A stretch of 64,000 nt of DNA from a virus, in the IMG/VR virus record IMGVR_UViG_3300025806_000014, positions 19,617 through 83,616 of that record; one strand, written 5' to 3'. The position numbers and the translations under genes were made by a program. Numbering within the stretch: position 1 is the first letter of the stretch; each line of letters opens with the position of its first letter. The notes beneath the pieces were generated by a model. That model was not told the origin of the DNA. It worked only from the letters and a program-made list of their open reading frames with translations, and ran no database searches. This document shows, in pieces, positions 1-64,000 of this stretch.

Positions 1-334
1 CAACCTCAGAATCAGAATCAACAACTTCAGCGTCGCCTTCTTTATCTTCAGTACCTTCTAGTGATTTTGCTTTACCTTTGGCATTCATTTCATCTTCAAT
101 ATCTTCGGCTCTATCTTCTTCGATTTCATCCTCAGATATATCGTTACTTTTTGCAATTGTCTTAGACATTGCTTCGAGTTTTGAAAGAAGATCTTTCTCC
201 TTTTTTAACTCTTCTATACTGTCAAAACCAATCTTTTTGATCAATTCATCAACAGCTTCTTTTGTTACTTTTGCTGACTCAGTGATCGGTTGATCTTTTG
301 CAGTCATTGCAGAAAACTTTTTGATTGACTTCAT
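1..334 (-). CDS. Acidic protein, truncated by the window edge; possible prohead core/internal head protein
   Basis: Not in the ORF track. ATG at 334 reads MKSIKKFSAMTAKDQPITESAKVTKEAVDELIKK...EDEIEEDRAEDIEDE with no stop before base 1. GATATATAA late-type motif lies upstream (~355-363). Confidence 0.7.
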   Translation of the reverse strand, partial: MKSIKKFSAMTAKDQPITESAKVTKEAVDELIKKIGFDSIEELKKEKDLLSKLEAMSKTIAKSNDISEDEIEEDRAEDIEDEMNAKGKAKSLEGTEDKEGDAEVVDSDSEV

Positions 335-390
335 TTTAGTTATTTTTATTTTTTTTATATATCCATGTCTTAGTGAAAAGATATTCTATA

Positions 391-1896
391 TTAGAATCTT
401 ATGTTCTGAACTTCGAATGGAAACTTTTCTTCTTTATATATTGTTCGCCTAGCAATACCGTGGCGGTAGATATAATTAACCCAATCATGGTCTTCGGCTT
501 TATATCTAAAATCATCTATAAAATCATAGATTTTTACAACATCTTTCGATGCATGCTTTCTTAATCCTCTACCAATACTTTGTCTGATAATTACTTCAGA
601 TTTAAAACTTTCGGTAAAAAAGATATTATGTATATTTTTAATTGAAATACCAGTTGAAAAGGTACCATAAGATGCTACAATAATAACATCATCATTTTTT
701 TCCATTCTGCTTTTAAACTCTTCTCTTATATCTACGTTAACAGAGCCGTCTACATAGTAAACCTTCTTGTCTGTTATATGCCTTAATTTATTATATAGTT
801 TTTCACCGTATGCAATCTTATGAAATAGTACTAATGAATTAGATGTAGATTTTTTAATTACTTGACAAACAAAATCTAATCTCTTTTCACTTTGATTTAT
901 AAAATTTTGTTCTAATCCAAATAATCTTTGTCTATCTTGTGGATTTTTAGATAAAAATGAAAATGATTCCTTTTGTTCGTCTGTTGCATAATCCATATGA
1001 AGTTGCATAACTTTACAACTGGCAATAAAACCTTCTTGTTGTAATTGATTTGCTTTAACTTGAGTAACCAATGGGCCCATGGCAGACATTAAACTTAATC
1101 TATTAACAGTTCCTTTCTTAGGTATGGTTCCACTTAAACCAAATCTAAAATCACAATGCCAACACTTATCCATAATCTTTTGAATAGAATTTGCTTTTGC
1201 TTTATGAGTTTCATCTACAAATACAGCATCAAATTGGCTAAAGTATTCCTCGTCCTTTTTAACTAAAGATTGATAAGTACCAATAACTAGATTAGAACTT
1301 TTTCTTATTTTTACACCGGCATAAATTTGTTGAGTCTTTAAAGGAACTCCGCATTTATTATATTCATCAAAGTCACCAGTAGCCTGTAAGACTAGATTTA
1401 CATTAGGGACAATCATTAATATCTTTTTCTTATTTAGCTTGTCCATAAGATAAGCAACTACCATAAAAGATATTAGTGTTTTACCAGCAGATGTTGCTAA
1501 TTCCGCTAAACACCTTCTATACTTTAATATTTTAAAAGCTGCATCTATTTGGTATTCTCTAGGTTTAAATTCTGGTTGCTTTTTAAATATTTTAGTAACC
1601 CATTTCCTAAACTCGTCTTCTTTGATTTCAGTATCAAATATATTGGTTATATTATTTAAGGTAACAGGAAAGTCATAATCTTTACAGATATCTAATATTT
1701 CTTTCCATAGACCTGCAGGTATTTTATTTCTTTTTACAAATGATACATTACCATCCCATACTCTTTTTTTAACTAAAGGGTGAAAGCGCCAACCTTCAAT
1801 CTTTTTAGTTAAACTACTTTTTAGTTGTTCATACTCTAATTCAGTACAAGCATCAATAACTAAAAACTTTTTATTTTCCGAGAGGGATAATTCCAT
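391..1896 (-). CDS. uvsW: UvsW-like SF2 DNA helicase
   Basis: PREYQ Q-motif, Walker A LATSAGKT, DETH, SGT, RQSIGRGLR; 501 aa; adjacent to UvsY-like gene as in T4-like phages. Confidence 0.9.
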   Translation of the reverse strand: MELSLSENKKFLVIDACTELEYEQLKSSLTKKIEGWRFHPLVKKRVWDGNVSFVKRNKIPAGLWKEILDICKDYDFPVTLNNITNIFDTEIKEDEFRKWVTKIFKKQPEFKPREYQIDAAFKILKYRRCLAELATSAGKTLISFMVVAYLMDKLNKKKILMIVPNVNLVLQATGDFDEYNKCGVPLKTQQIYAGVKIRKSSNLVIGTYQSLVKKDEEYFSQFDAVFVDETHKAKANSIQKIMDKCWHCDFRFGLSGTIPKKGTVNRLSLMSAMGPLVTQVKANQLQQEGFIASCKVMQLHMDYATDEQKESFSFLSKNPQDRQRLFGLEQNFINQSEKRLDFVCQVIKKSTSNSLVLFHKIAYGEKLYNKLRHITDKKVYYVDGSVNVDIREEFKSRMEKNDDVIIVASYGTFSTGISIKNIHNIFFTESFKSEVIIRQSIGRGLRKHASKDVVKIYDFIDDFRYKAEDHDWVNYIYRHGIARRTIYKEEKFPFEVQNIRF

Positions 1897-2345
1897 TAGT
1901 ATTCTTTATCGTCTAAACTTATTCTATTACGAATAGCAAATGCTAAGTTATCACATGTCTTTATGCATTCTTGGTAATAGTCCATATGAGATTGTAGCAT
2001 TTCCATTTGTGTTCTTAAATGAGATAAGTCAGCTTTAATAAAAGCAACCTTTTCACCACTTGTTAATTTAACATCATAATCAATTGAATATTCTCTATAC
2101 TTGATTTTATAGTATCTGTCATATGCACCTTGTCTTTTTTGTTTTGTAGTTTTAAAATCAGTAATTTTATCCAATAGGATTTGTCTATAAGATAACATAT
2201 TTACTTGGCACTCGGATAAATTGCGAACTTCTTTTAGTAAACCAACCAAGTGGCTTATCTTTTCTTTCCAATCATCTCTATCTTTAGCTAATCTTTTTGC
2301 TAATTCTTCATTAGCCTCACCTGTTGCCATGTCATTATACTCCAT
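1896..2345 (-). CDS. uvsY: UvsY-like recombination mediator
   Basis: 149-aa helical protein with KLTSGEKVAFIKAD and a C-terminal LAFAIRNRI, resembling UvsY; position next to uvsW. Confidence 0.65.
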   Translation of the reverse strand: MEYNDMATGEANEELAKRLAKDRDDWKEKISHLVGLLKEVRNLSECQVNMLSYRQILLDKITDFKTTKQKRQGAYDRYYKIKYREYSIDYDVKLTSGEKVAFIKADLSHLRTQMEMLQSHMDYYQECIKTCDNLAFAIRNRISLDDKEY

Positions 2346-2567
2346 TTAAAATATACCTTTATCTTTATTAATCTTTTTAAAACCCTTTACTTTAGGCTGA
2401 AACTTCTTTTTAGGTGCTGGTATAGAAAAATTAGTTTTAACTTCATCTAATTCAGATTTACCAAATGTAGAAAAAAGTTTTAGTCTTTTACTATTACTTT
2501 CTAAATCTTTATAAAAGTCATCTATTTCTTCATTCACAAAATTATTATAATTTTTTAAACTCATCAT
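2346..2567 (-). CDS. Small hypothetical protein with capsid-targeting-like N-terminus
   Basis: ORF overlaps the primase stop; starts MMSLKNYNNFVNEE. Confidence 0.55.
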   Translation of the reverse strand: MMSLKNYNNFVNEEIDDFYKDLESNSKRLKLFSTFGKSELDEVKTNFSIPAPKKKFQPKVKGFKKINKDKGIF

Positions 2568-3637
2568 ATAAAAATAATATCTAATGAATCCTTTGTAAAA
2601 TATTTATCCAGGTCACCTAAGCACCCAGATCTATTACTGTATTCCCATTTAACTAAATCATTTAAATCTTTAACCTTTCTTGATGGAATGTCAAAATCCT
2701 TTAAAAACTTATCCCACATAAATACAGTTTGACCACCCTTAAGTTTTTCAATCATTCTTGTTTTACCTTCTAAATCATTATCAAAGAAATATCTTGCTGT
2801 AGGTATTTCATTAAATTCAATAATTTGTTTTTTAACTCCAGTTAAACCAATAGAGTTATTCATAAACATTGCATCAATAGGACCTTCAAATATTGAAAAA
2901 TCTCGAGACATATCAACAGTTAAGATTCCAAATAACATTGATATCTTATTTAGGTTATCTAATTCTTCTTCGGTAACTTTTAATGGTAATTTTAATCTGT
3001 CATAAATTCTTTCTATATTCCAAGTTTTATATTTAGGACCACCACTACCACCTAAGTCTCTAGTTTGGAATCCTAATATTTTACCTTCAGGTGTTAAATT
3101 AAAAACATATAGTTCTCTACGCCTTGGGTCAAAACCAAACCTTTCAGTTTTATGATGGAGAAGCCTACTCTTTAAATAAGGATATGCTTGGTATGTTAAA
3201 GTATTAATTGGATATACATTAAAACCTAAAGCTATTTCATCAAAAGTTAATGCTAATTCTTTTGCTTTATCAAAAAGATAAAAATCTAAATTTTCTCCTA
3301 ATGAAAAATGTTTACGATTTTCCTTAATATAATTAATAACATTAATTCTATCATCGCCTTCGAAGTTTTCATTATGTTCTGCTAAGAATACATCTAAGGA
3401 AGCATGAGCTGAACAATTATAACAATGAAAGTATAAATCATTCCAATAAATATTTCCTCTCTTTTTTCTTGGTGTATCATGAGAATCACCACAGTAAGGG
3501 CATGCAAAATTTAACCTACCTTTACTCTCCAATATTCTTCTCTTCTCTGGATGAGTATGATTAGTATGAAGAACTCGGACTACCTTATCGATAATCCGAG
3601 CTTTCATTTCAGAAGATATTATTACTTCCTCTGCCAT
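2564..3637 (-). CDS. DNA primase (T4 gp61-like)
   Basis: Zn ribbon CPYCGDS...FHCYNC; TOPRIM motifs EGPIDAMF, FFDND, KDLND. Confidence 0.9.
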   Translation of the reverse strand: MAEEVIISSEMKARIIDKVVRVLHTNHTHPEKRRILESKGRLNFACPYCGDSHDTPRKKRGNIYWNDLYFHCYNCSAHASLDVFLAEHNENFEGDDRINVINYIKENRKHFSLGENLDFYLFDKAKELALTFDEIALGFNVYPINTLTYQAYPYLKSRLLHHKTERFGFDPRRRELYVFNLTPEGKILGFQTRDLGGSGGPKYKTWNIERIYDRLKLPLKVTEEELDNLNKISMLFGILTVDMSRDFSIFEGPIDAMFMNNSIGLTGVKKQIIEFNEIPTARYFFDNDLEGKTRMIEKLKGGQTVFMWDKFLKDFDIPSRKVKDLNDLVKWEYSNRSGCLGDLDKYFTKDSLDIIFI

Positions 3638-3642
3638 ACTTA

Positions 3643-4566
3643 TTAAAGATCTAAACCATTAATGAAATCATCAAAGTCATCTTTCTTTTCTTCACCTTTT
3701 ACAGGTTCAGCCTTAGGAGTTTCCTTTGTTTCAGTTGTTGCTTTAGTTGCAGCAGCTTCAGTAGCTTGTGTATTTACTGGTGCCGGTTTTGATCTTGTGA
3801 TGTTTTGAATTGAATCACCTGGTGATGTGAATTGAGATAATACATTCATTACCTTTCCTCTTACTATATCATCCCATGCTTTATAACCCCATGTTGATAA
3901 ATCTGGTGCAGTACCTAACAACTCTAAAATTGCCTTACGGCTTTCATCACTGTTTGTAACCGCTTCACCTTCAATTGTCATTGGAGATTTATTTCCGTGG
4001 AATTTACTAGAATCATAATTTGGAAAACCACCTTTCTTTGAAATTACTAATTCAAAATTCTTGCCTTCAAAAGGATCGAATACTTGAGTAGGTTCATCAA
4101 ATTGTGGATTCAGTTCTTCATCAATTTTAGTTTTGATTTTATAACCAAACTTCATGATTTTAACCTGCCCTTCAAGATCTCTGTTTTGTGGATCTTTTAT
4201 GATTTGTACCAATGCATAGAATACTTCTCTACGCTTTAAACCTTCTGACATCTTTTTGTCTACAGCAGATTCAGAGTTTCTTAGTTTAAAGAACATATCC
4301 TGTACAGGACATTTTTCTCCAACCGTTGATGGTGAATCAGCATAAAAGCCGTTTCCCTCTCTGTCTTCTAACCAGTAGACATACTTTCTTTCAAATGGTT
4401 TTCTTGGGTTTTTAGCATTAGGTAGAAACCTAATTAAAGAACGGTAAGTTCCGTCCTGTCCTTGATCTGGTTTAGGTGAATAAAGATCACTCCCTGCGGA
4501 AGATGGTCTTTCACCAGTGTCTAAATCTTTTACACTTACGTTAAAAATGTCGAATTCATTTGCCAT
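3643..4566 (-). CDS. Single-stranded DNA-binding protein (T4 gp32-like)
   Basis: IRFLP, GEKCPV, FGYKIK, FDPFEGKNF, NYDSSKF and acidic tail DDFDDFINGLDL. Confidence 0.9.
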   Translation of the reverse strand: MANEFDIFNVSVKDLDTGERPSSAGSDLYSPKPDQGQDGTYRSLIRFLPNAKNPRKPFERKYVYWLEDREGNGFYADSPSTVGEKCPVQDMFFKLRNSESAVDKKMSEGLKRREVFYALVQIIKDPQNRDLEGQVKIMKFGYKIKTKIDEELNPQFDEPTQVFDPFEGKNFELVISKKGGFPNYDSSKFHGNKSPMTIEGEAVTNSDESRKAILELLGTAPDLSTWGYKAWDDIVRGKVMNVLSQFTSPGDSIQNITRSKPAPVNTQATEAAATKATTETKETPKAEPVKGEEKKDDFDDFINGLDL

Positions 4567-4736
4567 GTTAATTGCCTTTTTTTGTTATTATTAATTTATG
4601 ATAACAAACTCCGTATCTAAACGCCTTTTAATTTTTTATTGCCTATTTACTTCGCCTTGTTATCGCCTTTTAAAAAGTACCAATACTTTATTGATTCCTT
4701 TGTTTATTATATATCCCCTAAGTCAGTTTGTTTCAG
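4567..4736 (-). promoter_or_regulatory. gp32 promoter and long 5' leader with repeated AGGC motifs
   Basis: Minus strand has GAAACAA-N16-TATAA at ~4707-4734, then a ~135-nt A-rich leader with five AGGC(G/A) copies (plus-strand GCCT at 4574, 4623, 4641, 4654, 4665). Confidence 0.55.
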
Positions 4737-5017
4737 ACTATTTTAACATTTTTATCTATTATTGCAGTTACATCACGTTCTCTTATACTTAATACTGTTT
4801 CTCCTTTATATTTAAATTCACTACCAGCTAAATCATGAAAAAGTATTTTAATTCCTATTTTAAAATCTTTATCTTCTACCCCATCTCCTACTCCAGTGAT
4901 TGTACCTGAATACGGAGGTGCAAACATCCCTTCTTTTTTTAGTAAAATTATACTGCCTTGCTTCTCTGGTTGCTCATCTTTTTTTAAAAATATTCTATTT
5001 CCTAAAGGTTTTATCAT
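4733..5017 (-). CDS. groES: GroES-like co-chaperonin
   Basis: MIKPLGNRIFL, GSIILL, GTITGVGDG, ERDVTAII; 94 aa; Cpn10 pattern. Confidence 0.85.
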   Translation of the reverse strand: MIKPLGNRIFLKKDEQPEKQGSIILLKKEGMFAPPYSGTITGVGDGVEDKDFKIGIKILFHDLAGSEFKYKGETVLSIRERDVTAIIDKNVKIV

Positions 5018-5102
5018 TTTATTTTAATTTTTTTTATAGAAAGCTGAAACAATGTTAACATGTTGCAATATAATTTTTAACTATTCAGAGTAAGAAAAGT
5101 AT

Positions 5103-5762
5103 CTAATTGTTAGCCTTCAGGGCTTTAAGTATAAAGTAGGCATCAACGATGTCATCGATAGGTTTAGGTATTTTAATGCTGAAGTCTTTTCCTTGAGTCC
5201 ATTTCCAAAGTTTAGTGCTCCTTAAGTTCTTATCATTAAGGACATCATCTTGGAATGCTTTAGCCATATAATGTTTATTTGCATTTCCTTTCCCAGCAAG
5301 TTTCTTAACATGAGATGGTTGAAAGACAGATAAATTTTCTATAGAATACTTATCTATTAATTCTTTTCTTAAAAAAGTATTGTACTGAATAATGTCTATA
5401 AATGAATTACCCTTGGAGCCATAAGAAAATCCTTCTAATGCAACTGCTACCTTATCACCTTCAAATAAGGTTGAAAATATATTAACCATAAGTGAGCTAA
5501 TATTTCCTGCATCCTCTAACTTCTGTCTCTCTCTAGGTAAAAACTCTTTACTTGTAACTTCTCTATTATAAGGAAATCCTAATAAAGCATTATCATCCAT
5601 TAATTCTTTGTGTACACTGAATGCTTTAGGTATTTTTCTACCTTCTTCATCCCATATACGATTTCCGTAATTAAAAAAAGTTATAAAGTGATATTTGCCA
5701 TCGGCTGTTTCAACGCAGGCACCAGGACTATTTAATGAAAAGTCAATTCCTATGTGAATCAT
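5103..5762 (-). CDS. RuvC-like Holliday junction resolvase / RNase H-fold nuclease
   Basis: IGIDFSLNSPG, VALEGFSYGS, PSHVKKLAGKGNANK, DDIVDAY motifs. Confidence 0.8.
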   Translation of the reverse strand: MIHIGIDFSLNSPGACVETADGKYHFITFFNYGNRIWDEEGRKIPKAFSVHKELMDDNALLGFPYNREVTSKEFLPRERQKLEDAGNISSLMVNIFSTLFEGDKVAVALEGFSYGSKGNSFIDIIQYNTFLRKELIDKYSIENLSVFQPSHVKKLAGKGNANKHYMAKAFQDDVLNDKNLRSTKLWKWTQGKDFSIKIPKPIDDIVDAYFILKALKANN

Positions 5763-5767
5763 TCTAA

Positions 5768-6124
5768 TTATATTCTCTTGCCGATAACTGCACCTAGCGC
5801 AGCACCTACAAGACGTGAGGTTAATAAATCATACAGAACACCTTTAGTAACACCTAATACTTTAGCCACAGCTTTACCTATAGTTTTTCCTAATGCAAAA
5901 CCAGTTAAACCACCAAATATACTTCCTAATAAACCTTCATTGATTATCTCCTCAACACAGTCTTCTAAATTCTTACCTTCTTTTTGAGCTTCAAGAATTC
6001 GTTCTACTGCCATATCAATTGCAGCATCTTGTTCTTCTGTTAAATCATGAGATTCATTTAATAAATCTTCTATGTTTAAAGAATCTTCTTTATTTTCAAT
6101 TAGGTAATCTTTAAATGTTTTCAT
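5768..6124 (-). CDS. Putative internal head protein with glycine-zipper C-terminus
   Basis: N-terminus MKTFKDYLIE resembles the T4 capsid-targeting sequence; GxxxG-rich hydrophobic tail; AATATATAA late-type motif upstream. Confidence 0.6.
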   Translation of the reverse strand: MKTFKDYLIENKEDSLNIEDLLNESHDLTEEQDAAIDMAVERILEAQKEGKNLEDCVEEIINEGLLGSIFGGLTGFALGKTIGKAVAKVLGVTKGVLYDLLTSRLVGAALGAVIGKRI

Positions 6125-6148
6125 TGGTGTTCTTTATTTGTTTATATA

Positions 6149-6703
6149 TTAGTCTATGTTAACTACGACATCTAATACATTATATCCAAATGTTATATCA
6201 AAGGTTTGAAATTCTATCGTGTTACTTGAAAAATTTAAATCTAATGCACCTACTTCAGAGATAAACATATCTTTTAATTGCACAGTAACAAATATAGTTC
6301 CATCAGCATCTAACATTTGAACGCCTACACCTTCTGGTAAATATGGATGTTTTCCACTTAACTTATAGTAATAGTCAAACATTTCAATTGCCATCCAATA
6401 ATTTACATAGCCATCAAATGCTTGCATAGTAACTGTCATTGTTTTATCAAATAATTGTTGCTTAGGTATACTTGATCTAAATGCACGTTGATTTCCTGGG
6501 TAATCTACTTGGGTAACTGCATCAAAAGAAGGTCCTGGTAAATTAAGAGATTGAATTCCATAATTCCAATAATCTATAGGTTCTTTGATTATTCCGCCAG
6601 GTATTCTTGTAAGAAAAGGTTTATACTTTTTAGCAATTGGCTCAGGTATAAAATTTCTAGGGAAATCAAATTTAAATTGATTATTTCTTGCGCTTAATAT
6701 CAT
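6149..6703 (-). CDS. Tail tube/terminator-fold protein (gp19/gp3-like)
   Basis: IQSLNLPG, TMTVTM, LDLNFSS..FQTFDITFGY pattern typical of the tube fold; 184 aa. Confidence 0.55.
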   Translation of the reverse strand: MILSARNNQFKFDFPRNFIPEPIAKKYKPFLTRIPGGIIKEPIDYWNYGIQSLNLPGPSFDAVTQVDYPGNQRAFRSSIPKQQLFDKTMTVTMQAFDGYVNYWMAIEMFDYYYKLSGKHPYLPEGVGVQMLDADGTIFVTVQLKDMFISEVGALDLNFSSNTIEFQTFDITFGYNVLDVVVNID

Positions 6704-6712
6704 GATTAATTG

Positions 6713-7711
6713 TTAATATGTATTTCTATCTGGATCAAATCCATTTCCTGGTCTACCATCAAATAAGTCAGGCTTAATCATAGATCCAACTGAAGTTCTT
6801 CCAATAGTAAAATTCTGTAAATTCTTAGCTGCATTTCTAAAAAAGAATCTCTGTTTAGATTTAGTTTGTGCAACTATTGCTTTCTTCTTTGAAGCCATTA
6901 TTTGTTGCTTTCTTAGTTTTTGTCTATTAGCAGCTGCTTGTGCCTCTTTGGCTCTACGGTTGATTAATTCTATAGTAGTGGACTTTAAGTCTTTAGATAA
7001 TTCTGCTATTTCATTTGTTAATTCTTCATTACTATTTTGTAATCTTATTATAGTAGCATCATCTTCTTCACCTGAATTAATTAATTCAGCATTTTCTGCT
7101 TTTAATCTAGTGTTTTCATCTTGTAACTTTGCTAATAATATACTATATTCTACTCTCATTTCCTCAATCTGTCTAGTAAGAGATATTCTATTTGCATCAT
7201 CTACAGCTAGCCATATACCTTGATATAAAACTGATTCATCAGATGTAGATCCATCTTCACGATCAACCATTCTTGTAGATATGTAAAAATTATTGTTAGA
7301 TAATGCTAGTATTTTTTTACTATCTGACCTAGTAATTCTAAAAAGTACCTCGCCTTTTGATAAATCTATTTCATCAACTTGAGTATGGTTAAGTATATCA
7401 ATTTCATCCTCTTCACCAATAAAGTTTAAATATAAATCACCTACATTACTTAAATCAATAGGAGTGTCCTCGCCATCAACTTCATCAAACATTGTAAAAA
7501 GATAATAATCATCGAATAAAGATATTCTAATTGTACCATCACCTGAAGGTAAAGGCATTTCATTAACTGAAAGATTAACAAATTTTTGATAAAATTCCTT
7601 TTCAGTTTTAGTTAATGATATATTAGTTCTTACACCACCAACTACCTGTTTAGTTTTAGCTTTCTTTTGTATTTGTTCTGCTTGTGATAATTTACTCTGT
7701 CTCGCTGCCAT
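6713..7711 (-). CDS. Hypothetical protein with coiled coil, probably structural
   Basis: 332-aa ORF in the virion block with a heptad-rich C-terminal half. Confidence 0.6.
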   Translation of the reverse strand: MAARQSKLSQAEQIQKKAKTKQVVGGVRTNISLTKTEKEFYQKFVNLSVNEMPLPSGDGTIRISLFDDYYLFTMFDEVDGEDTPIDLSNVGDLYLNFIGEEDEIDILNHTQVDEIDLSKGEVLFRITRSDSKKILALSNNNFYISTRMVDREDGSTSDESVLYQGIWLAVDDANRISLTRQIEEMRVEYSILLAKLQDENTRLKAENAELINSGEEDDATIIRLQNSNEELTNEIAELSKDLKSTTIELINRRAKEAQAAANRQKLRKQQIMASKKKAIVAQTKSKQRFFFRNAAKNLQNFTIGRTSVGSMIKPDLFDGRPGNGFDPDRNTY

Positions 7712-9074
7712 TGGTTTGTGTTATTGTTTGAATTTTAACTGGAGAAATTGCAGCTTTAACTTTTATTCTATCCCTAAAGGTAGTTACATAACTAGTTTTT
7801 ACTACTAATTTCTCTACAATTTGCTCAGTGGTATCTACATTAAGTGTTTCTGCACCACTACCACCACCGACTACAATTTGTTTTCCCGTATCATTATTAA
7901 TTCTATTATATACATTAGCAACCGTTGGTACTACTCCTAAGTTAACTTGTATCATATTAGGTCCATAAATCTGTGGTTCAAATGATGTTAGCTTAGCATT
8001 TTTAATTATCTGTGTAGCATCAGCTTTATTGTATAATCTTAATACATAATTTATAGAAAATGAAACGGCTTTATTTGCATTCTTAATAATAGGCCTAAAT
8101 AATACAGGTTCATCAAATTCAGTATCTTGAGTTATAACTTGAAAACTAGTCTGTGTAAATACTTGCCCAACCTGTTCTGTAACACTTATTTCATGAAATA
8201 CTACATACTGTCCACCGGAAGAATTTAACTGTGCAATAAAATTACTAAAGGTAGATCCTGTTACTTGCCCTGATAATTCAAAGTAATCACCATTATCTGA
8301 TTGAATTACTTGTGCATATAAATTATCATAGATATCTCTACTTAATATGGAAACCGAATTGATTTCTTGCATTTCATAAAAGCTATACGCGTTTTCAACG
8401 ATAGTTTGATAAATACCGGTTGCTCTTAGTGTAATTGGTGGAGTACTTAAAAATCCTTGTCCTTCAGTTATTTTATAAGCTACTCCATTAGGTTGAGATG
8501 CACTAAATAAATTATTCATAAAATATAGTGAAGGTACTCGCCATTCAATATAAGTAGCATAAAGCTTATCAGCTAATAAGAGTGGTTCTGGGCTAAACGT
8601 TGGTGTATCGGTTTTAAGAAAATTAATCGATGCCAGGTTTAACATAACATTATCTCTCCTAGGAGCTAATGCTTCAAATACAATACCATCAAATCCTTCA
8701 AAATTAAATCCAGCTACAAAATGTATTTTTATTTTATCATAAGCTACATCTAATTCTGGACTAAATGTTTGTAAAAGATCTGCACTATCAGTTAATGCTG
8801 AACTAAAATCATTATAAGGAACACCAATGTCTGTGTCCAATGAAACATACTGAGTTTTAGTAGCATTGTTAGATGCAGCTGATATATCTCTATAATTACC
8901 CATCACAGCAGAAACACTATCTGTATTAAAGAAATAAGTTCCTTTAGTATTAGTATCTCTCATAAGCTCAATAGGGTACGATGCTGTATTAAACGTAGTA
9001 GGCGTTGCCTGACTAGTATACACATACTCTATAAGTATTTGCTCAGATATTTGTATAAACCTTGATGATTCCAT
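7692..9074 (-). CDS. Hypothetical virion protein
   Basis: 460-aa beta-rich ORF in the structural block. Confidence 0.6.
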   Translation of the reverse strand: MESSRFIQISEQILIEYVYTSQATPTTFNTASYPIELMRDTNTKGTYFFNTDSVSAVMGNYRDISAASNNATKTQYVSLDTDIGVPYNDFSSALTDSADLLQTFSPELDVAYDKIKIHFVAGFNFEGFDGIVFEALAPRRDNVMLNLASINFLKTDTPTFSPEPLLLADKLYATYIEWRVPSLYFMNNLFSASQPNGVAYKITEGQGFLSTPPITLRATGIYQTIVENAYSFYEMQEINSVSILSRDIYDNLYAQVIQSDNGDYFELSGQVTGSTFSNFIAQLNSSGGQYVVFHEISVTEQVGQVFTQTSFQVITQDTEFDEPVLFRPIIKNANKAVSFSINYVLRLYNKADATQIIKNAKLTSFEPQIYGPNMIQVNLGVVPTVANVYNRINNDTGKQIVVGGGSGAETLNVDTTEQIVEKLVVKTSYVTTFRDRIKVKAAISPVKIQTITQTNGSETE

Positions 9075-9088
9075 TCTATTCTATTTAT

Positions 9089-9874
9089 TTACCATTGCAA
9101 AAGCTTTGGGTTCCAAGAAATTCCTATTCCGATGTATGGTCCAAAATTACCATCACCAGTAATTCCCATTCCCATATTAACACCTAATCCAAAAGGTTTT
9201 CTATTTTTCATTTGTATACTTTTAAACTCAGGACTATTTTGATCAATCATAATTCCCTGAGTATTATTAAATGTTGTACCAGGATAATCAGAAGTTAATT
9301 TAATAAAAACTTCCTTTGTATTTAAGTCCTGTGACAGCGTAGCATCTAACCATATATTTTGTTTCAATCCTATGGTAGCAGAACCGAACATTAAACTATC
9401 AGTAAATGTATAAGGTAAAGATACATCAATTAATCTTGAGCTTTTTTCCCAATCACTTTTAGAATTAAAACTTAATACCGATTTAAACTCCACACCATCT
9501 TGTTTAACAACAGTGTCTTTTGATTTGACTGGAACTTCTACTATTCTTTCTTCTACGATTGTTTTGTATTTTACAATTGTTATAGGAGGTCTATTCTTTT
9601 CAAATTCTAAACTATCTCTTAATTCTTCTAAGGATAAATTAAGACCTTTTATTTCACCAACTGATTCTCCATTTTCATTTACATAATTACGAATGGTATC
9701 ATTAGCTGCCTCAAGATTATTTTGAAACCTAGTAACTTCACCCTTTGCCTGTTCAGTTTCATTGCATTGCCTAACTAGTAAAAATAATAACACTATGATT
9801 CCTCCCAATAAAAACATCCTAGTGTTCTTTGGGTCTGTTAGAATACCAAGAATATTTTTAATAATTAAAATCAT
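9089..9874 (-). CDS. Membrane-anchored protein, candidate spanin-like lysis protein
   Basis: N-terminal TM helix ending VRQC, coiled coil, and C-terminal amphipathic beta-hairpin FGLGVNMGMGI...PYIGIGISWN..W. Confidence 0.5.
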   Translation of the reverse strand: MILIIKNILGILTDPKNTRMFLLGGIIVLLFLLVRQCNETEQAKGEVTRFQNNLEAANDTIRNYVNENGESVGEIKGLNLSLEELRDSLEFEKNRPPITIVKYKTIVEERIVEVPVKSKDTVVKQDGVEFKSVLSFNSKSDWEKSSRLIDVSLPYTFTDSLMFGSATIGLKQNIWLDATLSQDLNTKEVFIKLTSDYPGTTFNNTQGIMIDQNSPEFKSIQMKNRKPFGLGVNMGMGITGDGNFGPYIGIGISWNPKLLQW

Positions 9875-10104
9875 TTTATATACTTCATTAACTTATTAGG
9901 TGTTACTTCAGTAGCTCCATATTTTTTTGCAATTTTATCAATAAACTTTTTTTCTTTAAGTTTCATTCCGTCTACTTCTTCAAATAGACCATCTCTTTTC
10001 TTTGCTAAACTCTCAATACTTTTTTGCATTAAGTCTAAGGAAAGTTGAATTTCCCTGTACCTACTTACATATCCATTAAGTTCTTTTATTTCTTTCTTTG
10101 TCAT
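9871..10104 (-). CDS. Small coiled-coil hypothetical protein
   Basis: 77-aa ORF overlapping the next gene start. Confidence 0.6.
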   Translation of the reverse strand: MTKKEIKELNGYVSRYREIQLSLDLMQKSIESLAKKRDGLFEEVDGMKLKEKKFIDKIAKKYGATEVTPNKLMKYIK

Positions 10105-10121
10105 TTTAAGTTAATTAATTA

Positions 10122-13100
10122 TTAATTTCCTCCTTTGTTATGTACCAATATTTCATTTGTATAATAGTTATGATTACCACTAACATTGGTTATATTGTAA
10201 ACAGTATATAAACCTTGCTCCTCTTTTGTAGATACTACTTTAGCCTTTTCTCCATTTAATTGATATACTTCAAAACCTTCTCTTAATTCAGCTGCATCTA
10301 TTAGACCTACATTTTCACCATCTATATGATAGAATGGGTGATGTTCAGTTACCTTAAGAGTAGATCCATTGTCAAAGTCTAATACAATTACCATACCTAC
10401 ATTTTCTATTACATCTAATCCACCTACGGTACCTACCTCAGTTGTTTGTTTTGATTCATTCCATGTTATTAACTCTTCACCTGAAATAATATCTTCAATA
10501 TTTTTTGTATCTCCATTCGCTAAAGCTATTTCAGTCCCGGCTACAAAACACCCTGGTGAATTATCATAACCACTAATTGTTATTCTATTATTGTTAGTAG
10601 AGCCAATAGAAGATGACAGTATAGACCAGCCATGTTGTACTAGTGTTGAGAATGCATTAGCATCAGCAAAATTTACCTCAGCACCCTGTTGTTGTACTTC
10701 TTTGCCATCCCAAAACATATCAATCATTTTATATCTACCGATCCCATCACCAGCATCAGTTGAATCTGTTGATACTGTTATTACTTGATAACCATCAATA
10801 ACCTGTGCAGAGCTACCACTACTGCTTGCTGCTGCCCACCAAGAGGTCCAGTTTCCTGTTGATGTAGGCGACTTAATTCTAAACATTGGTATCCTTAGAT
10901 CAACCGACCCATAATTGCTAACAGAAAGTGTACCTCCTTGTTTAGTAGCCGAGTTGTACGCTAATGCCTGTACGTATAGTTTAACTAATAACCTTTGCCC
11001 AGGGTATCCACCAATAGGAAAAGTAACTTTATAATCATAGCCCGGGTTCGATTGGCTAAATGCCGGCGACGGCTGAATAGATGGGTCAGCAGTAAAACCA
11101 TAACCCGGTCCAAAGTTAAGAGAAATATACGGAACTGTTAATTCTAGAGTTGTTGGCATTCCTAAAGAAGGATATTGACCACTAGGTGTTAGACTTTGTG
11201 GTGTTCCAATCTGTCGTGTATTCCACCCATAATTCATAGGAGCGGACTGAGTTGAGCCCGGTGAATAAATTACTGAAGGGGTGTTATTAATAGATGAGTT
11301 TCTACCAGTTGCTCTTTTTAATACCCACGGTGATGCAAATGCAATTTTATTTTTACTTGCAGTAAAGTATTCATTATTATTACCACTGTCTCTTACAGAA
11401 AATCCTAATGTATTATCCCACATAAAATTTATCGGAGCTACCGGACTCTGTGGTCCTTCGCTTCCCATTGCTATAGCTAATAAACCTGCATCTAAACCGG
11501 TAGCCGTTTGAGTTCCACCAGTCCATGCTTGTAACATTGCACCTGGGGCTAAATCAGTAACACCATTATTTCCAGTTAATTCAAATATATTAGTTGAACC
11601 GCTAGCATAACCAGTAGGATCTTTATATATAAGAGTCTGAAATGATTGTGGAGGGTATGATGCAATAAACCCTGCTATTGTTTGTGGTCCTACAAACCTT
11701 GTATGAGGTTGAGGAAGGTTCGTTGTAGGATTAACTCTTCCATAATCAATAACTATACTACAATTATTTAATGCAGTCTGAGTAGTTTTCTTTAAAATAA
11801 TTTGACTATTTCCTTGTATATAAATATCACCTCCTATTACAGTGTTAGGGGCCTGTGAAAGGTTTTCAATAACAATATCCCCAGTGTTTGAAGTACTAGA
11901 ATTAGATTGTTGAATATTAATATTTCCTGTACTGTTTGTATCTAATGAAATTCCACCACTTCCCGAGTTTAATGATATTGTACCTGCTGGATTTGAACCA
12001 GTTCTTGTATTTAATTTTAATTGACCACCTGAGTATAATTGTATATTTTGATTAGTTGAAGAAGTTAATTGAATTAAACCTGCTCTTATTTGTGCTACAC
12101 CTACTTGTGCTGTTTGTTGTAATACAACTGGAAAGCCTGCACCTAATTCCATAAGAGTTGAACCTGCAGTACCTGCTGTAGTTAAACTAAACTTATTTCC
12201 ACCTGGAGCGGAACCAACACCTACATTAATTGTAAAATCAGAATTCTCTCCGGAAAAATCCTGTGTAGTTCTTTGTCCTGTTTGAAATCCTATTGCTTTA
12301 CCTGCAGTAAAACTTTGAGACTTTGCAGGGGTATTAAGTTGAATTCCTATTAAATCATCTGAGGTAGTTGGTGTCGTAGCTACTTTAGGCACATCTAAAA
12401 TTAGACGGTCATCTTGTCCAATTTTAATATTGGATAAATTAGTCATTTCACTATTTACACCAGGCTGCCCTTGCCAATATTTTTCACCAGGAATTGCTCC
12501 TCCTCCTTGAAAAACAATAGCCTTACCACCAGAATCTTTTTGATGAATGAGTAAAGAAACATTATTACTCTGTGCACCAATTGCTATTTCATTAGGAATT
12601 ATATAAGCATTTGTTAAAGGAATACCAGTCAGAGCAGTAGTCGTCGTAACAGCACCACCAATCATAACAGTAGGAATTCCTTCATTAGTAGTGGTAGCAC
12701 CTTGCCCACTACCAATAGGACCATTATAAATTGCAGTTTCTTGGTTTATTGATATAGGTCCACCAAATAAATCTCCCATACCACCACCTGGTCCTTGTGG
12801 GCCCATTGGCCCTTCTAAATCAATAGTAGTCTGAGACCATGTTAATCCAGTATATTCCCAAACAACTCCATTAAATTGTAAATAATAATCACCTTCTAAT
12901 GGCGTACTAGTAGGTGGCACTGCAATTGGTGTGACCCCAGGTGCGGTTGTAGAAGTATCTTCATACCAGGTAGTTCCTTTAGGTCCTCTTCCACCAGCAG
13001 GCCCTACTGGTCCTATTGGCCCGGCTGGTCCTGCAGGCCCTCCACCATTAAGTAACAATTGGTCAAAATTAAAATTTGTTTTATCGACCAGTTGTGAAAT

Positions 13101-13139
13101 AGTATCTGATGCTATTATTTCTTGTATAGTGATTGGCAT
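10122..13139 (-). CDS. Tail fibre-like protein with short collagen repeats and C-terminal Hint domain
   Basis: GPAGPAGPIGPVG and GPMGPQGPG repeats; G/T/S/N-rich body; ends GCFVAGTEIAL...VTEHHPF...NHNYYTNEILVHNKGGN. Confidence 0.8.
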   Translation of the reverse strand: MPITIQEIIASDTISQLVDKTNFNFDQLLLNGGGPAGPAGPIGPVGPAGGRGPKGTTWYEDTSTTAPGVTPIAVPPTSTPLEGDYYLQFNGVVWEYTGLTWSQTTIDLEGPMGPQGPGGGMGDLFGGPISINQETAIYNGPIGSGQGATTTNEGIPTVMIGGAVTTTTALTGIPLTNAYIIPNEIAIGAQSNNVSLLIHQKDSGGKAIVFQGGGAIPGEKYWQGQPGVNSEMTNLSNIKIGQDDRLILDVPKVATTPTTSDDLIGIQLNTPAKSQSFTAGKAIGFQTGQRTTQDFSGENSDFTINVGVGSAPGGNKFSLTTAGTAGSTLMELGAGFPVVLQQTAQVGVAQIRAGLIQLTSSTNQNIQLYSGGQLKLNTRTGSNPAGTISLNSGSGGISLDTNSTGNINIQQSNSSTSNTGDIVIENLSQAPNTVIGGDIYIQGNSQIILKKTTQTALNNCSIVIDYGRVNPTTNLPQPHTRFVGPQTIAGFIASYPPQSFQTLIYKDPTGYASGSTNIFELTGNNGVTDLAPGAMLQAWTGGTQTATGLDAGLLAIAMGSEGPQSPVAPINFMWDNTLGFSVRDSGNNNEYFTASKNKIAFASPWVLKRATGRNSSINNTPSVIYSPGSTQSAPMNYGWNTRQIGTPQSLTPSGQYPSLGMPTTLELTVPYISLNFGPGYGFTADPSIQPSPAFSQSNPGYDYKVTFPIGGYPGQRLLVKLYVQALAYNSATKQGGTLSVSNYGSVDLRIPMFRIKSPTSTGNWTSWWAAASSSGSSAQVIDGYQVITVSTDSTDAGDGIGRYKMIDMFWDGKEVQQQGAEVNFADANAFSTLVQHGWSILSSSIGSTNNNRITISGYDNSPGCFVAGTEIALANGDTKNIEDIISGEELITWNESKQTTEVGTVGGLDVIENVGMVIVLDFDNGSTLKVTEHHPFYHIDGENVGLIDAAELREGFEVYQLNGEKAKVVSTKEEQGLYTVYNITNVSGNHNYYTNEILVHNKGGN
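10137..10550 (-). other. Hint (intein-like, BIL-type) autoprocessing domain
   Basis: Block A CFVAGT, block B TEHHPF, blocks F/G VYNI..V.GNHNYY.N.ILVHN; 138 aa; no endonuclease; residue after HN is Lys. Confidence 0.85.
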
Positions 13140-13149
13140 TTCTTTTTTA

Positions 13150-16100
13150 TTATTTTTTAACTATCGTGACACTGAACCCATATGATTCAGAGAAACCTGT
13201 TCTTTTATTATATATTAGCCTTAAATCAAATGGATTTGTATTTAAGGTTTTAGATGCTACATTATTATTAATAGTTAACCCTTTACTAATCTTTTCCTCA
13301 TTAGTTAATTCGGCTGTAGTATATGTAGATCCACCTTTAGTTCTACTTGCTAATGTATAAAAATCAACCTTTTCTATTTTATATAACTTTAAAATATTTT
13401 CTTTTATGTATTGATTTACATCATCATCTAATGTTTCTAAATCACCATAACCAAATTCATCTTTTATATAAAGTAAAAACTGCTCTTTTATTGGAGTAAA
13501 CAAATATTCCATTAATCTTTTTTGATTAAACAAATAAAATGTTTCTACTGGTGCAGATTGTTTTTTCTTAATAGCTCTAGTATTTAAAACGCCTTCTGAC
13601 TTAATAGACCTTTTACTGATTGACACTGCAGGTTGATCCTGGTACATAAATGTTCCACTTATTAAACTCGGTTGTCTAATAGCGGCTTTTATAAAAGGGT
13701 CAGGTTTAAATGTTTCTAATACAATCGTTTCTGGAACTTTAAGATATTTGGATCCAAAAAATGATTTTCTTTCAAACATTGATCTTGTACCTATAACTTT
13801 TTCTATTGCTGATTTATCAATACTCTTTATAAAATAAGAAGGTTCCCAGTTAGAAGAAAACATATAAAAATCTCTATAATCAATTCCTATTTCATTAATA
13901 AGAGGATATAAACTATTAAACGCGCTTTCTCTAGATAATTCTAAAACAGTAGATGGATCTTGTTCATTTACTTTATGATAAAAGAAATTTTGAATTTGTC
14001 CAAATTCTGGATCGGAACTATTAAACTGTGCATTCTTATATTTACATAACTCCATTACTTTTATTTTATATGCTGCATCTGGAATAAGTACACTACCTGT
14101 CCCACCTGTAACTTCTTCAAAATCTAAATTTTGATAAGGGTCTCTAAATGATAATAAAGGTAATGCGTAAGGTTCATAATAACCAGCATGCCTAGCTATA
14201 GGAGTTATTCTTGGTGTCTTTTGCAAAGATAAATCATATCCTATTACATCAGCCAAGTTAAAGGCTGTTGGTTTTGCAGGATCTGGTAATACACCAACAT
14301 AAATAGATTTTAAAATATCAGACTGTGCGCGTAATTCAATACCAAAGGTTTGCGCTAAACTTCCGTCTTTATTTTTAATTTGGCTACCATCGGCTGCAAT
14401 TGTTTCATATATAATGCTAGGATTACCTTGATTAACAGAATCAAAAATATTACCGAAAGCAGCAGCAGTTAACCTATTATCAAATTGTTGATAACCACCT
14501 TGGCTAATGTCATATTGAGCCGATCTTAACGCGTTGTTTGGTGGAGATCCAATAGGAAGGCTAACGTTAGTTGTAACACCACCTTCAGTTTTAGTAACGG
14601 TAGTAGCCGTAAGTGTGCTATTATCAATTACACCTTGGATTCCTTTAATTTCAAAACTTTGCTGCGCCGGTGTACCGATTCCAATCCTCCATTTAATACT
14701 TCCGTATGAACCATCTTCTAATATTCTAACATCATTAACTAATTCAGGTAATGTACCGTCAAGGGCTGGCTGAAACCTAATTGTAAAGATACCATTTGAA
14801 TCTTGTGTAGAAGTAGCAAATGAAACTGCCCCTCTTAGACTTGTTTTCTCATAATCATATTTACCATTACTTAATATTCTAGGGGAACAATCACTAAGAG
14901 TTACATATGAACTATTTAAAGAATATAAAGTTGTTCTATCTATAATAGAAGTACTATTAATATCTGGTTGCAAACATTTATCTATGTAAGCCATAGAAAT
15001 TAACATAACAACAGTTTTCCATTTTTCATTTTTTATAAATTTAACTTGAAATTCTGGTATGTTAGGATCTGGTGTTCTACCATCTGAGTTTAAATTAGGA
15101 ACTAACATTACCGAAAATCTATAATCATTAAATTCACCATCTCTGACATAAGATAATGATCTTGCATTAAAATCAGCTTTCTCTGTACCTATTGCTTTAT
15201 TTTTTGCTATAATTCTAACCCCTCTTAAAAATGTTTCTGAAAAATTCTTTTCATCACCACCATTTAATCTACCATACCTTAACTGCCTATCTATTTCAGT
15301 AATGCCTCTGGTTGTAAACTTTTGAACTACAAAGTAATCATTAAAATAATCTTTAATAACATTTTGAAATGTTCCTGGGACAAATGCTTGCCCTGTTGCG
15401 AAATTAGCTTGTGTGTTATCTCTAGGCGCCTTATCTATATAACTCCAGGATTTTTCAATAGCATCTTTTGTAAAATAATTTGGAAATTCTGATAAGTAAT
15501 ACCATTCATGAGTATAACCACTAGCTTCTTGGATCTTATCCCATTTAGATGGTGCAAAATTATTTAAGCCAAATGCCTCGTTTGCATTTAGTCTATATGG
15601 ATGGTTTCTAACATCTTTACCATTATTAACCCATGCCCATTTATTAATATATGGAGCAATTCTTGAAATAGCAGCTTGAGAAGTTAAAAAGTTTTCCTCT
15701 AATCTAACATATTCACTTTTAATATATTGTTCATCAGGGTTTTGTTTTTCGGCATCACCTACTAAACCGATAAGGTTATAAAAACCACCATTATCATAAA
15801 AGCTTCTAATTTCAGGATTACTACTTACACCTTCATATTTAAGTGGCACTGCTCCTGCGACTGTTTGATTATATTCATTATATTCAAAATCTAATTCGCC
15901 TTCTTGGCTATATAAAGTACTATAAAAATCAAAATCAAAATCTTTAACTTCAAAAAATGAAAATCTACCAAACGAAGGTTTGTAATCTGAGTATAAGGCC
16001 ACTTGCCCAGATCGCGTTACCATTATTTGATTATCATTACATGTAATAATTGCGTACTTATCAATATCAGTATATCCAATAATTTCTCGTAAGCCATTAT

Positions 16101-17904
16101 AAATAGGTTCATCAGTATAAGGAACCCAGTCACCTATAACCGCATAATTACCAGTAGTTTGTACATAATCACCTTTGGTAAATCTATCTTGGTCACCTAA
16201 TGTAACTTTTAATAAACTATTTTTTACATCATTTCCACCAACAAAGTGTCCATCCAATTTTACTTCAGATGTTAAAGGATATGTTTCTGTTTGATCAAAA
16301 AATTCAGGATATTGATTATCTAATTTAAAATTTAATCTATTAAACCTAGATCCACTAAACCTTGATTTAACATAAACTGTACTATCATTACAGGTAGCAA
16401 CAAAAAATCTATCATTTTCACTAATACCTTTATTAATTGCAGATGCTATAGATTGAGCTACTTCTTGTATGGTTCCGTTTGGATTAAAGAATCGTTCAAA
16501 GGATTTGCCAGGCGTTGGTGCTAATGTACTATTGGCAAAAATTTGACCAGTAAATTCGCTACCATCATAAAAAGCAATAGAGCTACCATCTTGTACATTG
16601 TCTAATATCTTAATATACATTTGCGCTACACCTGCACGACTAATAATACTTGCATTAGCAAAAGTATCAGGCTCCTTATATCCAGTAAATAAAGATATGT
16701 CTACTTCAGTATCAAATAATCTTATCTGATCTTTATCCCAAGTTGATCCTTTTTTAATAGTATGAAAATCATCTTCTTTATCTTTAACATAAAATATAGA
16801 CTCTACTTCATTAACTCTCTCCGGTGTTGGTAAGCCTGTTATAACTTCAGTTTTATCAGGATCTAAATAAAGTAATATACCATTTTCATTTGTTAACTTA
16901 AATGGAGTATTTAAAAATTGGGAAACTTCTGTTATAGAAGTTATAGTAGGCTGTTGTGATTTCTCAATATTTGTTCCTTTGTAAAAAGCCTCACCGGATA
17001 TATCAAACTTACCTTCTTCAATATCATTAACATACATACCAAAATATCTATTAATAGAATAATCTTTAGCAGTAGGATCGTCAAACAAAAATTCCATGTT
17101 TAAAAGATTTGCTAAAAGTATGCCATTATTCTGAAATCCTTGTGTAAATAAGTATTCATCTTGTATAATAGTTGAATCTTTTGTAACCATATCTTCATAT
17201 GCAAAATTACCTGAACTTGTAAAACCTCCATTACTATATGATATTCCATTCCACAACATAGGCTCATCCCTTCTCCAAGTCATATTTAATGGAACTTCTG
17301 GAAAGTTTTCTTGATTTCTATAATTTCTAATATAAGACCCTAATGCAGTACCTTGTGTTAAATCAAAAGTTTTAATTGCTGTGCAATTCTCCAAAACATT
17401 TTTATTAAAATTAACTGAGGTTTGCGCATTCGCCGTATCGGCATTTTCTGTTGCGGCTCTAAAGTTGTTGACAGCTGCTGGATTATCTAATCTAAAAATT
17501 ACAAAATAATTTGGTATTTGTTCATTTAACCAAAGTGGTGCAAAAGTACCTAGGCTTTGGGAATAGCTTTCTGATGCTACAGATCTGGTACCAGCACAAT
17601 AAAACATTTCATATTGATTACGATAATTGGAAAGTACAGCATCATCCTCATATTCTTGGAATATCTCATATGCGGCTTCTTTAGGAAACTTGCCATTATC
17701 AAAAAATTTAAAAACATCCTGGTCATAAGTACTAGTACCGTCGACTTTAAATGCTTTAAATTTCTGAGATGATAGTCGAGTATTAGCACTAAATGATTCT
17801 AGATAGATGTCTATACCATCAGACACAATCTTAACATTACCCGTTAACTTAGGGTTTGTTCTAATTAAACTATAGGATGCTTTATCGAGCAGGTTTTCAG
17901 CCAT
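13150..17904 (-). CDS. Large virion/baseplate-associated protein
   Basis: 1584-aa ORF in the structural block; AATATATAA motif upstream (~17921-17929). Confidence 0.65.
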   Translation of the reverse strand: MAENLLDKASYSLIRTNPKLTGNVKIVSDGIDIYLESFSANTRLSSQKFKAFKVDGTSTYDQDVFKFFDNGKFPKEAAYEIFQEYEDDAVLSNYRNQYEMFYCAGTRSVASESYSQSLGTFAPLWLNEQIPNYFVIFRLDNPAAVNNFRAATENADTANAQTSVNFNKNVLENCTAIKTFDLTQGTALGSYIRNYRNQENFPEVPLNMTWRRDEPMLWNGISYSNGGFTSSGNFAYEDMVTKDSTIIQDEYLFTQGFQNNGILLANLLNMEFLFDDPTAKDYSINRYFGMYVNDIEEGKFDISGEAFYKGTNIEKSQQPTITSITEVSQFLNTPFKLTNENGILLYLDPDKTEVITGLPTPERVNEVESIFYVKDKEDDFHTIKKGSTWDKDQIRLFDTEVDISLFTGYKEPDTFANASIISRAGVAQMYIKILDNVQDGSSIAFYDGSEFTGQIFANSTLAPTPGKSFERFFNPNGTIQEVAQSIASAINKGISENDRFFVATCNDSTVYVKSRFSGSRFNRLNFKLDNQYPEFFDQTETYPLTSEVKLDGHFVGGNDVKNSLLKVTLGDQDRFTKGDYVQTTGNYAVIGDWVPYTDEPIYNGLREIIGYTDIDKYAIITCNDNQIMVTRSGQVALYSDYKPSFGRFSFFEVKDFDFDFYSTLYSQEGELDFEYNEYNQTVAGAVPLKYEGVSSNPEIRSFYDNGGFYNLIGLVGDAEKQNPDEQYIKSEYVRLEENFLTSQAAISRIAPYINKWAWVNNGKDVRNHPYRLNANEAFGLNNFAPSKWDKIQEASGYTHEWYYLSEFPNYFTKDAIEKSWSYIDKAPRDNTQANFATGQAFVPGTFQNVIKDYFNDYFVVQKFTTRGITEIDRQLRYGRLNGGDEKNFSETFLRGVRIIAKNKAIGTEKADFNARSLSYVRDGEFNDYRFSVMLVPNLNSDGRTPDPNIPEFQVKFIKNEKWKTVVMLISMAYIDKCLQPDINSTSIIDRTTLYSLNSSYVTLSDCSPRILSNGKYDYEKTSLRGAVSFATSTQDSNGIFTIRFQPALDGTLPELVNDVRILEDGSYGSIKWRIGIGTPAQQSFEIKGIQGVIDNSTLTATTVTKTEGGVTTNVSLPIGSPPNNALRSAQYDISQGGYQQFDNRLTAAAFGNIFDSVNQGNPSIIYETIAADGSQIKNKDGSLAQTFGIELRAQSDILKSIYVGVLPDPAKPTAFNLADVIGYDLSLQKTPRITPIARHAGYYEPYALPLLSFRDPYQNLDFEEVTGGTGSVLIPDAAYKIKVMELCKYKNAQFNSSDPEFGQIQNFFYHKVNEQDPSTVLELSRESAFNSLYPLINEIGIDYRDFYMFSSNWEPSYFIKSIDKSAIEKVIGTRSMFERKSFFGSKYLKVPETIVLETFKPDPFIKAAIRQPSLISGTFMYQDQPAVSISKRSIKSEGVLNTRAIKKKQSAPVETFYLFNQKRLMEYLFTPIKEQFLLYIKDEFGYGDLETLDDDVNQYIKENILKLYKIEKVDFYTLASRTKGGSTYTTAELTNEEKISKGLTINNNVASKTLNTNPFDLRLIYNKRTGFSESYGFSVTIVKK

Positions 17905-17955
17905 GTATCTTTCACTTTTTTTATATATTCACCAAAAGATATAGCAATGGTTAAA

Positions 17956-20900
17956 TTACAGGTCTGCTTCCCCAATGAAAGTATTAGCTCCACTTCTTCC
18001 TCCTCCGCCGCCACCTGACCTAGTACTTACGGCAGTTTGTGTTAATGAAGGTCTTAATGCTGATACAACTTTTTCTAAATCACTTAAGCCTTTAGTTACT
18101 GTTGCTTTAGGGAATACATCTATACTTAATCTATCAGATCTATAATTAGCAGAAACTTCAATATCAAATTGAACTACATCTGAATTATTTGGATATAAAT
18201 CAAACCCAATTCTTTTAGTATATGTTAAGTTAACAGTAGAACCTGTTTCATCACCACCAATATTACCTAAACCTGTACCTGATGTAGTTCCAAAATAATC
18301 AGTCATTCTATATTGGAATACCAAAGGAACACTAACAGCATTCTGTTGGCCAAACTGTATTACTTCTCTAGATTGTATAGAATCTCCATCTACTTGAATA
18401 TTCAAATGATTATCAGAAGATATAAACAGATAAGATCCACAAGACTGCCTTCCTAAAGTATATTGGTCAAAACCTTCAAATGAATTTTTAGCATTTCTAG
18501 AATAACCACCAGTAATATAACCAGCAGCAGTAGTATCCCACAGATTTACTAAAGCAGCCGACGATAATGATGGGCTAGGCTGAAGTACTTGTCCAGTATC
18601 AAAAGTAAGCCCTGCGTATGGCGCGCCTGTTGCGGTTGACAAATTATACAAGTCGGTAACATTTTCATTTAAATAAATTCCTTGTTGTTTTCCGTAAGGA
18701 GAATCAGAAGTTAACGGTGAAAACTTAGACTGTCTAAATAATACAGCAGCTGTACCATTACCGGCAACAGTACAATCTATTCCTCCACCTGGAATAATTA
18801 CTGGCAATGTATTAATATCACCAGTTAAAGATTCATAAGCAGCTTTATATGCAGTGTAATTAGTTAAAAACGGGTGTGCAATTGAAACTGATACTAAATT
18901 ATCAGCAGGTGTTTGCGAACCTGGATAAGAAGCTGTTGTAGTAGGAAGCCCAGTATCTAAAAATCCACCACCCCAAATAAATTGTGTTGTCGGATCAGAA
19001 ACTGTAGTTGCAGCTGGTGCATTATAAAAATTTTCTAATGTATCTAAATTAAAAGTATAACCATTTGTTGGTAAATCTGCATTAAGATAACTATAAAAAT
19101 TACCTTCGGCAGATACATCAGCAAATCTACTATAAATAAACTGATTCTTATTTTGTGTAGACTGAAATGGTGGTTGAGAAACCATTTGCCCATACTTTGT
19201 GCTGGCAGTAACATCAGGATTTGTTAAAAGAATTGGTGATAGATCATATTTTCTAATCGTATTATAATCAGCATCATCACCCCTGTATGTAGCCCTATCA
19301 TTTGACTGATTATCTTTACTATTATCTAGCCATGAATATGTTGCTGGTAAAATAACCGAACCATTTATTATACTTCCAGTGTTAGTTGGCGAATATAAGC
19401 CAGGGTTTTCAGATTGTTTTACCATCCTACTTCTATTACCAGTAATTCTAGCTATTAACTGTAAAGCAGTTTGTGATCTATTTGCAATGTTAATAAAATA
19501 AGTCTTTGAAACAATAGCACCTCTAGGATCATCCAATCCATCAACTTCTTGTGAATAGAATCCAGCAAATACTTTTGTAGTTGCATTTCTTCTTAAATTA
19601 AATGTATTACCAGTATCATCAACTAAAGTAGTTACTAGTTCACCTTGTGCACTGCTTAGTATTTCTGAAAACAGATCCAATTGATTTTGCATATCTTGTA
19701 ATTTTGTAAACAAATCAATTGGTGTTTGATTCTCGGATAGAAAACCAGAAGCAATTACTGGAGATGAATGAGCAAAATATGTTTCATTAGCAGTAAAAGA
19801 ACTGCTTAAGTGAGTAGGTAACCCAATAGATTCTAAATTTTCATTTAATGAAACTAGCGCTAAGTCTTCTTGGTTTTGAGTCAATATAGATTCAAGAGCA
19901 CTATCAGAACTTAAATCAGCTGGAAATTCTACTCTTATAGCTGTACTCCATTCACTTTCTAATGGATTAGCTGGCCACCCTGCTTCAGAAATAGATTTAA
20001 CTTGTATTTCTACTTGTTCACCTTTTCTAATTGGAATGTCTAATTGATTAATATTTACTGCATCTGCATTATCATCATTAATAGCAACCCATTCATATAA
20101 ACCAGTTATAGTATTTTTAACCCTAGGTCTTAATACACTATCCACTATTACATAATTAGAAAATGCACCTTGGCTAGTACCAGACCCGTCAGTATAAGTA
20201 AATTGATCTACTGCATTAGCAGCACCGTCCGACGAAAGATACCTGTAACGATATTTAAATTTTATTATATCCTGTACACCTGTTTCAGGAGCTGATTTTT
20301 CTTGTGGCATTGCCCAGAATCCTCTTACTCTATATTTAGGAGTTATACTACTTACAGAATTATCAGATGCAAAAGAATCAATTTCGGTAACTACAGATGA
20401 ATATAATTTAGCCTGTGATGCTCTTTCAGTAATTAAACCTTGTAACGCATTTTTATCTGAATCCCTTTCAACTTCAGTAGTATAATTAGTTGTTTGTATT
20501 TTTGCTCTACTTTGAGAAATAGCAACATCTAATTCACTAAGTGTTGCTTGTATTGTACTCTTTTGATTATTTAAGTCTTTAAGCTGAACAATAGAATCTG
20601 AATTACTAACCTGGCCATTTATTAAAGCCACACTAAAATCCTCAGAAGTTAAAACTGGAGCATTAGGTGTTAAACCTTCCCTACTTGTTGGCATCTTGTC
20701 TTGTGCAAACGATAAAAGATATCTACCAAAATCAACAGCATTCTGTTGATAATAATCTGCTAAAGTCTGCTGAGTACCAGCAGCATTAATAGTTGTTAAA
20801 TTATTTGTATAAAATCCACTACCCGGTGACCAATTAACAGCAGGTATTTTTGAATCTGGATCAATAGGTTTAATAAAGGTTACACATCTTTCATTAAATC

Positions 20901-21867
20901 CAACAGTAACGTCTACCTCTAAAGTATCACTTAATGAAGATCCTATTTTTAAAACATCAGCACCTATACTTATAGTCCTAGAACCTTCCTGTAATCTTAC
21001 TGTAACGGAATTAGTACTAGCATCAATCTGTGTTACTGTGTATCGAGTATCAATTGGTGTAGATACTACTTCTAAACTATCTCCTACTTTAAGTTGTACA
21101 GTATCAGCAAAATCAGCCTCCGAATCTGTATAAAATATTTTATTTAACTTATATAATTTTTGAACAGTTGTTTGCTCTACACCATTTACAGTTTCAGTAA
21201 CACTTTCCTCTCCAATTCTAATTACACTAAAGTTACCAGAGTATCTCTTATCTCTTGGTGGTAAATCTACTACAGCCTCGTCTAATACATAAGCTATATT
21301 CTTTTCTACAATTTGTTGTAAAAAAGTATCATAATCTATTACTGCATTCCCATTATAATTTGATTCAAAGTAATTAATTTTACTTTGTGAGTTTGTATCT
21401 AAAATGTATCTTTGTACAATAGCCCTTTCAGTATCAATAGGAGCCTGCCCTGTAATATCAAATGCTACAAATAATAATGGATTTATTAATTCCTCAAAAA
21501 ACCAATTAGGTTTAATATCAAATTCATTAATGGAATTTAATGAAGTAAGATCTTGTGCCTCGGTTGGTAATTTAGCTAAAACTAATTTTCTAAATGTACC
21601 ATCAGCTAATCTTATAGAACTATTACCGTCATTAAAGTTAGTAATAGTATTAATGTTTGTATTTAATCTGTCTACCGAATTTTTAAGAAAACCAAAACTT
21701 GGAATAGTAATCCTAGAATTTGTACCATCATTATTCTGAATGTTAACAGTTACAGAATCTCTACTTGATGTAATCGCTTGATTTACTTTCTCAAAGCTCT
21801 CCAGTGAATTGTTAAAAAGTCTTAACAGTTCCGGAAGCATTGTTTGTATTGAATTATTTTCAGCCAT
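17956..21867 (-). CDS. Large virion structural protein with coiled-coil segments
   Basis: 1303-aa ORF in the structural block. Confidence 0.65.
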   Translation of the reverse strand: MAENNSIQTMLPELLRLFNNSLESFEKVNQAITSSRDSVTVNIQNNDGTNSRITIPSFGFLKNSVDRLNTNINTITNFNDGNSSIRLADGTFRKLVLAKLPTEAQDLTSLNSINEFDIKPNWFFEELINPLLFVAFDITGQAPIDTERAIVQRYILDTNSQSKINYFESNYNGNAVIDYDTFLQQIVEKNIAYVLDEAVVDLPPRDKRYSGNFSVIRIGEESVTETVNGVEQTTVQKLYKLNKIFYTDSEADFADTVQLKVGDSLEVVSTPIDTRYTVTQIDASTNSVTVRLQEGSRTISIGADVLKIGSSLSDTLEVDVTVGFNERCVTFIKPIDPDSKIPAVNWSPGSGFYTNNLTTINAAGTQQTLADYYQQNAVDFGRYLLSFAQDKMPTSREGLTPNAPVLTSEDFSVALINGQVSNSDSIVQLKDLNNQKSTIQATLSELDVAISQSRAKIQTTNYTTEVERDSDKNALQGLITERASQAKLYSSVVTEIDSFASDNSVSSITPKYRVRGFWAMPQEKSAPETGVQDIIKFKYRYRYLSSDGAANAVDQFTYTDGSGTSQGAFSNYVIVDSVLRPRVKNTITGLYEWVAINDDNADAVNINQLDIPIRKGEQVEIQVKSISEAGWPANPLESEWSTAIRVEFPADLSSDSALESILTQNQEDLALVSLNENLESIGLPTHLSSSFTANETYFAHSSPVIASGFLSENQTPIDLFTKLQDMQNQLDLFSEILSSAQGELVTTLVDDTGNTFNLRRNATTKVFAGFYSQEVDGLDDPRGAIVSKTYFINIANRSQTALQLIARITGNRSRMVKQSENPGLYSPTNTGSIINGSVILPATYSWLDNSKDNQSNDRATYRGDDADYNTIRKYDLSPILLTNPDVTASTKYGQMVSQPPFQSTQNKNQFIYSRFADVSAEGNFYSYLNADLPTNGYTFNLDTLENFYNAPAATTVSDPTTQFIWGGGFLDTGLPTTTASYPGSQTPADNLVSVSIAHPFLTNYTAYKAAYESLTGDINTLPVIIPGGGIDCTVAGNGTAAVLFRQSKFSPLTSDSPYGKQQGIYLNENVTDLYNLSTATGAPYAGLTFDTGQVLQPSPSLSSAALVNLWDTTAAGYITGGYSRNAKNSFEGFDQYTLGRQSCGSYLFISSDNHLNIQVDGDSIQSREVIQFGQQNAVSVPLVFQYRMTDYFGTTSGTGLGNIGGDETGSTVNLTYTKRIGFDLYPNNSDVVQFDIEVSANYRSDRLSIDVFPKATVTKGLSDLEKVVSALRPSLTQTAVSTRSGGGGGGRSGANTFIGEADL

Positions 21868-21890
21868 TATCTAGGTTTCAATTTTATTAT

Positions 21891-24053
21891 TTATTTGATG
21901 CAATCATATACAAAACTTAACACTCCTTGCTCTGTACAAATTAGATCAATTATTGGAATGTTAGTATTGCTTAATTTAGCATTAGGTATAGTTGCAGCCA
22001 ATTTTCCAAATGAACCAGTATTAAGTCTACTTGGAGAATCGGTATATATTTTTATATCACGAGATCCCATAAGAGGAATGTTGTTAAATGTTAGTCTTAC
22101 TGTTTGTCCAGTTCTCCACTGAATATCAGTATCATCAATATAAATAGCTAAATCACCAGCAGCTGTATTTATAGTATCTAGTCTTAACATATTTGTATAT
22201 GTTCCTAAATCTACAAATACCCTAGGATCAACTACATTTAAGTTTAATGGTGCAACTGTAGTAATTGGAACATTACCAGCATCTACTGGTACCATTAAAT
22301 TATATGCTTGCACATTATTAGATATTTGAATTTGATTAGGTGTGTTAGTGTTAACTGTTATACCTGTTCCTTGTCTAACAACTTCAGTGTTATATTGTAA
22401 AGTAGTAGCAACCTCACCGTTAGCTAATGCTTGAATTTCATCAGAGTTTTTAGCAATTAAATCTAACAATGTAGTACTACTTGCAAAAGCCAATGAAGCA
22501 TTATCAATTTGTGTTTGTAAACTATTAATTTGCGACTGTAAGAATGCAGATGTACTAACTGAATTAAGAGTATTCTCAACAGCAGCTAATCTTAATTCCA
22601 TGTCAGCTATCTCTAATTGCTGTCTTTGGAATATTTGAGCCGATGCTTGTAACTGCGCAGATGCATCTGAAAATAATCCCATTGAAAAAGTATTATAATC
22701 ATTTACAATTGTATCAATACCTGCAGTACCAGGAGAAGCATCAAATCTTAAATTAATTTTAAATCCATAACTATTACCATTTTGGCCAGTTGTAAGATTA
22801 GGTTTATATTTCGGGTATCTTTGAATATATCCTCCATCAGTTGTAGGAGTTATATTGTCTAAAATTAAAATACCGTATAAGTTTGTTTTAGTTTTGCTAG
22901 AATCACTTAAGTCTACCATATCATAGTAAACCGCAACTGCATTAAATTCAAATGATTCAGCTAAGTCAGTTCCATTAAATTGTGGAATAGTACTTATTGT
23001 AGCATCTTGTACAATTTGTTGATAATCATTAGGATTAAAATCTACAGATATGCCATCAAGCTCAGATCTTACATATGCAGATCCGGTAAACCCAGTAGGA
23101 TTATTATAATCTGCTGGATATTTTCTAATGTTAGCATTAAGAACACTTTCAAATGTAGTTGGTTCTGTGAAGTAAGCATCTACAGTATTAGGAGGTGTTG
23201 TTTCATCCATCCAGTTACCACCAGAAATTGGTAGTGCTGGGTCTGTTATTGAAGCCGTAGCATAAGGTAAAGTATACCCAGCAGGTCCTGCACCTTGTAA
23301 AGGTTGGTCATAATCATAATAAGCAAATATGTCTAATCCTTGTGGGTGGACTGTTGCTGAATTCCTTCCCATTATATACTCGCTTGTACCTTGGATTTTT
23401 AATGATGGTTGATAGTTATTATCAGATACTGAATCAAAGAGGATTGTAGGTGTTCTACCCACCTCTGTCGGTACATTAATATATAATTCCGTATAAGCTT
23501 CTCCGGCTTTATCTACATTATTTACAATATCAATTTCACCAATATATCTAACTACTCTTCTATACTGTCGAGTCCCAGATAAAACTTCATCTTCTTCAAC
23601 AAATCTTTTATCTGTAATACTACTTGCTTTCTCTAATGCAGTAGCTTCTCTAAATCGCATAGCACCAGTTTCCTTTAACCATTTAAAGAATACTCTTTCT
23701 GTAACTGTTAGGTTAGTTGTGTTATCATATGTTGCATCACTGATAATAAGTTCTTCTAAATTCAGCGCGTAGTTTTGAAGACTTTCAGTAAAATTAACAT
23801 TAGGATCACCTTTTAAGCCACCACTCCATATTGCACCATCTATTGTATCAAACTGCATATAGTTCTGAAAATTACTAAATGTGGTTGGATCTAATCTATC
23901 CATATCAGGTAGATTAAGAAGCACAAACTTAGAAAAGACTAACTTTAACTCATCATTATTGAGAGTTCTAGATAAGTCTTTAGCAGAGGAAGAGAACGTG
24001 TAAAATGTTCCCCCGTCTGCTTGCGGAGTTCTGATTAAGGGCGTTGTTGCCAT
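21891..24053 (-). CDS. Virion structural protein (baseplate/fibre-associated)
   Basis: 720 aa with coiled coil QLQASAQIFQRQQLE...; structural context. Confidence 0.6.
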   Translation of the reverse strand: MATTPLIRTPQADGGTFYTFSSSAKDLSRTLNNDELKLVFSKFVLLNLPDMDRLDPTTFSNFQNYMQFDTIDGAIWSGGLKGDPNVNFTESLQNYALNLEELIISDATYDNTTNLTVTERVFFKWLKETGAMRFREATALEKASSITDKRFVEEDEVLSGTRQYRRVVRYIGEIDIVNNVDKAGEAYTELYINVPTEVGRTPTILFDSVSDNNYQPSLKIQGTSEYIMGRNSATVHPQGLDIFAYYDYDQPLQGAGPAGYTLPYATASITDPALPISGGNWMDETTPPNTVDAYFTEPTTFESVLNANIRKYPADYNNPTGFTGSAYVRSELDGISVDFNPNDYQQIVQDATISTIPQFNGTDLAESFEFNAVAVYYDMVDLSDSSKTKTNLYGILILDNITPTTDGGYIQRYPKYKPNLTTGQNGNSYGFKINLRFDASPGTAGIDTIVNDYNTFSMGLFSDASAQLQASAQIFQRQQLEIADMELRLAAVENTLNSVSTSAFLQSQINSLQTQIDNASLAFASSTTLLDLIAKNSDEIQALANGEVATTLQYNTEVVRQGTGITVNTNTPNQIQISNNVQAYNLMVPVDAGNVPITTVAPLNLNVVDPRVFVDLGTYTNMLRLDTINTAAGDLAIYIDDTDIQWRTGQTVRLTFNNIPLMGSRDIKIYTDSPSRLNTGSFGKLAATIPNAKLSNTNIPIIDLICTEQGVLSFVYDCIK

Positions 24054-24075
24054 GTATTTTTTCTTTCTTTAATTA

Positions 24076-24720
24076 TTATGATAGTACATATCCTTGTCCA
24101 CCAACTATGTACCAAACTGGAACGCCTGATCCATTGTCAATTGCCAAAAGATGTACACTTTCTCCTACTGCATTTAAAGTAATGTAATCATTAGTACCTG
24201 TTGTAACTAAGTTACTTGAGATACCTTGGATTTGTACACTACCGCTACCTTCGGTGCAAATAAAGAAAATTTCTTGTCCTATACTTCCACTATATAAAGT
24301 AAGTGCTAATGTATTTGTAATATCTGTATTACCACACCTATTAATTGAATAAGGTGGAATTGCAGTACTATTACCAACATTAATTGCCATACCTGCTCCA
24401 GCTGTGGTATCATTAAGAGGTGTAGGGTTTGTATCATTTCTGAATATAGCACCACCATTTAAATTTAAATTACCAGTCATTTTGACATTTGTTAAAATAT
24501 CAAAAGTACTAGCATTAATATCAAGTAGTATTGTACTAAGCCCAACTCTCAATGCCTCAGTTGAAAGATTGTTTAAATTAGTGATTGTACCTGCGGTTGG
24601 AGCAAAGTATGTCTCCATCGCATTAATTTCACTAGCAAGAACATTAAAGTTATCATTAATTACTAACCTCGATCCTGATAAAGAATCGGTTCCTAAAATT
24701 TCTGTTACGCTGATTGCCAT
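24076..24720 (-). CDS. Short fibre/baseplate appendage protein
   Basis: N-terminus EILGTDSLSGSRLVINDNF resembles the N-terminus of the 10122..13139 fibre. Confidence 0.55.
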   Translation of the reverse strand: MAISVTEILGTDSLSGSRLVINDNFNVLASEINAMETYFAPTAGTITNLNNLSTEALRVGLSTILLDINASTFDILTNVKMTGNLNLNGGAIFRNDTNPTPLNDTTAGAGMAINVGNSTAIPPYSINRCGNTDITNTLALTLYSGSIGQEIFFICTEGSGSVQIQGISSNLVTTGTNDYITLNAVGESVHLLAIDNGSGVPVWYIVGGQGYVLS

Positions 24721-24721
24721 T

Positions 24722-27700
24722 TTATTTTGTTTGTTTTATATTTAAGATATTTCTACCTTTTTTATATTTATTCCCATTCGTATCTGTAAGTTCTAATGTT
24801 ATCATATACTTTCCTGGGTCTTTAAAAAGATATGTTAGATACTTGCTTTCAAAATATATATCAGCCACTGATGAGTTAGTAGTATTGGAGATGGTCCATC
24901 TAGGAGCATCCTTTCCAACTATTCTACATTTATCATAGACAAACATGGCCCATGACATCGGTGGTAATACTTTTCCATCATTAATAAACTTAGCAGTTCC
25001 CCATGTAGGATTGCTAGTTATACTTTGGCTTGATTTATAAATTCTACTTAAACAATCTACATTTCCACCCGATGGTAATCTTTCAAATGGTACATAACCA
25101 GATGGATTACTCGGTAGTGCAAATATTGAATTTAATGTAGTAGTGTTAGGCTTTACTAATAGCTTACTTATATAATTTGTATATAGAGCATGACCTAACG
25201 GATTGTTTGATTCAACTAATATAGGAGTATCGGCAGTCCATTCAGGTGCTAAAGTTCCACCACTTACATAAGTAGTAATAAAATCCCACTCTGCATAAAT
25301 TAACAAGTATAAATACTCTCTCATTAATAATGCATTAAATTCATCTAGCGACTGCCCAGGCTGCTGTGTGTAGCCTGATGTATCAAATACACCGTTTGAA
25401 ATTGCTTCGGCCATTGCTGTATAGGTTGGCCCATATGCTGATGTTTGATTAAATACATTAGGATATGCACCAGGCAAACCAAATGTTGTTATAGTATGAA
25501 GCAAATGTTCTAATACTTCTGTAATTTGGGCCTGCGGTGTAAGACCGTCATTTTGCCAAATAAAATCAACGTTTGCATTATTATCATTAGTTTGATCCCA
25601 CCCTGCTAAATCCTCTAAAGCTGGTGTATATGAACCCATCCCAATATAACCTATTCTTTGAATTGTTTTTAGTGATTGCATTTTTGCCAATACTGCTGCT
25701 TGTTTATTATAAATTATTCCAGCACTATCAGGATTTAATATCATTTCAGCACACCTTGCAATTTTTTCTACAAAAGCATCCTTAACAGCCGGTGCTCCAC
25801 TTATTGCACCTACTGAAAGTAAAGTCATTCCATTTATTGGTAATGCTTTAGCAAAAGGTGGGTATACTGTTGTTGCTGCTATTGGCCCACCAACATAATC
25901 TGTAGAATTACCAGTACCACTTGCACAAACTCTAAGTCCATTTGAATCTACAATATCTACTGATTTAAAATCTCCATGTTTGCCATAATATCTAGAAACT
26001 GCTTGAACAAACATTTCACTATTAATAGAATTTAAAACTAAGTTATAAACATATTTATTAATAATAGGATTAGTGCTAACATTAAGCTGACTAACAGCAT
26101 CTCCTAATGTAAGAGTTGATGCATCAAAGAAATGAGTACCTACTGTATTATCAAGCTCTGTAATTTGCAAATAAGTATTAGGCTTCATTTCACTAAACTG
26201 AAAAAATGCAGGAGTGTCACCAGTTGTAGCAGTCATTTCCCACCATAAGTGATAAGCATTATTCCAAGTACATAATGGACGATTTAAATTTTTCCATTGA
26301 TAAGGGCCACTAAAACTAGCCTTACCATCATCTTGATAATTTAATAATTGAAAGTCTGTTGATGTTCCGATACCAAAAGTATTTAATATAGCATTAACTC
26401 TATCAAGAGAATCATATAAGCTTGGTGTTTCTTCATCCCATGTTACTGTAGGTGATTGTGGTAAATTCCATAAAGATCCATAATTTTTCCATGTATATTT
26501 TCCTTCACTACTCCATGTATATCTTTCCTTTCTTCCTTGATACCATCCTGAATATTCTACTTCTCTAGCATCTACACAAATTGCATCATGTTTTACTGAT
26601 GATGAAATATTATTATATAAATCAAATAATTTCATTTCAACATTATAACTACCAACATAAGGTAAGGTTAAAGGGAGAGTTCCGTATTGTCCTATAGTTC
26701 CTCTTATTTGAAAAAAGTATGCAGGTGAAACATCAGATGCATCTTTATAAATTGTCCATTCTATTTCTGCAAAATTACCTGATTCTAAACCATCCCACGT
26801 AAATAAAGTTTCACCAGGTAATTGAATATCAGTAAACTGCCCACCGCTCGCAGGGTTTGCTAAAGTAGCGCTTGCAACAAATCGATTAACATCGTTTCCA
26901 TAACCTCTAATACATGGACCTATTTCATTAGTAACCTGTGACCAATCAAACCATAACCACGGATCAACTTGTGCCGTTTTAAACGCAGCTACTTGATTAA
27001 ATATCGAAGTTGTAATTGTCTGTATAGTATCTCCTGCAACTACTGTATGTGTTGCAGAGGTTCCTGTCGCAGGATCGCTTAATTTATAAACATCACCAAC
27101 AGCTGCACCTTGAACATTAAAATCAAAAGTAAAAAAATCATTAGCATTTGTTAACTGTTCCCAAGTGCTATCAATATTATCCCATGTTAAATTATTAAAG
27201 CTATCATTAGTTAAAGTAATTAATGCACCGGCTTTAGCACCAGGTTGATCTGGTAAATATTCAGAAGAATACCCTTGCTTATAATCTAAACCTGCCACTT
27301 TATTTAAGTTAGGTGCATATCTTGCAAAATAAGCAGCATAGACACCAGCAACGTCTTTTAGCTGTACATTACCACCATTCTGTAAAGCACCTAGTACACT
27401 ATTAGGATCAGGCCCAATTGGTGGTGGTGGTAAAATTTGACCAGGAGTATAATTCATTAACATATTTTGCCCTACTGAAGCGGCACCTGCAGATAGTGGC
27501 GCAATATAAGCATTACAATAATTAATTATAGCCTGCCCCACAACAGCGGCTTCATCTAAACAAAATGAATCAAAAGTTCTTAAGTCTTCTATATAAGTAC
27601 ATGCAGCTGGAAAAACTTTAAAATCAGTATTAATACCAGCTTTTATAGTATTTGTATCATTTCTACTTATAGTGTTGGTAACCTCTAATAATCCAAAGAA

Positions 27701-28852
27701 ATCAGCTTCTGCCGTAATACCTTTAATACGAGCATTAAGAGGAAGGTATTCATTTTCTAATTTTCTTTTTAAACCAAATAGTTTAATTAAGATTTCCTCA
27801 ATAGTAAAATCTTGCAATTCTTCTGTTACTGGTAAATCCTCATCTGTAAATTTCCCAGGGACTATTTTATTAATTCTATAAATAAGACTAAATAAACTAG
27901 TCTTTCTAAAGTTTTTGTTTGGTAATGTTATTTGCTTATCATCAAACTGAGCAGTAGGAGAAAATAAATCTATTGAATTGCTTTGTATGTATTTTCCAAA
28001 TTGTGGAGAATTAGCATTTACATTTCTCCAAAATTCTTTAAGCTTTAAATTATCATAACCAAAAAACTTAATAGCATTTATTAAACCTTTATAAGAACCG
28101 ATAAAAGGATATATGTTATTTCCTTCCATCATAATTTCTTTACGCTTAAGATTAATCTCTACATAATCAGGTAATGCTTCTTTTATATTAGTTTCTCTAA
28201 AAACAGTACTATCAGATGCAATAACATTATAACCCATGTTTTGAGTCATAACTCTTAATCTCTCATCTTCTTCAATACTTTCAGCATACACCATAAATTC
28301 ACCTACAATAGTGTTAGAACATTTATCAGTTATGATTAGTTTTCTCCTATAAGTATTTTCAAATTCAGATGAAAATGTTATATCAACCTGTAATGCTTCA
28401 GATTTAATTTGATCTGTTATAATAAAACCTGCAGCATTTGTAGTTTGATCAGGATCGTATTGCAAAGGTGCAACTAATTTATCAACCTTTATTAATGGCG
28501 GGCCATCAGGTTCTTGTACTAATGCTGATTGTGTACCTGTATTAAAATCTTTGTTAAATTGAAATAAAAATATTTGATTAGGCTTTGTGGTTTTCCAACT
28601 TACTTCCCAATCACAAGTACTGCCTGTAGGATCAGGCTGGTTGTAACCATGTGGATAACCAAATTTAAAAGTACCACTATCCTTGTCTATCATTTTTTGC
28701 AAAATGAATATTTGGTTTACTTCAAATAAATCAATAGAAACTTGTGGCAAGAAAATGTCACCAGTCCACTTGTCAGTAGAACTGTCATATGCCATATTGT
28801 AATTCTTCCCATACTTATCGAAGAAATATAAATGTTGCCAATTTTTGGTCAC
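24722..28852 (-). CDS. Large baseplate-wedge-like protein with an inserted zincin-like domain and PKD-like C-terminus
   Basis: GSYKGLINAIKFFGY..LKEFW wedge-like motif; internal EVLEHLLHT...REYLY; ends F.DPGKYMITLELTDTNGN; GTG start. Confidence 0.6.
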   Translation of the reverse strand: MTKNWQHLYFFDKYGKNYNMAYDSSTDKWTGDIFLPQVSIDLFEVNQIFILQKMIDKDSGTFKFGYPHGYNQPDPTGSTCDWEVSWKTTKPNQIFLFQFNKDFNTGTQSALVQEPDGPPLIKVDKLVAPLQYDPDQTTNAAGFIITDQIKSEALQVDITFSSEFENTYRRKLIITDKCSNTIVGEFMVYAESIEEDERLRVMTQNMGYNVIASDSTVFRETNIKEALPDYVEINLKRKEIMMEGNNIYPFIGSYKGLINAIKFFGYDNLKLKEFWRNVNANSPQFGKYIQSNSIDLFSPTAQFDDKQITLPNKNFRKTSLFSLIYRINKIVPGKFTDEDLPVTEELQDFTIEEILIKLFGLKRKLENEYLPLNARIKGITAEADFFGLLEVTNTISRNDTNTIKAGINTDFKVFPAACTYIEDLRTFDSFCLDEAAVVGQAIINYCNAYIAPLSAGAASVGQNMLMNYTPGQILPPPPIGPDPNSVLGALQNGGNVQLKDVAGVYAAYFARYAPNLNKVAGLDYKQGYSSEYLPDQPGAKAGALITLTNDSFNNLTWDNIDSTWEQLTNANDFFTFDFNVQGAAVGDVYKLSDPATGTSATHTVVAGDTIQTITTSIFNQVAAFKTAQVDPWLWFDWSQVTNEIGPCIRGYGNDVNRFVASATLANPASGGQFTDIQLPGETLFTWDGLESGNFAEIEWTIYKDASDVSPAYFFQIRGTIGQYGTLPLTLPYVGSYNVEMKLFDLYNNISSSVKHDAICVDAREVEYSGWYQGRKERYTWSSEGKYTWKNYGSLWNLPQSPTVTWDEETPSLYDSLDRVNAILNTFGIGTSTDFQLLNYQDDGKASFSGPYQWKNLNRPLCTWNNAYHLWWEMTATTGDTPAFFQFSEMKPNTYLQITELDNTVGTHFFDASTLTLGDAVSQLNVSTNPIINKYVYNLVLNSINSEMFVQAVSRYYGKHGDFKSVDIVDSNGLRVCASGTGNSTDYVGGPIAATTVYPPFAKALPINGMTLLSVGAISGAPAVKDAFVEKIARCAEMILNPDSAGIIYNKQAAVLAKMQSLKTIQRIGYIGMGSYTPALEDLAGWDQTNDNNANVDFIWQNDGLTPQAQITEVLEHLLHTITTFGLPGAYPNVFNQTSAYGPTYTAMAEAISNGVFDTSGYTQQPGQSLDEFNALLMREYLYLLIYAEWDFITTYVSGGTLAPEWTADTPILVESNNPLGHALYTNYISKLLVKPNTTTLNSIFALPSNPSGYVPFERLPSGGNVDCLSRIYKSSQSITSNPTWGTAKFINDGKVLPPMSWAMFVYDKCRIVGKDAPRWTISNTTNSSVADIYFESKYLTYLFKDPGKYMITLELTDTNGNKYKKGRNILNIKQTK

Positions 28853-28858
28853 TATCTT

Positions 28859-29128
28859 TTAATTTATTTTTTGATACCACTTAGGAACTGCAAAATTAAA
28901 ATAAATTCTCAAGTATTTAACCCTGTTAATATAAAAGACCATAATAGGATTTAAGTAATCGGTTAAGAACTTACTAAGATGCCTATTTCTAAACATATAA
29001 GAAGACATAGAATTTTTTAATAAATCAGGAGCATAATTATATCCTGTGTTTTTTAAATCCCATCCATTTTCATATGTAGCTCTATATAAGCTAGGGAATC
29101 CTGTACTATCGTTTTTAACTGTTGCCAT
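28859..29128 (-). CDS. Small baseplate-region protein
   Basis: 89-aa ORF tightly packed between wedge genes. Confidence 0.6.
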   Translation of the reverse strand: MATVKNDSTGFPSLYRATYENGWDLKNTGYNYAPDLLKNSMSSYMFRNRHLSKFLTDYLNPIMVFYINRVKYLRIYFNFAVPKWYQKIN

Positions 29129-29129
29129 A

Positions 29130-30986
29130 TTATTCTCCTTTTAATGCTTTTAGTGTTGGTGTATTTTGCAACCTACCTGTATTTAATCCTGCTGCATTTG
29201 TACCAGTTGCTATTGTTGTACCTCTATTTCTTTTAGTGCTATTATATTTTTCTTGCTGTATTTTATTATAAAGATTATTTGCAATTGCTTCTTTATAGAA
29301 TACATTAAGAGAACTAATTTTATTAGCTTCTGGTGTAGGCTCATAAAAAGTACCATTTCTATCTTTCCATCCACCTCTAATAATAGCTATGTCATTATTT
29401 TCAATAATGATATCTCCAAAACTATCTAAACCTAATTGTGGATCTTCACCTTTCTTTAATACAATTTTTTTATTTTCTATTAGAACTCTTTGATCAGTTA
29501 CAGGATCTGTCCCATAAACTGGAATAAAGTAAAAACCATCTCTTATTGCTTTTTCATTCAACTCAGATATAAAGAATACATTTACAGAATCAATACCTTC
29601 TACATTTTCAATTATAGAAATAATATCAGATCTTGGAATCCTATCTCTTCTATTTACATTTAAGAAATATTCATCTAAATTTTTTCTAATTTCAATTCTT
29701 ATAGAATCTTTATCATAATTATCAAACCATCTTACTACAATATTAAGAGCATATTTTTTAACAACTGGATCTACTATTCTAGTTTCAGCAGTAACAACCT
29801 GTCTTCCGCTCTTATTTAAAATTTCATAAGTCATTTCCTTTTCTTGTGTAGTCATAGTAAACTCTACTTCAGGTACACTAAAATAATCTAAATCACTTGT
29901 TAACTTTTTCTTTACATCTGGAATTAAGAATAGGTAAATAATATTGTCATCATCTAAGTATTCATCATTCTTAGTATTATAAGCATCTATAAAAGACCAA
30001 AAATCATACTTACTTAAATAGTAAATATAATTATTAGGATTTGCTAATACAAATGAATTACTTGCATAAGGTGCAATCAACCTAGTAAATTGTGGATCTT
30101 CAGAATCAGATCCAAACATTGGATTTCTTGTAATGTTTATAGAAAGAATTTCATTTAAATCAGCCTGTTCTCCAGATGAATCTGTTCCTGGGTCTATAAA
30201 TTTAATATCTAATTGTTTACCTCCAATATTTCCAGCCACACCCCTAGTCTTAACATATGTAACTCTAATTCTAGAACCTAATGCAGGCGGTTCTCCAAAT
30301 TGATTATTTCCAAAAAATACACTTAATCCACCATTAACACTAGTTTTAACCATCGCGCATTTCTCTCCGTTATTCATGTCATATATTGAATCAACTAATT
30401 TCCATAATTTTCCGTCAACAAAAACCTCAACTAAATATTGATCAGTAGGGTCCTTAGTAGTTAAGTTATAACTTTGTAATGGATTACCTGTACCAGTAAA
30501 GGCTTGATCTTCTTTTTCACCTTGAACAATTTCAACATTAACAAATGATTTGGTAGTTTTATCTAGTCTAATAAAATCGCTATTAAACTTTAAAAAGTAA
30601 GTTAAACTATTTTGCCCTACTTGAAAACTTGCACCATTCATAATTTGTACATAGTCACCATTAAGGAGGGTAGATGCACTTGTGTTTAAACGTAATCCAA
30701 TAATACCTCTTGCAGATATACCTCTTGTAGGGTCATGACCGGTTAATCTAGATAAACCGTAGATAGATTCAATGTTTCGTGCGCGAGATATATTCAGCTC
30801 TGTGGCAATTGCTTCTATATAGAAAAATATCAACTCCCCTAAGTTAGACACAACAGTTAATATCTGGCCAAATGGTGAAGCCGGGGTAAATGTTTCTATG
30901 GCTTGATCGTAGGTACGCTGTAGGTATTCAAATGAATCTTCAAATAACTCAGTGGCTTTTAATCTTGTTTTACTAAAAAATGACAT
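29130..30986 (-). CDS. Baseplate wedge protein (T4 gp6-like)
   Basis: ELNISRAR..SIYGLSRLTGH, VFFGNNQFGEPP, IRVTYVKTRGVAGN; next to a gp25-like gene. Confidence 0.75.
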   Translation of the reverse strand: MSFFSKTRLKATELFEDSFEYLQRTYDQAIETFTPASPFGQILTVVSNLGELIFFYIEAIATELNISRARNIESIYGLSRLTGHDPTRGISARGIIGLRLNTSASTLLNGDYVQIMNGASFQVGQNSLTYFLKFNSDFIRLDKTTKSFVNVEIVQGEKEDQAFTGTGNPLQSYNLTTKDPTDQYLVEVFVDGKLWKLVDSIYDMNNGEKCAMVKTSVNGGLSVFFGNNQFGEPPALGSRIRVTYVKTRGVAGNIGGKQLDIKFIDPGTDSSGEQADLNEILSINITRNPMFGSDSEDPQFTRLIAPYASNSFVLANPNNYIYYLSKYDFWSFIDAYNTKNDEYLDDDNIIYLFLIPDVKKKLTSDLDYFSVPEVEFTMTTQEKEMTYEILNKSGRQVVTAETRIVDPVVKKYALNIVVRWFDNYDKDSIRIEIRKNLDEYFLNVNRRDRIPRSDIISIIENVEGIDSVNVFFISELNEKAIRDGFYFIPVYGTDPVTDQRVLIENKKIVLKKGEDPQLGLDSFGDIIIENNDIAIIRGGWKDRNGTFYEPTPEANKISSLNVFYKEAIANNLYNKIQQEKYNSTKRNRGTTIATGTNAAGLNTGRLQNTPTLKALKGE

Positions 30987-30999
30987 TCATTCTATTATT

Positions 31000-31362
31000 T
31001 TAAAAAAGAGCTCCTAAAACTCTTTCTTCATTTACAAAAATATCTACTAAACAACCATCTCTCTCCAATGTTGAAAAGAAACTTACTTTAGTATCTACAC
31101 TAAAGCCAGCAATATCTGGTAAACAGTATGCAGTTATCTGGCTATTAATATTGTTCTGTATAGTATTCTCACTTAATACCAATGAAAATATTAATTCATC
31201 TAGATTAGCTCCCATACCAGGTGAACCTAAAACATCACCCTTTGTTGTAAATAGGCAGTTTTCTATCTTAATAATTAATTGAGATAAAGTATCACTAACC
31301 TCTAAAGTATTATCATTAAACTTTGGGGCTAATGCATCTCTGCTATAAATATCTCTAATCAT
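31000..31362 (-). CDS. Baseplate gp25-like protein
   Basis: LFTTKGDVLGSPGMGANLDELIF pattern; 120 aa. Confidence 0.7.
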   Translation of the reverse strand: MIRDIYSRDALAPKFNDNTLEVSDTLSQLIIKIENCLFTTKGDVLGSPGMGANLDELIFSLVLSENTIQNNINSQITAYCLPDIAGFSVDTKVSFFSTLERDGCLVDIFVNEERVLGALF

Positions 31363-31422
31363 AAAAGAATACTAATTTTTTATTATATATTCTCTTTTAA
31401 TTTAATAGCTTTCAGATTATAA

Positions 31423-32286
31423 TTATCCTGTGAAAAAATAATCAACACCTTCATCGCCTTTTATTTCTTCAACTACTCGATCTACTTCTTCTCTTCCTTC
31501 AGATGAAATCATATCATAATTAATTGTAATGTTACCTGGAAGATTAAATGAGAAGGTTCCTAAGATTCTAGATAATTGAATTTTAGCTTGCCCTATAACA
31601 TATCTTTGGAATGCCTCATCTTCAAATAAAGCACAATCAGAAATGGTAGAAAATATTTCAAATATAACAGCACCTTTAGGAAGTTCTCCTTGAAATCTAA
31701 ATTTCTTTGTTAATCTATTAAACGTATATGATATTTGTGGTAAAAGAACTTGTCTTGCATTATCCATGAATAATGAATTAACAACATAGTACATTAAATT
31801 CTCACTACCAATACCTGCGCCATAAACATCATCATAAATAAATTTATCAATAGAGAAATCTACATCGTCTGCATTAAAGCTCATACTACCGAATCCACCA
31901 TCTTCTCCACTGAATCCACCAATTTCAAATACATCATTAACTGAATAAACTCTTGAAGGCATTTTAACTATACCCCTAGGATTATCAATATTAGCTTTAT
32001 TAGTTATAACTTGTTTATCTTGCCCAGTTCCATAAGGTACACCTTGTTTAAATGCTGGTACTTGTAGAGCCCCTGCCGGTAAAGCAATATACATTTGCTC
32101 TACACTATCTTCATAAATTTTATAAAAATATTTTTTTGCTCTTTGTATAATATTATTTAATTCCTTCTTAGGAACTGTGAATGGGATTTGACAAGCGATA
32201 GTAAGATCATCATTAATTAATTTAATTAATTCATCTAAACACGCTGCATCCTCCGGATCATTACAATAAGTATTCTTATTAGCCAT
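31423..32286 (-). CDS. Neck/head-completion protein (T4 gp13-like)
   Basis: C-terminal AKIQLSRILGTFSFNLPGNITINYDMISSEGREE matches the gp13 LPGGVTLNG..IY.EA pattern. Confidence 0.7.
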   Translation of the reverse strand: MANKNTYCNDPEDAACLDELIKLINDDLTIACQIPFTVPKKELNNIIQRAKKYFYKIYEDSVEQMYIALPAGALQVPAFKQGVPYGTGQDKQVITNKANIDNPRGIVKMPSRVYSVNDVFEIGGFSGEDGGFGSMSFNADDVDFSIDKFIYDDVYGAGIGSENLMYYVVNSLFMDNARQVLLPQISYTFNRLTKKFRFQGELPKGAVIFEIFSTISDCALFEDEAFQRYVIGQAKIQLSRILGTFSFNLPGNITINYDMISSEGREEVDRVVEEIKGDEGVDYFFTG

Positions 32287-32293
32287 ACTTTGT

Positions 32294-33586
32294 TTATATT
32301 TTTTCTATTTCAATTATTTCAGTATTTTCAAACTTAGCCATTTTAGTTGCTCTACCTTTTCTAAAAATACCACCTTCCATTTCTCCACTGAATACACCTC
32401 TCACTCCAAATACATATGAATCTTTACACATTACATTTTTACTAACATAAGAATCTTCTATTTTAGAATCAGCAACATCACTAGCCCCAAAAAGATTACT
32501 TTCAAATAATGAAGAATTTATTATTTCAGAACTAAATATATCACAATTTAAAATATTACCTTGAACTTTGCAATCTACAATATCGATTCCTTTTATTTCA
32601 AAGCATCTCATTAATTCAGCATTCTTTAATTGTATTCTTCCAGTATCAGCATCATAATTAACCAAACCTTCGTTAAGCCCTGCTTTAGTTAAAAGATTAA
32701 ATAACTCTTCTCTCATCTTAGGATAAAATGTTTCTACTATTTGGTCATAAGTTTTGAGATCAACCATTAATTGAATTTTAGGAAATTTCTTTTTAAATGT
32801 TTGATAATCTTTATAAGATTCTACAATACCACTATGCTTTTCTAAAATGCGATCTAATTTTTCAATGTCTTGTTGATTATAAATAGGATCAGTTAAAGTT
32901 TCATATAATGATAAAACAAAATGTTCTGTTAAATCCATTATGGTATTATACTTCTTTTCATAATCCTTTCCACCAAGATATCTAAATTCAATATAATTCT
33001 TAGGTAACTTAGAAAAGTTTACACCGTAATACTTTTCGGATACAAACATGTAGTTCTTCCATGAAATTCTTTCAGGTGAAGGTTGAGTCATTCCACTTAA
33101 AGGAACAATAAATTTTATTGACTTAGCATAAACAGAATCTTTTCTGTTAGGAAATGCTTCATAAATTTTATCCTCATTAAAATTTAATACAAATTTTCCA
33201 ATATCTAATGATGATACATTTGTAGGTGTTCCTAATTTTTTTCCATCAAAGGCTACATTAACATGAATAGAGCATCGTTCATTAGTAGACCCATTTTCAC
33301 GGATCCATTTTAAAGTTTTTGCAATAATAAGTTTTGATTCAACAAACGGCATTGGTCCAGTGACCAATTCAATCATTCCAGTTCCACCAGAATTATCGGG
33401 CTCTAATTTAAAAATCTCATCAGAAGGAGTAAAATCACTATGGGCCTTTTCCTCTATTCTTATTTGTTTATTTAAAACATTAGAAAGGCTTCTTTTAACC
33501 TCATCTAATCCTTCATTAGCAAAGAATTCAAATTCTAATCCAATCTTGGATGCATATATAGCATTTAGTTGTTCGTTAGTGTACAT
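32294..33586 (-). CDS. Amidoligase-like (COOH-NH2 ligase family) protein with C-terminal beta-helix-like repeats
   Basis: IGLEFEF, EPDNSG, ELVTGP, CSIHVNV, KYYGVN, IEFRYLGG; C-terminal repeats such as DCKVQ/NCDIF/SSEII/NSSLF/ESNLF. Confidence 0.75.
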   Translation of the reverse strand: MYTNEQLNAIYASKIGLEFEFFANEGLDEVKRSLSNVLNKQIRIEEKAHSDFTPSDEIFKLEPDNSGGTGMIELVTGPMPFVESKLIIAKTLKWIRENGSTNERCSIHVNVAFDGKKLGTPTNVSSLDIGKFVLNFNEDKIYEAFPNRKDSVYAKSIKFIVPLSGMTQPSPERISWKNYMFVSEKYYGVNFSKLPKNYIEFRYLGGKDYEKKYNTIMDLTEHFVLSLYETLTDPIYNQQDIEKLDRILEKHSGIVESYKDYQTFKKKFPKIQLMVDLKTYDQIVETFYPKMREELFNLLTKAGLNEGLVNYDADTGRIQLKNAELMRCFEIKGIDIVDCKVQGNILNCDIFSSEIINSSLFESNLFGASDVADSKIEDSYVSKNVMCKDSYVFGVRGVFSGEMEGGIFRKGRATKMAKFENTEIIEIEKI

Positions 33587-33590
33587 GTAG

Positions 33591-33622
33591 TTCCTGATTT
33601 GTTTATATATTCAAACCAGGAA
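33591..33622 (-). promoter_or_regulatory. Hairpin enclosing a late-type promoter, 4 nt upstream of the amidoligase ATG
   Basis: Minus strand TTCCTGGTTTG-AATATATAAA-CAAATCAGGAA-CTAC-ATG; 11-bp inverted repeat with one G.U/mismatch position. Confidence 0.65.
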
Positions 33623-33626
33623 TAGG

Positions 33627-34769
33627 TTATGCTATGTTCATTGTAATCTTACGATCGCTAACATTCACACTACCAATTTTTACATTTATAGTATCACCTT
33701 TAGATAAATCAGCACCTTTTAATTTTGATTTATGAATTAATCCACTGATTCCTTTTTCCAATTCAACAAATGCACCGTATGAAGTTATTTTAGTTACCTT
33801 ACCTTCAGTGATCATCATAGGTTTATATTTCTCATCAACACCATCCCATAAATCAATCTTAGGTCCTAATTGGCTAAGTATAATTTTTCTATCTGATATA
33901 ACTTCTTTAGCCCAGAATTTTATTTCATCACCAGGTTTAATATTTCTATCATCTAAAGCTTTTTGGAATTCCTCACTCAATTCAGCCTTAGGAATTAATC
34001 CTGTTAGGCATTCATCAAATTCTGCAAATACACCAAACTTAGTAGTACCTGTTACAAAACCAGTTCTAGGTTCTTTTATAGTTTCATTTAATTTTTCAAT
34101 TGTGCTTGGAATCATTGTTCTTAAATATTCTCTATGAGATACTACAATAGTATCCTTATCTTTAGAAAATGTAATTGGCATAACAACAATTTCTTTACCA
34201 ACAATAGCATTAAAATCATGTAATTTATTTAGCCCTCCTAAAGAACCTGGCATAAAACATTTAATGCCTGCAACATCTACCCAATAACCTCCATGAATTA
34301 ATTCTTTAACTCTAGCAGTAAAGCCAACAGTAGCATTTCCAATTGCCTCTTTAATTTCTTTTAGTTTAACTTCTTTTATTGCGTCAGATATAGAAGCAAT
34401 AACATCTCCAGTTTTTGGATTAGTTTTTATCTTAACATCAATCTCCATACCAACCTCTAGTTGTTCTACAATATAGTCAGGTTCTTTATCTAAAATACAG
34501 TAAGCAGTATATTTAGATTCAATATCAATAAGAGCTCTTTCTCCATCTTTAGACATAAATGAAATTTCGCCTCTTGTTATATAGCCTACACCATCTTCTA
34601 TGAGTTGAGTTTTCTTTGCCTGGTGATCTGTAATTCCATATAAAGATAACGCATCAGCAGCATATGCTTCATTACACATTAATTTTGTACCTTCAGGAAC
34701 TTGGACTTTTACTTTTTTTGTATCAAATGGATCATCACTTAATTGAATTGTGATTTCTTGTTCTGTCAT
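33627..34769 (-). CDS. rpsA: Ribosomal protein bS1-like protein (4 S1 domains)
   Basis: Domain-2 motif GGYWVDVAGIKCFMPGS...IVVSHR; GTTKFGVFAEF..LTGLIP; KITSYGAFVELEKGISGLIHKS. Confidence 0.85.
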   Translation of the reverse strand: MTEQEITIQLSDDPFDTKKVKVQVPEGTKLMCNEAYAADALSLYGITDHQAKKTQLIEDGVGYITRGEISFMSKDGERALIDIESKYTAYCILDKEPDYIVEQLEVGMEIDVKIKTNPKTGDVIASISDAIKEVKLKEIKEAIGNATVGFTARVKELIHGGYWVDVAGIKCFMPGSLGGLNKLHDFNAIVGKEIVVMPITFSKDKDTIVVSHREYLRTMIPSTIEKLNETIKEPRTGFVTGTTKFGVFAEFDECLTGLIPKAELSEEFQKALDDRNIKPGDEIKFWAKEVISDRKIILSQLGPKIDLWDGVDEKYKPMMITEGKVTKITSYGAFVELEKGISGLIHKSKLKGADLSKGDTINVKIGSVNVSDRKITMNIA

Positions 34770-34864
34770 TATTTATTTTTTATGAGGTTATTATAGATTA
34801 TATATTACTCTTTATGTATCTGATATTAGTTATACATATAGGTTAGCAAATTGTTTAAGATTGT

Positions 34865-35143
34865 TTAAGTTATAACCCCCGGCCCAGTAGTTGCGCCAGT
34901 TTGAGCAGCAGGAGAACCTGCAGTTGCAACGGTGATTCCAGGTAGTACTGTTGCAGATTTTATATATGCAGTTATAGCTGGACCAGCTACACCAGCAAAT
35001 GCGGCAGCGCCTGCAGCAATTACAGCATCTTTACTATTATCTTGAGTTCCTTCTGCACCAGTTGAATATGCAGCCATAGCTTCCATTCCTGCTACAAAAG
35101 CAGCATCCATTGCAGAGTTAATTACGGGTGGTACTAAAGGCAT
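34865..35143 (-). CDS. Small Ala/Gly-rich spike-associated protein
   Basis: 92 aa directly downstream of the gp5-like gene; VATAGSPAAQTGATTGPG. Confidence 0.5.
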   Translation of the reverse strand: MPLVPPVINSAMDAAFVAGMEAMAAYSTGAEGTQDNSKDAVIAAGAAAFAGVAGPAITAYIKSATVLPGITVATAGSPAAQTGATTGPGVIT

Positions 35144-35173
35144 AATTTATTGTTTTAATTTATAGTTTATATA

Positions 35174-36091
35174 TTAGTCAGTTGTATTCTTTGTACTTAA
35201 TGCAGGATTTCCCGGTGACAACGGTGGGCTCACGGGAGCTCCTAAATTTCCAATATGAGTATGATTATTATAAAGATCATTAATAAACTGAGTACCTTTA
35301 AGTACAGCATCAGTACCAGTCTCTCCTAAAATAATCTTAGGAGAATTGACGTGAGTTTTACCAGTAGCAGTTATAACAGCATCAACACAATTAATAAGAC
35401 AATTAGTATCGGCATTAATTACAGTATCAGCTCCACTATTAATTGTAAATTGAGCAGAGTGAGTAAATGTTATATTTCCATCATTAAGCATTACTATAGA
35501 ATCTCCGTTTGCATTTATTATTTCAACAGAGTTATCTGGCTTTACATTTACTGTAGTTGGACCTTCAGTAGTTGTATAATCCATCATTAGCCCTTTTTCT
35601 TCTGTAAAGAAAACTTTAATATGCTCACCTTCTCTTTCATTAGTTGCTTCAGATACACCATCCTCTAATGTACCGGTTAAACCAAATGCAGTATCATAAA
35701 TTAATACGTGAGAATTTTGATATGAAGGCTCTACTTCAGCTTTAGTTTCATCTGAAGGATAAATATTTTCATGATAAACTGGTTGATAAAAATTTCCATT
35801 ATCAAATGTTATTCTAACAATAGATCCTAATTTAGGAATTTCAAATTTACCACTACCAGTATTACTTCCACCATACATTAACTGATGCGGTCTAGACCAA
35901 GGTAAAGAAACGGTAGGAATCTTATATGCGCTCTCAGGATCTTCAGGATCTACGCGATCATCCATTTTTCCATATACTCTTATCTTACATCTCCCTTCAA
36001 AGATATCATCATTGCTATCCTCAACGATACCTACCCACTGTGTAGTTCTTAAATCGTCCGCATTAAAATTTGTTGGATTTGGTTTTCCCAT
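35174..36091 (-). CDS. Baseplate central spike (gp5/gpV-like)
   Basis: OB-fold WVGIVEDSND..EGRCKIRVYG, LPWSRP, IPKLGSIV; beta-helix; HTH metal-binding tip (NNHTHIGNLGAP). Confidence 0.8.
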   Translation of the reverse strand: MGKPNPTNFNADDLRTTQWVGIVEDSNDDIFEGRCKIRVYGKMDDRVDPEDPESAYKIPTVSLPWSRPHQLMYGGSNTGSGKFEIPKLGSIVRITFDNGNFYQPVYHENIYPSDETKAEVEPSYQNSHVLIYDTAFGLTGTLEDGVSEATNEREGEHIKVFFTEEKGLMMDYTTTEGPTTVNVKPDNSVEIINANGDSIVMLNDGNITFTHSAQFTINSGADTVINADTNCLINCVDAVITATGKTHVNSPKIILGETGTDAVLKGTQFINDLYNNHTHIGNLGAPVSPPLSPGNPALSTKNTTD

Positions 36092-37575
36092 TAGTCAAAT
36101 ATATTATCGTTACTTATAGTAGAATTGCTTGGTGGACCTGAAGGACCAAATGCATTGATTGAACTTAATCCCTCTCCTACTGGCGCAGCAGGATCAAATA
36201 CTTGGTTGGCATCTAAGCTACCACCAGCTGGTCCAGCTGGATCAAATGCTTTAGTTGGATTAAATGGTGCAGGATCATTTGGTACACCTAATGGATTATC
36301 ACCAATATTTCTAACGGCGCTGTCATTTCCAAATGTTTGCAAGCCACCATCATTTCCTTGTATAGCAGCACCTGCAGCAGCATTAATTAAAGCTTGTGGA
36401 TTTGATATTGCACCAAGTAAACTATTTCTTAATCCAAATACATTTCCTAAAGTAATACCTTGTATTGCGCTTGACACAGTTCTCCCTACAGCATTAACAG
36501 CACCAGCAGCTGCATTGGCTAATTGATCTTTTCCAAATTGTTTTAGCTTATCTTTAAATCCAGGATTAGTATTGGCAGGAATTTTACTTTCGTCTAGCTT
36601 ATCATTATATCCAGAGAATTGTGAAACATTCTCCATTCCACCATAATTAAATTTCATTTGTGTAGTAGCAATTTCCCCACCCGTATTAGTTACGCCTTCA
36701 AATACATTTCCACTGGCAGCAGGATCAAACATACACTCAGTAAATTTAAAACCAACCTGTGAAGTATTTTGATTTATAAGTTTTAATGCCTCATCATCGT
36801 CTTTTTCTTTTCTAAAGACATTAAGCCAATTTCTTACTGTTTTAAATTTTCTAATTTCTTGTACGTAAATGTACACATCAAATCTTAATAAGTTTTTAGG
36901 AACAATAAATCTTTTATATCTTACATCATAAACAGCCATTTTATATAAACTAAACAATGCCGTAAGTTTTAAATCTAATGCTTCTAAACAACCTATAGTT
37001 ATTCCTTCTTCTCCAGTAGTTCCAGTATAAGGATCAATCTCAAATTTTGTAGATTTATTCCAAGCTTCAATTAATCCATCAATTGTTTGCCAATAATATG
37101 GTCGTGTTTTATTAATTTCCTGCAATCCTTGTATAAATGCTTTTAAGTATTCAACTCTATTACTTTCTCCAATTTTTGCTAAGTAAGCTACTGCTGAAGG
37201 TATTGAAGGATAATTATCATTTGATCTACCATCTCTCTGTGTAGGGCCTTGTGCTAGGCTAACTTGTAAATTTCCGGCAATATCAGCAGCAGGATTTACT
37301 TCCGGTGCAGGAATGCCTTGATTACCTTCTACAGCACCTGCAAATAAAGGTGAAGTAATATCAAACATTAAACTAAAACCAAGAAAGGTAGGGTCATCTA
37401 GTGATGTTACTCCATTAGTACCTGAACCATAAGCAGTGGTAGCATTAGACACAAACCTTTTTGCAAAAGAGTAACTTTGTGGAAAACTCCCACTTCCTAA
37501 ATATGAACCAAATGGTCCAGCTAATTGAGCTAGTGCATCACTACCTGCGGGGTTTGCTAAATCTACTAAAGGCAT
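36091..37575 (-). CDS. Tail/baseplate structural protein
   Basis: 494 aa between the spike and hub genes. Confidence 0.55.
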   Translation of the reverse strand: MPLVDLANPAGSDALAQLAGPFGSYLGSGSFPQSYSFAKRFVSNATTAYGSGTNGVTSLDDPTFLGFSLMFDITSPLFAGAVEGNQGIPAPEVNPAADIAGNLQVSLAQGPTQRDGRSNDNYPSIPSAVAYLAKIGESNRVEYLKAFIQGLQEINKTRPYYWQTIDGLIEAWNKSTKFEIDPYTGTTGEEGITIGCLEALDLKLTALFSLYKMAVYDVRYKRFIVPKNLLRFDVYIYVQEIRKFKTVRNWLNVFRKEKDDDEALKLINQNTSQVGFKFTECMFDPAASGNVFEGVTNTGGEIATTQMKFNYGGMENVSQFSGYNDKLDESKIPANTNPGFKDKLKQFGKDQLANAAAGAVNAVGRTVSSAIQGITLGNVFGLRNSLLGAISNPQALINAAAGAAIQGNDGGLQTFGNDSAVRNIGDNPLGVPNDPAPFNPTKAFDPAGPAGGSLDANQVFDPAAPVGEGLSSINAFGPSGPPSNSTISNDNIFD

Positions 37576-37597
37576 ATCTTTCTTCTTTTTATATTTA

Positions 37598-39082
37598 TTA
37601 GGTCGTAGGAGTGAACTCTCGACGCACTAATTCTAATTTCATTCTAATAGGACCTGGTTTAGTTAATAACCATTCAACTCCTTTAATAACATAAAATCCT
37701 GTTAAGTATTCATTTACAATACCCTGTTGAGACTTAGGATCATTTTCATCTGTACCTCCACTTCTTTGTTGAGGCTCTTCTTCTCCTTCTATTTCATCTT
37801 GTTGTGTGGCTAATAAAGTATTTGGTATTGCGCTTCCAAATTCTAAAATTTGACAATAAATTCTACTATATCTTACAAGAGCAGGATTTACAGTATCTAA
37901 TTCAATTGTCATTCCCATTTTATTAATCTCTGTAAGATTCTGATAATTCTGAACCGTTGCATATGTAAATTCAGGATGCACATTATCACCTTGGGTACCT
38001 AAAAATTTATATTTAACTTGATCATTTCTAGGACCTTCTACTTCACCGTCTACTATTCTACCTTTTGTTGCAGGAATCATTCCTGGTGTATCATTGGTAA
38101 GAGGGTCTACAAATTCACTAACCCATTCTTTTGCATTAAGATCCCAATATTGAGTATATCTTTTATAACCGTTTGCCTTACTAATTTCGCCACTCTTGTT
38201 AACCATTTGGTGTTTAGAAATATATCTAGCACCTCCTTGAAGATTTAACATATTACTTAAATAATTAGGAATTCCATCAACTTGACCTTCTGTACCTTCT
38301 GCACCCATAGTATCACCAGCATTTGTAGTAAAACTTTCACTAGCTTCAATTGCACCTTCTTGACTAAATAATCTATTAACATCAACCATAGTTAAGTAAT
38401 AATATGGATCAATGTAACTAGTGAAAAATGTTTCATCACTTAAATAACTATTTGCTACAATATCCTGAATCCATGTTTCATAAGTATCATTAGGATTAGT
38501 CCAAGTCATAGTATCACTAGTTTCTTCTACATTAGATGCATAACCTAGTCCTAGTTTTTCTGAAATATTTAATAAAGCATCCCAGCTTGTAACTTCTTCC
38601 TCATATTCAACATTCTCTGTAAATAAATTTGGAACAAACATTCTACCTATTACTAAAAATTCACTTGCAGATTTTCCACCTCCACCACCAATAGGCTTAC
38701 AATCAACAACAGTAAAATCTATTCTTATCGGTTTAAATGTAGTCTCATCACCTTGTGATCTAATGTTAACTTGAATTAAGTCACCATCTTTAGGATAAAA
38801 CCTAGCACTAAACATTCCATCTACATCAGCAAATTGAATTCGACAAGTAGGGTAAAATGCATTATTTTTTAAACAAAAATAATTTAGCCTATCCATTTGG
38901 ACATCATATCCATTAATTCTGATAACAGGAACAACAGAGGAAAACTTAGAAGGTTTTTCTTTTAAAGTTGAATCATCAGAATTATCAGATCCACTTTCAA
39001 CATCTAAGATTTCTAAAGGATCTAATAATATGGCAGGTTCTATGACTGTTAATATATTTCTTTCAACAATACTTTCTGACAT
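37598..39082 (-). CDS. Baseplate hub protein (gp27-like)
   Basis: C-terminal YLTGFYVIKGV...MKLELVRRE typical of hub proteins; synteny with gp5 and gp53. Confidence 0.6.
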   Translation of the reverse strand: MSESIVERNILTVIEPAILLDPLEILDVESGSDNSDDSTLKEKPSKFSSVVPVIRINGYDVQMDRLNYFCLKNNAFYPTCRIQFADVDGMFSARFYPKDGDLIQVNIRSQGDETTFKPIRIDFTVVDCKPIGGGGGKSASEFLVIGRMFVPNLFTENVEYEEEVTSWDALLNISEKLGLGYASNVEETSDTMTWTNPNDTYETWIQDIVANSYLSDETFFTSYIDPYYYLTMVDVNRLFSQEGAIEASESFTTNAGDTMGAEGTEGQVDGIPNYLSNMLNLQGGARYISKHQMVNKSGEISKANGYKRYTQYWDLNAKEWVSEFVDPLTNDTPGMIPATKGRIVDGEVEGPRNDQVKYKFLGTQGDNVHPEFTYATVQNYQNLTEINKMGMTIELDTVNPALVRYSRIYCQILEFGSAIPNTLLATQQDEIEGEEEPQQRSGGTDENDPKSQQGIVNEYLTGFYVIKGVEWLLTKPGPIRMKLELVRREFTPTT

Positions 39083-39084
39083 AT

Positions 39085-39630
39085 CTATTGATTTATATTT
39101 GTACTATTTCTTGATGGTAAGTTTGCTCCTAGTTTAATTTTACCACCTTCGAATACTTTAGCAGCTTGTCCTTGCTGCAACATATTTGGTGGAATTGGTG
39201 CCTTAACACCAGTCTTTTTTGTTTTAGCCTTTTGAATTAATCTCTGTATTCTGGATTGATCAATTTCACTCTGCCTTCCAGTATCTACATACTGAGCTAA
39301 ACTTGCACTTGGTCTTGTTGCAGTCTTTGGTCTTGCATATACTAAGTTTTCATCTTTTAATTGCGGTATAGCTAATATGTCTCCTTCTTGGATAACAAAC
39401 GGATTAAAAATATTATTAATTACACATATAGCATCAACAAATTGTGTAGACCCAAAATATGTAGTTGATATTTTATCAATTCTACCAACCTGATCTTGTG
39501 TAACATAATGTAATGCTTTAACACCTAACTCTCTTTTATATTTAAATGATGCAGCAGTTAAGTCATAATACTGTTCACCAGTTTTATCATCAGTTAATTT
39601 ATTCTTTAATGTAAGAGATCTAATATTCAT
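39085..39630 (-). CDS. Baseplate gp53-like (LysM-like) protein
   Basis: GRIDKISTTYFGS...ICVINNIFNPF.IQEGDILAIP. Confidence 0.7.
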   Translation of the reverse strand: MNIRSLTLKNKLTDDKTGEQYYDLTAASFKYKRELGVKALHYVTQDQVGRIDKISTTYFGSTQFVDAICVINNIFNPFVIQEGDILAIPQLKDENLVYARPKTATRPSASLAQYVDTGRQSEIDQSRIQRLIQKAKTKKTGVKAPIPPNMLQQGQAAKVFEGGKIKLGANLPSRNSTNINQ

Positions 39631-39644
39631 ATTTAATTATTCTT

Positions 39645-41462
39645 TTATGAGTCTATTAACATAGCAGTTAAGTTAGAAACATATTCACTGTTTGTAGTCT
39701 GTGCTATTGAATTTTCAGCAGCTGGTCTATTTTTAAGATTAGATATTTGTTCATTTGTAAATCCACTAGGTGCAGCGGCTACATTAGCAGACGTTTGTAA
39801 ATTACTAGTTCCAGCATCTGGTATTGAACCATAAGTTGCAACTTCTTTTCCTGCTAAATTTAAAACATCTTCAACATTTGCGGCAGATGCATATATTCTA
39901 CCTTGGCCAGCATTAAACATATTTTCTATATCACCTTTATCTCTTGGCTTACCGTGTTTTAGATCTACCTCAAATTTAACCTCCATTGGAAAATCATCAT
40001 AACCTAAACCTTGCCCTAATGTCATTTTAGTATTATCACATATCATATTACCCATCATAACAATTGGATTTAATGGATTACCAACAGTAACATGCCAATC
40101 TCCAGTAGGTTCACCACTAATAAATGTTTTGGTAGCCTGAGTACCACTCGGTCCACCAACCTGGCTACCTAAAAATCCACCAAGCATATTACCTAGTAAA
40201 TTTTTACCTACTTTCTTTAAACCATCTACAACACTATTTGCATCAAAGTTTCCATTTGAATCTCCAAATAAACCTTTAAATCCTGTCTCCACATCATTAA
40301 CCACACTTCCCATATAACCTGAAAAGTTACCATTTCTTAACATACTAATATCACCGAATTGACTAGCAACATAACCACTACTTCCGTAATACCTATGACC
40401 GCCCCCAAAGAACTGAGCATTATTAGTAGTCATAGTTAACATATTACTAATAACATCAATCATTGCTATTTTAGGATTAACATAGCTTAAAGATCTAAGT
40501 TCATATTCAAATGTTAATGTCATATCATTTGCATATTTTAATCCTCTATCTCTAATCATTGTTTTATTCACAACATTTACTGGACCTAATACAAAGTTTG
40601 CATAAGTAGTACCTAATCTGTCAGCCGTAGAACTTCCTGCTCCATTTTGTGCTCTAAATTTGGAACCTGCAGTTTGGCCCTTTGCAGCATCTGTAATTGC
40701 TCTACCTATTCCACCAAGCTTATTATAAAATGGTTGCTGTGTATAACCACCGCCAGCACTTCCTGTATCAACGGCTTCCATATCAGCAGTTAGTTCTTTA
40801 TAATTTAATCCAAATGACATGCTCAATAAATCCTCTAACTTATTACCTGCAGTCTCACCTAAATAAGTTATTGCAGTTACACCTGCAACCTGTGTAGCAT
40901 CTTGTCCTCCACCATCACCAGATTCTTTACCTTTCATCTTAACATTATAATGATAAACGTTATCAGGAACAGCTGTTGGAAATCTTCTTAAAGTTACCAA
41001 ATGATTAACTGGAATTCTTTTGTAATATTTAGAATATAAAAAATCCGATGGCTTATAACCTATTTTAGGATAATTTTTTTCAAAGTAATTTATGATTCTA
41101 GGTAATGAAACATTAGTAGCACCAACCCCACCCATTAAAGGATTTTCTGCAGAATCTATATAATTTTCTTTTGAATTTTTAGTAAGAGAACCGTGAAATC
41201 CTTGAAAATTAAATAAAGCATATTTATTTGCTATTGAAGATGCAATAGGTTTACCTGACATACCAGCAGAGACTGTTGCTGCATCAGCGGCTGTTCCGGA
41301 ACCACCATAAAAGTTTTTGCTATATAATTCAGCAACACCTTTAGCAAAACCAGAAGCTTCTCCACCAAATGCACTAACTCTGTTTGAATTTGTTTTGGCC
41401 TCCATATCAGGAGTCATTGCATCATTAAGTGATTGAATTTTATCAGATAAGTTAAAGCCCAT
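39645..41462 (-). CDS. Baseplate/tail-tube initiator-like protein
   Basis: WHVTVGNPLNPIVMMGNMIC...DDFPMEVKFEVDL tube-initiator-like C-terminus; late motif upstream. Confidence 0.5.
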   Translation of the reverse strand: MGFNLSDKIQSLNDAMTPDMEAKTNSNRVSAFGGEASGFAKGVAELYSKNFYGGSGTAADAATVSAGMSGKPIASSIANKYALFNFQGFHGSLTKNSKENYIDSAENPLMGGVGATNVSLPRIINYFEKNYPKIGYKPSDFLYSKYYKRIPVNHLVTLRRFPTAVPDNVYHYNVKMKGKESGDGGGQDATQVAGVTAITYLGETAGNKLEDLLSMSFGLNYKELTADMEAVDTGSAGGGYTQQPFYNKLGGIGRAITDAAKGQTAGSKFRAQNGAGSSTADRLGTTYANFVLGPVNVVNKTMIRDRGLKYANDMTLTFEYELRSLSYVNPKIAMIDVISNMLTMTTNNAQFFGGGHRYYGSSGYVASQFGDISMLRNGNFSGYMGSVVNDVETGFKGLFGDSNGNFDANSVVDGLKKVGKNLLGNMLGGFLGSQVGGPSGTQATKTFISGEPTGDWHVTVGNPLNPIVMMGNMICDNTKMTLGQGLGYDDFPMEVKFEVDLKHGKPRDKGDIENMFNAGQGRIYASAANVEDVLNLAGKEVATYGSIPDAGTSNLQTSANVAAAPSGFTNEQISNLKNRPAAENSIAQTTNSEYVSNLTAMLIDS

Positions 41463-41488
41463 ATAAGAAAGGTATTTTTATTATATAT

Positions 41489-42052
41489 TTAACCTAAGCT
41501 GTTAAGATACTTATCAATGCTTAAGCTACTTTTTTCAAATTTATCTGCCCATCCTTTTTTATATCTAGCATCAAATTCTCTTACACTATCTATGGAGAGT
41601 GGTCCTTTAAAAAATGGCCTAGATGATATATCTCTAATCTCTTTTAAGTTTTTGGAAATCATATATAGTTGAACCTTTTCAAATAGTTCTGATAATCCAA
41701 CTTTTGTTTTGGTACACATAACCGATTCTATAACTACATAAAATCTTTCTCTATCTTTTTCATTTAATCTATCTTCTAAAGCTTTAGCAGTTTTAAAGTC
41801 TTCAGCCTTAAGAATCATTTTCCTTGCTCTATTTTCAAACATATGTCTAAAATTCATATCAAAGAAATGCTGTTTAAGAAATCTCATATTATCATAAAAC
41901 TTAATAATACGAATTTGATAAAGAGGATTTACCGGATCCCATTTGGAATCTAAGATTTTACCTTTAACTGGTAAAAGTATGTTAGGATTAGTATGAGATG
42001 CTAAAAGGCAGTATACATTTTGTCCTTTGTTAAATATCCTATGTGTTTTCAT
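41489..42052 (-). CDS. Hypothetical protein
   Basis: 187-aa ORF, coupled to its neighbour. Confidence 0.6.
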   Translation of the reverse strand: MKTHRIFNKGQNVYCLLASHTNPNILLPVKGKILDSKWDPVNPLYQIRIIKFYDNMRFLKQHFFDMNFRHMFENRARKMILKAEDFKTAKALEDRLNEKDRERFYVVIESVMCTKTKVGLSELFEKVQLYMISKNLKEIRDISSRPFFKGPLSIDSVREFDARYKKGWADKFEKSSLSIDKYLNSLG

Positions 42053-42438
42053 TCAAATTCTATTATGTCATCGAATAGCTCAGCAGTGCCGTTGACAGTA
42101 ATATCAGGTGAATGATAAATTTTATAAGTAATAGGTTTATCAGATAATGATTCTACGTATGTTTGTATTCCGCCAACCGTTTCTTTATTAAGATTTCCTA
42201 AAACATAAAATATTGTTGTAGAAATATTACGACCTATTGCATTTTGTAACTGTCTCATTAAATAAGATGATACTACTGCATCTGAAGGTTCGTATTGATA
42301 AAAATCATTTTTTGTAAGTTTGTTAAATATATCCATATAATTTATACACTCAATACTTCTAGGAACATTACCTAAAAAAGTTTTGACGCGTAATGCATCA
42401 TTAGAGTATATGAAATTAAATTCTATATGTTCTTCCAT
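42049..42438 (-). CDS. Hypothetical protein
   Basis: 129-aa ORF. Confidence 0.6.
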   Translation of the reverse strand: MEEHIEFNFIYSNDALRVKTFLGNVPRSIECINYMDIFNKLTKNDFYQYEPSDAVVSSYLMRQLQNAIGRNISTTIFYVLGNLNKETVGGIQTYVESLSDKPITYKIYHSPDITVNGTAELFDDIIEFE

Positions 42439-42752
42439 TCTTCTAATTCCTTAAGCTCACTCTTAAGTTTCTTTATTTTAAATTCAATATCTTTAGGAGT
42501 AGGTTCAAAGTGAGTACCCCATTTTGTATTAATATCTAATACAGTTTTATCAAATTTACTACCAACCTCTAAACCGAGATCATCGCATAAATCAAAAAAG
42601 AATCTTTTTACATAACTGTATTGATTCTTATCATTTTCATTTGATTCATAAACATCAGTTGAGGTAAAATGTTCTCGCCCTCCACCATGATTATCATCAA
42701 TTACTTTTTTGATTACACCATTTCTGGCAGGTTCTAAAATTATCTTAATCAT
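42423..42752 (-). CDS. Hypothetical protein
   Basis: 109-aa ORF. Confidence 0.6.
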   Translation of the reverse strand: MIKIILEPARNGVIKKVIDDNHGGGREHFTSTDVYESNENDKNQYSYVKRFFFDLCDDLGLEVGSKFDKTVLDINTKWGTHFEPTPKDIEFKIKKLKSELKELEEWKNI

Positions 42753-43139
42753 TTACGATTTTCTTTTGTATAAGTTTTCTCTTAGTTCTTTGAAGACTTT
42801 TCTTGCCTCTTTCTTATCTTTATGCCAAGTAGACTTATCTTTAATTGTAATAAGAGCTAATGCATCTCTTAACTTTTCTATTTCTTTATCTGTATAACCT
42901 TGTTCTTTCCAATATGCTATCTTATTATTTTCAACTTGTTCTAATTTGGCATATATAGATTTTTCAGCAGCTTCAACATTAGCTTCATGTATCTCTTTGC
43001 CTTTTTCTCTAGTTTGTTTACAGATTTCTAACCAGTCTTTAAATGATAATTTATTTTTCATTTTTAGAATTCCTTGGTGTTTCATAGCCGCTCTTCTTTG
43101 GCGACGGTTAGGTATAGTTTGATTTGCAGTCTCGCTCAT
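42753..43139 (-). CDS. Basic hypothetical protein
   Basis: 128 aa with NRRQRR motif; AATATATAA upstream. Confidence 0.6.
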   Translation of the reverse strand: MSETANQTIPNRRQRRAAMKHQGILKMKNKLSFKDWLEICKQTREKGKEIHEANVEAAEKSIYAKLEQVENNKIAYWKEQGYTDKEIEKLRDALALITIKDKSTWHKDKKEARKVFKELRENLYKRKS

Positions 43140-43178
43140 ATGATTAATTTTATTATATATTACTAGCTATTAAGTGTG

Positions 43179-43736
43179 CTATTCGCCTTTGTACTTGCTC
43201 TCGATTAATGATTGTACACTGTTGTGTAAACAGTCTAATATTTCATCTTCAGATAATTGATCTAAAATAAATGATTGTAATTGTTCATTAACTTCTTCTT
43301 TATCAAATGATGTACTCATTAATTCATAAACACCTTTAGTAGGAATGTTTACAGGAAATTCTAAAAGAAGCTTTACTTTATTATTTTTCTTTTGTTTATC
43401 AAATAAAACTCTAATAGGTGATGGTGTAGTATCTAAAGCAGGAATAATAGGATCGCTCTTGGTAATTGGATCTACTGGTGTAGCACTTTGGTTTAAAGGA
43501 TCAACAGTTGAATTTGGGGTGTTTATAAATTCACCAGCTATATCCGCATCTAATTCTTGTATAAATTCAGATCTCAATTCTGTTGATAATCTACCACCTT
43601 CATTAAATGTTATCCAATCAGGACCTTCTTCTTTGATAGTAACTACTGAACCAGATTGGTCTCCCTTAATCCACTGGTAATATTTAAGCTCCTGCACTTC
43701 TTCTTGTGGAGTTTCCTCAATGTTATCTTTTTGCAT
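43179..43736 (-). CDS. Acidic hypothetical protein
   Basis: 185 aa; TAAACAA-N15-TATAA upstream. Confidence 0.6.
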   Translation of the reverse strand: MQKDNIEETPQEEVQELKYYQWIKGDQSGSVVTIKEEGPDWITFNEGGRLSTELRSEFIQELDADIAGEFINTPNSTVDPLNQSATPVDPITKSDPIIPALDTTPSPIRVLFDKQKKNNKVKLLLEFPVNIPTKGVYELMSTSFDKEEVNEQLQSFILDQLSEDEILDCLHNSVQSLIESKYKGE

Positions 43737-43787
43737 TTGTTGTCTATTTATTATTATACTTTAAATATAATAATTGTTTAAGATATG

Positions 43788-46700
43788 TTAAGATTTGTAA
43801 ACTTGGTAAGTCATAGAACATGGTTGGTTAAAGTAACTTGCTTCACCACTTAAATTTTCAACAGACCATCCAAAGTAAATTAAATCACCAACAGTCATTT
43901 GTAAAGCTGCATCACATACCATTTCATGTGCAAATATACATGTACTACCATTTGCTCCTGTTTGAACCTGGTGAGATGCTGTATTAGTTGTTCCTGGGAA
44001 AGGTATTAATGTTTGTGTTGCATTTGCAGGATCCCATGTACCATTTACATTAATATAAGATGCCGTTGTTCGTAAAGCAGATAAGTTGGTAACTGTTCCA
44101 ACTGCTGTTCTATTAAACCATAATACTCCACGAATGGTAATTGTATCACCAATTCCAAAGTTTTGATTTACTCTATAACCTGCATTCATATTATAAGTAT
44201 TTAGAGCACCTGAACCAGATAAAACTATAGCTGTTTGGTTTTGACTAAATCCTGGGCTTGATGGTAAAGATGCACCGGTGCTTTGACCGAAGCTATAAAG
44301 ACCTGCACCATATTCAGGAATAAATGCCCTATATTGTCTATTTCCTGCCCAGAGTAATGTTTCACCACTACCACTACCACCAGAACCTGTTGCTCCAGTA
44401 AGCCCAGTTGGTCCTTGTGATCCACTTGCTCCAGTAAATCCAGAAGATCCTGCCGAACCAGCAAAACTCCATCCTATAATTGGTTTATCAAAAGATGTAA
44501 TACCAGCTCCACCTATGTAAATAAATTTAGATAATACTATACCACCATTAATACCATTTGTAACTGTAACATTTGTTAATGTCGTATGATAATAATTAAC
44601 ATTTTCAGGTGCCTCATATTCATGAATTTGGAAATATACCTTTCCAGTTGCACCAACACCAGACTGTGAAGTCTTCCACGAAGAATAGACTGTATTGGAA
44701 ACTTCATAATCTATTGTAGTACCACCACTAGAAGGATCTGTACCTTGCGCAGATAAGCTAATGTCACCACCGCTAGTTATCCAACTACCAGTACTTACAA
44801 CTGCTTTACCTTGTTGTGGTGTTGCAGTAGAAACGCTTGCACTATTATAAGCAGTAACATATCCTCCATAATCTCCACCAGCACCAGTAGCTCCTATAAA
44901 TCCAGTACCCGATCCACCTTGAGGACCAGCAGCTCCGCTTGCTCCTTGATTACCTATTGCACCACCAACTCCCGTTGCACCTTGATTACCTATTGCACCA
45001 CCAACTCCGCTTGCACCTTGTATACCTAAAGCTCCTTGAGCTCCGCTTGCACCTTGTAATCCAATTGCTCCTTGATTACCTATTGCACCGGTTGATCCAA
45101 CAAAACCATTTTCGCCTTTTTCTCCAGTTGCACCTTGTAATCCAATTGCACCTGTAGCTCCATTAGATCCAGTTGATCCAACAAAACCATTTTCGCCTTT
45201 TTCTCCAGTCGCACCTTGTAATCCAATTGCACCTGTAGCTCCATTAGATCCAGTTGCACCAACAAAACCATTTTCGCCTTTTTCTCCAGTTGCACCTTGT
45301 AATCCAATTGCACCTTGGTTACCTATTGCACCAGTTGATCCAACAAAACCATTTTCGCCTTTTTCTCCAGTTGCACCTTGTAATCCAATTGCACCTTGGT
45401 TACCTATTGCACCAGTTGATCCAACAAAACCATTTTCACCTTTCTCTCCTTGTGTTCCTGTTGCTCCTTGTGTTCCTGTTGCTCCTGCACTACCAGATTG
45501 TCCTGTTGCACCAGTAGCTCCAGTGGCCCCATTAAATCCAGTTGCTCCAATAAAACCAGTTGCTCCATTAAATCCAGTTGCACCAGTGGCTCCTTGGAAT
45601 GAAGTACCATAAGCAGTAAATTCTAAAACAAAATCTATACCTTGACCCCAGTTAGCAGTATAAGTTAATGGAGTAATTGTAAAGTCATATACATTACCTA
45701 CTAAAGCTACAGCAGTTATTACACCATGTACAATTTGTTGATTATTATTGGCAGATAGTATAACAGCACCAAATCCAGTTGATGCTTGTCCTGTATCATC
45801 AAAAGTATTAAGGAATGTAGTTTGATCTAATCCTAATGAATCTGTTTTATTAATATACAGACTTGTGGTTGCAGCATCATAATAGAATTTACCAGAAGGT
45901 GGGGTAGTTACACCAACTACTCCTGATTGCCAAGGTAAACCATTTTTTGGACCGATTGCTCCAGTTGCTCCCGTTGCACCAAGTCCACCAGCGGCACCTT
46001 GAGCACCACTTGCACCAGCAGCACCTTGAGCTCCAGTTGCACCAATTCCTCCACCTCCACCAGAAACAGTAGTCCATTTTAACGTGGCTGTACTTCCAGC
46101 TACAGATCCTATTTCTAAAACTTGATTTTGAGTACCTATTGCTAAAGGCCAAACATAATTAATATTATTAGCTAAAGTAGTAGGTGCTTTAAAAGAAGTA
46201 TAATTAGTTCCATCATCATCATTAAAAATCAATATACCAGTTCGACCGCTACCATTACCTGCTAAAACAATTTGACCTTCTGAATCAGTAGCACCACCAC
46301 CAACTGTAAATTGTGGTGTAAGGCCTACACCAATTTGTTCAAACTTAAATAAATTTTTAGTACCACCATTAGTGTTTATAAATGTAAGAGGGTTATTTGT
46401 ACCACTACCATAAAAATCTAAAGTCCTAGGTTCTTCTACAGTTAAATCTGTATTTCCAATGTTAACACTAGCTGGTGGGTTTGCAGCATTAATTGTTATT
46501 TCATCTGTTGCTTCATTTACACTGAATGTAATATTTGTACCAGGTAATAAATCAACATCACTACTTGCAACACCGTCACTTAATGCAATACTTACACCTC
46601 CACTGGTTAAACTAATAGCATTTAAATTGTATGCAGCAAGAGCAGCATTTTCCCATTGGCCTGTTGATGTATTATATACTAAGAGTTGATCATTTTGAAC

Positions 46701-48707
46701 ATCAGTAATAGTTACATCAGTAAGATCATTTAATGAAGTAGCACCACCGCCTCCTCCACCACCTGCTTCAACATCTACAGTTCCTCTATATAAATGTCCG
46801 TTAGCAGAATTAATCCATAATGTTCTATCAGAAATAGTTCCACCACTCACATCATTACAAAGCGGTCTGTTTGCAAAAGTTGTAGATGGAAGAACTAATC
46901 CTCCTTTATCAATATTAACACAACCTACAAAATAACCAGCCCATGTACCACTATCAGCAACCAAGCCTGTTAAAATAGTAGACGATGTAGCGTCAGTTTG
47001 TGTATCTATAACATTAGAATATAATCCTACTCTCTGAGGATTTGTTCCAGTACCTGTAAATCCAATTATTTGACCAACATTAAGTGCTAGAGTTCCACCA
47101 ACTTTATTATCAAGTGAAATATTATTTCCAATATATTTAGAAGCAAAACCACCTGTTGTACTTTCTGTTTGTAATTGTTGAGCATAATAAATTTCAGCTC
47201 CTCTATCCATCCATTGATATATGTTAACACCTTCAGGTATAGTAGGTGTATTATAAGTCATACGTAAACCGTACCCATCCGTTAATGAAGTGTTGGCAGC
47301 AAAATCATGTTGAGAATTTATAATTGATGATGTTGCTAATACTGTATTTTGTTCACTTACACCAGTTAAAAGGTGTTCACCTCTAAGTCTAACCCTTACA
47401 CTTAAATCACCACTTTGCTCTGTGTAAGATGTGAGAGTATATCTGCTACTAGATTCAAATCTTCCAGTTGTACTTGAGGCTGCTGCATTCACTAAAGGTA
47501 TTCTATAACCAACAGCTGTTGTCTGTAAAGAACTAGTTGCAACATTAGGTACATATAGTTCATTGTTTAGAGATATGCTTAATGCATCTACTGTTAAACC
47601 GCCTAATCCAGTACTTCCTATATTAATACCAAAAGATTTATCAGTTCCGTAAATACCAGATGTTGCTTGGATAACACTATTTAATGCATATGTCTGAGAA
47701 GCATTTCCAGTAGGAGATGAATTTCTTAATTGTAATTGATGAGTAGTTGCAGCATTATCAAAATGAATACCTGTTCCAGTATCACCTACTCTATTAAATT
47801 GTAATTGTCCTGCACTATTATTAAGACTAACAGTTCGATTAGCAGCACCAATACTTCCGTCATTAGTATAAAGATTAACTTGTCCTAAAGAACCTATTGC
47901 TATCGGTGTCCATAAACCTGCACCATTATTCCATTGTAAAATATCATTAGGGTTAGGTGCATTTGTTGATACATCAGATAACATACTAATCAATGGTGCT
48001 CCACTATTTAATTGAGCCAAGTCAACTAAACCTTCATTAAAATTATACTCAATATTTTTTTGTCCAGAATTTGTACTTATAGATAATGCAGCACCGGTTC
48101 CAGTATTCGTTGACTGAAATCCGTAAAATTGTAAATTAACACCAACCTTACCAGAATAAACATCCTGATGGCCAGCTCCTAATCCAATATTTTCACCAAC
48201 ATTTACCTCACCTGGATTTGATGCTAGTGTGTTTATTACTTTTATTGTTTTAGAAGATAGATTATATTGCAGCTGCATCCCTTGCCCGGCAATAAAATTA
48301 AAAGTATCATTAGGAGTAGTTGATTGTATTAATGCATCATTACCAGATTGTAGTGCCCCAGATGCGGATGTAGAATTAACATTGATTTTACCAAAGCCAT
48401 TAGCTCCTTGTATATTAATGTTACCTGAACCTATACCTCCAATCATATCCCACTGTGCAGTATTAAATACACCTTGGGTAGTTCTAACATTTGCTCTCCA
48501 CCATGCTAATACTTGATCTTCACCTGTAGTCGCAGGATCATCTACAATAACTGGGTGGTATACAATGTTTCCTATTTCATATGTCCTATCATTCTCCCAA
48601 GGGTTAGCCACCATTTTAAAATTAGTATCTACCTCAGCATTAGTTAGCTCTCTTTTTATCTCTGTTCTAAAAAGAATATATTCTTGTAGGTTAAATGACG
48701 TTGCCAT
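43788..48707 (-). CDS. Long tail fibre with collagen-like Gly-X-Y region
   Basis: 1639 aa; LNDLTDV..TDVQNDQLLVYN...GQWEN fibre repeats; long GATG/GAQG triplet runs. Confidence 0.8.
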   Translation of the reverse strand: MATSFNLQEYILFRTEIKRELTNAEVDTNFKMVANPWENDRTYEIGNIVYHPVIVDDPATTGEDQVLAWWRANVRTTQGVFNTAQWDMIGGIGSGNINIQGANGFGKINVNSTSASGALQSGNDALIQSTTPNDTFNFIAGQGMQLQYNLSSKTIKVINTLASNPGEVNVGENIGLGAGHQDVYSGKVGVNLQFYGFQSTNTGTGAALSISTNSGQKNIEYNFNEGLVDLAQLNSGAPLISMLSDVSTNAPNPNDILQWNNGAGLWTPIAIGSLGQVNLYTNDGSIGAANRTVSLNNSAGQLQFNRVGDTGTGIHFDNAATTHQLQLRNSSPTGNASQTYALNSVIQATSGIYGTDKSFGINIGSTGLGGLTVDALSISLNNELYVPNVATSSLQTTAVGYRIPLVNAAASSTTGRFESSSRYTLTSYTEQSGDLSVRVRLRGEHLLTGVSEQNTVLATSSIINSQHDFAANTSLTDGYGLRMTYNTPTIPEGVNIYQWMDRGAEIYYAQQLQTESTTGGFASKYIGNNISLDNKVGGTLALNVGQIIGFTGTGTNPQRVGLYSNVIDTQTDATSSTILTGLVADSGTWAGYFVGCVNIDKGGLVLPSTTFANRPLCNDVSGGTISDRTLWINSANGHLYRGTVDVEAGGGGGGGATSLNDLTDVTITDVQNDQLLVYNTSTGQWENAALAAYNLNAISLTSGGVSIALSDGVASSDVDLLPGTNITFSVNEATDEITINAANPPASVNIGNTDLTVEEPRTLDFYGSGTNNPLTFINTNGGTKNLFKFEQIGVGLTPQFTVGGGATDSEGQIVLAGNGSGRTGILIFNDDDGTNYTSFKAPTTLANNINYVWPLAIGTQNQVLEIGSVAGSTATLKWTTVSGGGGGIGATGAQGAAGASGAQGAAGGLGATGATGAIGPKNGLPWQSGVVGVTTPPSGKFYYDAATTSLYINKTDSLGLDQTTFLNTFDDTGQASTGFGAVILSANNNQQIVHGVITAVALVGNVYDFTITPLTYTANWGQGIDFVLEFTAYGTSFQGATGATGFNGATGFIGATGFNGATGATGATGQSGSAGATGTQGATGTQGEKGENGFVGSTGAIGNQGAIGLQGATGEKGENGFVGSTGAIGNQGAIGLQGATGEKGENGFVGATGSNGATGAIGLQGATGEKGENGFVGSTGSNGATGAIGLQGATGEKGENGFVGSTGAIGNQGAIGLQGASGAQGALGIQGASGVGGAIGNQGATGVGGAIGNQGASGAAGPQGGSGTGFIGATGAGGDYGGYVTAYNSASVSTATPQQGKAVVSTGSWITSGGDISLSAQGTDPSSGGTTIDYEVSNTVYSSWKTSQSGVGATGKVYFQIHEYEAPENVNYYHTTLTNVTVTNGINGGIVLSKFIYIGGAGITSFDKPIIGWSFAGSAGSSGFTGASGSQGPTGLTGATGSGGSGSGETLLWAGNRQYRAFIPEYGAGLYSFGQSTGASLPSSPGFSQNQTAIVLSGSGALNTYNMNAGYRVNQNFGIGDTITIRGVLWFNRTAVGTVTNLSALRTTASYINVNGTWDPANATQTLIPFPGTTNTASHQVQTGANGSTCIFAHEMVCDAALQMTVGDLIYFGWSVENLSGEASYFNQPCSMTYQVYKS
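45045..45449 (-). repeat. Five tandem 81-bp repeats (27-aa collagen unit)
   Basis: AAAACCATTTTC recurs at 45102, 45183, 45264, 45345, 45426; unit GEKGENGFVG(S/A)TG(AIGNQ/SNGAT)GAIGLQGA(T/S). Confidence 0.9.
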
Positions 48708-48748
48708 TGATTTAAATATTTTTTTATTTATTCTTCTTCTTTATATAT

Positions 48749-49324
48749 TTAGTTTGGGGGATATTCCTCAATCTTAACATCATTATATGGAAACTCCGAA
48801 GTATCTCTTACAGAAGTAAATGCCTCTCTAAATGATTTAAGATACCAAGTGTTTTCTGACCAACCTGGTACTGCATAACATGGTGAATAAATTCCAGTTA
48901 CATAAATATATTTTAGCTCTGAATAATACTTTACATAATCAGTAACTGCATTCTTTATTAATTGAATTTGTCTGTCTATAAATACCTGTCTACCGGAGTT
49001 TCGTTGCCTATCATATGCAGAGCCTGTTTCAAGTTTTAAATTATTAGTAACATCTATTGCTTTAAATTCAGTACTAAAATCATAAAGATCACTCGCGGCT
49101 AAGAAAAATGAAATAGAAACCAAATCTCCTAGATTACAATTATCAAGAGGCTTATAATTTTTGTTATAATACTTTTCCATTGCAGCAACATCTGCAAAAT
49201 CAATGTACTCATGTTTTACCCTATTAAAAAAATCAACCTTAATACTTGTAGAGGTTATTTTATTTTTTTTCAAAAAGGTAAAGAAGTCTAATGCTAGTTT
49301 AAATGTTATTCCTTCTAAAATCAA
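48749..49324 (-). CDS. Hypothetical protein, probably late/virion
   Basis: 191 aa; AATATATAA upstream. Confidence 0.55.
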   Translation of the reverse strand: MILEGITFKLALDFFTFLKKNKITSTSIKVDFFNRVKHEYIDFADVAAMEKYYNKNYKPLDNCNLGDLVSISFFLAASDLYDFSTEFKAIDVTNNLKLETGSAYDRQRNSGRQVFIDRQIQLIKNAVTDYVKYYSELKYIYVTGIYSPCYAVPGWSENTWYLKSFREAFTSVRDTSEFPYNDVKIEEYPPN

Positions 49325-49349
49325 TGGAGTCTACTTTTTTGTTATATAT

Positions 49350-49823
49350 TCAGTCTTTGATTAGATGGTAGTCATCTATAAGATAGGATATAGGTCCATA
49401 AGTGATTTTACATTGTTTAAAAATTTGTAAATGATCTAAGTTACGATAATCATCAATCCAATATACATGTTTAAATCCTGCATTAACTAAAATCTTGGTA
49501 CACATTTTGCAAGGAGATAGAGTTAAAAGAACTATGTAATTTTCCGGATCATGCTCTTTAAATTTAGCAATCATATTTACCTCAGCATGAATAAAGCCAC
49601 TTTCGCCTGGTTCCAAACTTTCTTCTTCAGTTCCAGTTTCTATATTATTATGAGCCCCACTATATGATCCGTTATAACCAAAACTGGCAATTTTACTAAA
49701 ATCTTTTCTTAATGCAATACAACCTACTTTAGTTGTAGAAGAATTAGAAAGATCTTTAATATTATTTAAAATATTTTTAAAGGTTTCAATTTTTATCTGA
49801 AGTCGCTGAATTTTGGTATCCAT
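49350..49823 (-). CDS. dCMP deaminase family protein
   Basis: GYNG, HAEVN, TLSPCKMC zinc-deaminase motifs. Confidence 0.85.
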   Translation of the reverse strand: MDTKIQRLQIKIETFKNILNNIKDLSNSSTTKVGCIALRKDFSKIASFGYNGSYSGAHNNIETGTEEESLEPGESGFIHAEVNMIAKFKEHDPENYIVLLTLSPCKMCTKILVNAGFKHVYWIDDYRNLDHLQIFKQCKITYGPISYLIDDYHLIKD

Positions 49824-50374
49824 TTGCTCTTAATTAATTTGGCTCTCATTTTTATACCAGGTTCTTTACTTAATGATTTTGCTAATTTAATGTTATCCTC
49901 ATCATCATCAAAAAAGGTGAAGTCATTAAATCCCATTTCTATAAATTTTCTAAATGCTTCCTTTTTTCTTTCTGCCGTTGATCCTTTAAATCCTAATGAG
50001 GTATCATTAATAGCAAATATGTATTGTGGATTTATGTTAATTCCATTATGAGCTAAAAATTGCTGAATAAGCTTAGAATCATCTCTTGCTGTTATAATAC
50101 CAACAGCCTTGCCTTTTTGTATAGTTCTTTTTAAAATAGAAAATACCCATTCAATAATTTTACCACCTTTAAGAATATCTAAACTTTGAAAATCTGAAAA
50201 GTCCATCTTATCATTTGGTCTTTTCCTAAATGTATTAAATTCTTGTGGAGTAAGTTCAGTAGAAAAACCTGTTTTAGGATTATGAACTTTAATTTTACTG
50301 CGAGTAACTACAAGAGTATCATCCACATCAAATATGGTAATTGCATTTCTTTTATTTGCTTCAAATAGCCTCAC
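49793..50374 (-). CDS. HAD-superfamily phosphatase-like protein
   Basis: FDVDDTL, IITAR, FFDDDEDN; GTG start; GATAAATA late-type motif upstream. Confidence 0.75.
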   Translation of the reverse strand: MRLFEANKRNAITIFDVDDTLVVTRSKIKVHNPKTGFSTELTPQEFNTFRKRPNDKMDFSDFQSLDILKGGKIIEWVFSILKRTIQKGKAVGIITARDDSKLIQQFLAHNGININPQYIFAINDTSLGFKGSTAERKKEAFRKFIEMGFNDFTFFDDDEDNIKLAKSLSKEPGIKMRAKLIKSKWIPKFSDFR

Positions 50375-50447
50375 TTTAAATTTTCCTTTTATTATTTATC
50401 AATTAAATATGTAGAACACATTAGATGTACTTAAAAGGTGTCTGCGA

Positions 50448-51749
50448 TTAGCAATCCCTTCCGTTAGCATAAACATGTTTTAATACAGGAAATCTTAGAC
50501 TATATCCTCCGTTTTGATTTTTGCTTTCCTCAAAATACTGAATAGTTACAGTCTTACCAATAATATCTTGTGGAGATTCATAATACATTTCTCTTTGTTC
50601 TTTAGAAAATCCTGATCCTACACTAACTCTACATCCTTTATGTTCAATTATAATACTGCTTAAACATTCTCTTTCTACTTGTTTACCATTTTCTGTCCAT
50701 CGGATATTTCCATTGATTGTTTCTAAGACAGTATATTCTGCATCATGGAATTTTTTAACCTTTAAAAGATTATGGCTTCTTTTACCTTCATAGCCTACAT
50801 TCTTTCTAACCATAATTCCTTCAAATCCTGCCTCTTCAGCATCCTTTGCCATTTCAGTAAATTGTTCCTCTGTGGTTAGTTGATCCTGTGGAAGAAATTC
50901 TAAACGAGTAGAATCAATATTTTCTGGAAGTAAATCATATCCATTTCTAAGTCTTTCAGTTAATGGTGTAGTTCCAATCTGATTATCAAATTCTTCTAAA
51001 GTTAAATAATCAAATACAAAGAATTTAGGATTATCTATTTTATGATTCTTTTTTCGGATCTGTTTCATAATGCCTTGGAAATCTTCATTACCATTTTCAT
51101 CTACCATACAGATTTCTCCATCTAAAATAAAGTTACCTTTAATCTTTAGAATTTCATTTTCTAAATTACTTAATGTTAAAAATTCTTTACCGCTTCTGGA
51201 AAGGAATGTTACAATATCATTTTCTTTTCGGCAAATACAACGAACTCCATCTAATTTTCTAGAACCGTACCAATCTCCACTTTGGAAATCTACTCTTTTT
51301 ACATTATAAGGATTTGCTAATGCAACCTTGAATGTTGGTATACATCCTGGAATTACTTTGTTAATAGAACTGGTAGATGCACCCATTTTAAGGTCTCTAT
51401 CAATAATGTTAAAAATCAGATCCTCATATTGTATATTCTCTAGGATAAATCTGTTTACATTTGCAATTGCATTATGCCCTGTACAAACTCGGTTTGCTAA
51501 ATCATCTAATAGAGTAAAAATACTACCATAAGTATTTACATGACCAAGTAGTTCAGAATTCTTTTTACAATTTTTACTTGTTACATTATACTTCTTATAA
51601 GGATTATAAGTGTAATTAAAAATCTTTTGTAAAAATTCACTATCAGAATGTTTCTTGATAGTTTCAATTTTGTAATTACCTGAGGATGATTCCTTCATTT
51701 CATCAATAAAGGATTGTAGATAATCAAAGTTGTTTGTTAGTTCAGTCAT
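50448..51749 (-). CDS. ATP-dependent DNA ligase
   Basis: KLDGVR, ILDGEI, FVFD, EGIMVR, KRSHNLLKVK, GSGFS, SLRFP. Confidence 0.93.
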   Translation of the reverse strand: MTELTNNFDYLQSFIDEMKESSSGNYKIETIKKHSDSEFLQKIFNYTYNPYKKYNVTSKNCKKNSELLGHVNTYGSIFTLLDDLANRVCTGHNAIANVNRFILENIQYEDLIFNIIDRDLKMGASTSSINKVIPGCIPTFKVALANPYNVKRVDFQSGDWYGSRKLDGVRCICRKENDIVTFLSRSGKEFLTLSNLENEILKIKGNFILDGEICMVDENGNEDFQGIMKQIRKKNHKIDNPKFFVFDYLTLEEFDNQIGTTPLTERLRNGYDLLPENIDSTRLEFLPQDQLTTEEQFTEMAKDAEEAGFEGIMVRKNVGYEGKRSHNLLKVKKFHDAEYTVLETINGNIRWTENGKQVERECLSSIIIEHKGCRVSVGSGFSKEQREMYYESPQDIIGKTVTIQYFEESKNQNGGYSLRFPVLKHVYANGRDC

Positions 51750-51846
51750 ATTCCGTTTTGTTTAATTTATTATAATATAAATATAATACATTTTCTTGGG
51801 ATCTGAACTATAAATTCTTGTTATTTTAAAAAAGTTATTAACAATT
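51750..51846 (-). promoter_or_regulatory. Repeated upstream element, copy 1 (TGTTAATAAC box + TTCAGA-N15-TTATATTTA)
   Basis: Near-identical to 60118-60216 and similar to 58790-58878. Confidence 0.75.
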
Positions 51847-51857
51847 ATGAAACAATG

Positions 51858-51930
51858 TTGTCCGACTAGGGATCGAACCTAGACTCTTCTGGACCAAAAC
51901 CAGACGTGTTGCCAGTTACACCATCGGACA
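51858..51930 (-). tRNA. tRNA-Gln(UUG)
   Basis: Acceptor TGTCCGA/TCGGACA; anticodon arm TCTGG-TTTTGGT-CCAGA; T arm CTAGG-TTCGATC-CCTAG. Confidence 0.92.
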
Positions 51931-51940
51931 ATTAAGTCCT

Positions 51941-52522
51941 TTAATATTCTGTATCAAAAAAGAATGTTTGAAATAACCTACCATCATATTTGTCTTTACC
52001 AAAATATTCTAACGAAGTATGAAACATATCTCCTCTATATAAAACCAATCTATTATAAATAGGTGCTGTCATTGCAGTCATTTCCCACGCATCATAATTT
52101 CTTGCATCAGCGTTTACCTTATCAAGTCCCTTTTGATCATAATTACCATTTTTTAATCTTGGTGCAGTTTCCCAGCCTGTTTCCTTATGCCTAAATAAAC
52201 CAGTACCACCATTAGCCGGTGCATCAGGTGTTAAGTATAAAACACCTGCCCAGTTTGTGGTTTGGTCTGCATGAATCCAACTAGAATCTTTTTCTGTTGT
52301 ATATTGAAATGCTGTAGTGTAAGCATCACCAAAATATGTTATCTCTCCACCGTGACTTTGTATAATTCTTTGTATTACTTCTTTACAATCCCAGTGATGA
52401 ACTGGCTTAGTTCTTTGGCCAGGAAAATTACCCCTAGTTCCAAATTCTTGAGCTAAGGCATATTTTCTAATCTCATCTGGTTCATTATAAAAATTGTCTG
52501 TTATGATTAGGCTTGTTTGCAT
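51941..52522 (-). CDS. 2OG-Fe(II) oxygenase-like protein (DUF6445-like)
   Basis: IITDNFY..PD.IR.YAL, FPGQRT, WIHAD, AGVLYLTP, YNRLVLY...FH, GRLFQTFF. Confidence 0.75.
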   Translation of the reverse strand: MQTSLIITDNFYNEPDEIRKYALAQEFGTRGNFPGQRTKPVHHWDCKEVIQRIIQSHGGEITYFGDAYTTAFQYTTEKDSSWIHADQTTNWAGVLYLTPDAPANGGTGLFRHKETGWETAPRLKNGNYDQKGLDKVNADARNYDAWEMTAMTAPIYNRLVLYRGDMFHTSLEYFGKDKYDGRLFQTFFFDTEY

Positions 52523-52557
52523 AGTTAATTATTTGTTTATTTATTTGTGCTTTTATT

Positions 52558-52842
52558 TTATACTTCTTCATCATTTGGAGTATCTAAGAATAATAACTGT
52601 TTAAGCTTCTGTAAGTTAGTACATTTTTCGTATGCTTCTATTTCCTCAAAATATTTTATCATTCCATTAATAGCTTTAAGTTTCAGTTCTACAGAATCTT
52701 TTCTTTTTAAAACTTGACTAGGGCTTTGCATCATTACAGCATATGATAGATTCATAAACTCATCAAAGTTTGTTTGCTCTAGTGTTAACAATAAGCTTTT
52801 AATAAAATCATCCCCAAAACCCATTCCGTGATTACTTTCCAT
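52558..52842 (-). CDS. Hypothetical protein (UVR-like EAYEKC helix)
   Basis: YFEEIEAYEKCTNL motif. Confidence 0.55.
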   Translation of the reverse strand: MESNHGMGFGDDFIKSLLLTLEQTNFDEFMNLSYAVMMQSPSQVLKRKDSVELKLKAINGMIKYFEEIEAYEKCTNLQKLKQLLFLDTPNDEEV

Positions 52843-53656
52843 TATGTTTATCTTTTATTTTTTGTATTGCTTTTTTATCTTCTTCATCTAAATCAGTAGG
52901 TATGTCTACTATAATACTTATAAGTAAATCTGAAAACTTACCTTCTTGTTTATAAATAGGAAACCCTTTACCTTTAACTCTTAATACTTTTCCATTAGCC
53001 GTCCCAGGAGGAATATTAAATGTTATGGTTTTGTCAAAACAATCAATAGTTTCCTTACCTCCTAATATTGCATCAAACAAATTTATGTTTTTAATTGTAT
53101 GCAAACCTTGATTATCTATAAAAAAGTTATTATCATTTATAACCTCTATTGTCATTATAAGATCACCACTCAATTCTTCAGTCTGTCCTCTTTGCCCTAA
53201 ACCTTTTAATCTTAACTTTTGCCCACTTCTTATACCTGGTGGAATATCAACCTTTATAGTTTTCATACCTAGGCTAACATCTCTGCTAGTACCATAATAA
53301 GAATCAGCAAGTGTTATACGTAAAACTCCACTGGTATTTCTACCTCTTTGATTATAACCATATCTTGCATTAAAGGCTCCACTAAAATTTTGATTTCTAA
53401 GTAAATCCTCGAACATGCTTTCAGAAAAATCTCCGCCAAACCCTCCACCAAATGGATTAGATTGTCTTTGGTCATATTCAGTTTTCTTTTGGGGATTTCC
53501 TAGTGTTTCATATGCATCAGCAATTTCTTTAAATCTTTCTTCATTACCCTCGGCCTTATCAGGGTGATATTCTTTAGCTAACTTTCTATAAGCTTTTTTA
53601 ATATCACTTGCTGATGAAGATTTATTTACTCCTAATATGCTATATGGATCTTTCAT
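52832..53656 (-). CDS. dnaJ: DnaJ/CbpA-type co-chaperone (no Zn finger)
   Basis: J-domain with HPD, G/F linker, C-terminal IPPG..LRLKG and GKGFP. Confidence 0.9.
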   Translation of the reverse strand: MKDPYSILGVNKSSSASDIKKAYRKLAKEYHPDKAEGNEERFKEIADAYETLGNPQKKTEYDQRQSNPFGGGFGGDFSESMFEDLLRNQNFSGAFNARYGYNQRGRNTSGVLRITLADSYYGTSRDVSLGMKTIKVDIPPGIRSGQKLRLKGLGQRGQTEELSGDLIMTIEVINDNNFFIDNQGLHTIKNINLFDAILGGKETIDCFDKTITFNIPPGTANGKVLRVKGKGFPIYKQEGKFSDLLISIIVDIPTDLDEEDKKAIQKIKDKHNGK

Positions 53657-54000
53657 TATTTCCAGAAAAGTTGTATTCCTATTAAGCTACATGCTAAGAA
53701 TAAAGATACTATTGTTTTTGTAGTAATACCTTCACCTAAAAGATACCAAGTTAAAAATGTAAAAGAAATAATACCAGAACCAAATGCTATAAATCTACCA
53801 GGCCATAAAAGACCATCATAATGTTCTACAATAAACCTAGTACCATAAATTAATATGTAACTAATAGTTGTACCAAATATAATTGATACCGCAAAAGGAT
53901 TCTTTTTAAACCAAGGCCATACAAATTGACCATTAGTTTGTACCCATATCATTGTTTGCCCTAGAAAGAACAAACAAAACGCTGCTATTAATTTATTCAT
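53656..54000 (-). CDS. Four-TM membrane protein (SMR/EamA-like)
   Basis: Four hydrophobic segments; LLGEGIT motif. Confidence 0.6.
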   Translation of the reverse strand: MNKLIAAFCLFFLGQTMIWVQTNGQFVWPWFKKNPFAVSIIFGTTISYILIYGTRFIVEHYDGLLWPGRFIAFGSGIISFTFLTWYLLGEGITTKTIVSLFLACSLIGIQLFWK

Positions 54001-54259
54001 CTATATGATATTTATAACCTTGTCTAGTCATATGATCCATGTGGCTTTCCATTTGCTTTGCGGTTATCCATACTGAAGGTTCAGGCTCTACTCTTCCATC
54101 TTCTCTTTTATCAAATGCTTTATTTAAAAACCATTTCTCTTTTTTGCTTTCCCACCAAAACCATACCTTTTGCCATGATCTAGGTTTTTTCATATAAACT
54201 TTATTACCCTTATCCATGTGAGCAATAAATTGTTTATATGTGATATCCTTTTTAGGCAT
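53993..54259 (-). CDS. Hypothetical protein
   Basis: 88-aa Trp-rich ORF, coupled to neighbours. Confidence 0.55.
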   Translation of the reverse strand: MPKKDITYKQFIAHMDKGNKVYMKKPRSWQKVWFWWESKKEKWFLNKAFDKREDGRVEPEPSVWITAKQMESHMDHMTRQGYKYHIDE

Positions 54260-54437
54260 TTTTATTTGATTCTTTTATTGTAAGCTTTTGTATTCTTTCT
54301 TCTAAAACAAATTTCTTTTCTTCTAATTTGTTTTTTCTTTCTAACTGGATTGCAATTCTCTCTAAGACATTTACCAATTTAGGTATATCACCGTCTATTA
54401 ATTTACGACCCATTTGTGTTCTAAAAAATTCTGACAT
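54252..54437 (-). CDS. Small coiled-coil hypothetical protein
   Basis: Likely start MSEFFRTQMGRK, downstream of the TAAACAA-N16-TATAA motif. Confidence 0.55.
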   Translation of the reverse strand: MSEFFRTQMGRKLIDGDIPKLVNVLERIAIQLERKNKLEEKKFVLEERIQKLTIKESNKNA

Positions 54438-54507
54438 AATTATGTTTATTTTTATATGCACAAACTCAAAGTTTGTTTACAAATATATAAACAAAATAAA
54501 ACTAATT

Positions 54508-54975
54508 ATGAGTAAGATACCAGAGTTCGATAAATTTAATGAAACTATCGTAGCAGCAGGTTTTGGTCAAATGGGAATCAATAATTTTGCACTAGGTGGA
54601 GCAACACCACAAACAGGTTATAGTATGACTCCGATAGCCGGTGTAGTAGAATCATGTTCAAATCATGTGGCTGAACAAGCAAACATGTATGAAACAAATG
54701 ATAACGATGATCATACAGCTGAATCATACATGAAAGAAGCTAAGAAGCATGTCAATGAAGCTATGGATCAAGCATATGAAAAATATGCAGCTACTAATGA
54801 AGGTGAAGTGAATGAAGCAATGGTTCAAATAAAAGGAAAAGATAAACCTTCTGGAGCTAAAGTATTAGCAAAGCTTATTGTAGCTGAATTTTACGATCAA
54901 AAAGCGATTAGTAGTAAATCAGTAAAAGCATGGGAACAGGAGATTGCTGAACTAATCATGAATTCAACATTTTAA
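54508..54975 (+). CDS. Putative internal head protein
   Basis: Start moved to ATG 54508, after AATATATAA at 54482-54490; MSKIPEFDKFNE; internal VNE-A sites. Confidence 0.65.
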   Translation: MSKIPEFDKFNETIVAAGFGQMGINNFALGGATPQTGYSMTPIAGVVESCSNHVAEQANMYETNDNDDHTAESYMKEAKKHVNEAMDQAYEKYAATNEGEVNEAMVQIKGKDKPSGAKVLAKLIVAEFYDQKAISSKSVKAWEQEIAELIMNSTF

Positions 54976-54976
54976 T

Positions 54977-55804
54977 ATGGCAAGTATAGATTTAATACCA
55001 GGATTTGAATCCTTTAATGTAAATGAAGCAAAATTATCTACAGTTCATAGAGCTGCAAAGAAAGGAAGTTATCCTGCAGTAATTGTAGTTGTACAGGATG
55101 GTAAGGTAATACACCAGGAACCAGTATCTACACCAGACGTTGCTCCTGCAACGTTTAATGTAATGCAAGAAAAGTATCCTAAAGCTCTATTGCATTTAGA
55201 AGATAAAACAGGTAAGAGATTATTTAGTGAATCAGTTGATGAAGCTGAAGATACTATAGGCAGTTTAAATAAAATGGCAAATACCGATCTTGAAAGAATA
55301 GCTGACTATGCTGATATGATTAAAGATAGAATGTCACAAGGTCAACCATTAGATGCTTGGATGTATTCCAAAATTTCAGATTCAGTTAAAAACCTAAATT
55401 CAGTTCATGATACAATGGATGGTAATGATGGAGTTAATGAAGCTAAAATGTCTAAAGAAAAAATAGAGAATTTAATTTATAGTTTAGAAAACGAAAAAGA
55501 CTCATGGCATCCTTCTAGCGACAGAAAAAAGAAAGCAATGTTAGATAAATTAAAGAAAGACTTATCTAAATTCGAATCAGTAGTTGCTGAAGCTGAGAAA
55601 CATGAATTTAATCCAAATGAAACTGCTGAAAGATTAAAGAGAAGAGAACAACAAAATATTGAAAGGTTCAGAGCTGCACAAGATAGAGAAGATCCTTTTG
55701 CTGTTCAATATTATCAATTAAGAATATCTTTAGATAAGATGGATTTACAAAGATTAAAAGTCCAAACACAAATTCATCAGCTTAAACAAAAATACAAAAA
55801 GTAA
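54977..55804 (+). CDS. Putative internal head polyprotein
   Basis: IPGFESFNVNE-AK followed by repeated V-x-E-A junctions (SVDE-AE, GVNE-AK, VVAE-AE). Confidence 0.65.
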   Translation: MASIDLIPGFESFNVNEAKLSTVHRAAKKGSYPAVIVVVQDGKVIHQEPVSTPDVAPATFNVMQEKYPKALLHLEDKTGKRLFSESVDEAEDTIGSLNKMANTDLERIADYADMIKDRMSQGQPLDAWMYSKISDSVKNLNSVHDTMDGNDGVNEAKMSKEKIENLIYSLENEKDSWHPSSDRKKKAMLDKLKKDLSKFESVVAEAEKHEFNPNETAERLKRREQQNIERFRAAQDREDPFAVQYYQLRISLDKMDLQRLKVQTQIHQLKQKYKK

Positions 55805-56139
55805 TGATAAGTAATTTTGATAGCTTTTTAAATGAAAAGAATTTCCAGGTTGTAATTCCTCATAAAGAAAAAGGTTCTGTTGTAGCCAACTTTAAAGCTA
55901 TGCCTGGATCTACAAGAGATACTGCAGGTAAACTTATTCTAATGGCTAGAGATTCTAAAGCTTTAGATCAATTGGAAGGATTACCTAATTTTCATATACA
56001 GCAAAATTTAGAAGATGCTCTTAATAAAGAATTTAAAAGAGAAGGAATAATTGAATTTAGAACTGATGCCGGATATCCTGGTGCAGGTTATGCATTTGAT
56101 TTAATTCTTGATAAAATAGTAAAAAGATTAAACAGATAA
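55804..56139 (+). CDS. Putative internal head protein
   Basis: MISNFDSFLNE-K N-terminus; TAATG coupling. Confidence 0.6.
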   Translation: MISNFDSFLNEKNFQVVIPHKEKGSVVANFKAMPGSTRDTAGKLILMARDSKALDQLEGLPNFHIQQNLEDALNKEFKREGIIEFRTDAGYPGAGYAFDLILDKIVKRLNR

Positions 56140-56369
56140 TGGACCCACAAGAAACTAAAGATGAAAATGCAATAAGACATTACAAAGGGAGCGTTGCTCA
56201 GTTTAAACAAATGTTTGATGATTTAGCGGATGGCAAAAATACCAACGCTTATGATACTCCAGAATACCAAGGATATGATGGTGTACATCCAGTAAGAGGT
56301 GAAAGAAAAAGTCCACACTGGGAAGAGACTAATGAAAACCACATCCCATTATTTAAGAATTTTAAATAA
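56139..56369 (+). CDS. Small hypothetical protein
   Basis: 76 aa; TAATG coupling; ends NENHIPLFKNFK. Confidence 0.55.
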   Translation: MDPQETKDENAIRHYKGSVAQFKQMFDDLADGKNTNAYDTPEYQGYDGVHPVRGERKSPHWEETNENHIPLFKNFK

Positions 56370-56372
56370 ACT

Positions 56373-56401
56373 AAAAAAGACCACTCAATGAGTGGCCTTT
56401 T
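56373..56401. terminator. Bidirectional intrinsic terminator
   Basis: AAAAAAGA-CCACTC-AAT-GAGTGG-CCTTTT between convergent genes. Confidence 0.75.
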
Positions 56402-56418
56402 AGTCTTATAGCTTTTTA

Positions 56419-56946
56419 TTATTTAAGCTTAATATATTTCTTTCTATTTTGAATATACATTTCTCCTATTGGAGCTTCTATTAATTGTCTACCTAATACA
56501 TTAAATATTCTGTAGTCTTGTTTTTCTGTATTGTACAACTCTTCTATACCAACAGTACCACCCATAGACATTCTCATCCAAGCCTGACCATCCCATACTT
56601 GATTAAAACAACAATTTAGTGTATCAACATAACCTAATGAATCTGTTAATGTGTAACTAATACAAGTTGTAATTGTATCATAAGGCATTCCTGTAAGTGG
56701 ATTGTAATTAAATGCAATATGTGAACAAGCATTACTGAAACAACTATCTTCACCCAACATTGTTTGACCACCATAAGTGACAGCATATATAGGAGCCATC
56801 ATCGGTAAACTATTTCCAGTTACTGGAATTGCAATTTCAAATTGGTATTGCGAACCAGTTGTGTAAGTCATGTTTGAATCACATAACGTTTGTGCTTGTA
56901 ATTGTAGGCCAAGCGAAACCATTACCATCATTAAAATCTTCTTCAT
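56419..56946 (-). CDS. Secreted protein with signal peptide and T9SS-CTD-like C-terminus
   Basis: MKKILMMVMVSLGLQLQA|Q; C-terminus VGIEEL...IFNVLGRQL...GEMYIQNRKKYIKLK. Confidence 0.65.
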   Translation of the reverse strand: MKKILMMVMVSLGLQLQAQTLCDSNMTYTTGSQYQFEIAIPVTGNSLPMMAPIYAVTYGGQTMLGEDSCFSNACSHIAFNYNPLTGMPYDTITTCISYTLTDSLGYVDTLNCCFNQVWDGQAWMRMSMGGTVGIEELYNTEKQDYRIFNVLGRQLIEAPIGEMYIQNRKKYIKLK

Positions 56947-57016
56947 CTTCTTTTTTGTTTAATTATATAGAGAGCTTAATTTTTGTTTAGGTTCAACCCT
57001 CGAGAACCTTATAACT

Positions 57017-57418
57017 TTAAGAATAAGTTATTTCTATATTTCCACCAGTATGATCCATTACCCATATGTTTTCTCTTATCATTTTTTGGGCATGTAAGAT
57101 TTCTGCTTGATATTCATTCCAATCTTCTTCAGCTTTAATCTGATCTTTTAAATCTTTAGCTATTTTAAGAGCTTCATCAACTGCATATTGTCCAACATCA
57201 CAACCTGCGGTCTTTTTAGATTTAGGCTCTACTAGTCTTAATTCAGATCCTATAAATTCTGCAATAAGTTTTGAGCTAGCATAAATTTCTTTTACTGCTT
57301 TTCTGTCTGGCATTAAGTCATTTTCACTTTCCATAATTTTTGCTATGTATGCCTTTGGGTAATCAACATCGTATTCAGTTTCTTTCCCATTCATATATAC
57401 TACTTTTACTATTACCAT
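57017..57418 (-). CDS. Hypothetical protein
   Basis: 133-aa ORF. Confidence 0.6.
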   Translation of the reverse strand: MVIVKVVYMNGKETEYDVDYPKAYIAKIMESENDLMPDRKAVKEIYASSKLIAEFIGSELRLVEPKSKKTAGCDVGQYAVDEALKIAKDLKDQIKAEEDWNEYQAEILHAQKMIRENIWVMDHTGGNIEITYS

Positions 57419-57421
57419 ATC

Positions 57422-57937
57422 TTATAAATTTAATGTTACATAATTTTGAACTTTCTTCCAATAATGAGCAGTTGCAGATTTCTTGTATCCTTTAGGCCCA
57501 CCGTTCCAATTCCTAGCCATCTTTTCATAGGAACTTTTTAAGTGATAAGCATCAGCCCAGATATTAAACATCTCAATTGATAAATCACCACTCTTTCTAT
57601 CACTATTTTTAAATCTTTTATCTAATCCTTGTTTTCTTAGTATCCTATTTACTTCTCTAACCATAATAGGTCTGATTTGTAAAAGTCCTACTGAAGGTGT
57701 ACCTAAATTAATATCTCCAATTGTTGCAGGATTACCACCGCTTTCTACAAAAGCCATAGCTTCTATTAACTCTTCTCGGTTATCTATCTTTCCGTTGATG
57801 AGGTTAACTTCTTCCTCCATAATTTCATTAAACATTTCAACCTCCTCCTTTAAAACATCTTGTACATGACTTTGTGCAATCTCCTGTGAACCTGTCATAG
57901 TTACTAAAAACGTTGATACTAATAAAACATTTTTCAT
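57422..57937 (-). CDS. SLT/lysozyme-like transglycosylase with N-terminal signal/anchor
   Basis: AFVESGGNP, VGLLQI, ARNWNGGP; start moved to the TAATG-coupled ATG at 57937 (MKNVLLVSTFLV). Confidence 0.8.
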   Translation of the reverse strand: MKNVLLVSTFLVTMTGSQEIAQSHVQDVLKEEVEMFNEIMEEEVNLINGKIDNREELIEAMAFVESGGNPATIGDINLGTPSVGLLQIRPIMVREVNRILRKQGLDKRFKNSDRKSGDLSIEMFNIWADAYHLKSSYEKMARNWNGGPKGYKKSATAHYWKKVQNYVTLNL

Positions 57938-58479
57938 TATCTGTATATTTTTGAGTTTTTCCAATTTCTAAATGCATGAGTTACTTCTTCATCTAAAGTT
58001 TCATCTCTAACAACCTCTTTCTTTTTTGGTAAGGGTAATAATGTATCTATTATTGTTTTAAGATTATAAAGATGCTTAGAATTAATTAACTTACTATCAT
58101 ATTGCTGTTGTGCATATTTTAAACACTTTTCGCGATTTTCTAAATCAATTAATTCTCCTACTCTTTTTAATGCTCTTTGGTAATCTTCTTCAGTTGGTAC
58201 TCTCCATACTGCAACATTACCAAGTGATGTAATTTTAGTTGCACCGCCGCTTCCACCTTTCATACCTGCCATGATTCCAAAACCGCTTCTCTTAGCAAGT
58301 TTGTTTATCTTATCAGCAGATTCTTTATCCATGATTTGAATTGTATTTCCTGTTTTATGATAGATAACATCAACACAACTAACTGCCTCAGCAGTTGAGC
58401 AGTTAACACAAACTTTAGTTTTAGGTAAAACTTTTAGTCTTGCAGCATGAATCTCTTCTTTACATTTAATACAATTCAT
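57937..58479 (-). CDS. Protein with DksA/TraR-type C4 zinc finger
   Basis: CIKCKEEIHAARLKVLPKTKVCVNC. Confidence 0.7.
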   Translation of the reverse strand: MNCIKCKEEIHAARLKVLPKTKVCVNCSTAEAVSCVDVIYHKTGNTIQIMDKESADKINKLAKRSGFGIMAGMKGGSGGATKITSLGNVAVWRVPTEEDYQRALKRVGELIDLENREKCLKYAQQQYDSKLINSKHLYNLKTIIDTLLPLPKKKEVVRDETLDEEVTHAFRNWKNSKIYR

Positions 58480-58784
58480 TATCTACACTTAACAGTTGAT
58501 ATCTTTGAAGTTCCACTATTAATCATATTTACAACTGCGCCCCAATTTTGATCATCAGCTTCCCATTCAATATCATGAGGAGCATGTTTCATAGACCAAT
58601 TGCTAAGTGCATGGCCACTTCCGTTCATTTTAAAATCACCATCAGAATTCTTTTTGAATTTTAGGAAGTGCCTGTTATCACACATACAGCTAATAGTTTC
58701 AAAAATAACTTCTCTCAGATTTTCACTGTCATAAAGTTCTGTAAATATTGGTGGGTTTTGTAATAGTTCTTGATATTTGCTCAT
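58479..58784 (-). CDS. Hypothetical protein
   Basis: 101 aa, downstream of the repeated promoter element. Confidence 0.6.
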   Translation of the reverse strand: MSKYQELLQNPPIFTELYDSENLREVIFETISCMCDNRHFLKFKKNSDGDFKMNGSGHALSNWSMKHAPHDIEWEADDQNWGAVVNMINSGTSKISTVKCR

Positions 58785-58789
58785 TGTTT

Positions 58790-58878
58790 AATTTTTAATA
58801 TTATAGTATAAATATAATCAATCTTTTTGGGATTCGTACCAAGCTTTCTTGTTTTTTTCAAAAAAGTTATTAACAATT
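58790..58878 (-). promoter_or_regulatory. Repeated upstream element, copy 2 (degenerate)
   Basis: TTGTTAATAACTTTTT...TACGAA-N15-TTATATTTATACTATAATA. Confidence 0.65.
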
Positions 58879-58988
58879 TTAAATTTATAAATAAGATAAG
58901 TAGCAACAGGTGTTCCCATTAAAAGAGTTATTAAGCTTGGATGCGGTTCTCCACATAGACCTATTGCATGTTTAAAAAATTCTATCAT
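58818..58988 (-). CDS. Small membrane protein
   Basis: MIEFFKHAIGLCGEPHPSLITLL...; likely start at 58988. Confidence 0.45.
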   Translation of the reverse strand: MIEFFKHAIGLCGEPHPSLITLLMGTPVATYLIYKFKIVNNFFEKNKKAWYESQKD

Positions 58989-58989
58989 C

Positions 58990-59571
58990 TTAAAAATCTC
59001 CTGGAGCAACTTGGAAACAGCTTAAGCCATTATCTCTCCACATATTTACTACTTTAGTTCTATCATCAAATACACAAAGTATTCTATCCTTTTTATCACC
59101 AGGAAATATATCATCCAACCAGCCTTGCTTTAACTTATCATCTGGCATAAATGCCCAAGGGTGGCCAGTAGGTCTCATCTTCATTATATTAAATGGAACA
59201 TTATGTTTATCCAACCATGCAGCCGTTGCATCTTTAGTAGCTTTACTCCTTCCTGAGAATATAACAATAGTAAACCCTTGTGCATCTAAAGTTTTTGCCA
59301 TTTCAATAACTGAGTGGTTAGGTAAATCTAATTTAATATTATCAGGATCAAAAAATGTATCCCAATCCATTTTGCCATTTGGTTTAGTAGAGAGTTTTCT
59401 CCTATCATCAATAAGAGCAAGAGTACCGTCTAGGTCAAATATTACTACGTCTTTTTTCATATCTTTTGTTTTAATTGGTTGTGCATACCATAAAGGGTTT
59501 GGAAGTTCGGAATAATGATCCCATAACTTTTCCTCCAAAACATTAATGGTTATGTCGTTATCTAAATCCAT
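58990..59571 (-). CDS. PseT/Pnkp-like HAD 3'-phosphatase domain protein
   Basis: IFDLDGTLA, FSGR, MRP, VFDDR..VVNMWR..GL.CFQVA.GDF. The core may start at internal MKKDVV (59460). Confidence 0.8.
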   Translation of the reverse strand: MDLDNDITINVLEEKLWDHYSELPNPLWYAQPIKTKDMKKDVVIFDLDGTLALIDDRRKLSTKPNGKMDWDTFFDPDNIKLDLPNHSVIEMAKTLDAQGFTIVIFSGRSKATKDATAAWLDKHNVPFNIMKMRPTGHPWAFMPDDKLKQGWLDDIFPGDKKDRILCVFDDRTKVVNMWRDNGLSCFQVAPGDF

Positions 59572-59676
59572 TTTATTATTGTGAACAATAAAATTGTTGT
59601 ATATAGACAGATTGCAAAAATCATTACAATATCTATAGATTCAATATTCTTTAAGTATTTTTTCATTGCTTTCATA

Positions 59677-60117
59677 TTACTCTGATTCATTAGCCCATTC
59701 ATTATCTAAATCAGCAGAGCATTCAATTACAGTACCTGAACGGTTTGCATGACTAATCATATCATCACAGAGTTTATTTAGGTTTTCTAATGTACCTTCA
59801 AATCCAGGTATATCATTAGTTGCATATTTCCCTTCATTGTTAAACTGATCCCTTATTTCTTTAGTAAGTTCTGCTACAGAGATTTCCTCGTCGCCGATAA
59901 AGTCAACTTCATGTTCTCTATATTCATATTTAGCATGTTCATTGCTTTTTGCAGATACAAGGTTTGAACAAACCTCTTTTAGATTGTCACAGTACGTAAT
60001 CATATCACCTTCAATATCCTTGATGATAAATGTTTGCCCACCTTTTGGTTTCCAATGTGGAGTTTGAGTGTCTGAGTAATTTTCGTAGTACTGAGTAAAA
60101 ATTCTTAATGTTGCCAT
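59677..60117 (-). CDS. Hypothetical early protein
   Basis: TQYYENY...HWKPKGG motif; downstream of the repeated promoter element. Confidence 0.6.
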   Translation of the reverse strand: MATLRIFTQYYENYSDTQTPHWKPKGGQTFIIKDIEGDMITYCDNLKEVCSNLVSAKSNEHAKYEYREHEVDFIGDEEISVAELTKEIRDQFNNEGKYATNDIPGFEGTLENLNKLCDDMISHANRSGTVIECSADLDNEWANESE

Positions 60118-60216
60118 AGTTCCGTTTTTGTTTTAATTATTATAATATAAATATAAACAATTTATTCGGATTCTGAACCATAAATTCACGTTATTTTCAA
60201 AAAGTTATTAACAATT
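60118..60216 (-). promoter_or_regulatory. Repeated upstream element, copy 3
   Basis: TTGTTAATAACTTTTTGAAAATAAC..GAATTTATGGTTCAGA-N15-TTATATTTATATTATAATAA...AAAACGGAA; near-identical to copy 1. Confidence 0.75.
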
Positions 60217-60555
60217 TTTAAACCTTTTGATTAGAGTTTCATCGTTAGGATTATTTTTAAGATCTTTAATTAGCAATTCTGCATATGCAAAGGAAATATT
60301 GTTTGTTTTAACTTCACCTAAGACACCGCATTCATATTCTTTACATTTAGATGGGCGATTTTTATAAATCTTGCATAAATTACAGTTGTCTAACTGTTCA
60401 CAGCCACCTGGGAGTTGCCAGGAAAAACCAAAGTTAGTTTTTTCCTTTACAACATTTTTAAATAAATGATGTTTTGATTCTTCGACATATACACCTGGCC
60501 ATAATGTACCATTACAGCATAAGCCACAATCTAAACATAAATCAGTTGCTTTCAT
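60208..60555 (-). CDS. YkgJ-family Cys-cluster (Fe-S/Zn) protein
   Basis: CLDCGLCC...C..L....CKIY.NRP..C..YEC. Confidence 0.75.
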   Translation of the reverse strand: MKATDLCLDCGLCCNGTLWPGVYVEESKHHLFKNVVKEKTNFGFSWQLPGGCEQLDNCNLCKIYKNRPSKCKEYECGVLGEVKTNNISFAYAELLIKDLKNNPNDETLIKRFKNC

Positions 60556-60737
60556 TTATTATTTTGCTTCTGCTGGTATATTGCTTTTTGTTTTTGCTTT
60601 CTTTTAGTTTCGGAAGGTTTAACAAATTCTTTTCTTGCTCTAATATCTTTAAGGAGTCTAGTCTCTCTACATTTTCTTTTGTACTTTTTTAATACTTTGT
60701 CGATTGATTCTTTTTCTCCTTTTTTGATTATTAGCAT
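60552..60737 (-). CDS. rpsU: Ribosomal protein bS21 (Bacteroidota-type)
   Basis: MLII...ESIDKVLKKYKRK...IRARKEFVKPS..KR....KAIY; exact TATAAATA at 60757-60764 upstream. Confidence 0.9.
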   Translation of the reverse strand: MLIIKKGEKESIDKVLKKYKRKCRETRLLKDIRARKEFVKPSETKRKQKQKAIYQQKQNNK

Positions 60738-60771
60738 ATTTAAGTTTTTGTTTTTATATTTATAAGGTTAA

Positions 60772-60850
60772 GGTCGGGAAGATGAGACTTGAACTCATAT
60801 GTAACCAATTACTCTTTCTACAAGGTATAAGCTTGAGGAGATACATCCCG
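60772..60850 (-). ncRNA. Atypical D-arm-less tRNA-like RNA with Ile(UAU) anticodon loop
   Basis: CGGGATG-TA-TCTCC-TCAAG-CTTATAC-CTTGT-(21 nt)-ATGAG-TTCAAGT-CTCAT-CTTCCCG-A-CC. Confidence 0.7.
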
Positions 60851-60858
60851 ATTCGCGG

Positions 60859-60932
<74 letters not shown>

Positions 60933-60938
60933 AGATCT

Positions 60939-61106
60939 TTATCTAAATATCAAAAGACAGATTGCTATTACTGCTAATCCTATTATTGAAATAAATGCTC
61001 CAATATAAGAAGCTTTCATTTGTTCTTTAGATCTTCCTTGCCTATACTTATTATTTTCTTTCATTCTTTTTAGGTATTCTTTACCGTTGTTTGCAAAATG
61101 ATTCAT
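60939..61106 (-). CDS. Small single-TM protein (not in ORF track)
   Basis: 55 aa MNHFANNGKEYLKRMKENNKYRQGRSKEQMKASYIGAFISIIGLAVIAICLLIFR. Confidence 0.55.
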   Translation of the reverse strand: MNHFANNGKEYLKRMKENNKYRQGRSKEQMKASYIGAFISIIGLAVIAICLLIFR

Positions 61107-61107
61107 A

Positions 61108-61332
61108 TTATCCTAATTCTCCGTTTGACCATGCTTCATAAACATGCTTCATTAAACCATCATCAATATCAGCTTCTTCCCAACCTGAAATTTCATTCCA
61201 TTCAAAGAATTCTGTATTCTTTGGATTTTCAGCAATTCTTACAGATATAATTTCACCGTCTATATCCAATTCATGTTCGTTGGTAACTGCTGACCAAACT
61301 TCTTTACTTTCTAAAACTTTAATCTCAGCCAT
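61108..61332 (-). CDS. Acidic hypothetical protein
   Basis: 74-aa ORF. Confidence 0.55.
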   Translation of the reverse strand: MAEIKVLESKEVWSAVTNEHELDIDGEIISVRIAENPKNTEFFEWNEISGWEEADIDDGLMKHVYEAWSNGELG

Positions 61333-61333
61333 T

Positions 61334-61591
61334 TTAAATTTTTGTTAATCTTTCTTTTTCTATGTTTTGGTCAAAGTAAGAAGGTATTCCTTTTGGTAAT
61401 TCACATGTTAAACCTTCAGGCCTAACTTGTATTTTATTATTTCCACATAATGAAATTATTTCTCCAATGTATTCTTTATCTCTAAATACTGGAAGTACTT
61501 CGCCCTTTCTACAAGTTTTTCCTTCAGGATGAGGTACTGCTGTCATTGGTCTAATCCATTTTACTTTGTCTCCTCTTTTAAATTCTGCCAT
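61334..61591 (-). CDS. Hypothetical protein (SH3/KOW-like FKRGDKV start)
   Basis: 85 aa; TTCAGA-N15-TTATAATTA motif upstream. Confidence 0.55.
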   Translation of the reverse strand: MAEFKRGDKVKWIRPMTAVPHPEGKTCRKGEVLPVFRDKEYIGEIISLCGNNKIQVRPEGLTCELPKGIPSYFDQNIEKERLTKI

Positions 61592-61637
61592 GTTATTTAT
61601 AGTTTAATTGTTATAATATAATTATAATCTATTTGCA

Positions 61638-61814
61638 TTAATTCTGAAAGTTCTTTTTAAGAAAGATCCATAAAACTAAATAAATGCATAAAGCTGCAGG
61701 TATAACAAATAGAAAGGCTACTCTCCATAAGATTGAAGGTATTCCTGACCATTCTCCTAAACCTTGGCATACACCACCAATGTATCCGTTTCCTCTATAT
61801 AGTTTTGTATTCAT
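61638..61814 (-). CDS. PspC-domain membrane protein (not in ORF track)
   Basis: 58 aa MNTKLYRGNGYIGGVCQGLGEWSGIPSILWRVAFLFVIPAALCIYLVLWIFLKKNFQN; KLYR..IGGVC.GL and Y.V.WI..P/K hallmarks of PspC. Confidence 0.75.
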   Translation of the reverse strand: MNTKLYRGNGYIGGVCQGLGEWSGIPSILWRVAFLFVIPAALCIYLVLWIFLKKNFQN

Positions 61815-61830
61815 ATCTTTTTATCTTGGG

Positions 61831-61916
61831 TACCGCTGGAGGGACTCGAACCCTCACTCACCATTCGGCAAAACAGATTTTAAGTCTGTCGTGTCTACCA
61901 ATTCCACCACAGCGGC
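61831..61916 (-). tRNA. tRNA-Leu(UAA)
   Basis: GCCGCTG/CAGCGGT acceptor; GGAATTGGTAGAC D loop; ACAGA-CTTAAAA-TCTGT; long variable arm; GAGGG-TTCGAGT-CCCTC. Confidence 0.95.
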
Positions 61917-61923
61917 ATTCGTT

Positions 61924-62172
61924 TTAGAATTGCATATCTAAACCAACCATACTACGGTGTTCTTCTGGTAAGTTATACTTTATCAAAAATTCTAACATCT
62001 TACTTCTACTTCCTCCCATTGTTGAGCTCCATTCTTCAACAACAGTTTCATTACCATTGCGAGTTTCTATAATGTCATACCAATAACCTAGAATATGATC
62101 AAATCCCCAATTGAGGTCGACATAAAGATTGTCTTCAGCTATTCCGTGCATTCTTGAATTGTACCTACTCAT
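61924..62172 (-). CDS. Hypothetical early protein
   Basis: 82 aa with WGFDHILGYW; TTCAGA-N15-TTATAATTA motif upstream. Confidence 0.6.
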   Translation of the reverse strand: MSRYNSRMHGIAEDNLYVDLNWGFDHILGYWYDIIETRNGNETVVEEWSSTMGGSRSKMLEFLIKYNLPEEHRSMVGLDMQF

Positions 62173-62226
62173 TTTTAATTTGTTTGTTATACTATAATTA
62201 TAATCTATAAAGGTTTATTCTGAAAG

Positions 62227-62418
62227 TTAATCTTTACTATTATATCCTATTATAAATTTAATCATACAATATGGCCATGCGGTGATCCAAAAGAATCTTT
62301 GCCAATTGTTAGTATCTTCTCTACCTGGAGTATCAAACTTTTTCATCAAGTATTCAAACCCAGCTGAAAAGATAATACCACAAAGCATGTAAATTGCTAT
62401 ATAATTAATTGTTGTCAT
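62227..62418 (-). CDS. Small membrane protein
   Basis: 63 aa with two hydrophobic segments and a WP motif. Confidence 0.55.
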   Translation of the reverse strand: MTTINYIAIYMLCGIIFSAGFEYLMKKFDTPGREDTNNWQRFFWITAWPYCMIKFIIGYNSKD

Positions 62419-62425
62419 TTTTATT

Positions 62426-62614
62426 TTATTTTACCCATTCCATATAAGCCATATTATAAGCAGATACTTTATCTAACTCTGGATCATCCTTCATAAATAT
62501 TGCAGCTGTCGTCATAACTTCTTGTTTTAAATTATACGCATTGGCTTCTGTTAGTATTTCTTCTATTTGAATGTTCTCTTCTATGAAGTCCCATTCTCTT
62601 CCACTATTAATCAT
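62426..62614 (-). CDS. Hypothetical protein
   Basis: 62 aa; EEILTEANAYNLKQEV. Confidence 0.55.
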   Translation of the reverse strand: MINSGREWDFIEENIQIEEILTEANAYNLKQEVMTTAAIFMKDDPELDKVSAYNMAYMEWVK

Positions 62615-63008
62615 TTGTTATCTTTTTTAAATAAGGTTTTCGGTCAGCCATTTGTAACCAGTAGTTTTCACCGTAATGAGTACAAATTTCTTCGTCTTTT
62701 TTAATGTCTCTTTTTGCTATGTAATCAAAATGCATATTCTCTTCACTATCAATCCAATAAGCATTATGATTATCATCATGATTGTAAACACAACCTCCAC
62801 CAGTAGGAAGTACTAAAGTTATAAACTTACCTTCTTGTGGATAATTAAAAACATAGTCATATATCATACCTAGCTCGGATACTTTAGTATCAACAGGTAT
62901 AAGATAACATTTTTCAATTAGTTCTCCTTCTTTAATATCTTCTGCTGCATAAACTCCCATACCCTTGCCTTGCGTTTCTTTAAGATATATTTTAGTTGTT
63001 CTATTCAT
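62607..63008 (-). CDS. SET-domain protein (putative lysine methyltransferase)
   Basis: GKGMGVYAAEDIKEGELIE, YNH...NA, AKRDIKKDEEICTHYG..YW. Confidence 0.85.
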   Translation of the reverse strand: MNRTTKIYLKETQGKGMGVYAAEDIKEGELIEKCYLIPVDTKVSELGMIYDYVFNYPQEGKFITLVLPTGGGCVYNHDDNHNAYWIDSEENMHFDYIAKRDIKKDEEICTHYGENYWLQMADRKPYLKKITND

Positions 63009-63010
63009 AA

Positions 63011-63181
63011 TTACTTTTTACAGCTAGCCTCTGCGCTAACTCCAATAACAAGGAGTATGCAAGCCAGTGGGATATGGCCTACAAAACCTTCGCCTTGCGC
63101 AACTGCCCAAGTTAGTAGAGAGATGCCCACTAACATACAAGCTAACCAGCTCTGTTCTTTTATTTTATTCCATCTTTTCAT
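63011..63181 (-). CDS. Small two-TM protein (not in ORF track)
   Basis: 56 aa MKRWNKIKEQSWLACMLVGISLLTWAVAQGEGFVGHIPLACILLVIGVSAEASCKK. Confidence 0.5.
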   Translation of the reverse strand: MKRWNKIKEQSWLACMLVGISLLTWAVAQGEGFVGHIPLACILLVIGVSAEASCKK

Positions 63182-63263
63182 TTCTTATTATTTATTATTA
63201 GTACTTGCATTCTTTATAGGGCGGTCGCACATCCGTCGCACATTTTATACTGAAAGCACATAG

Positions 63264-63401
63264 TTAACCAATCAAGTCCGTAATCAGATGCCAAAAAGCA
63301 AATGATATACCGTAGACTATTAGACCACATAAACATGCCATAAAACTCCATCCACAAAACCAGATACAGCTCTCACAAATTCGTAGTACTTTATTCCTCA
63401 T
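63264..63401 (-). CDS. Small Cys-rich membrane peptide (not in ORF track)
   Basis: 45 aa MRNKVLRICESCIWFCGWSFMACLCGLIVYGISFAFWHLITDLIG, overlapping the upstream stop. Confidence 0.4.
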   Translation of the reverse strand: MRNKVLRICESCIWFCGWSFMACLCGLIVYGISFAFWHLITDLIG

Positions 63402-63783
63402 CTTTAAATACATTTTTTAGTTTAACCTTTTTCTTAGCTAACTCAGCTTCTTCCATCATATCATCGTACATCTCATCAACAACAAATTTATCTGTATAAT
63501 CATATACTGCAATATAATCAACAATATCTATATGGACCATAGTAGGACAGACCTTTGGAATAACAAATGCGTTGTAGTTAATACCCATACCATATTCAGG
63601 TTGACTATCAATAGCCTCGTAGAAACTAGAGTTAGCGAAACCTAATGGAATAGCTGGACCGTAATAGACCGCGTTAAGTCCGTCTTCTCGGTAGTGTCCA
63701 CCAGTCGAGCCGCATTGGCAGGTCCTGGTAGTTCTACTTAGTTTTACGATATCCCTGCAGGTGTTACAGAATAGTAGTTTCAT
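63391..63783 (-). CDS. Zn-ribbon hypothetical protein
   Basis: MKLLFCNTCRDIV...RTCQCG..GG.Y. Confidence 0.65.
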   Translation of the reverse strand: MKLLFCNTCRDIVKLSRTTRTCQCGSTGGHYREDGLNAVYYGPAIPLGFANSSFYEAIDSQPEYGMGINYNAFVIPKVCPTMVHIDIVDYIAVYDYTDKFVVDEMYDDMMEEAELAKKKVKLKNVFKDEE

Positions 63784-63789
63784 GTTTTC

Positions 63790-63942
63790 TTATTTCTTCC
63801 AGGAGTTAATAGTATTACCACAGTACAACACGGATACTACCAGACCAATGTATACAACGAATCGCAGAGATAGGGCGATGTTGTCTAGGGCTAGTTTGAT
63901 TGATGTCACATCTGTTGAGTTTTGTGTAAGGGCTTCTAACAT
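63790..63942 (-). CDS. Small single-TM protein (not in ORF track)
   Basis: 50 aa MLEALTQNSTDVTSIKLALDNIALSLRFVVYIGLVVSVLYCGNTINSWKK; TTCAGA-N15-TTATATTTA motif at 63971-64000. Confidence 0.45.
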   Translation of the reverse strand: MLEALTQNSTDVTSIKLALDNIALSLRFVVYIGLVVSVLYCGNTINSWKK

Positions 63943-64000
63943 ATTTTCTTTTTTAAGTTGTTATTTAATTTAAATATAACAAGTGTACCTCAACTCTGAA

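Follow-up and report, generated by a model that had tools for sequence, protein, structure and literature searches.

The closest described relatives of the gene examined here are canonical isoleucine tRNAs with the anticodon UAU, such as tRNAIle2(UAU) of Mycoplasma mobile (PMC3575796) and the tRNA-Ile(tat) that ARAGORN calls in the tRNA array of Kehishuvirus 'tikkala', which are presumed to read AUA without lysidine. Departures from the cloverleaf have been described elsewhere. The tRNA-Ser(AGY) of animal mitochondria (PMC9427863, PMC4013460) lacks the D hairpin and has a short connector between the acceptor and anticodon stems, but these tRNAs are shortened, lose the D-loop/T-loop contacts and need co-evolved partners. 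An engineered 62-nt D-arm-less 'mini HisT' has been shown to be accepted by the HisRS, EF-Tu and ribosome of E. coli, in a 2024 paper that states that all known bacterial tRNAs are cloverleaves and that natural armless tRNAs exist only in mitochondria (PMC11551756). The allo-tRNAs and other 8/4 or 9/3 tRNAs of bacteria and phages, which often occur in tRNA clusters and among which UAU is a frequent anticodon, keep a cloverleaf with a D arm and differ in their acceptor/T stem lengths and long V arm (Mukai et al., PMC5389517). In the red alga Cyanidioschyzon merolae some tRNA genes are circularly permuted, and processing restores a canonical mature tRNA.

The gene described here lies on the minus strand at positions 60772-60850 of a 64,000-nt stretch of viral DNA (the window; IMG/VR record IMGVR_UViG_3300025806_000014, positions 19,617 to 83,616). 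A sequence-only reading had parsed it as a D-arm-less, apparently rearranged tRNA with a UAU anticodon, and this observation was confirmed, since the strand reads exactly as had been set out: an acceptor stem CGGGATG/CTTCCCG with 6 pairs and one U-U (position 6-67), then TA, TCTCC, an anticodon arm TCAAG-CTTATAC-CTTGT with 4 pairs and a closing U-U, the 21-nt segment AGAAAGAGTAATTGGTTACAT, the T arm, discriminator A and CC. Its parts are the following.

60772-60850, minus strand: whole rewired tRNA-Ile(UAU) gene, 77 nt to the discriminator plus encoded CC
60844-60850, minus strand: 5' strand of the acceptor stem (columns 1-7), pairing with 60775-60781
60842-60843, minus strand: U8 A9
60838-60841, minus strand: strand X (TCTC), equivalent to the D-stem 3' strand 22-25, its CTC pairing with GAG at 60812-60814
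60820-60836, minus strand: anticodon arm, loop CUUAUAC, anticodon UAU at 60827-60829
60815-60819, minus strand: linker AGAAA (A and G like 44/45, then AAA)
60811-60814, minus strand: strand Y (GAGT), equivalent to the D-stem 5' strand 10-13
60802-60810, minus strand: D-loop-like strand AATTGGTTA (A14, R15, G18 G19, U20, A21)
60799-60801, minus strand: CAT, whose last base behaves as Y48, pairing with R15 (60809)
60782-60798, minus strand: T arm ATGAG-TTCAAGT-CTCAT
60772-60781, minus strand: 3' strand of the acceptor stem, discriminator A (60774) and CC
60857-60932, minus strand: canonical tRNA-Arg(UCU), 6 nt upstream, a probable co-transcript (ARAGORN and Rfam, 71.7 bits)
60552-60737, minus strand: phage bS21 gene, 34 nt downstream (Pfam PF01165, Ribosomal_S21, E 5.4e-12)

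The gene shares with the canonical UAU tRNAs the anticodon in a CU-UAU-A loop with U33 and a purine at 37, discriminator A, a 7/5 acceptor/T branch and a standard T loop. In contrast to them, it has only TCTCC where the D hairpin should lie between positions 9 and 26, the D-stem 5' strand and D loop follow the anticodon arm, and it measures 77 rather than 73 nt to the discriminator. The order of segments is 8-9, a strand like 22-25, 26, the anticodon arm, GAAA, a strand like 10-13, a D loop (A14, R15, G18 G19, N20, A21), CA, Y48 and the T arm. Unlike the mitochondrial D-armless type, it is not shortened and the D-loop bases are retained in a new place, in a phage of bacteria; unlike mini HisT, the D arm is relocated rather than deleted; it is 7/5 rather than 8/4 or 9/3; and because its two ends are normal and an internal segment is displaced, no circular permutation can restore the standard order. 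A literature search found no published description of such a layout, although supplementary files were not consulted and the supplementary figures of irregular tRNA clusters of Mukai et al. could hold similar genes.

That standard tRNA finders would miss the gene or call it a pseudogene had been predicted. ARAGORN at default, -ps, -i, -mt and -mtx does not call it, and the Rfam tRNA model RF00005 (family threshold 29 bits) gives no match even at E<=10 on a 351-nt stretch. Only ARAGORN at 80% thresholds (-ps80) calls a tRNA-Ile(tat), drawn as an 86-nt cloverleaf whose acceptor 5' strand comes from the spacer (60851-60857), with a 3-bp D arm GGA/TCT and a long variable arm. The other three tRNAs of the window (UUG, UCU and UAA) are canonical. 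A blastn search with 3 kb around the locus against cultured phages matched only the canonical tRNAs, whereas the 79-nt element alone matched one record. A search for relatives based on bS21 gave 6 loci, of which two (59% identity) have no such element.

Scans with exact patterns found 94 distinct 79-nt versions with no indels, none of which is called by ARAGORN at default. Across these, 93.6% of cells are paired against 75.9% in shuffles, 16 of 21 pairs show double changes, and every slid control gives at most 50.3% paired. All 7 acceptor pairs show double changes, with 96.2% of cells paired, as do 4 of 5 T-stem pairs and the anticodon-stem pairs 17-29, 18-28 and 19-27. Strands X and Y form a 3-bp CTC/GAG helix that encloses the anticodon arm: pair 12-38 is UA in 66 and CG in 28 with 0 unpaired, and both states occur within 5 separate acceptor-stem groups. 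Pair 42-52, which behaves like the R15-Y48 Levitt pair, is AU in 85 and GC in 9 with 0 unpaired; over 174 distinct genes of this layout it is A-T in 151, G-C in 19 and other in 4. Mutual information found no further tertiary pair. RNAalifold predicts the same four helices de novo. U8 and A9 are invariant in 94 of 94, as are A77 and C78, and A14, G18 G19 and the T-loop bases (TTCRA) are invariant as well (among the columns, A41, G45, G46 and T47). The linker GAAA is also invariant, although all members were found with exact or degenerate patterns which force the junction motifs, so that C14, G33 and GAAA lay outside the covariation test. Anticodon loops in the family are CTTATAC in 87, CTTATAT in 3 and CTGATAA in 4. 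The base after the discriminator is C in 907 of 982 canonical tRNAs of the same loci as well. The feature is far beyond chance: a family model built from these sequences (R1) scores the gene at 101.8 bits (E 2.3e-22) and canonical tRNAs at no more than 30.7 bits in a search that covered the window and 99 of 199 loci; the window's own sequence was part of the model.

Two details of the sequence-only reading need correction. The proposed hairpin GTAA-TTGG-TTAC in the segment after the anticodon arm is not supported, since it shows no compensatory change and its A-U pair is unpaired in 34 of 94 members. The element is also not truly D-arm-less, because the CTC/GAG pairing, which the same reading had mentioned as a possibility, is a covarying helix. 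Its main interpretation, that of a functional rearranged phage tRNA class rather than decay, is supported by the very tests it had laid down for itself. Homologs with compensatory changes were sought and were found for every helix. Homologs with other anticodons, also asked for in advance, carry GAU, CAU and five Arg anticodons. An ordinary D-arm tRNA at this locus in close relatives would have counted against it, but all seven relatives of this phage type carry the same rewired gene there. The 79 nt are identical in the window and in three related loci (L001, L002 and L309), while the spacer, the downstream flank and the neighbouring canonical tRNA-Arg differ. Among close relatives the T stem is ATGAG/CTCAT, ATGGG/CCCGT or ATAGG/CCTGT. 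Of the roles that had been suggested, independence from TilS follows from the UAU anticodon alone, whereas resistance to anticodon nucleases and a decoy role were not tested. The host was not assigned, and the presence of L309 in a Cryomorphaceae MAG bin is a weak hint only.

Among the 174 distinct genes of this layout the anticodons are only Ile (TAT 98, GAT 9, CAT 1) or Arg (TCT 35, CCT 20, ACG 5, TCG 5, CCG 1), and a scan with the same junctions for N-A-V anticodons found only one degenerate TAC-loop sequence in 2 loci; a scan of metagenome contigs was not part of the study. Bases of the identity type track the amino acid. The discriminator is A in 107 of 107 Ile genes, and the base after GG is U in 107 of 107 Ile genes and A in 66 of 66 Arg genes, which matches A73 and U20 for bacterial Ile and A20 for Arg (Table 1 of PMC9976931), although equating this base with position 20 is our inference. 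The window's gene also has A35, U36 and A37. In contrast, the E. coli determinants C4-G69, U12-A23, C29-G41 and A38 are absent from it, the corresponding positions being G4-C69, G-C at the 12-23 equivalent, A-U at 29-41 and C38; C4-G69 is present in 70 of 94 members.

The genomic context is that of tRNA genes. Of 259 distinct occurrences, 131 lie within 100 nt of a canonical tRNA, and all 131 are on the same strand as it. In Kehishuvirus 'tikkala', which can be grown on Bacteroides cellulosilyticus, a GAU member (positions 2496-2574 of locus L199) fills an unannotated 90-nt gap in a 23-tRNA array that has a canonical Ile(TAT) but no Ile(GAT). Only 3 of 201 rewired genes share an anticodon with an ARAGORN-called tRNA in the same locus. 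In the 36 loci with 10 or more canonical tRNAs, canonical TCT is present in 16 of 36 overall but in 0 of 7 with a rewired TCT (p about 0.009 by a hypergeometric calculation done by hand). A need for the gene is suggested by codon usage, as ATA accounts for 650 of 1644 Ile codons (27.7 per 1000) in 65 crude ORFs of the 83.6-kb contig, and the three canonical tRNAs read CAA, AGA and UUA, the commonest codons of their families.

Our results suggest that the gene is very probably a working elongator tRNA-Ile for the AUA codon (we would put the probability at about 0.72), which would supply AUA decoding to an AT-rich phage and probably folds into a normal L shape even though its secondary structure is not a cloverleaf. 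In this view the stretch that normally forms the D-stem 5' strand and the D loop (positions 10-21) lies inside the variable region, the D stem is made by the long-range CUC/GAG helix, and the D-loop-like strand runs from that helix straight to Y48 and the T arm. The helices and their covariation, the identity-type bases, the membership of tRNA arrays and the non-redundancy with canonical genes rest on the computations described above, whereas co-transcription with tRNA-Arg, RNase P and 3' processing with CCA completion, charging by the host IleRS, the reading of AUA and the tertiary contacts (U8-A14, R15-Y48, G18G19 with the T loop) are inferred only. Expression, processing and charging are untested, the 3D fold was not modelled and its equivalence to the canonical one is inference, and there is no direct evidence of a processed, CCA-ended or charged RNA. 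Contigs assembled from RNA libraries (four RNA runs) do cover the element (X4, 60626-61400 with no differences; X16, 60697-60847), but they may derive from carried-over DNA, with which no comparison was made, they carry no information on ends, strand or level, and parts without cover mean nothing. Also problematic is that E. coli IleRS charges a UAU tRNA-Ile poorly and that this tRNA misreads AUG on E. coli ribosomes (PMC3575796), so that function depends on the IleRS and ribosome of an unknown host, or on a modification. The U-U in the acceptor stem, the U-U closing the anticodon stem and the absence of some E. coli Ile determinants also count against the reading. When the segments were placed in canonical order in silico, ARAGORN at default called 94 of 94 as tRNA-Ile against 0 of 94 in native order; we give this little weight because between 17 and 121 of 720 segment permutations also pass. 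The acceptance of a tRNA that lacks the D arm entirely by the E. coli machinery (PMC11551756) makes the reading plausible.

One alternative is that the gene is a functional tRNA-Ile without the canonical L-shaped core, which would fold like a D-armless mitochondrial tRNA with the CUC/GAG helix stacked on the anticodon stem as one long continuous helix, the 13-nt strand being a flexible connector rather than a docked D loop. The absence of a D hairpin is consistent with this, but a flexible connector would not be expected to show the invariance of A14, G18 G19 and the T-loop bases, an R15-Y48-type covariation with 0 exceptions in 94 members, or a position 20 that tracks amino-acid identity in 173 of 173 Ile and Arg genes, and we regard it as unlikely. 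About as doubtful is a tRNA mimic that is not used in translation, either a decoy for a host tRNA-targeting nuclease or tRNA-binding factor, or an RNase P/RNase Z processing signal that frees the bS21 mRNA from the tRNA-Arg transcript. The element does sit between tRNA-Arg and bS21 in all relatives of this phage type, two RNA-library contigs from two studies stop at 60847, 3 nt inside its 5' end (weak evidence), and charging is unproven. However, most family members are not next to bS21 but in tRNA arrays or other contexts, the anticodon, discriminator and position 20 are kept in amino-acid-specific form, and 198 of 201 genes replace canonical anticodons rather than duplicating them, whereas a decoy should coexist with the tRNA it protects.

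Decay or a chance tRNA-like sequence could be suspected from the rejection by standard finders and from the single-sequence fold, which is no better than that of shuffles (z -0.70; 46 of 200 shuffles fold at least as well) and whose minimum-free-energy structure is not the consensus structure, a result we consider uninformative. This explanation is already contradicted by the 94 indel-free variants with compensatory changes in all helices, and by the finding that the element is more conserved than the neighbouring canonical tRNA-Arg. The 86-nt cloverleaf drawn at 80% thresholds is equally contradicted: its acceptor stem has 2 mismatches in 7, its spacer varies without compensation among close relatives (CGCGAAT, CGCGACT, CGAGTAT, CACGACT and others) while the 3' strand is constant, and upstream sequences are unrelated across the family whereas columns 1-7 covary with 70-76.

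A more speculative history, which the data do not exclude but which we consider unlikely, is that segment 10-21 was moved into the variable region once in a phage-borne lineage, for example by an internal tandem duplication followed by two deletions, and that the layout then spread between arginine and isoleucine specificities by anticodon shift, UCU and UAU differing by one base and the junction motifs being shared. Bacterial translation would then use natural tRNAs that are not cloverleaves, and the layout would be kept because the altered backbone path protects phage tRNAs from host tRNA-directed defence nucleases or turnover, while the aaRS, EF-Tu and the ribosome still see a normal L shape.

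We conclude that the gene is a real member of a structural variant of tRNA that is new in its strand topology. A widespread, conserved phage tRNA class of this kind would show that the cloverleaf is not the only natural way to build the L-shaped core in a cytosolic system. It would expose a blind spot in annotation of the tRNAscan/ARAGORN/Rfam type, since phage tRNA sets and codon-supply analyses currently miss Ile and Arg genes, for example in the unannotated gap of a cultured crAss-like phage. It would also give a natural scaffold for orthogonal tRNA design and allow direct tests of which backbone connections aaRSs, RNase P, EF-Tu and anticodon nucleases really need.

The sequence-only reading of the minus strand of window 60772-60850 was correct in every segment. 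The element consists of the acceptor strand CGGGATG, TA, TCTCC, the arm TCAAG-CTTATAC-CTTGT, the 21-nt segment AGAAAGAGTAATTGGTTACAT, the T arm ATGAG-TTCAAGT-CTCAT, the acceptor strand CTTCCCG, A and CC. It starts 6 nt after a canonical tRNA-Arg and ends 34 nt before a phage gene for ribosomal protein bS21. The features of the locus are as follows.

60857-60932: canonical tRNA-Arg(TCT)
60772-60850, minus strand: the element
60552-60737, minus strand: 61-codon bS21 gene, matching Pfam Ribosomal_S21 with E 5.4e-12
60208-60555, minus strand: gene following bS21, encoding a CxxCxxCC zinc/iron-chelating domain protein

It had been anticipated that ARAGORN would miss the element or give only a pseudogene call, and at default settings it found only tRNA-Gln(ttg), tRNA-Arg(tct) and tRNA-Leu(taa) in the window. 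The same three were found with Rfam, and a permissive Rfam scan of 60650-61000, with E up to 10, gave no tRNA match on the element. ARAGORN with the options -ps, -i, -mt or -mtx also missed it. At 80% thresholds the program draws an 86-nt tRNA-Ile(tat), but the acceptor stem of that drawing uses the spacer that separates the element from tRNA-Arg. The single sequence does not fold better than shuffled versions of itself (z -0.70).

The window is part of an 83.6-kb contig with 33% G+C and three canonical tRNAs. Its large ORFs match phage helicase, baseplate wedge and DNA ligase families, so it is a large tailed phage, and the contig of one relative is 181 kb. In 65 crudely defined ORFs, ATA makes up 650 of 1644 Ile codons, while AGA, TTA and CAA, which are read by the three canonical phage tRNAs, dominate their families.

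A search with an exact 27-mer and a search with the bS21 protein brought in six IMG/VR contigs of the same phage type, and a genome scan added a contig binned into a Cryomorphaceae MAG. An ordinary tRNA with a D arm at this locus in close relatives had been proposed as grounds for rejecting the class, but all of these contigs carry tRNA-Arg, a 6-8-nt spacer, the element and bS21. The element is invariant among them except in the T stem, which reads ATGAG/CTCAT, ATGGG/CCCGT or ATAGG/CCTGT, and these are compensatory changes. In contrast, the spacer, the downstream flank and the neighbouring tRNA-Arg all differ among these contigs. Two more distant bS21 loci have no such element.

Exact seeds from the D-loop-like strand and from the anticodon arm hit 96 and at least 118 viral contig stretches, respectively. 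Eight distinct sequences among the 16-mer hits looked by eye like chance matches and were dropped. A regular expression collected 94 distinct 79-nt versions (184 occurrences), all of the same length, which were aligned. The existence of homologs with covarying stems had been named in advance as a test of the class. In this alignment our proposed structure has 93.6% of cells paired, against 75.9% in shuffles and at most 50.3% when the structure is slid along the alignment, and 16 of 21 pairs show double changes. All 7 acceptor pairs, 4 of 5 T-stem pairs and 3 anticodon-stem pairs covary. In the helix formed by columns 11-13 and 37-39, the middle pair is U-A in 66 members and C-G in 28, with none unpaired. 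Because shuffles ignore relatedness, independence was checked separately, and both states of that pair were found to occur inside 5 different acceptor-stem groups. RNAalifold predicts the same four helices without guidance. Column 42 (A or G) and column 52 (U or C) form A-U in 85 members and G-C in 9, with no exception. The GTAA/TTAC hairpin that had been proposed for the 21-nt segment, however, has no compensatory change, and one of its pairs is broken in 34 of 94 members. A covariance model built from the alignment (R1) scores family members at 85.4-105.4 bits, whereas canonical tRNAs in the same DNA score at most 30.7 bits, in a search that covered the window and 99 of the 199 loci then collected. 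Low-scoring R1 hits of odd length (51-67 nt) also lie inside tRNA arrays, at L100 11563-11623, L045 6737-6787, L033 624-689, L090 409-474 and L060 3383-3449 (locus numbers are ours), and may be other irregular tRNAs or fragments.

Our reading of the layout is that U8 A9 is followed by UCUC, whose CUC pairs with the GAG that follows the anticodon arm. After GAG-U come A, R, two pyrimidines, GG, U, Y and A, which matches a D loop base for base (A14, R15, G18 G19, N20, A21). Then come C, A, a pyrimidine that covaries with R15 as Y48 does, and the T stem. The order is therefore 8-9, 22-25, 26, the anticodon arm, a 44-45-like AG plus AAA, 10-13, 14-21, CA, 48 and the T arm, and in effect segment 10-21 has been moved into the variable region. 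That the tertiary contacts form is our inference, as are processing, CCA completion (only CC is encoded here), charging and decoding, whereas the invariance of the bases that the contacts need (U8, A14, G18, G19 and T-loop U54 U55 C56 A58) was observed directly in the alignment. When the segments were reordered in silico into the canonical order, ARAGORN at default settings called 94 of 94 members as tRNA-Ile, against 0 of 94 in native order. The control shows that this test is weak, since 17-121 of all 720 permutations of the six inner segments also pass.

Five results argue that the element is a tRNA that is used. One is that the anticodons are restricted, a search for homologs with other anticodons having been proposed beforehand. 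A pattern that excludes A at the middle anticodon base found about 66 further genes of the same layout, all with arginine anticodons. An anticodon-free pattern applied to the genomes of 185,579 species found 23 genes, with only GAU, UAU, CAU, CCU, CCG or UCU. The only isolate genome among these 23 hits is that of Achromobacter anxifer LMG 26857, where a rewired tRNA-Arg(CCG) at 6534-6612 of a 487-kb contig (L298) lies inside a 14-tRNA array that also holds an 86-nt ARAGORN tRNA-Arg(ccg); this may be a prophage or a tRNA island. A 400-kb contig of an Erysipelotrichaceae MAG (L301) has two rewired genes on the minus strand about 900 nt apart, one with GAU and one with CAU (lysidine-type Ile or Met), the latter being the only CAU member seen. 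A pattern for N-A-V anticodons found one degenerate sequence in 2 loci (L313 and L314), with loop CTTACTG (TAC, Val-like), no GG in the D-loop-like strand and an odd T loop, which may be a decayed or diverged member. A stricter parse gives 174 distinct genes, and these are Ile TAT 98, GAT 9 and CAT 1, and Arg TCT 35, CCT 20, ACG 5, TCG 5 and CCG 1.

Identity bases also follow the amino acid. The discriminator is A in 107 of 107 Ile genes, while in Arg genes it is G in 40, A in 19 and U in 7. The base after GG is U in 107 of 107 Ile genes and A in 66 of 66 Arg genes, and the search patterns for the Arg genes did not constrain that region. Table 1 of Giege and Eriani lists A73 and U20 for bacterial Ile, and A20 with A/G73 for bacterial Arg (PMC9976931). 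Several E. coli Ile determinants are nevertheless absent. The genes, moreover, live in tRNA arrays. Of 259 distinct occurrences, 103 lie within 20 nt and 28 within 21-100 nt of an ARAGORN tRNA, and all 131 are on the same strand as that tRNA. They share the C after the discriminator that is found in 907 of 982 distinct canonical phage tRNAs of these loci (L001-L312), of which only 335 encode a full CCA. In one such array of 21 tRNAs that also holds a rewired Ile(UAU) (L308), ARAGORN calls a suppressor-type tRNA with anticodon tta at 2023-2096, which hints at stop-codon recoding in that phage.

The rewired genes replace canonical genes rather than duplicate them, as only 3 of 201 share their anticodon with a canonical gene in the same locus. 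In the 36 loci with 10 or more canonical tRNAs, canonical TCT occurs in 16 and canonical GAT in 18, yet neither occurs in any of the 7 and 4 loci, respectively, where the rewired gene has that anticodon (hypergeometric values, calculated by hand, of 0.009 and 0.05). Finally, a cultured phage has a member of the family. The only match among 50,697 phage records is the crAss-like Kehishuvirus 'tikkala' (OQ198717, host Bacteroides cellulosilyticus), in which a rewired tRNA-Ile(GAU) at about 95577-95655 (within 2490-2580 of our locus L199) lies in an unannotated 90-nt gap between tRNA-Trp and tRNA-Met. The array has 23 ARAGORN-called tRNAs, including a canonical Ile(tat) but no Ile(gat). This phage offers an experimental system.

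Evidence of expression is weak. Contigs from two metatranscriptome libraries of two studies cover the element, one (X4) at 60626-61400 without differences and the other (X16) at 60697-60847. Two RNA contigs, from two libraries of two studies, stop at 60847, 3 nt inside the 5' end of the element, which could mark a processing site or an assembly break at the variable spacer. These are assemblies that may contain DNA, and they break at variable sites such as the spacer. A concern about charging and decoding is that E. coli IleRS charges tRNA-Ile(UAU) poorly, and that this tRNA reads AUG as well on E. coli ribosomes (PMC3575796). The host's enzymes or a modification must therefore cope, and the same applies to the canonical phage tRNA-Ile(UAU) genes found in 7 of the 36 large arrays.

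Compared with known tRNAs, the element would work like a tRNA-Ile(UAU) but lacks the D hairpin that defines the canonical family and falls below the score thresholds of that family. It is not a shortened D-armless mitochondrial type and not an 8/4 or 9/3 allo-tRNA (PMC5389517). Nor is it a circular permutation. Full-text literature searches, which did not extend to supplementary files, found no description of this layout. A 2024 paper states that all known bacterial tRNAs are cloverleaves and that natural armless tRNAs exist only in mitochondria, and it also shows that the E. coli machinery accepts a D-arm-less tRNA (PMC11551756).

Taken together, our results support the main interpretation of the sequence-only reading, namely that of a functional, rearranged phage tRNA class. 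We put the probability that the element is a working tRNA-Ile(UAU) with a canonical-like core at about 0.72. It is possible, although we consider it unlikely, that it works with a different fold, and it is about as doubtful that it is a mimic of a tRNA. What is new is the structure, in which a tRNA carries segment 10-21 in the variable region. We do not know why the core is rewired, and a selective benefit such as escape from tRNA-directed defence is speculation. An internal duplication with two deletions could produce the order. The junction motifs shared by Ile and Arg genes, and the single-base distance between UCU and UAU, suggest one origin of the layout followed by anticodon shift.
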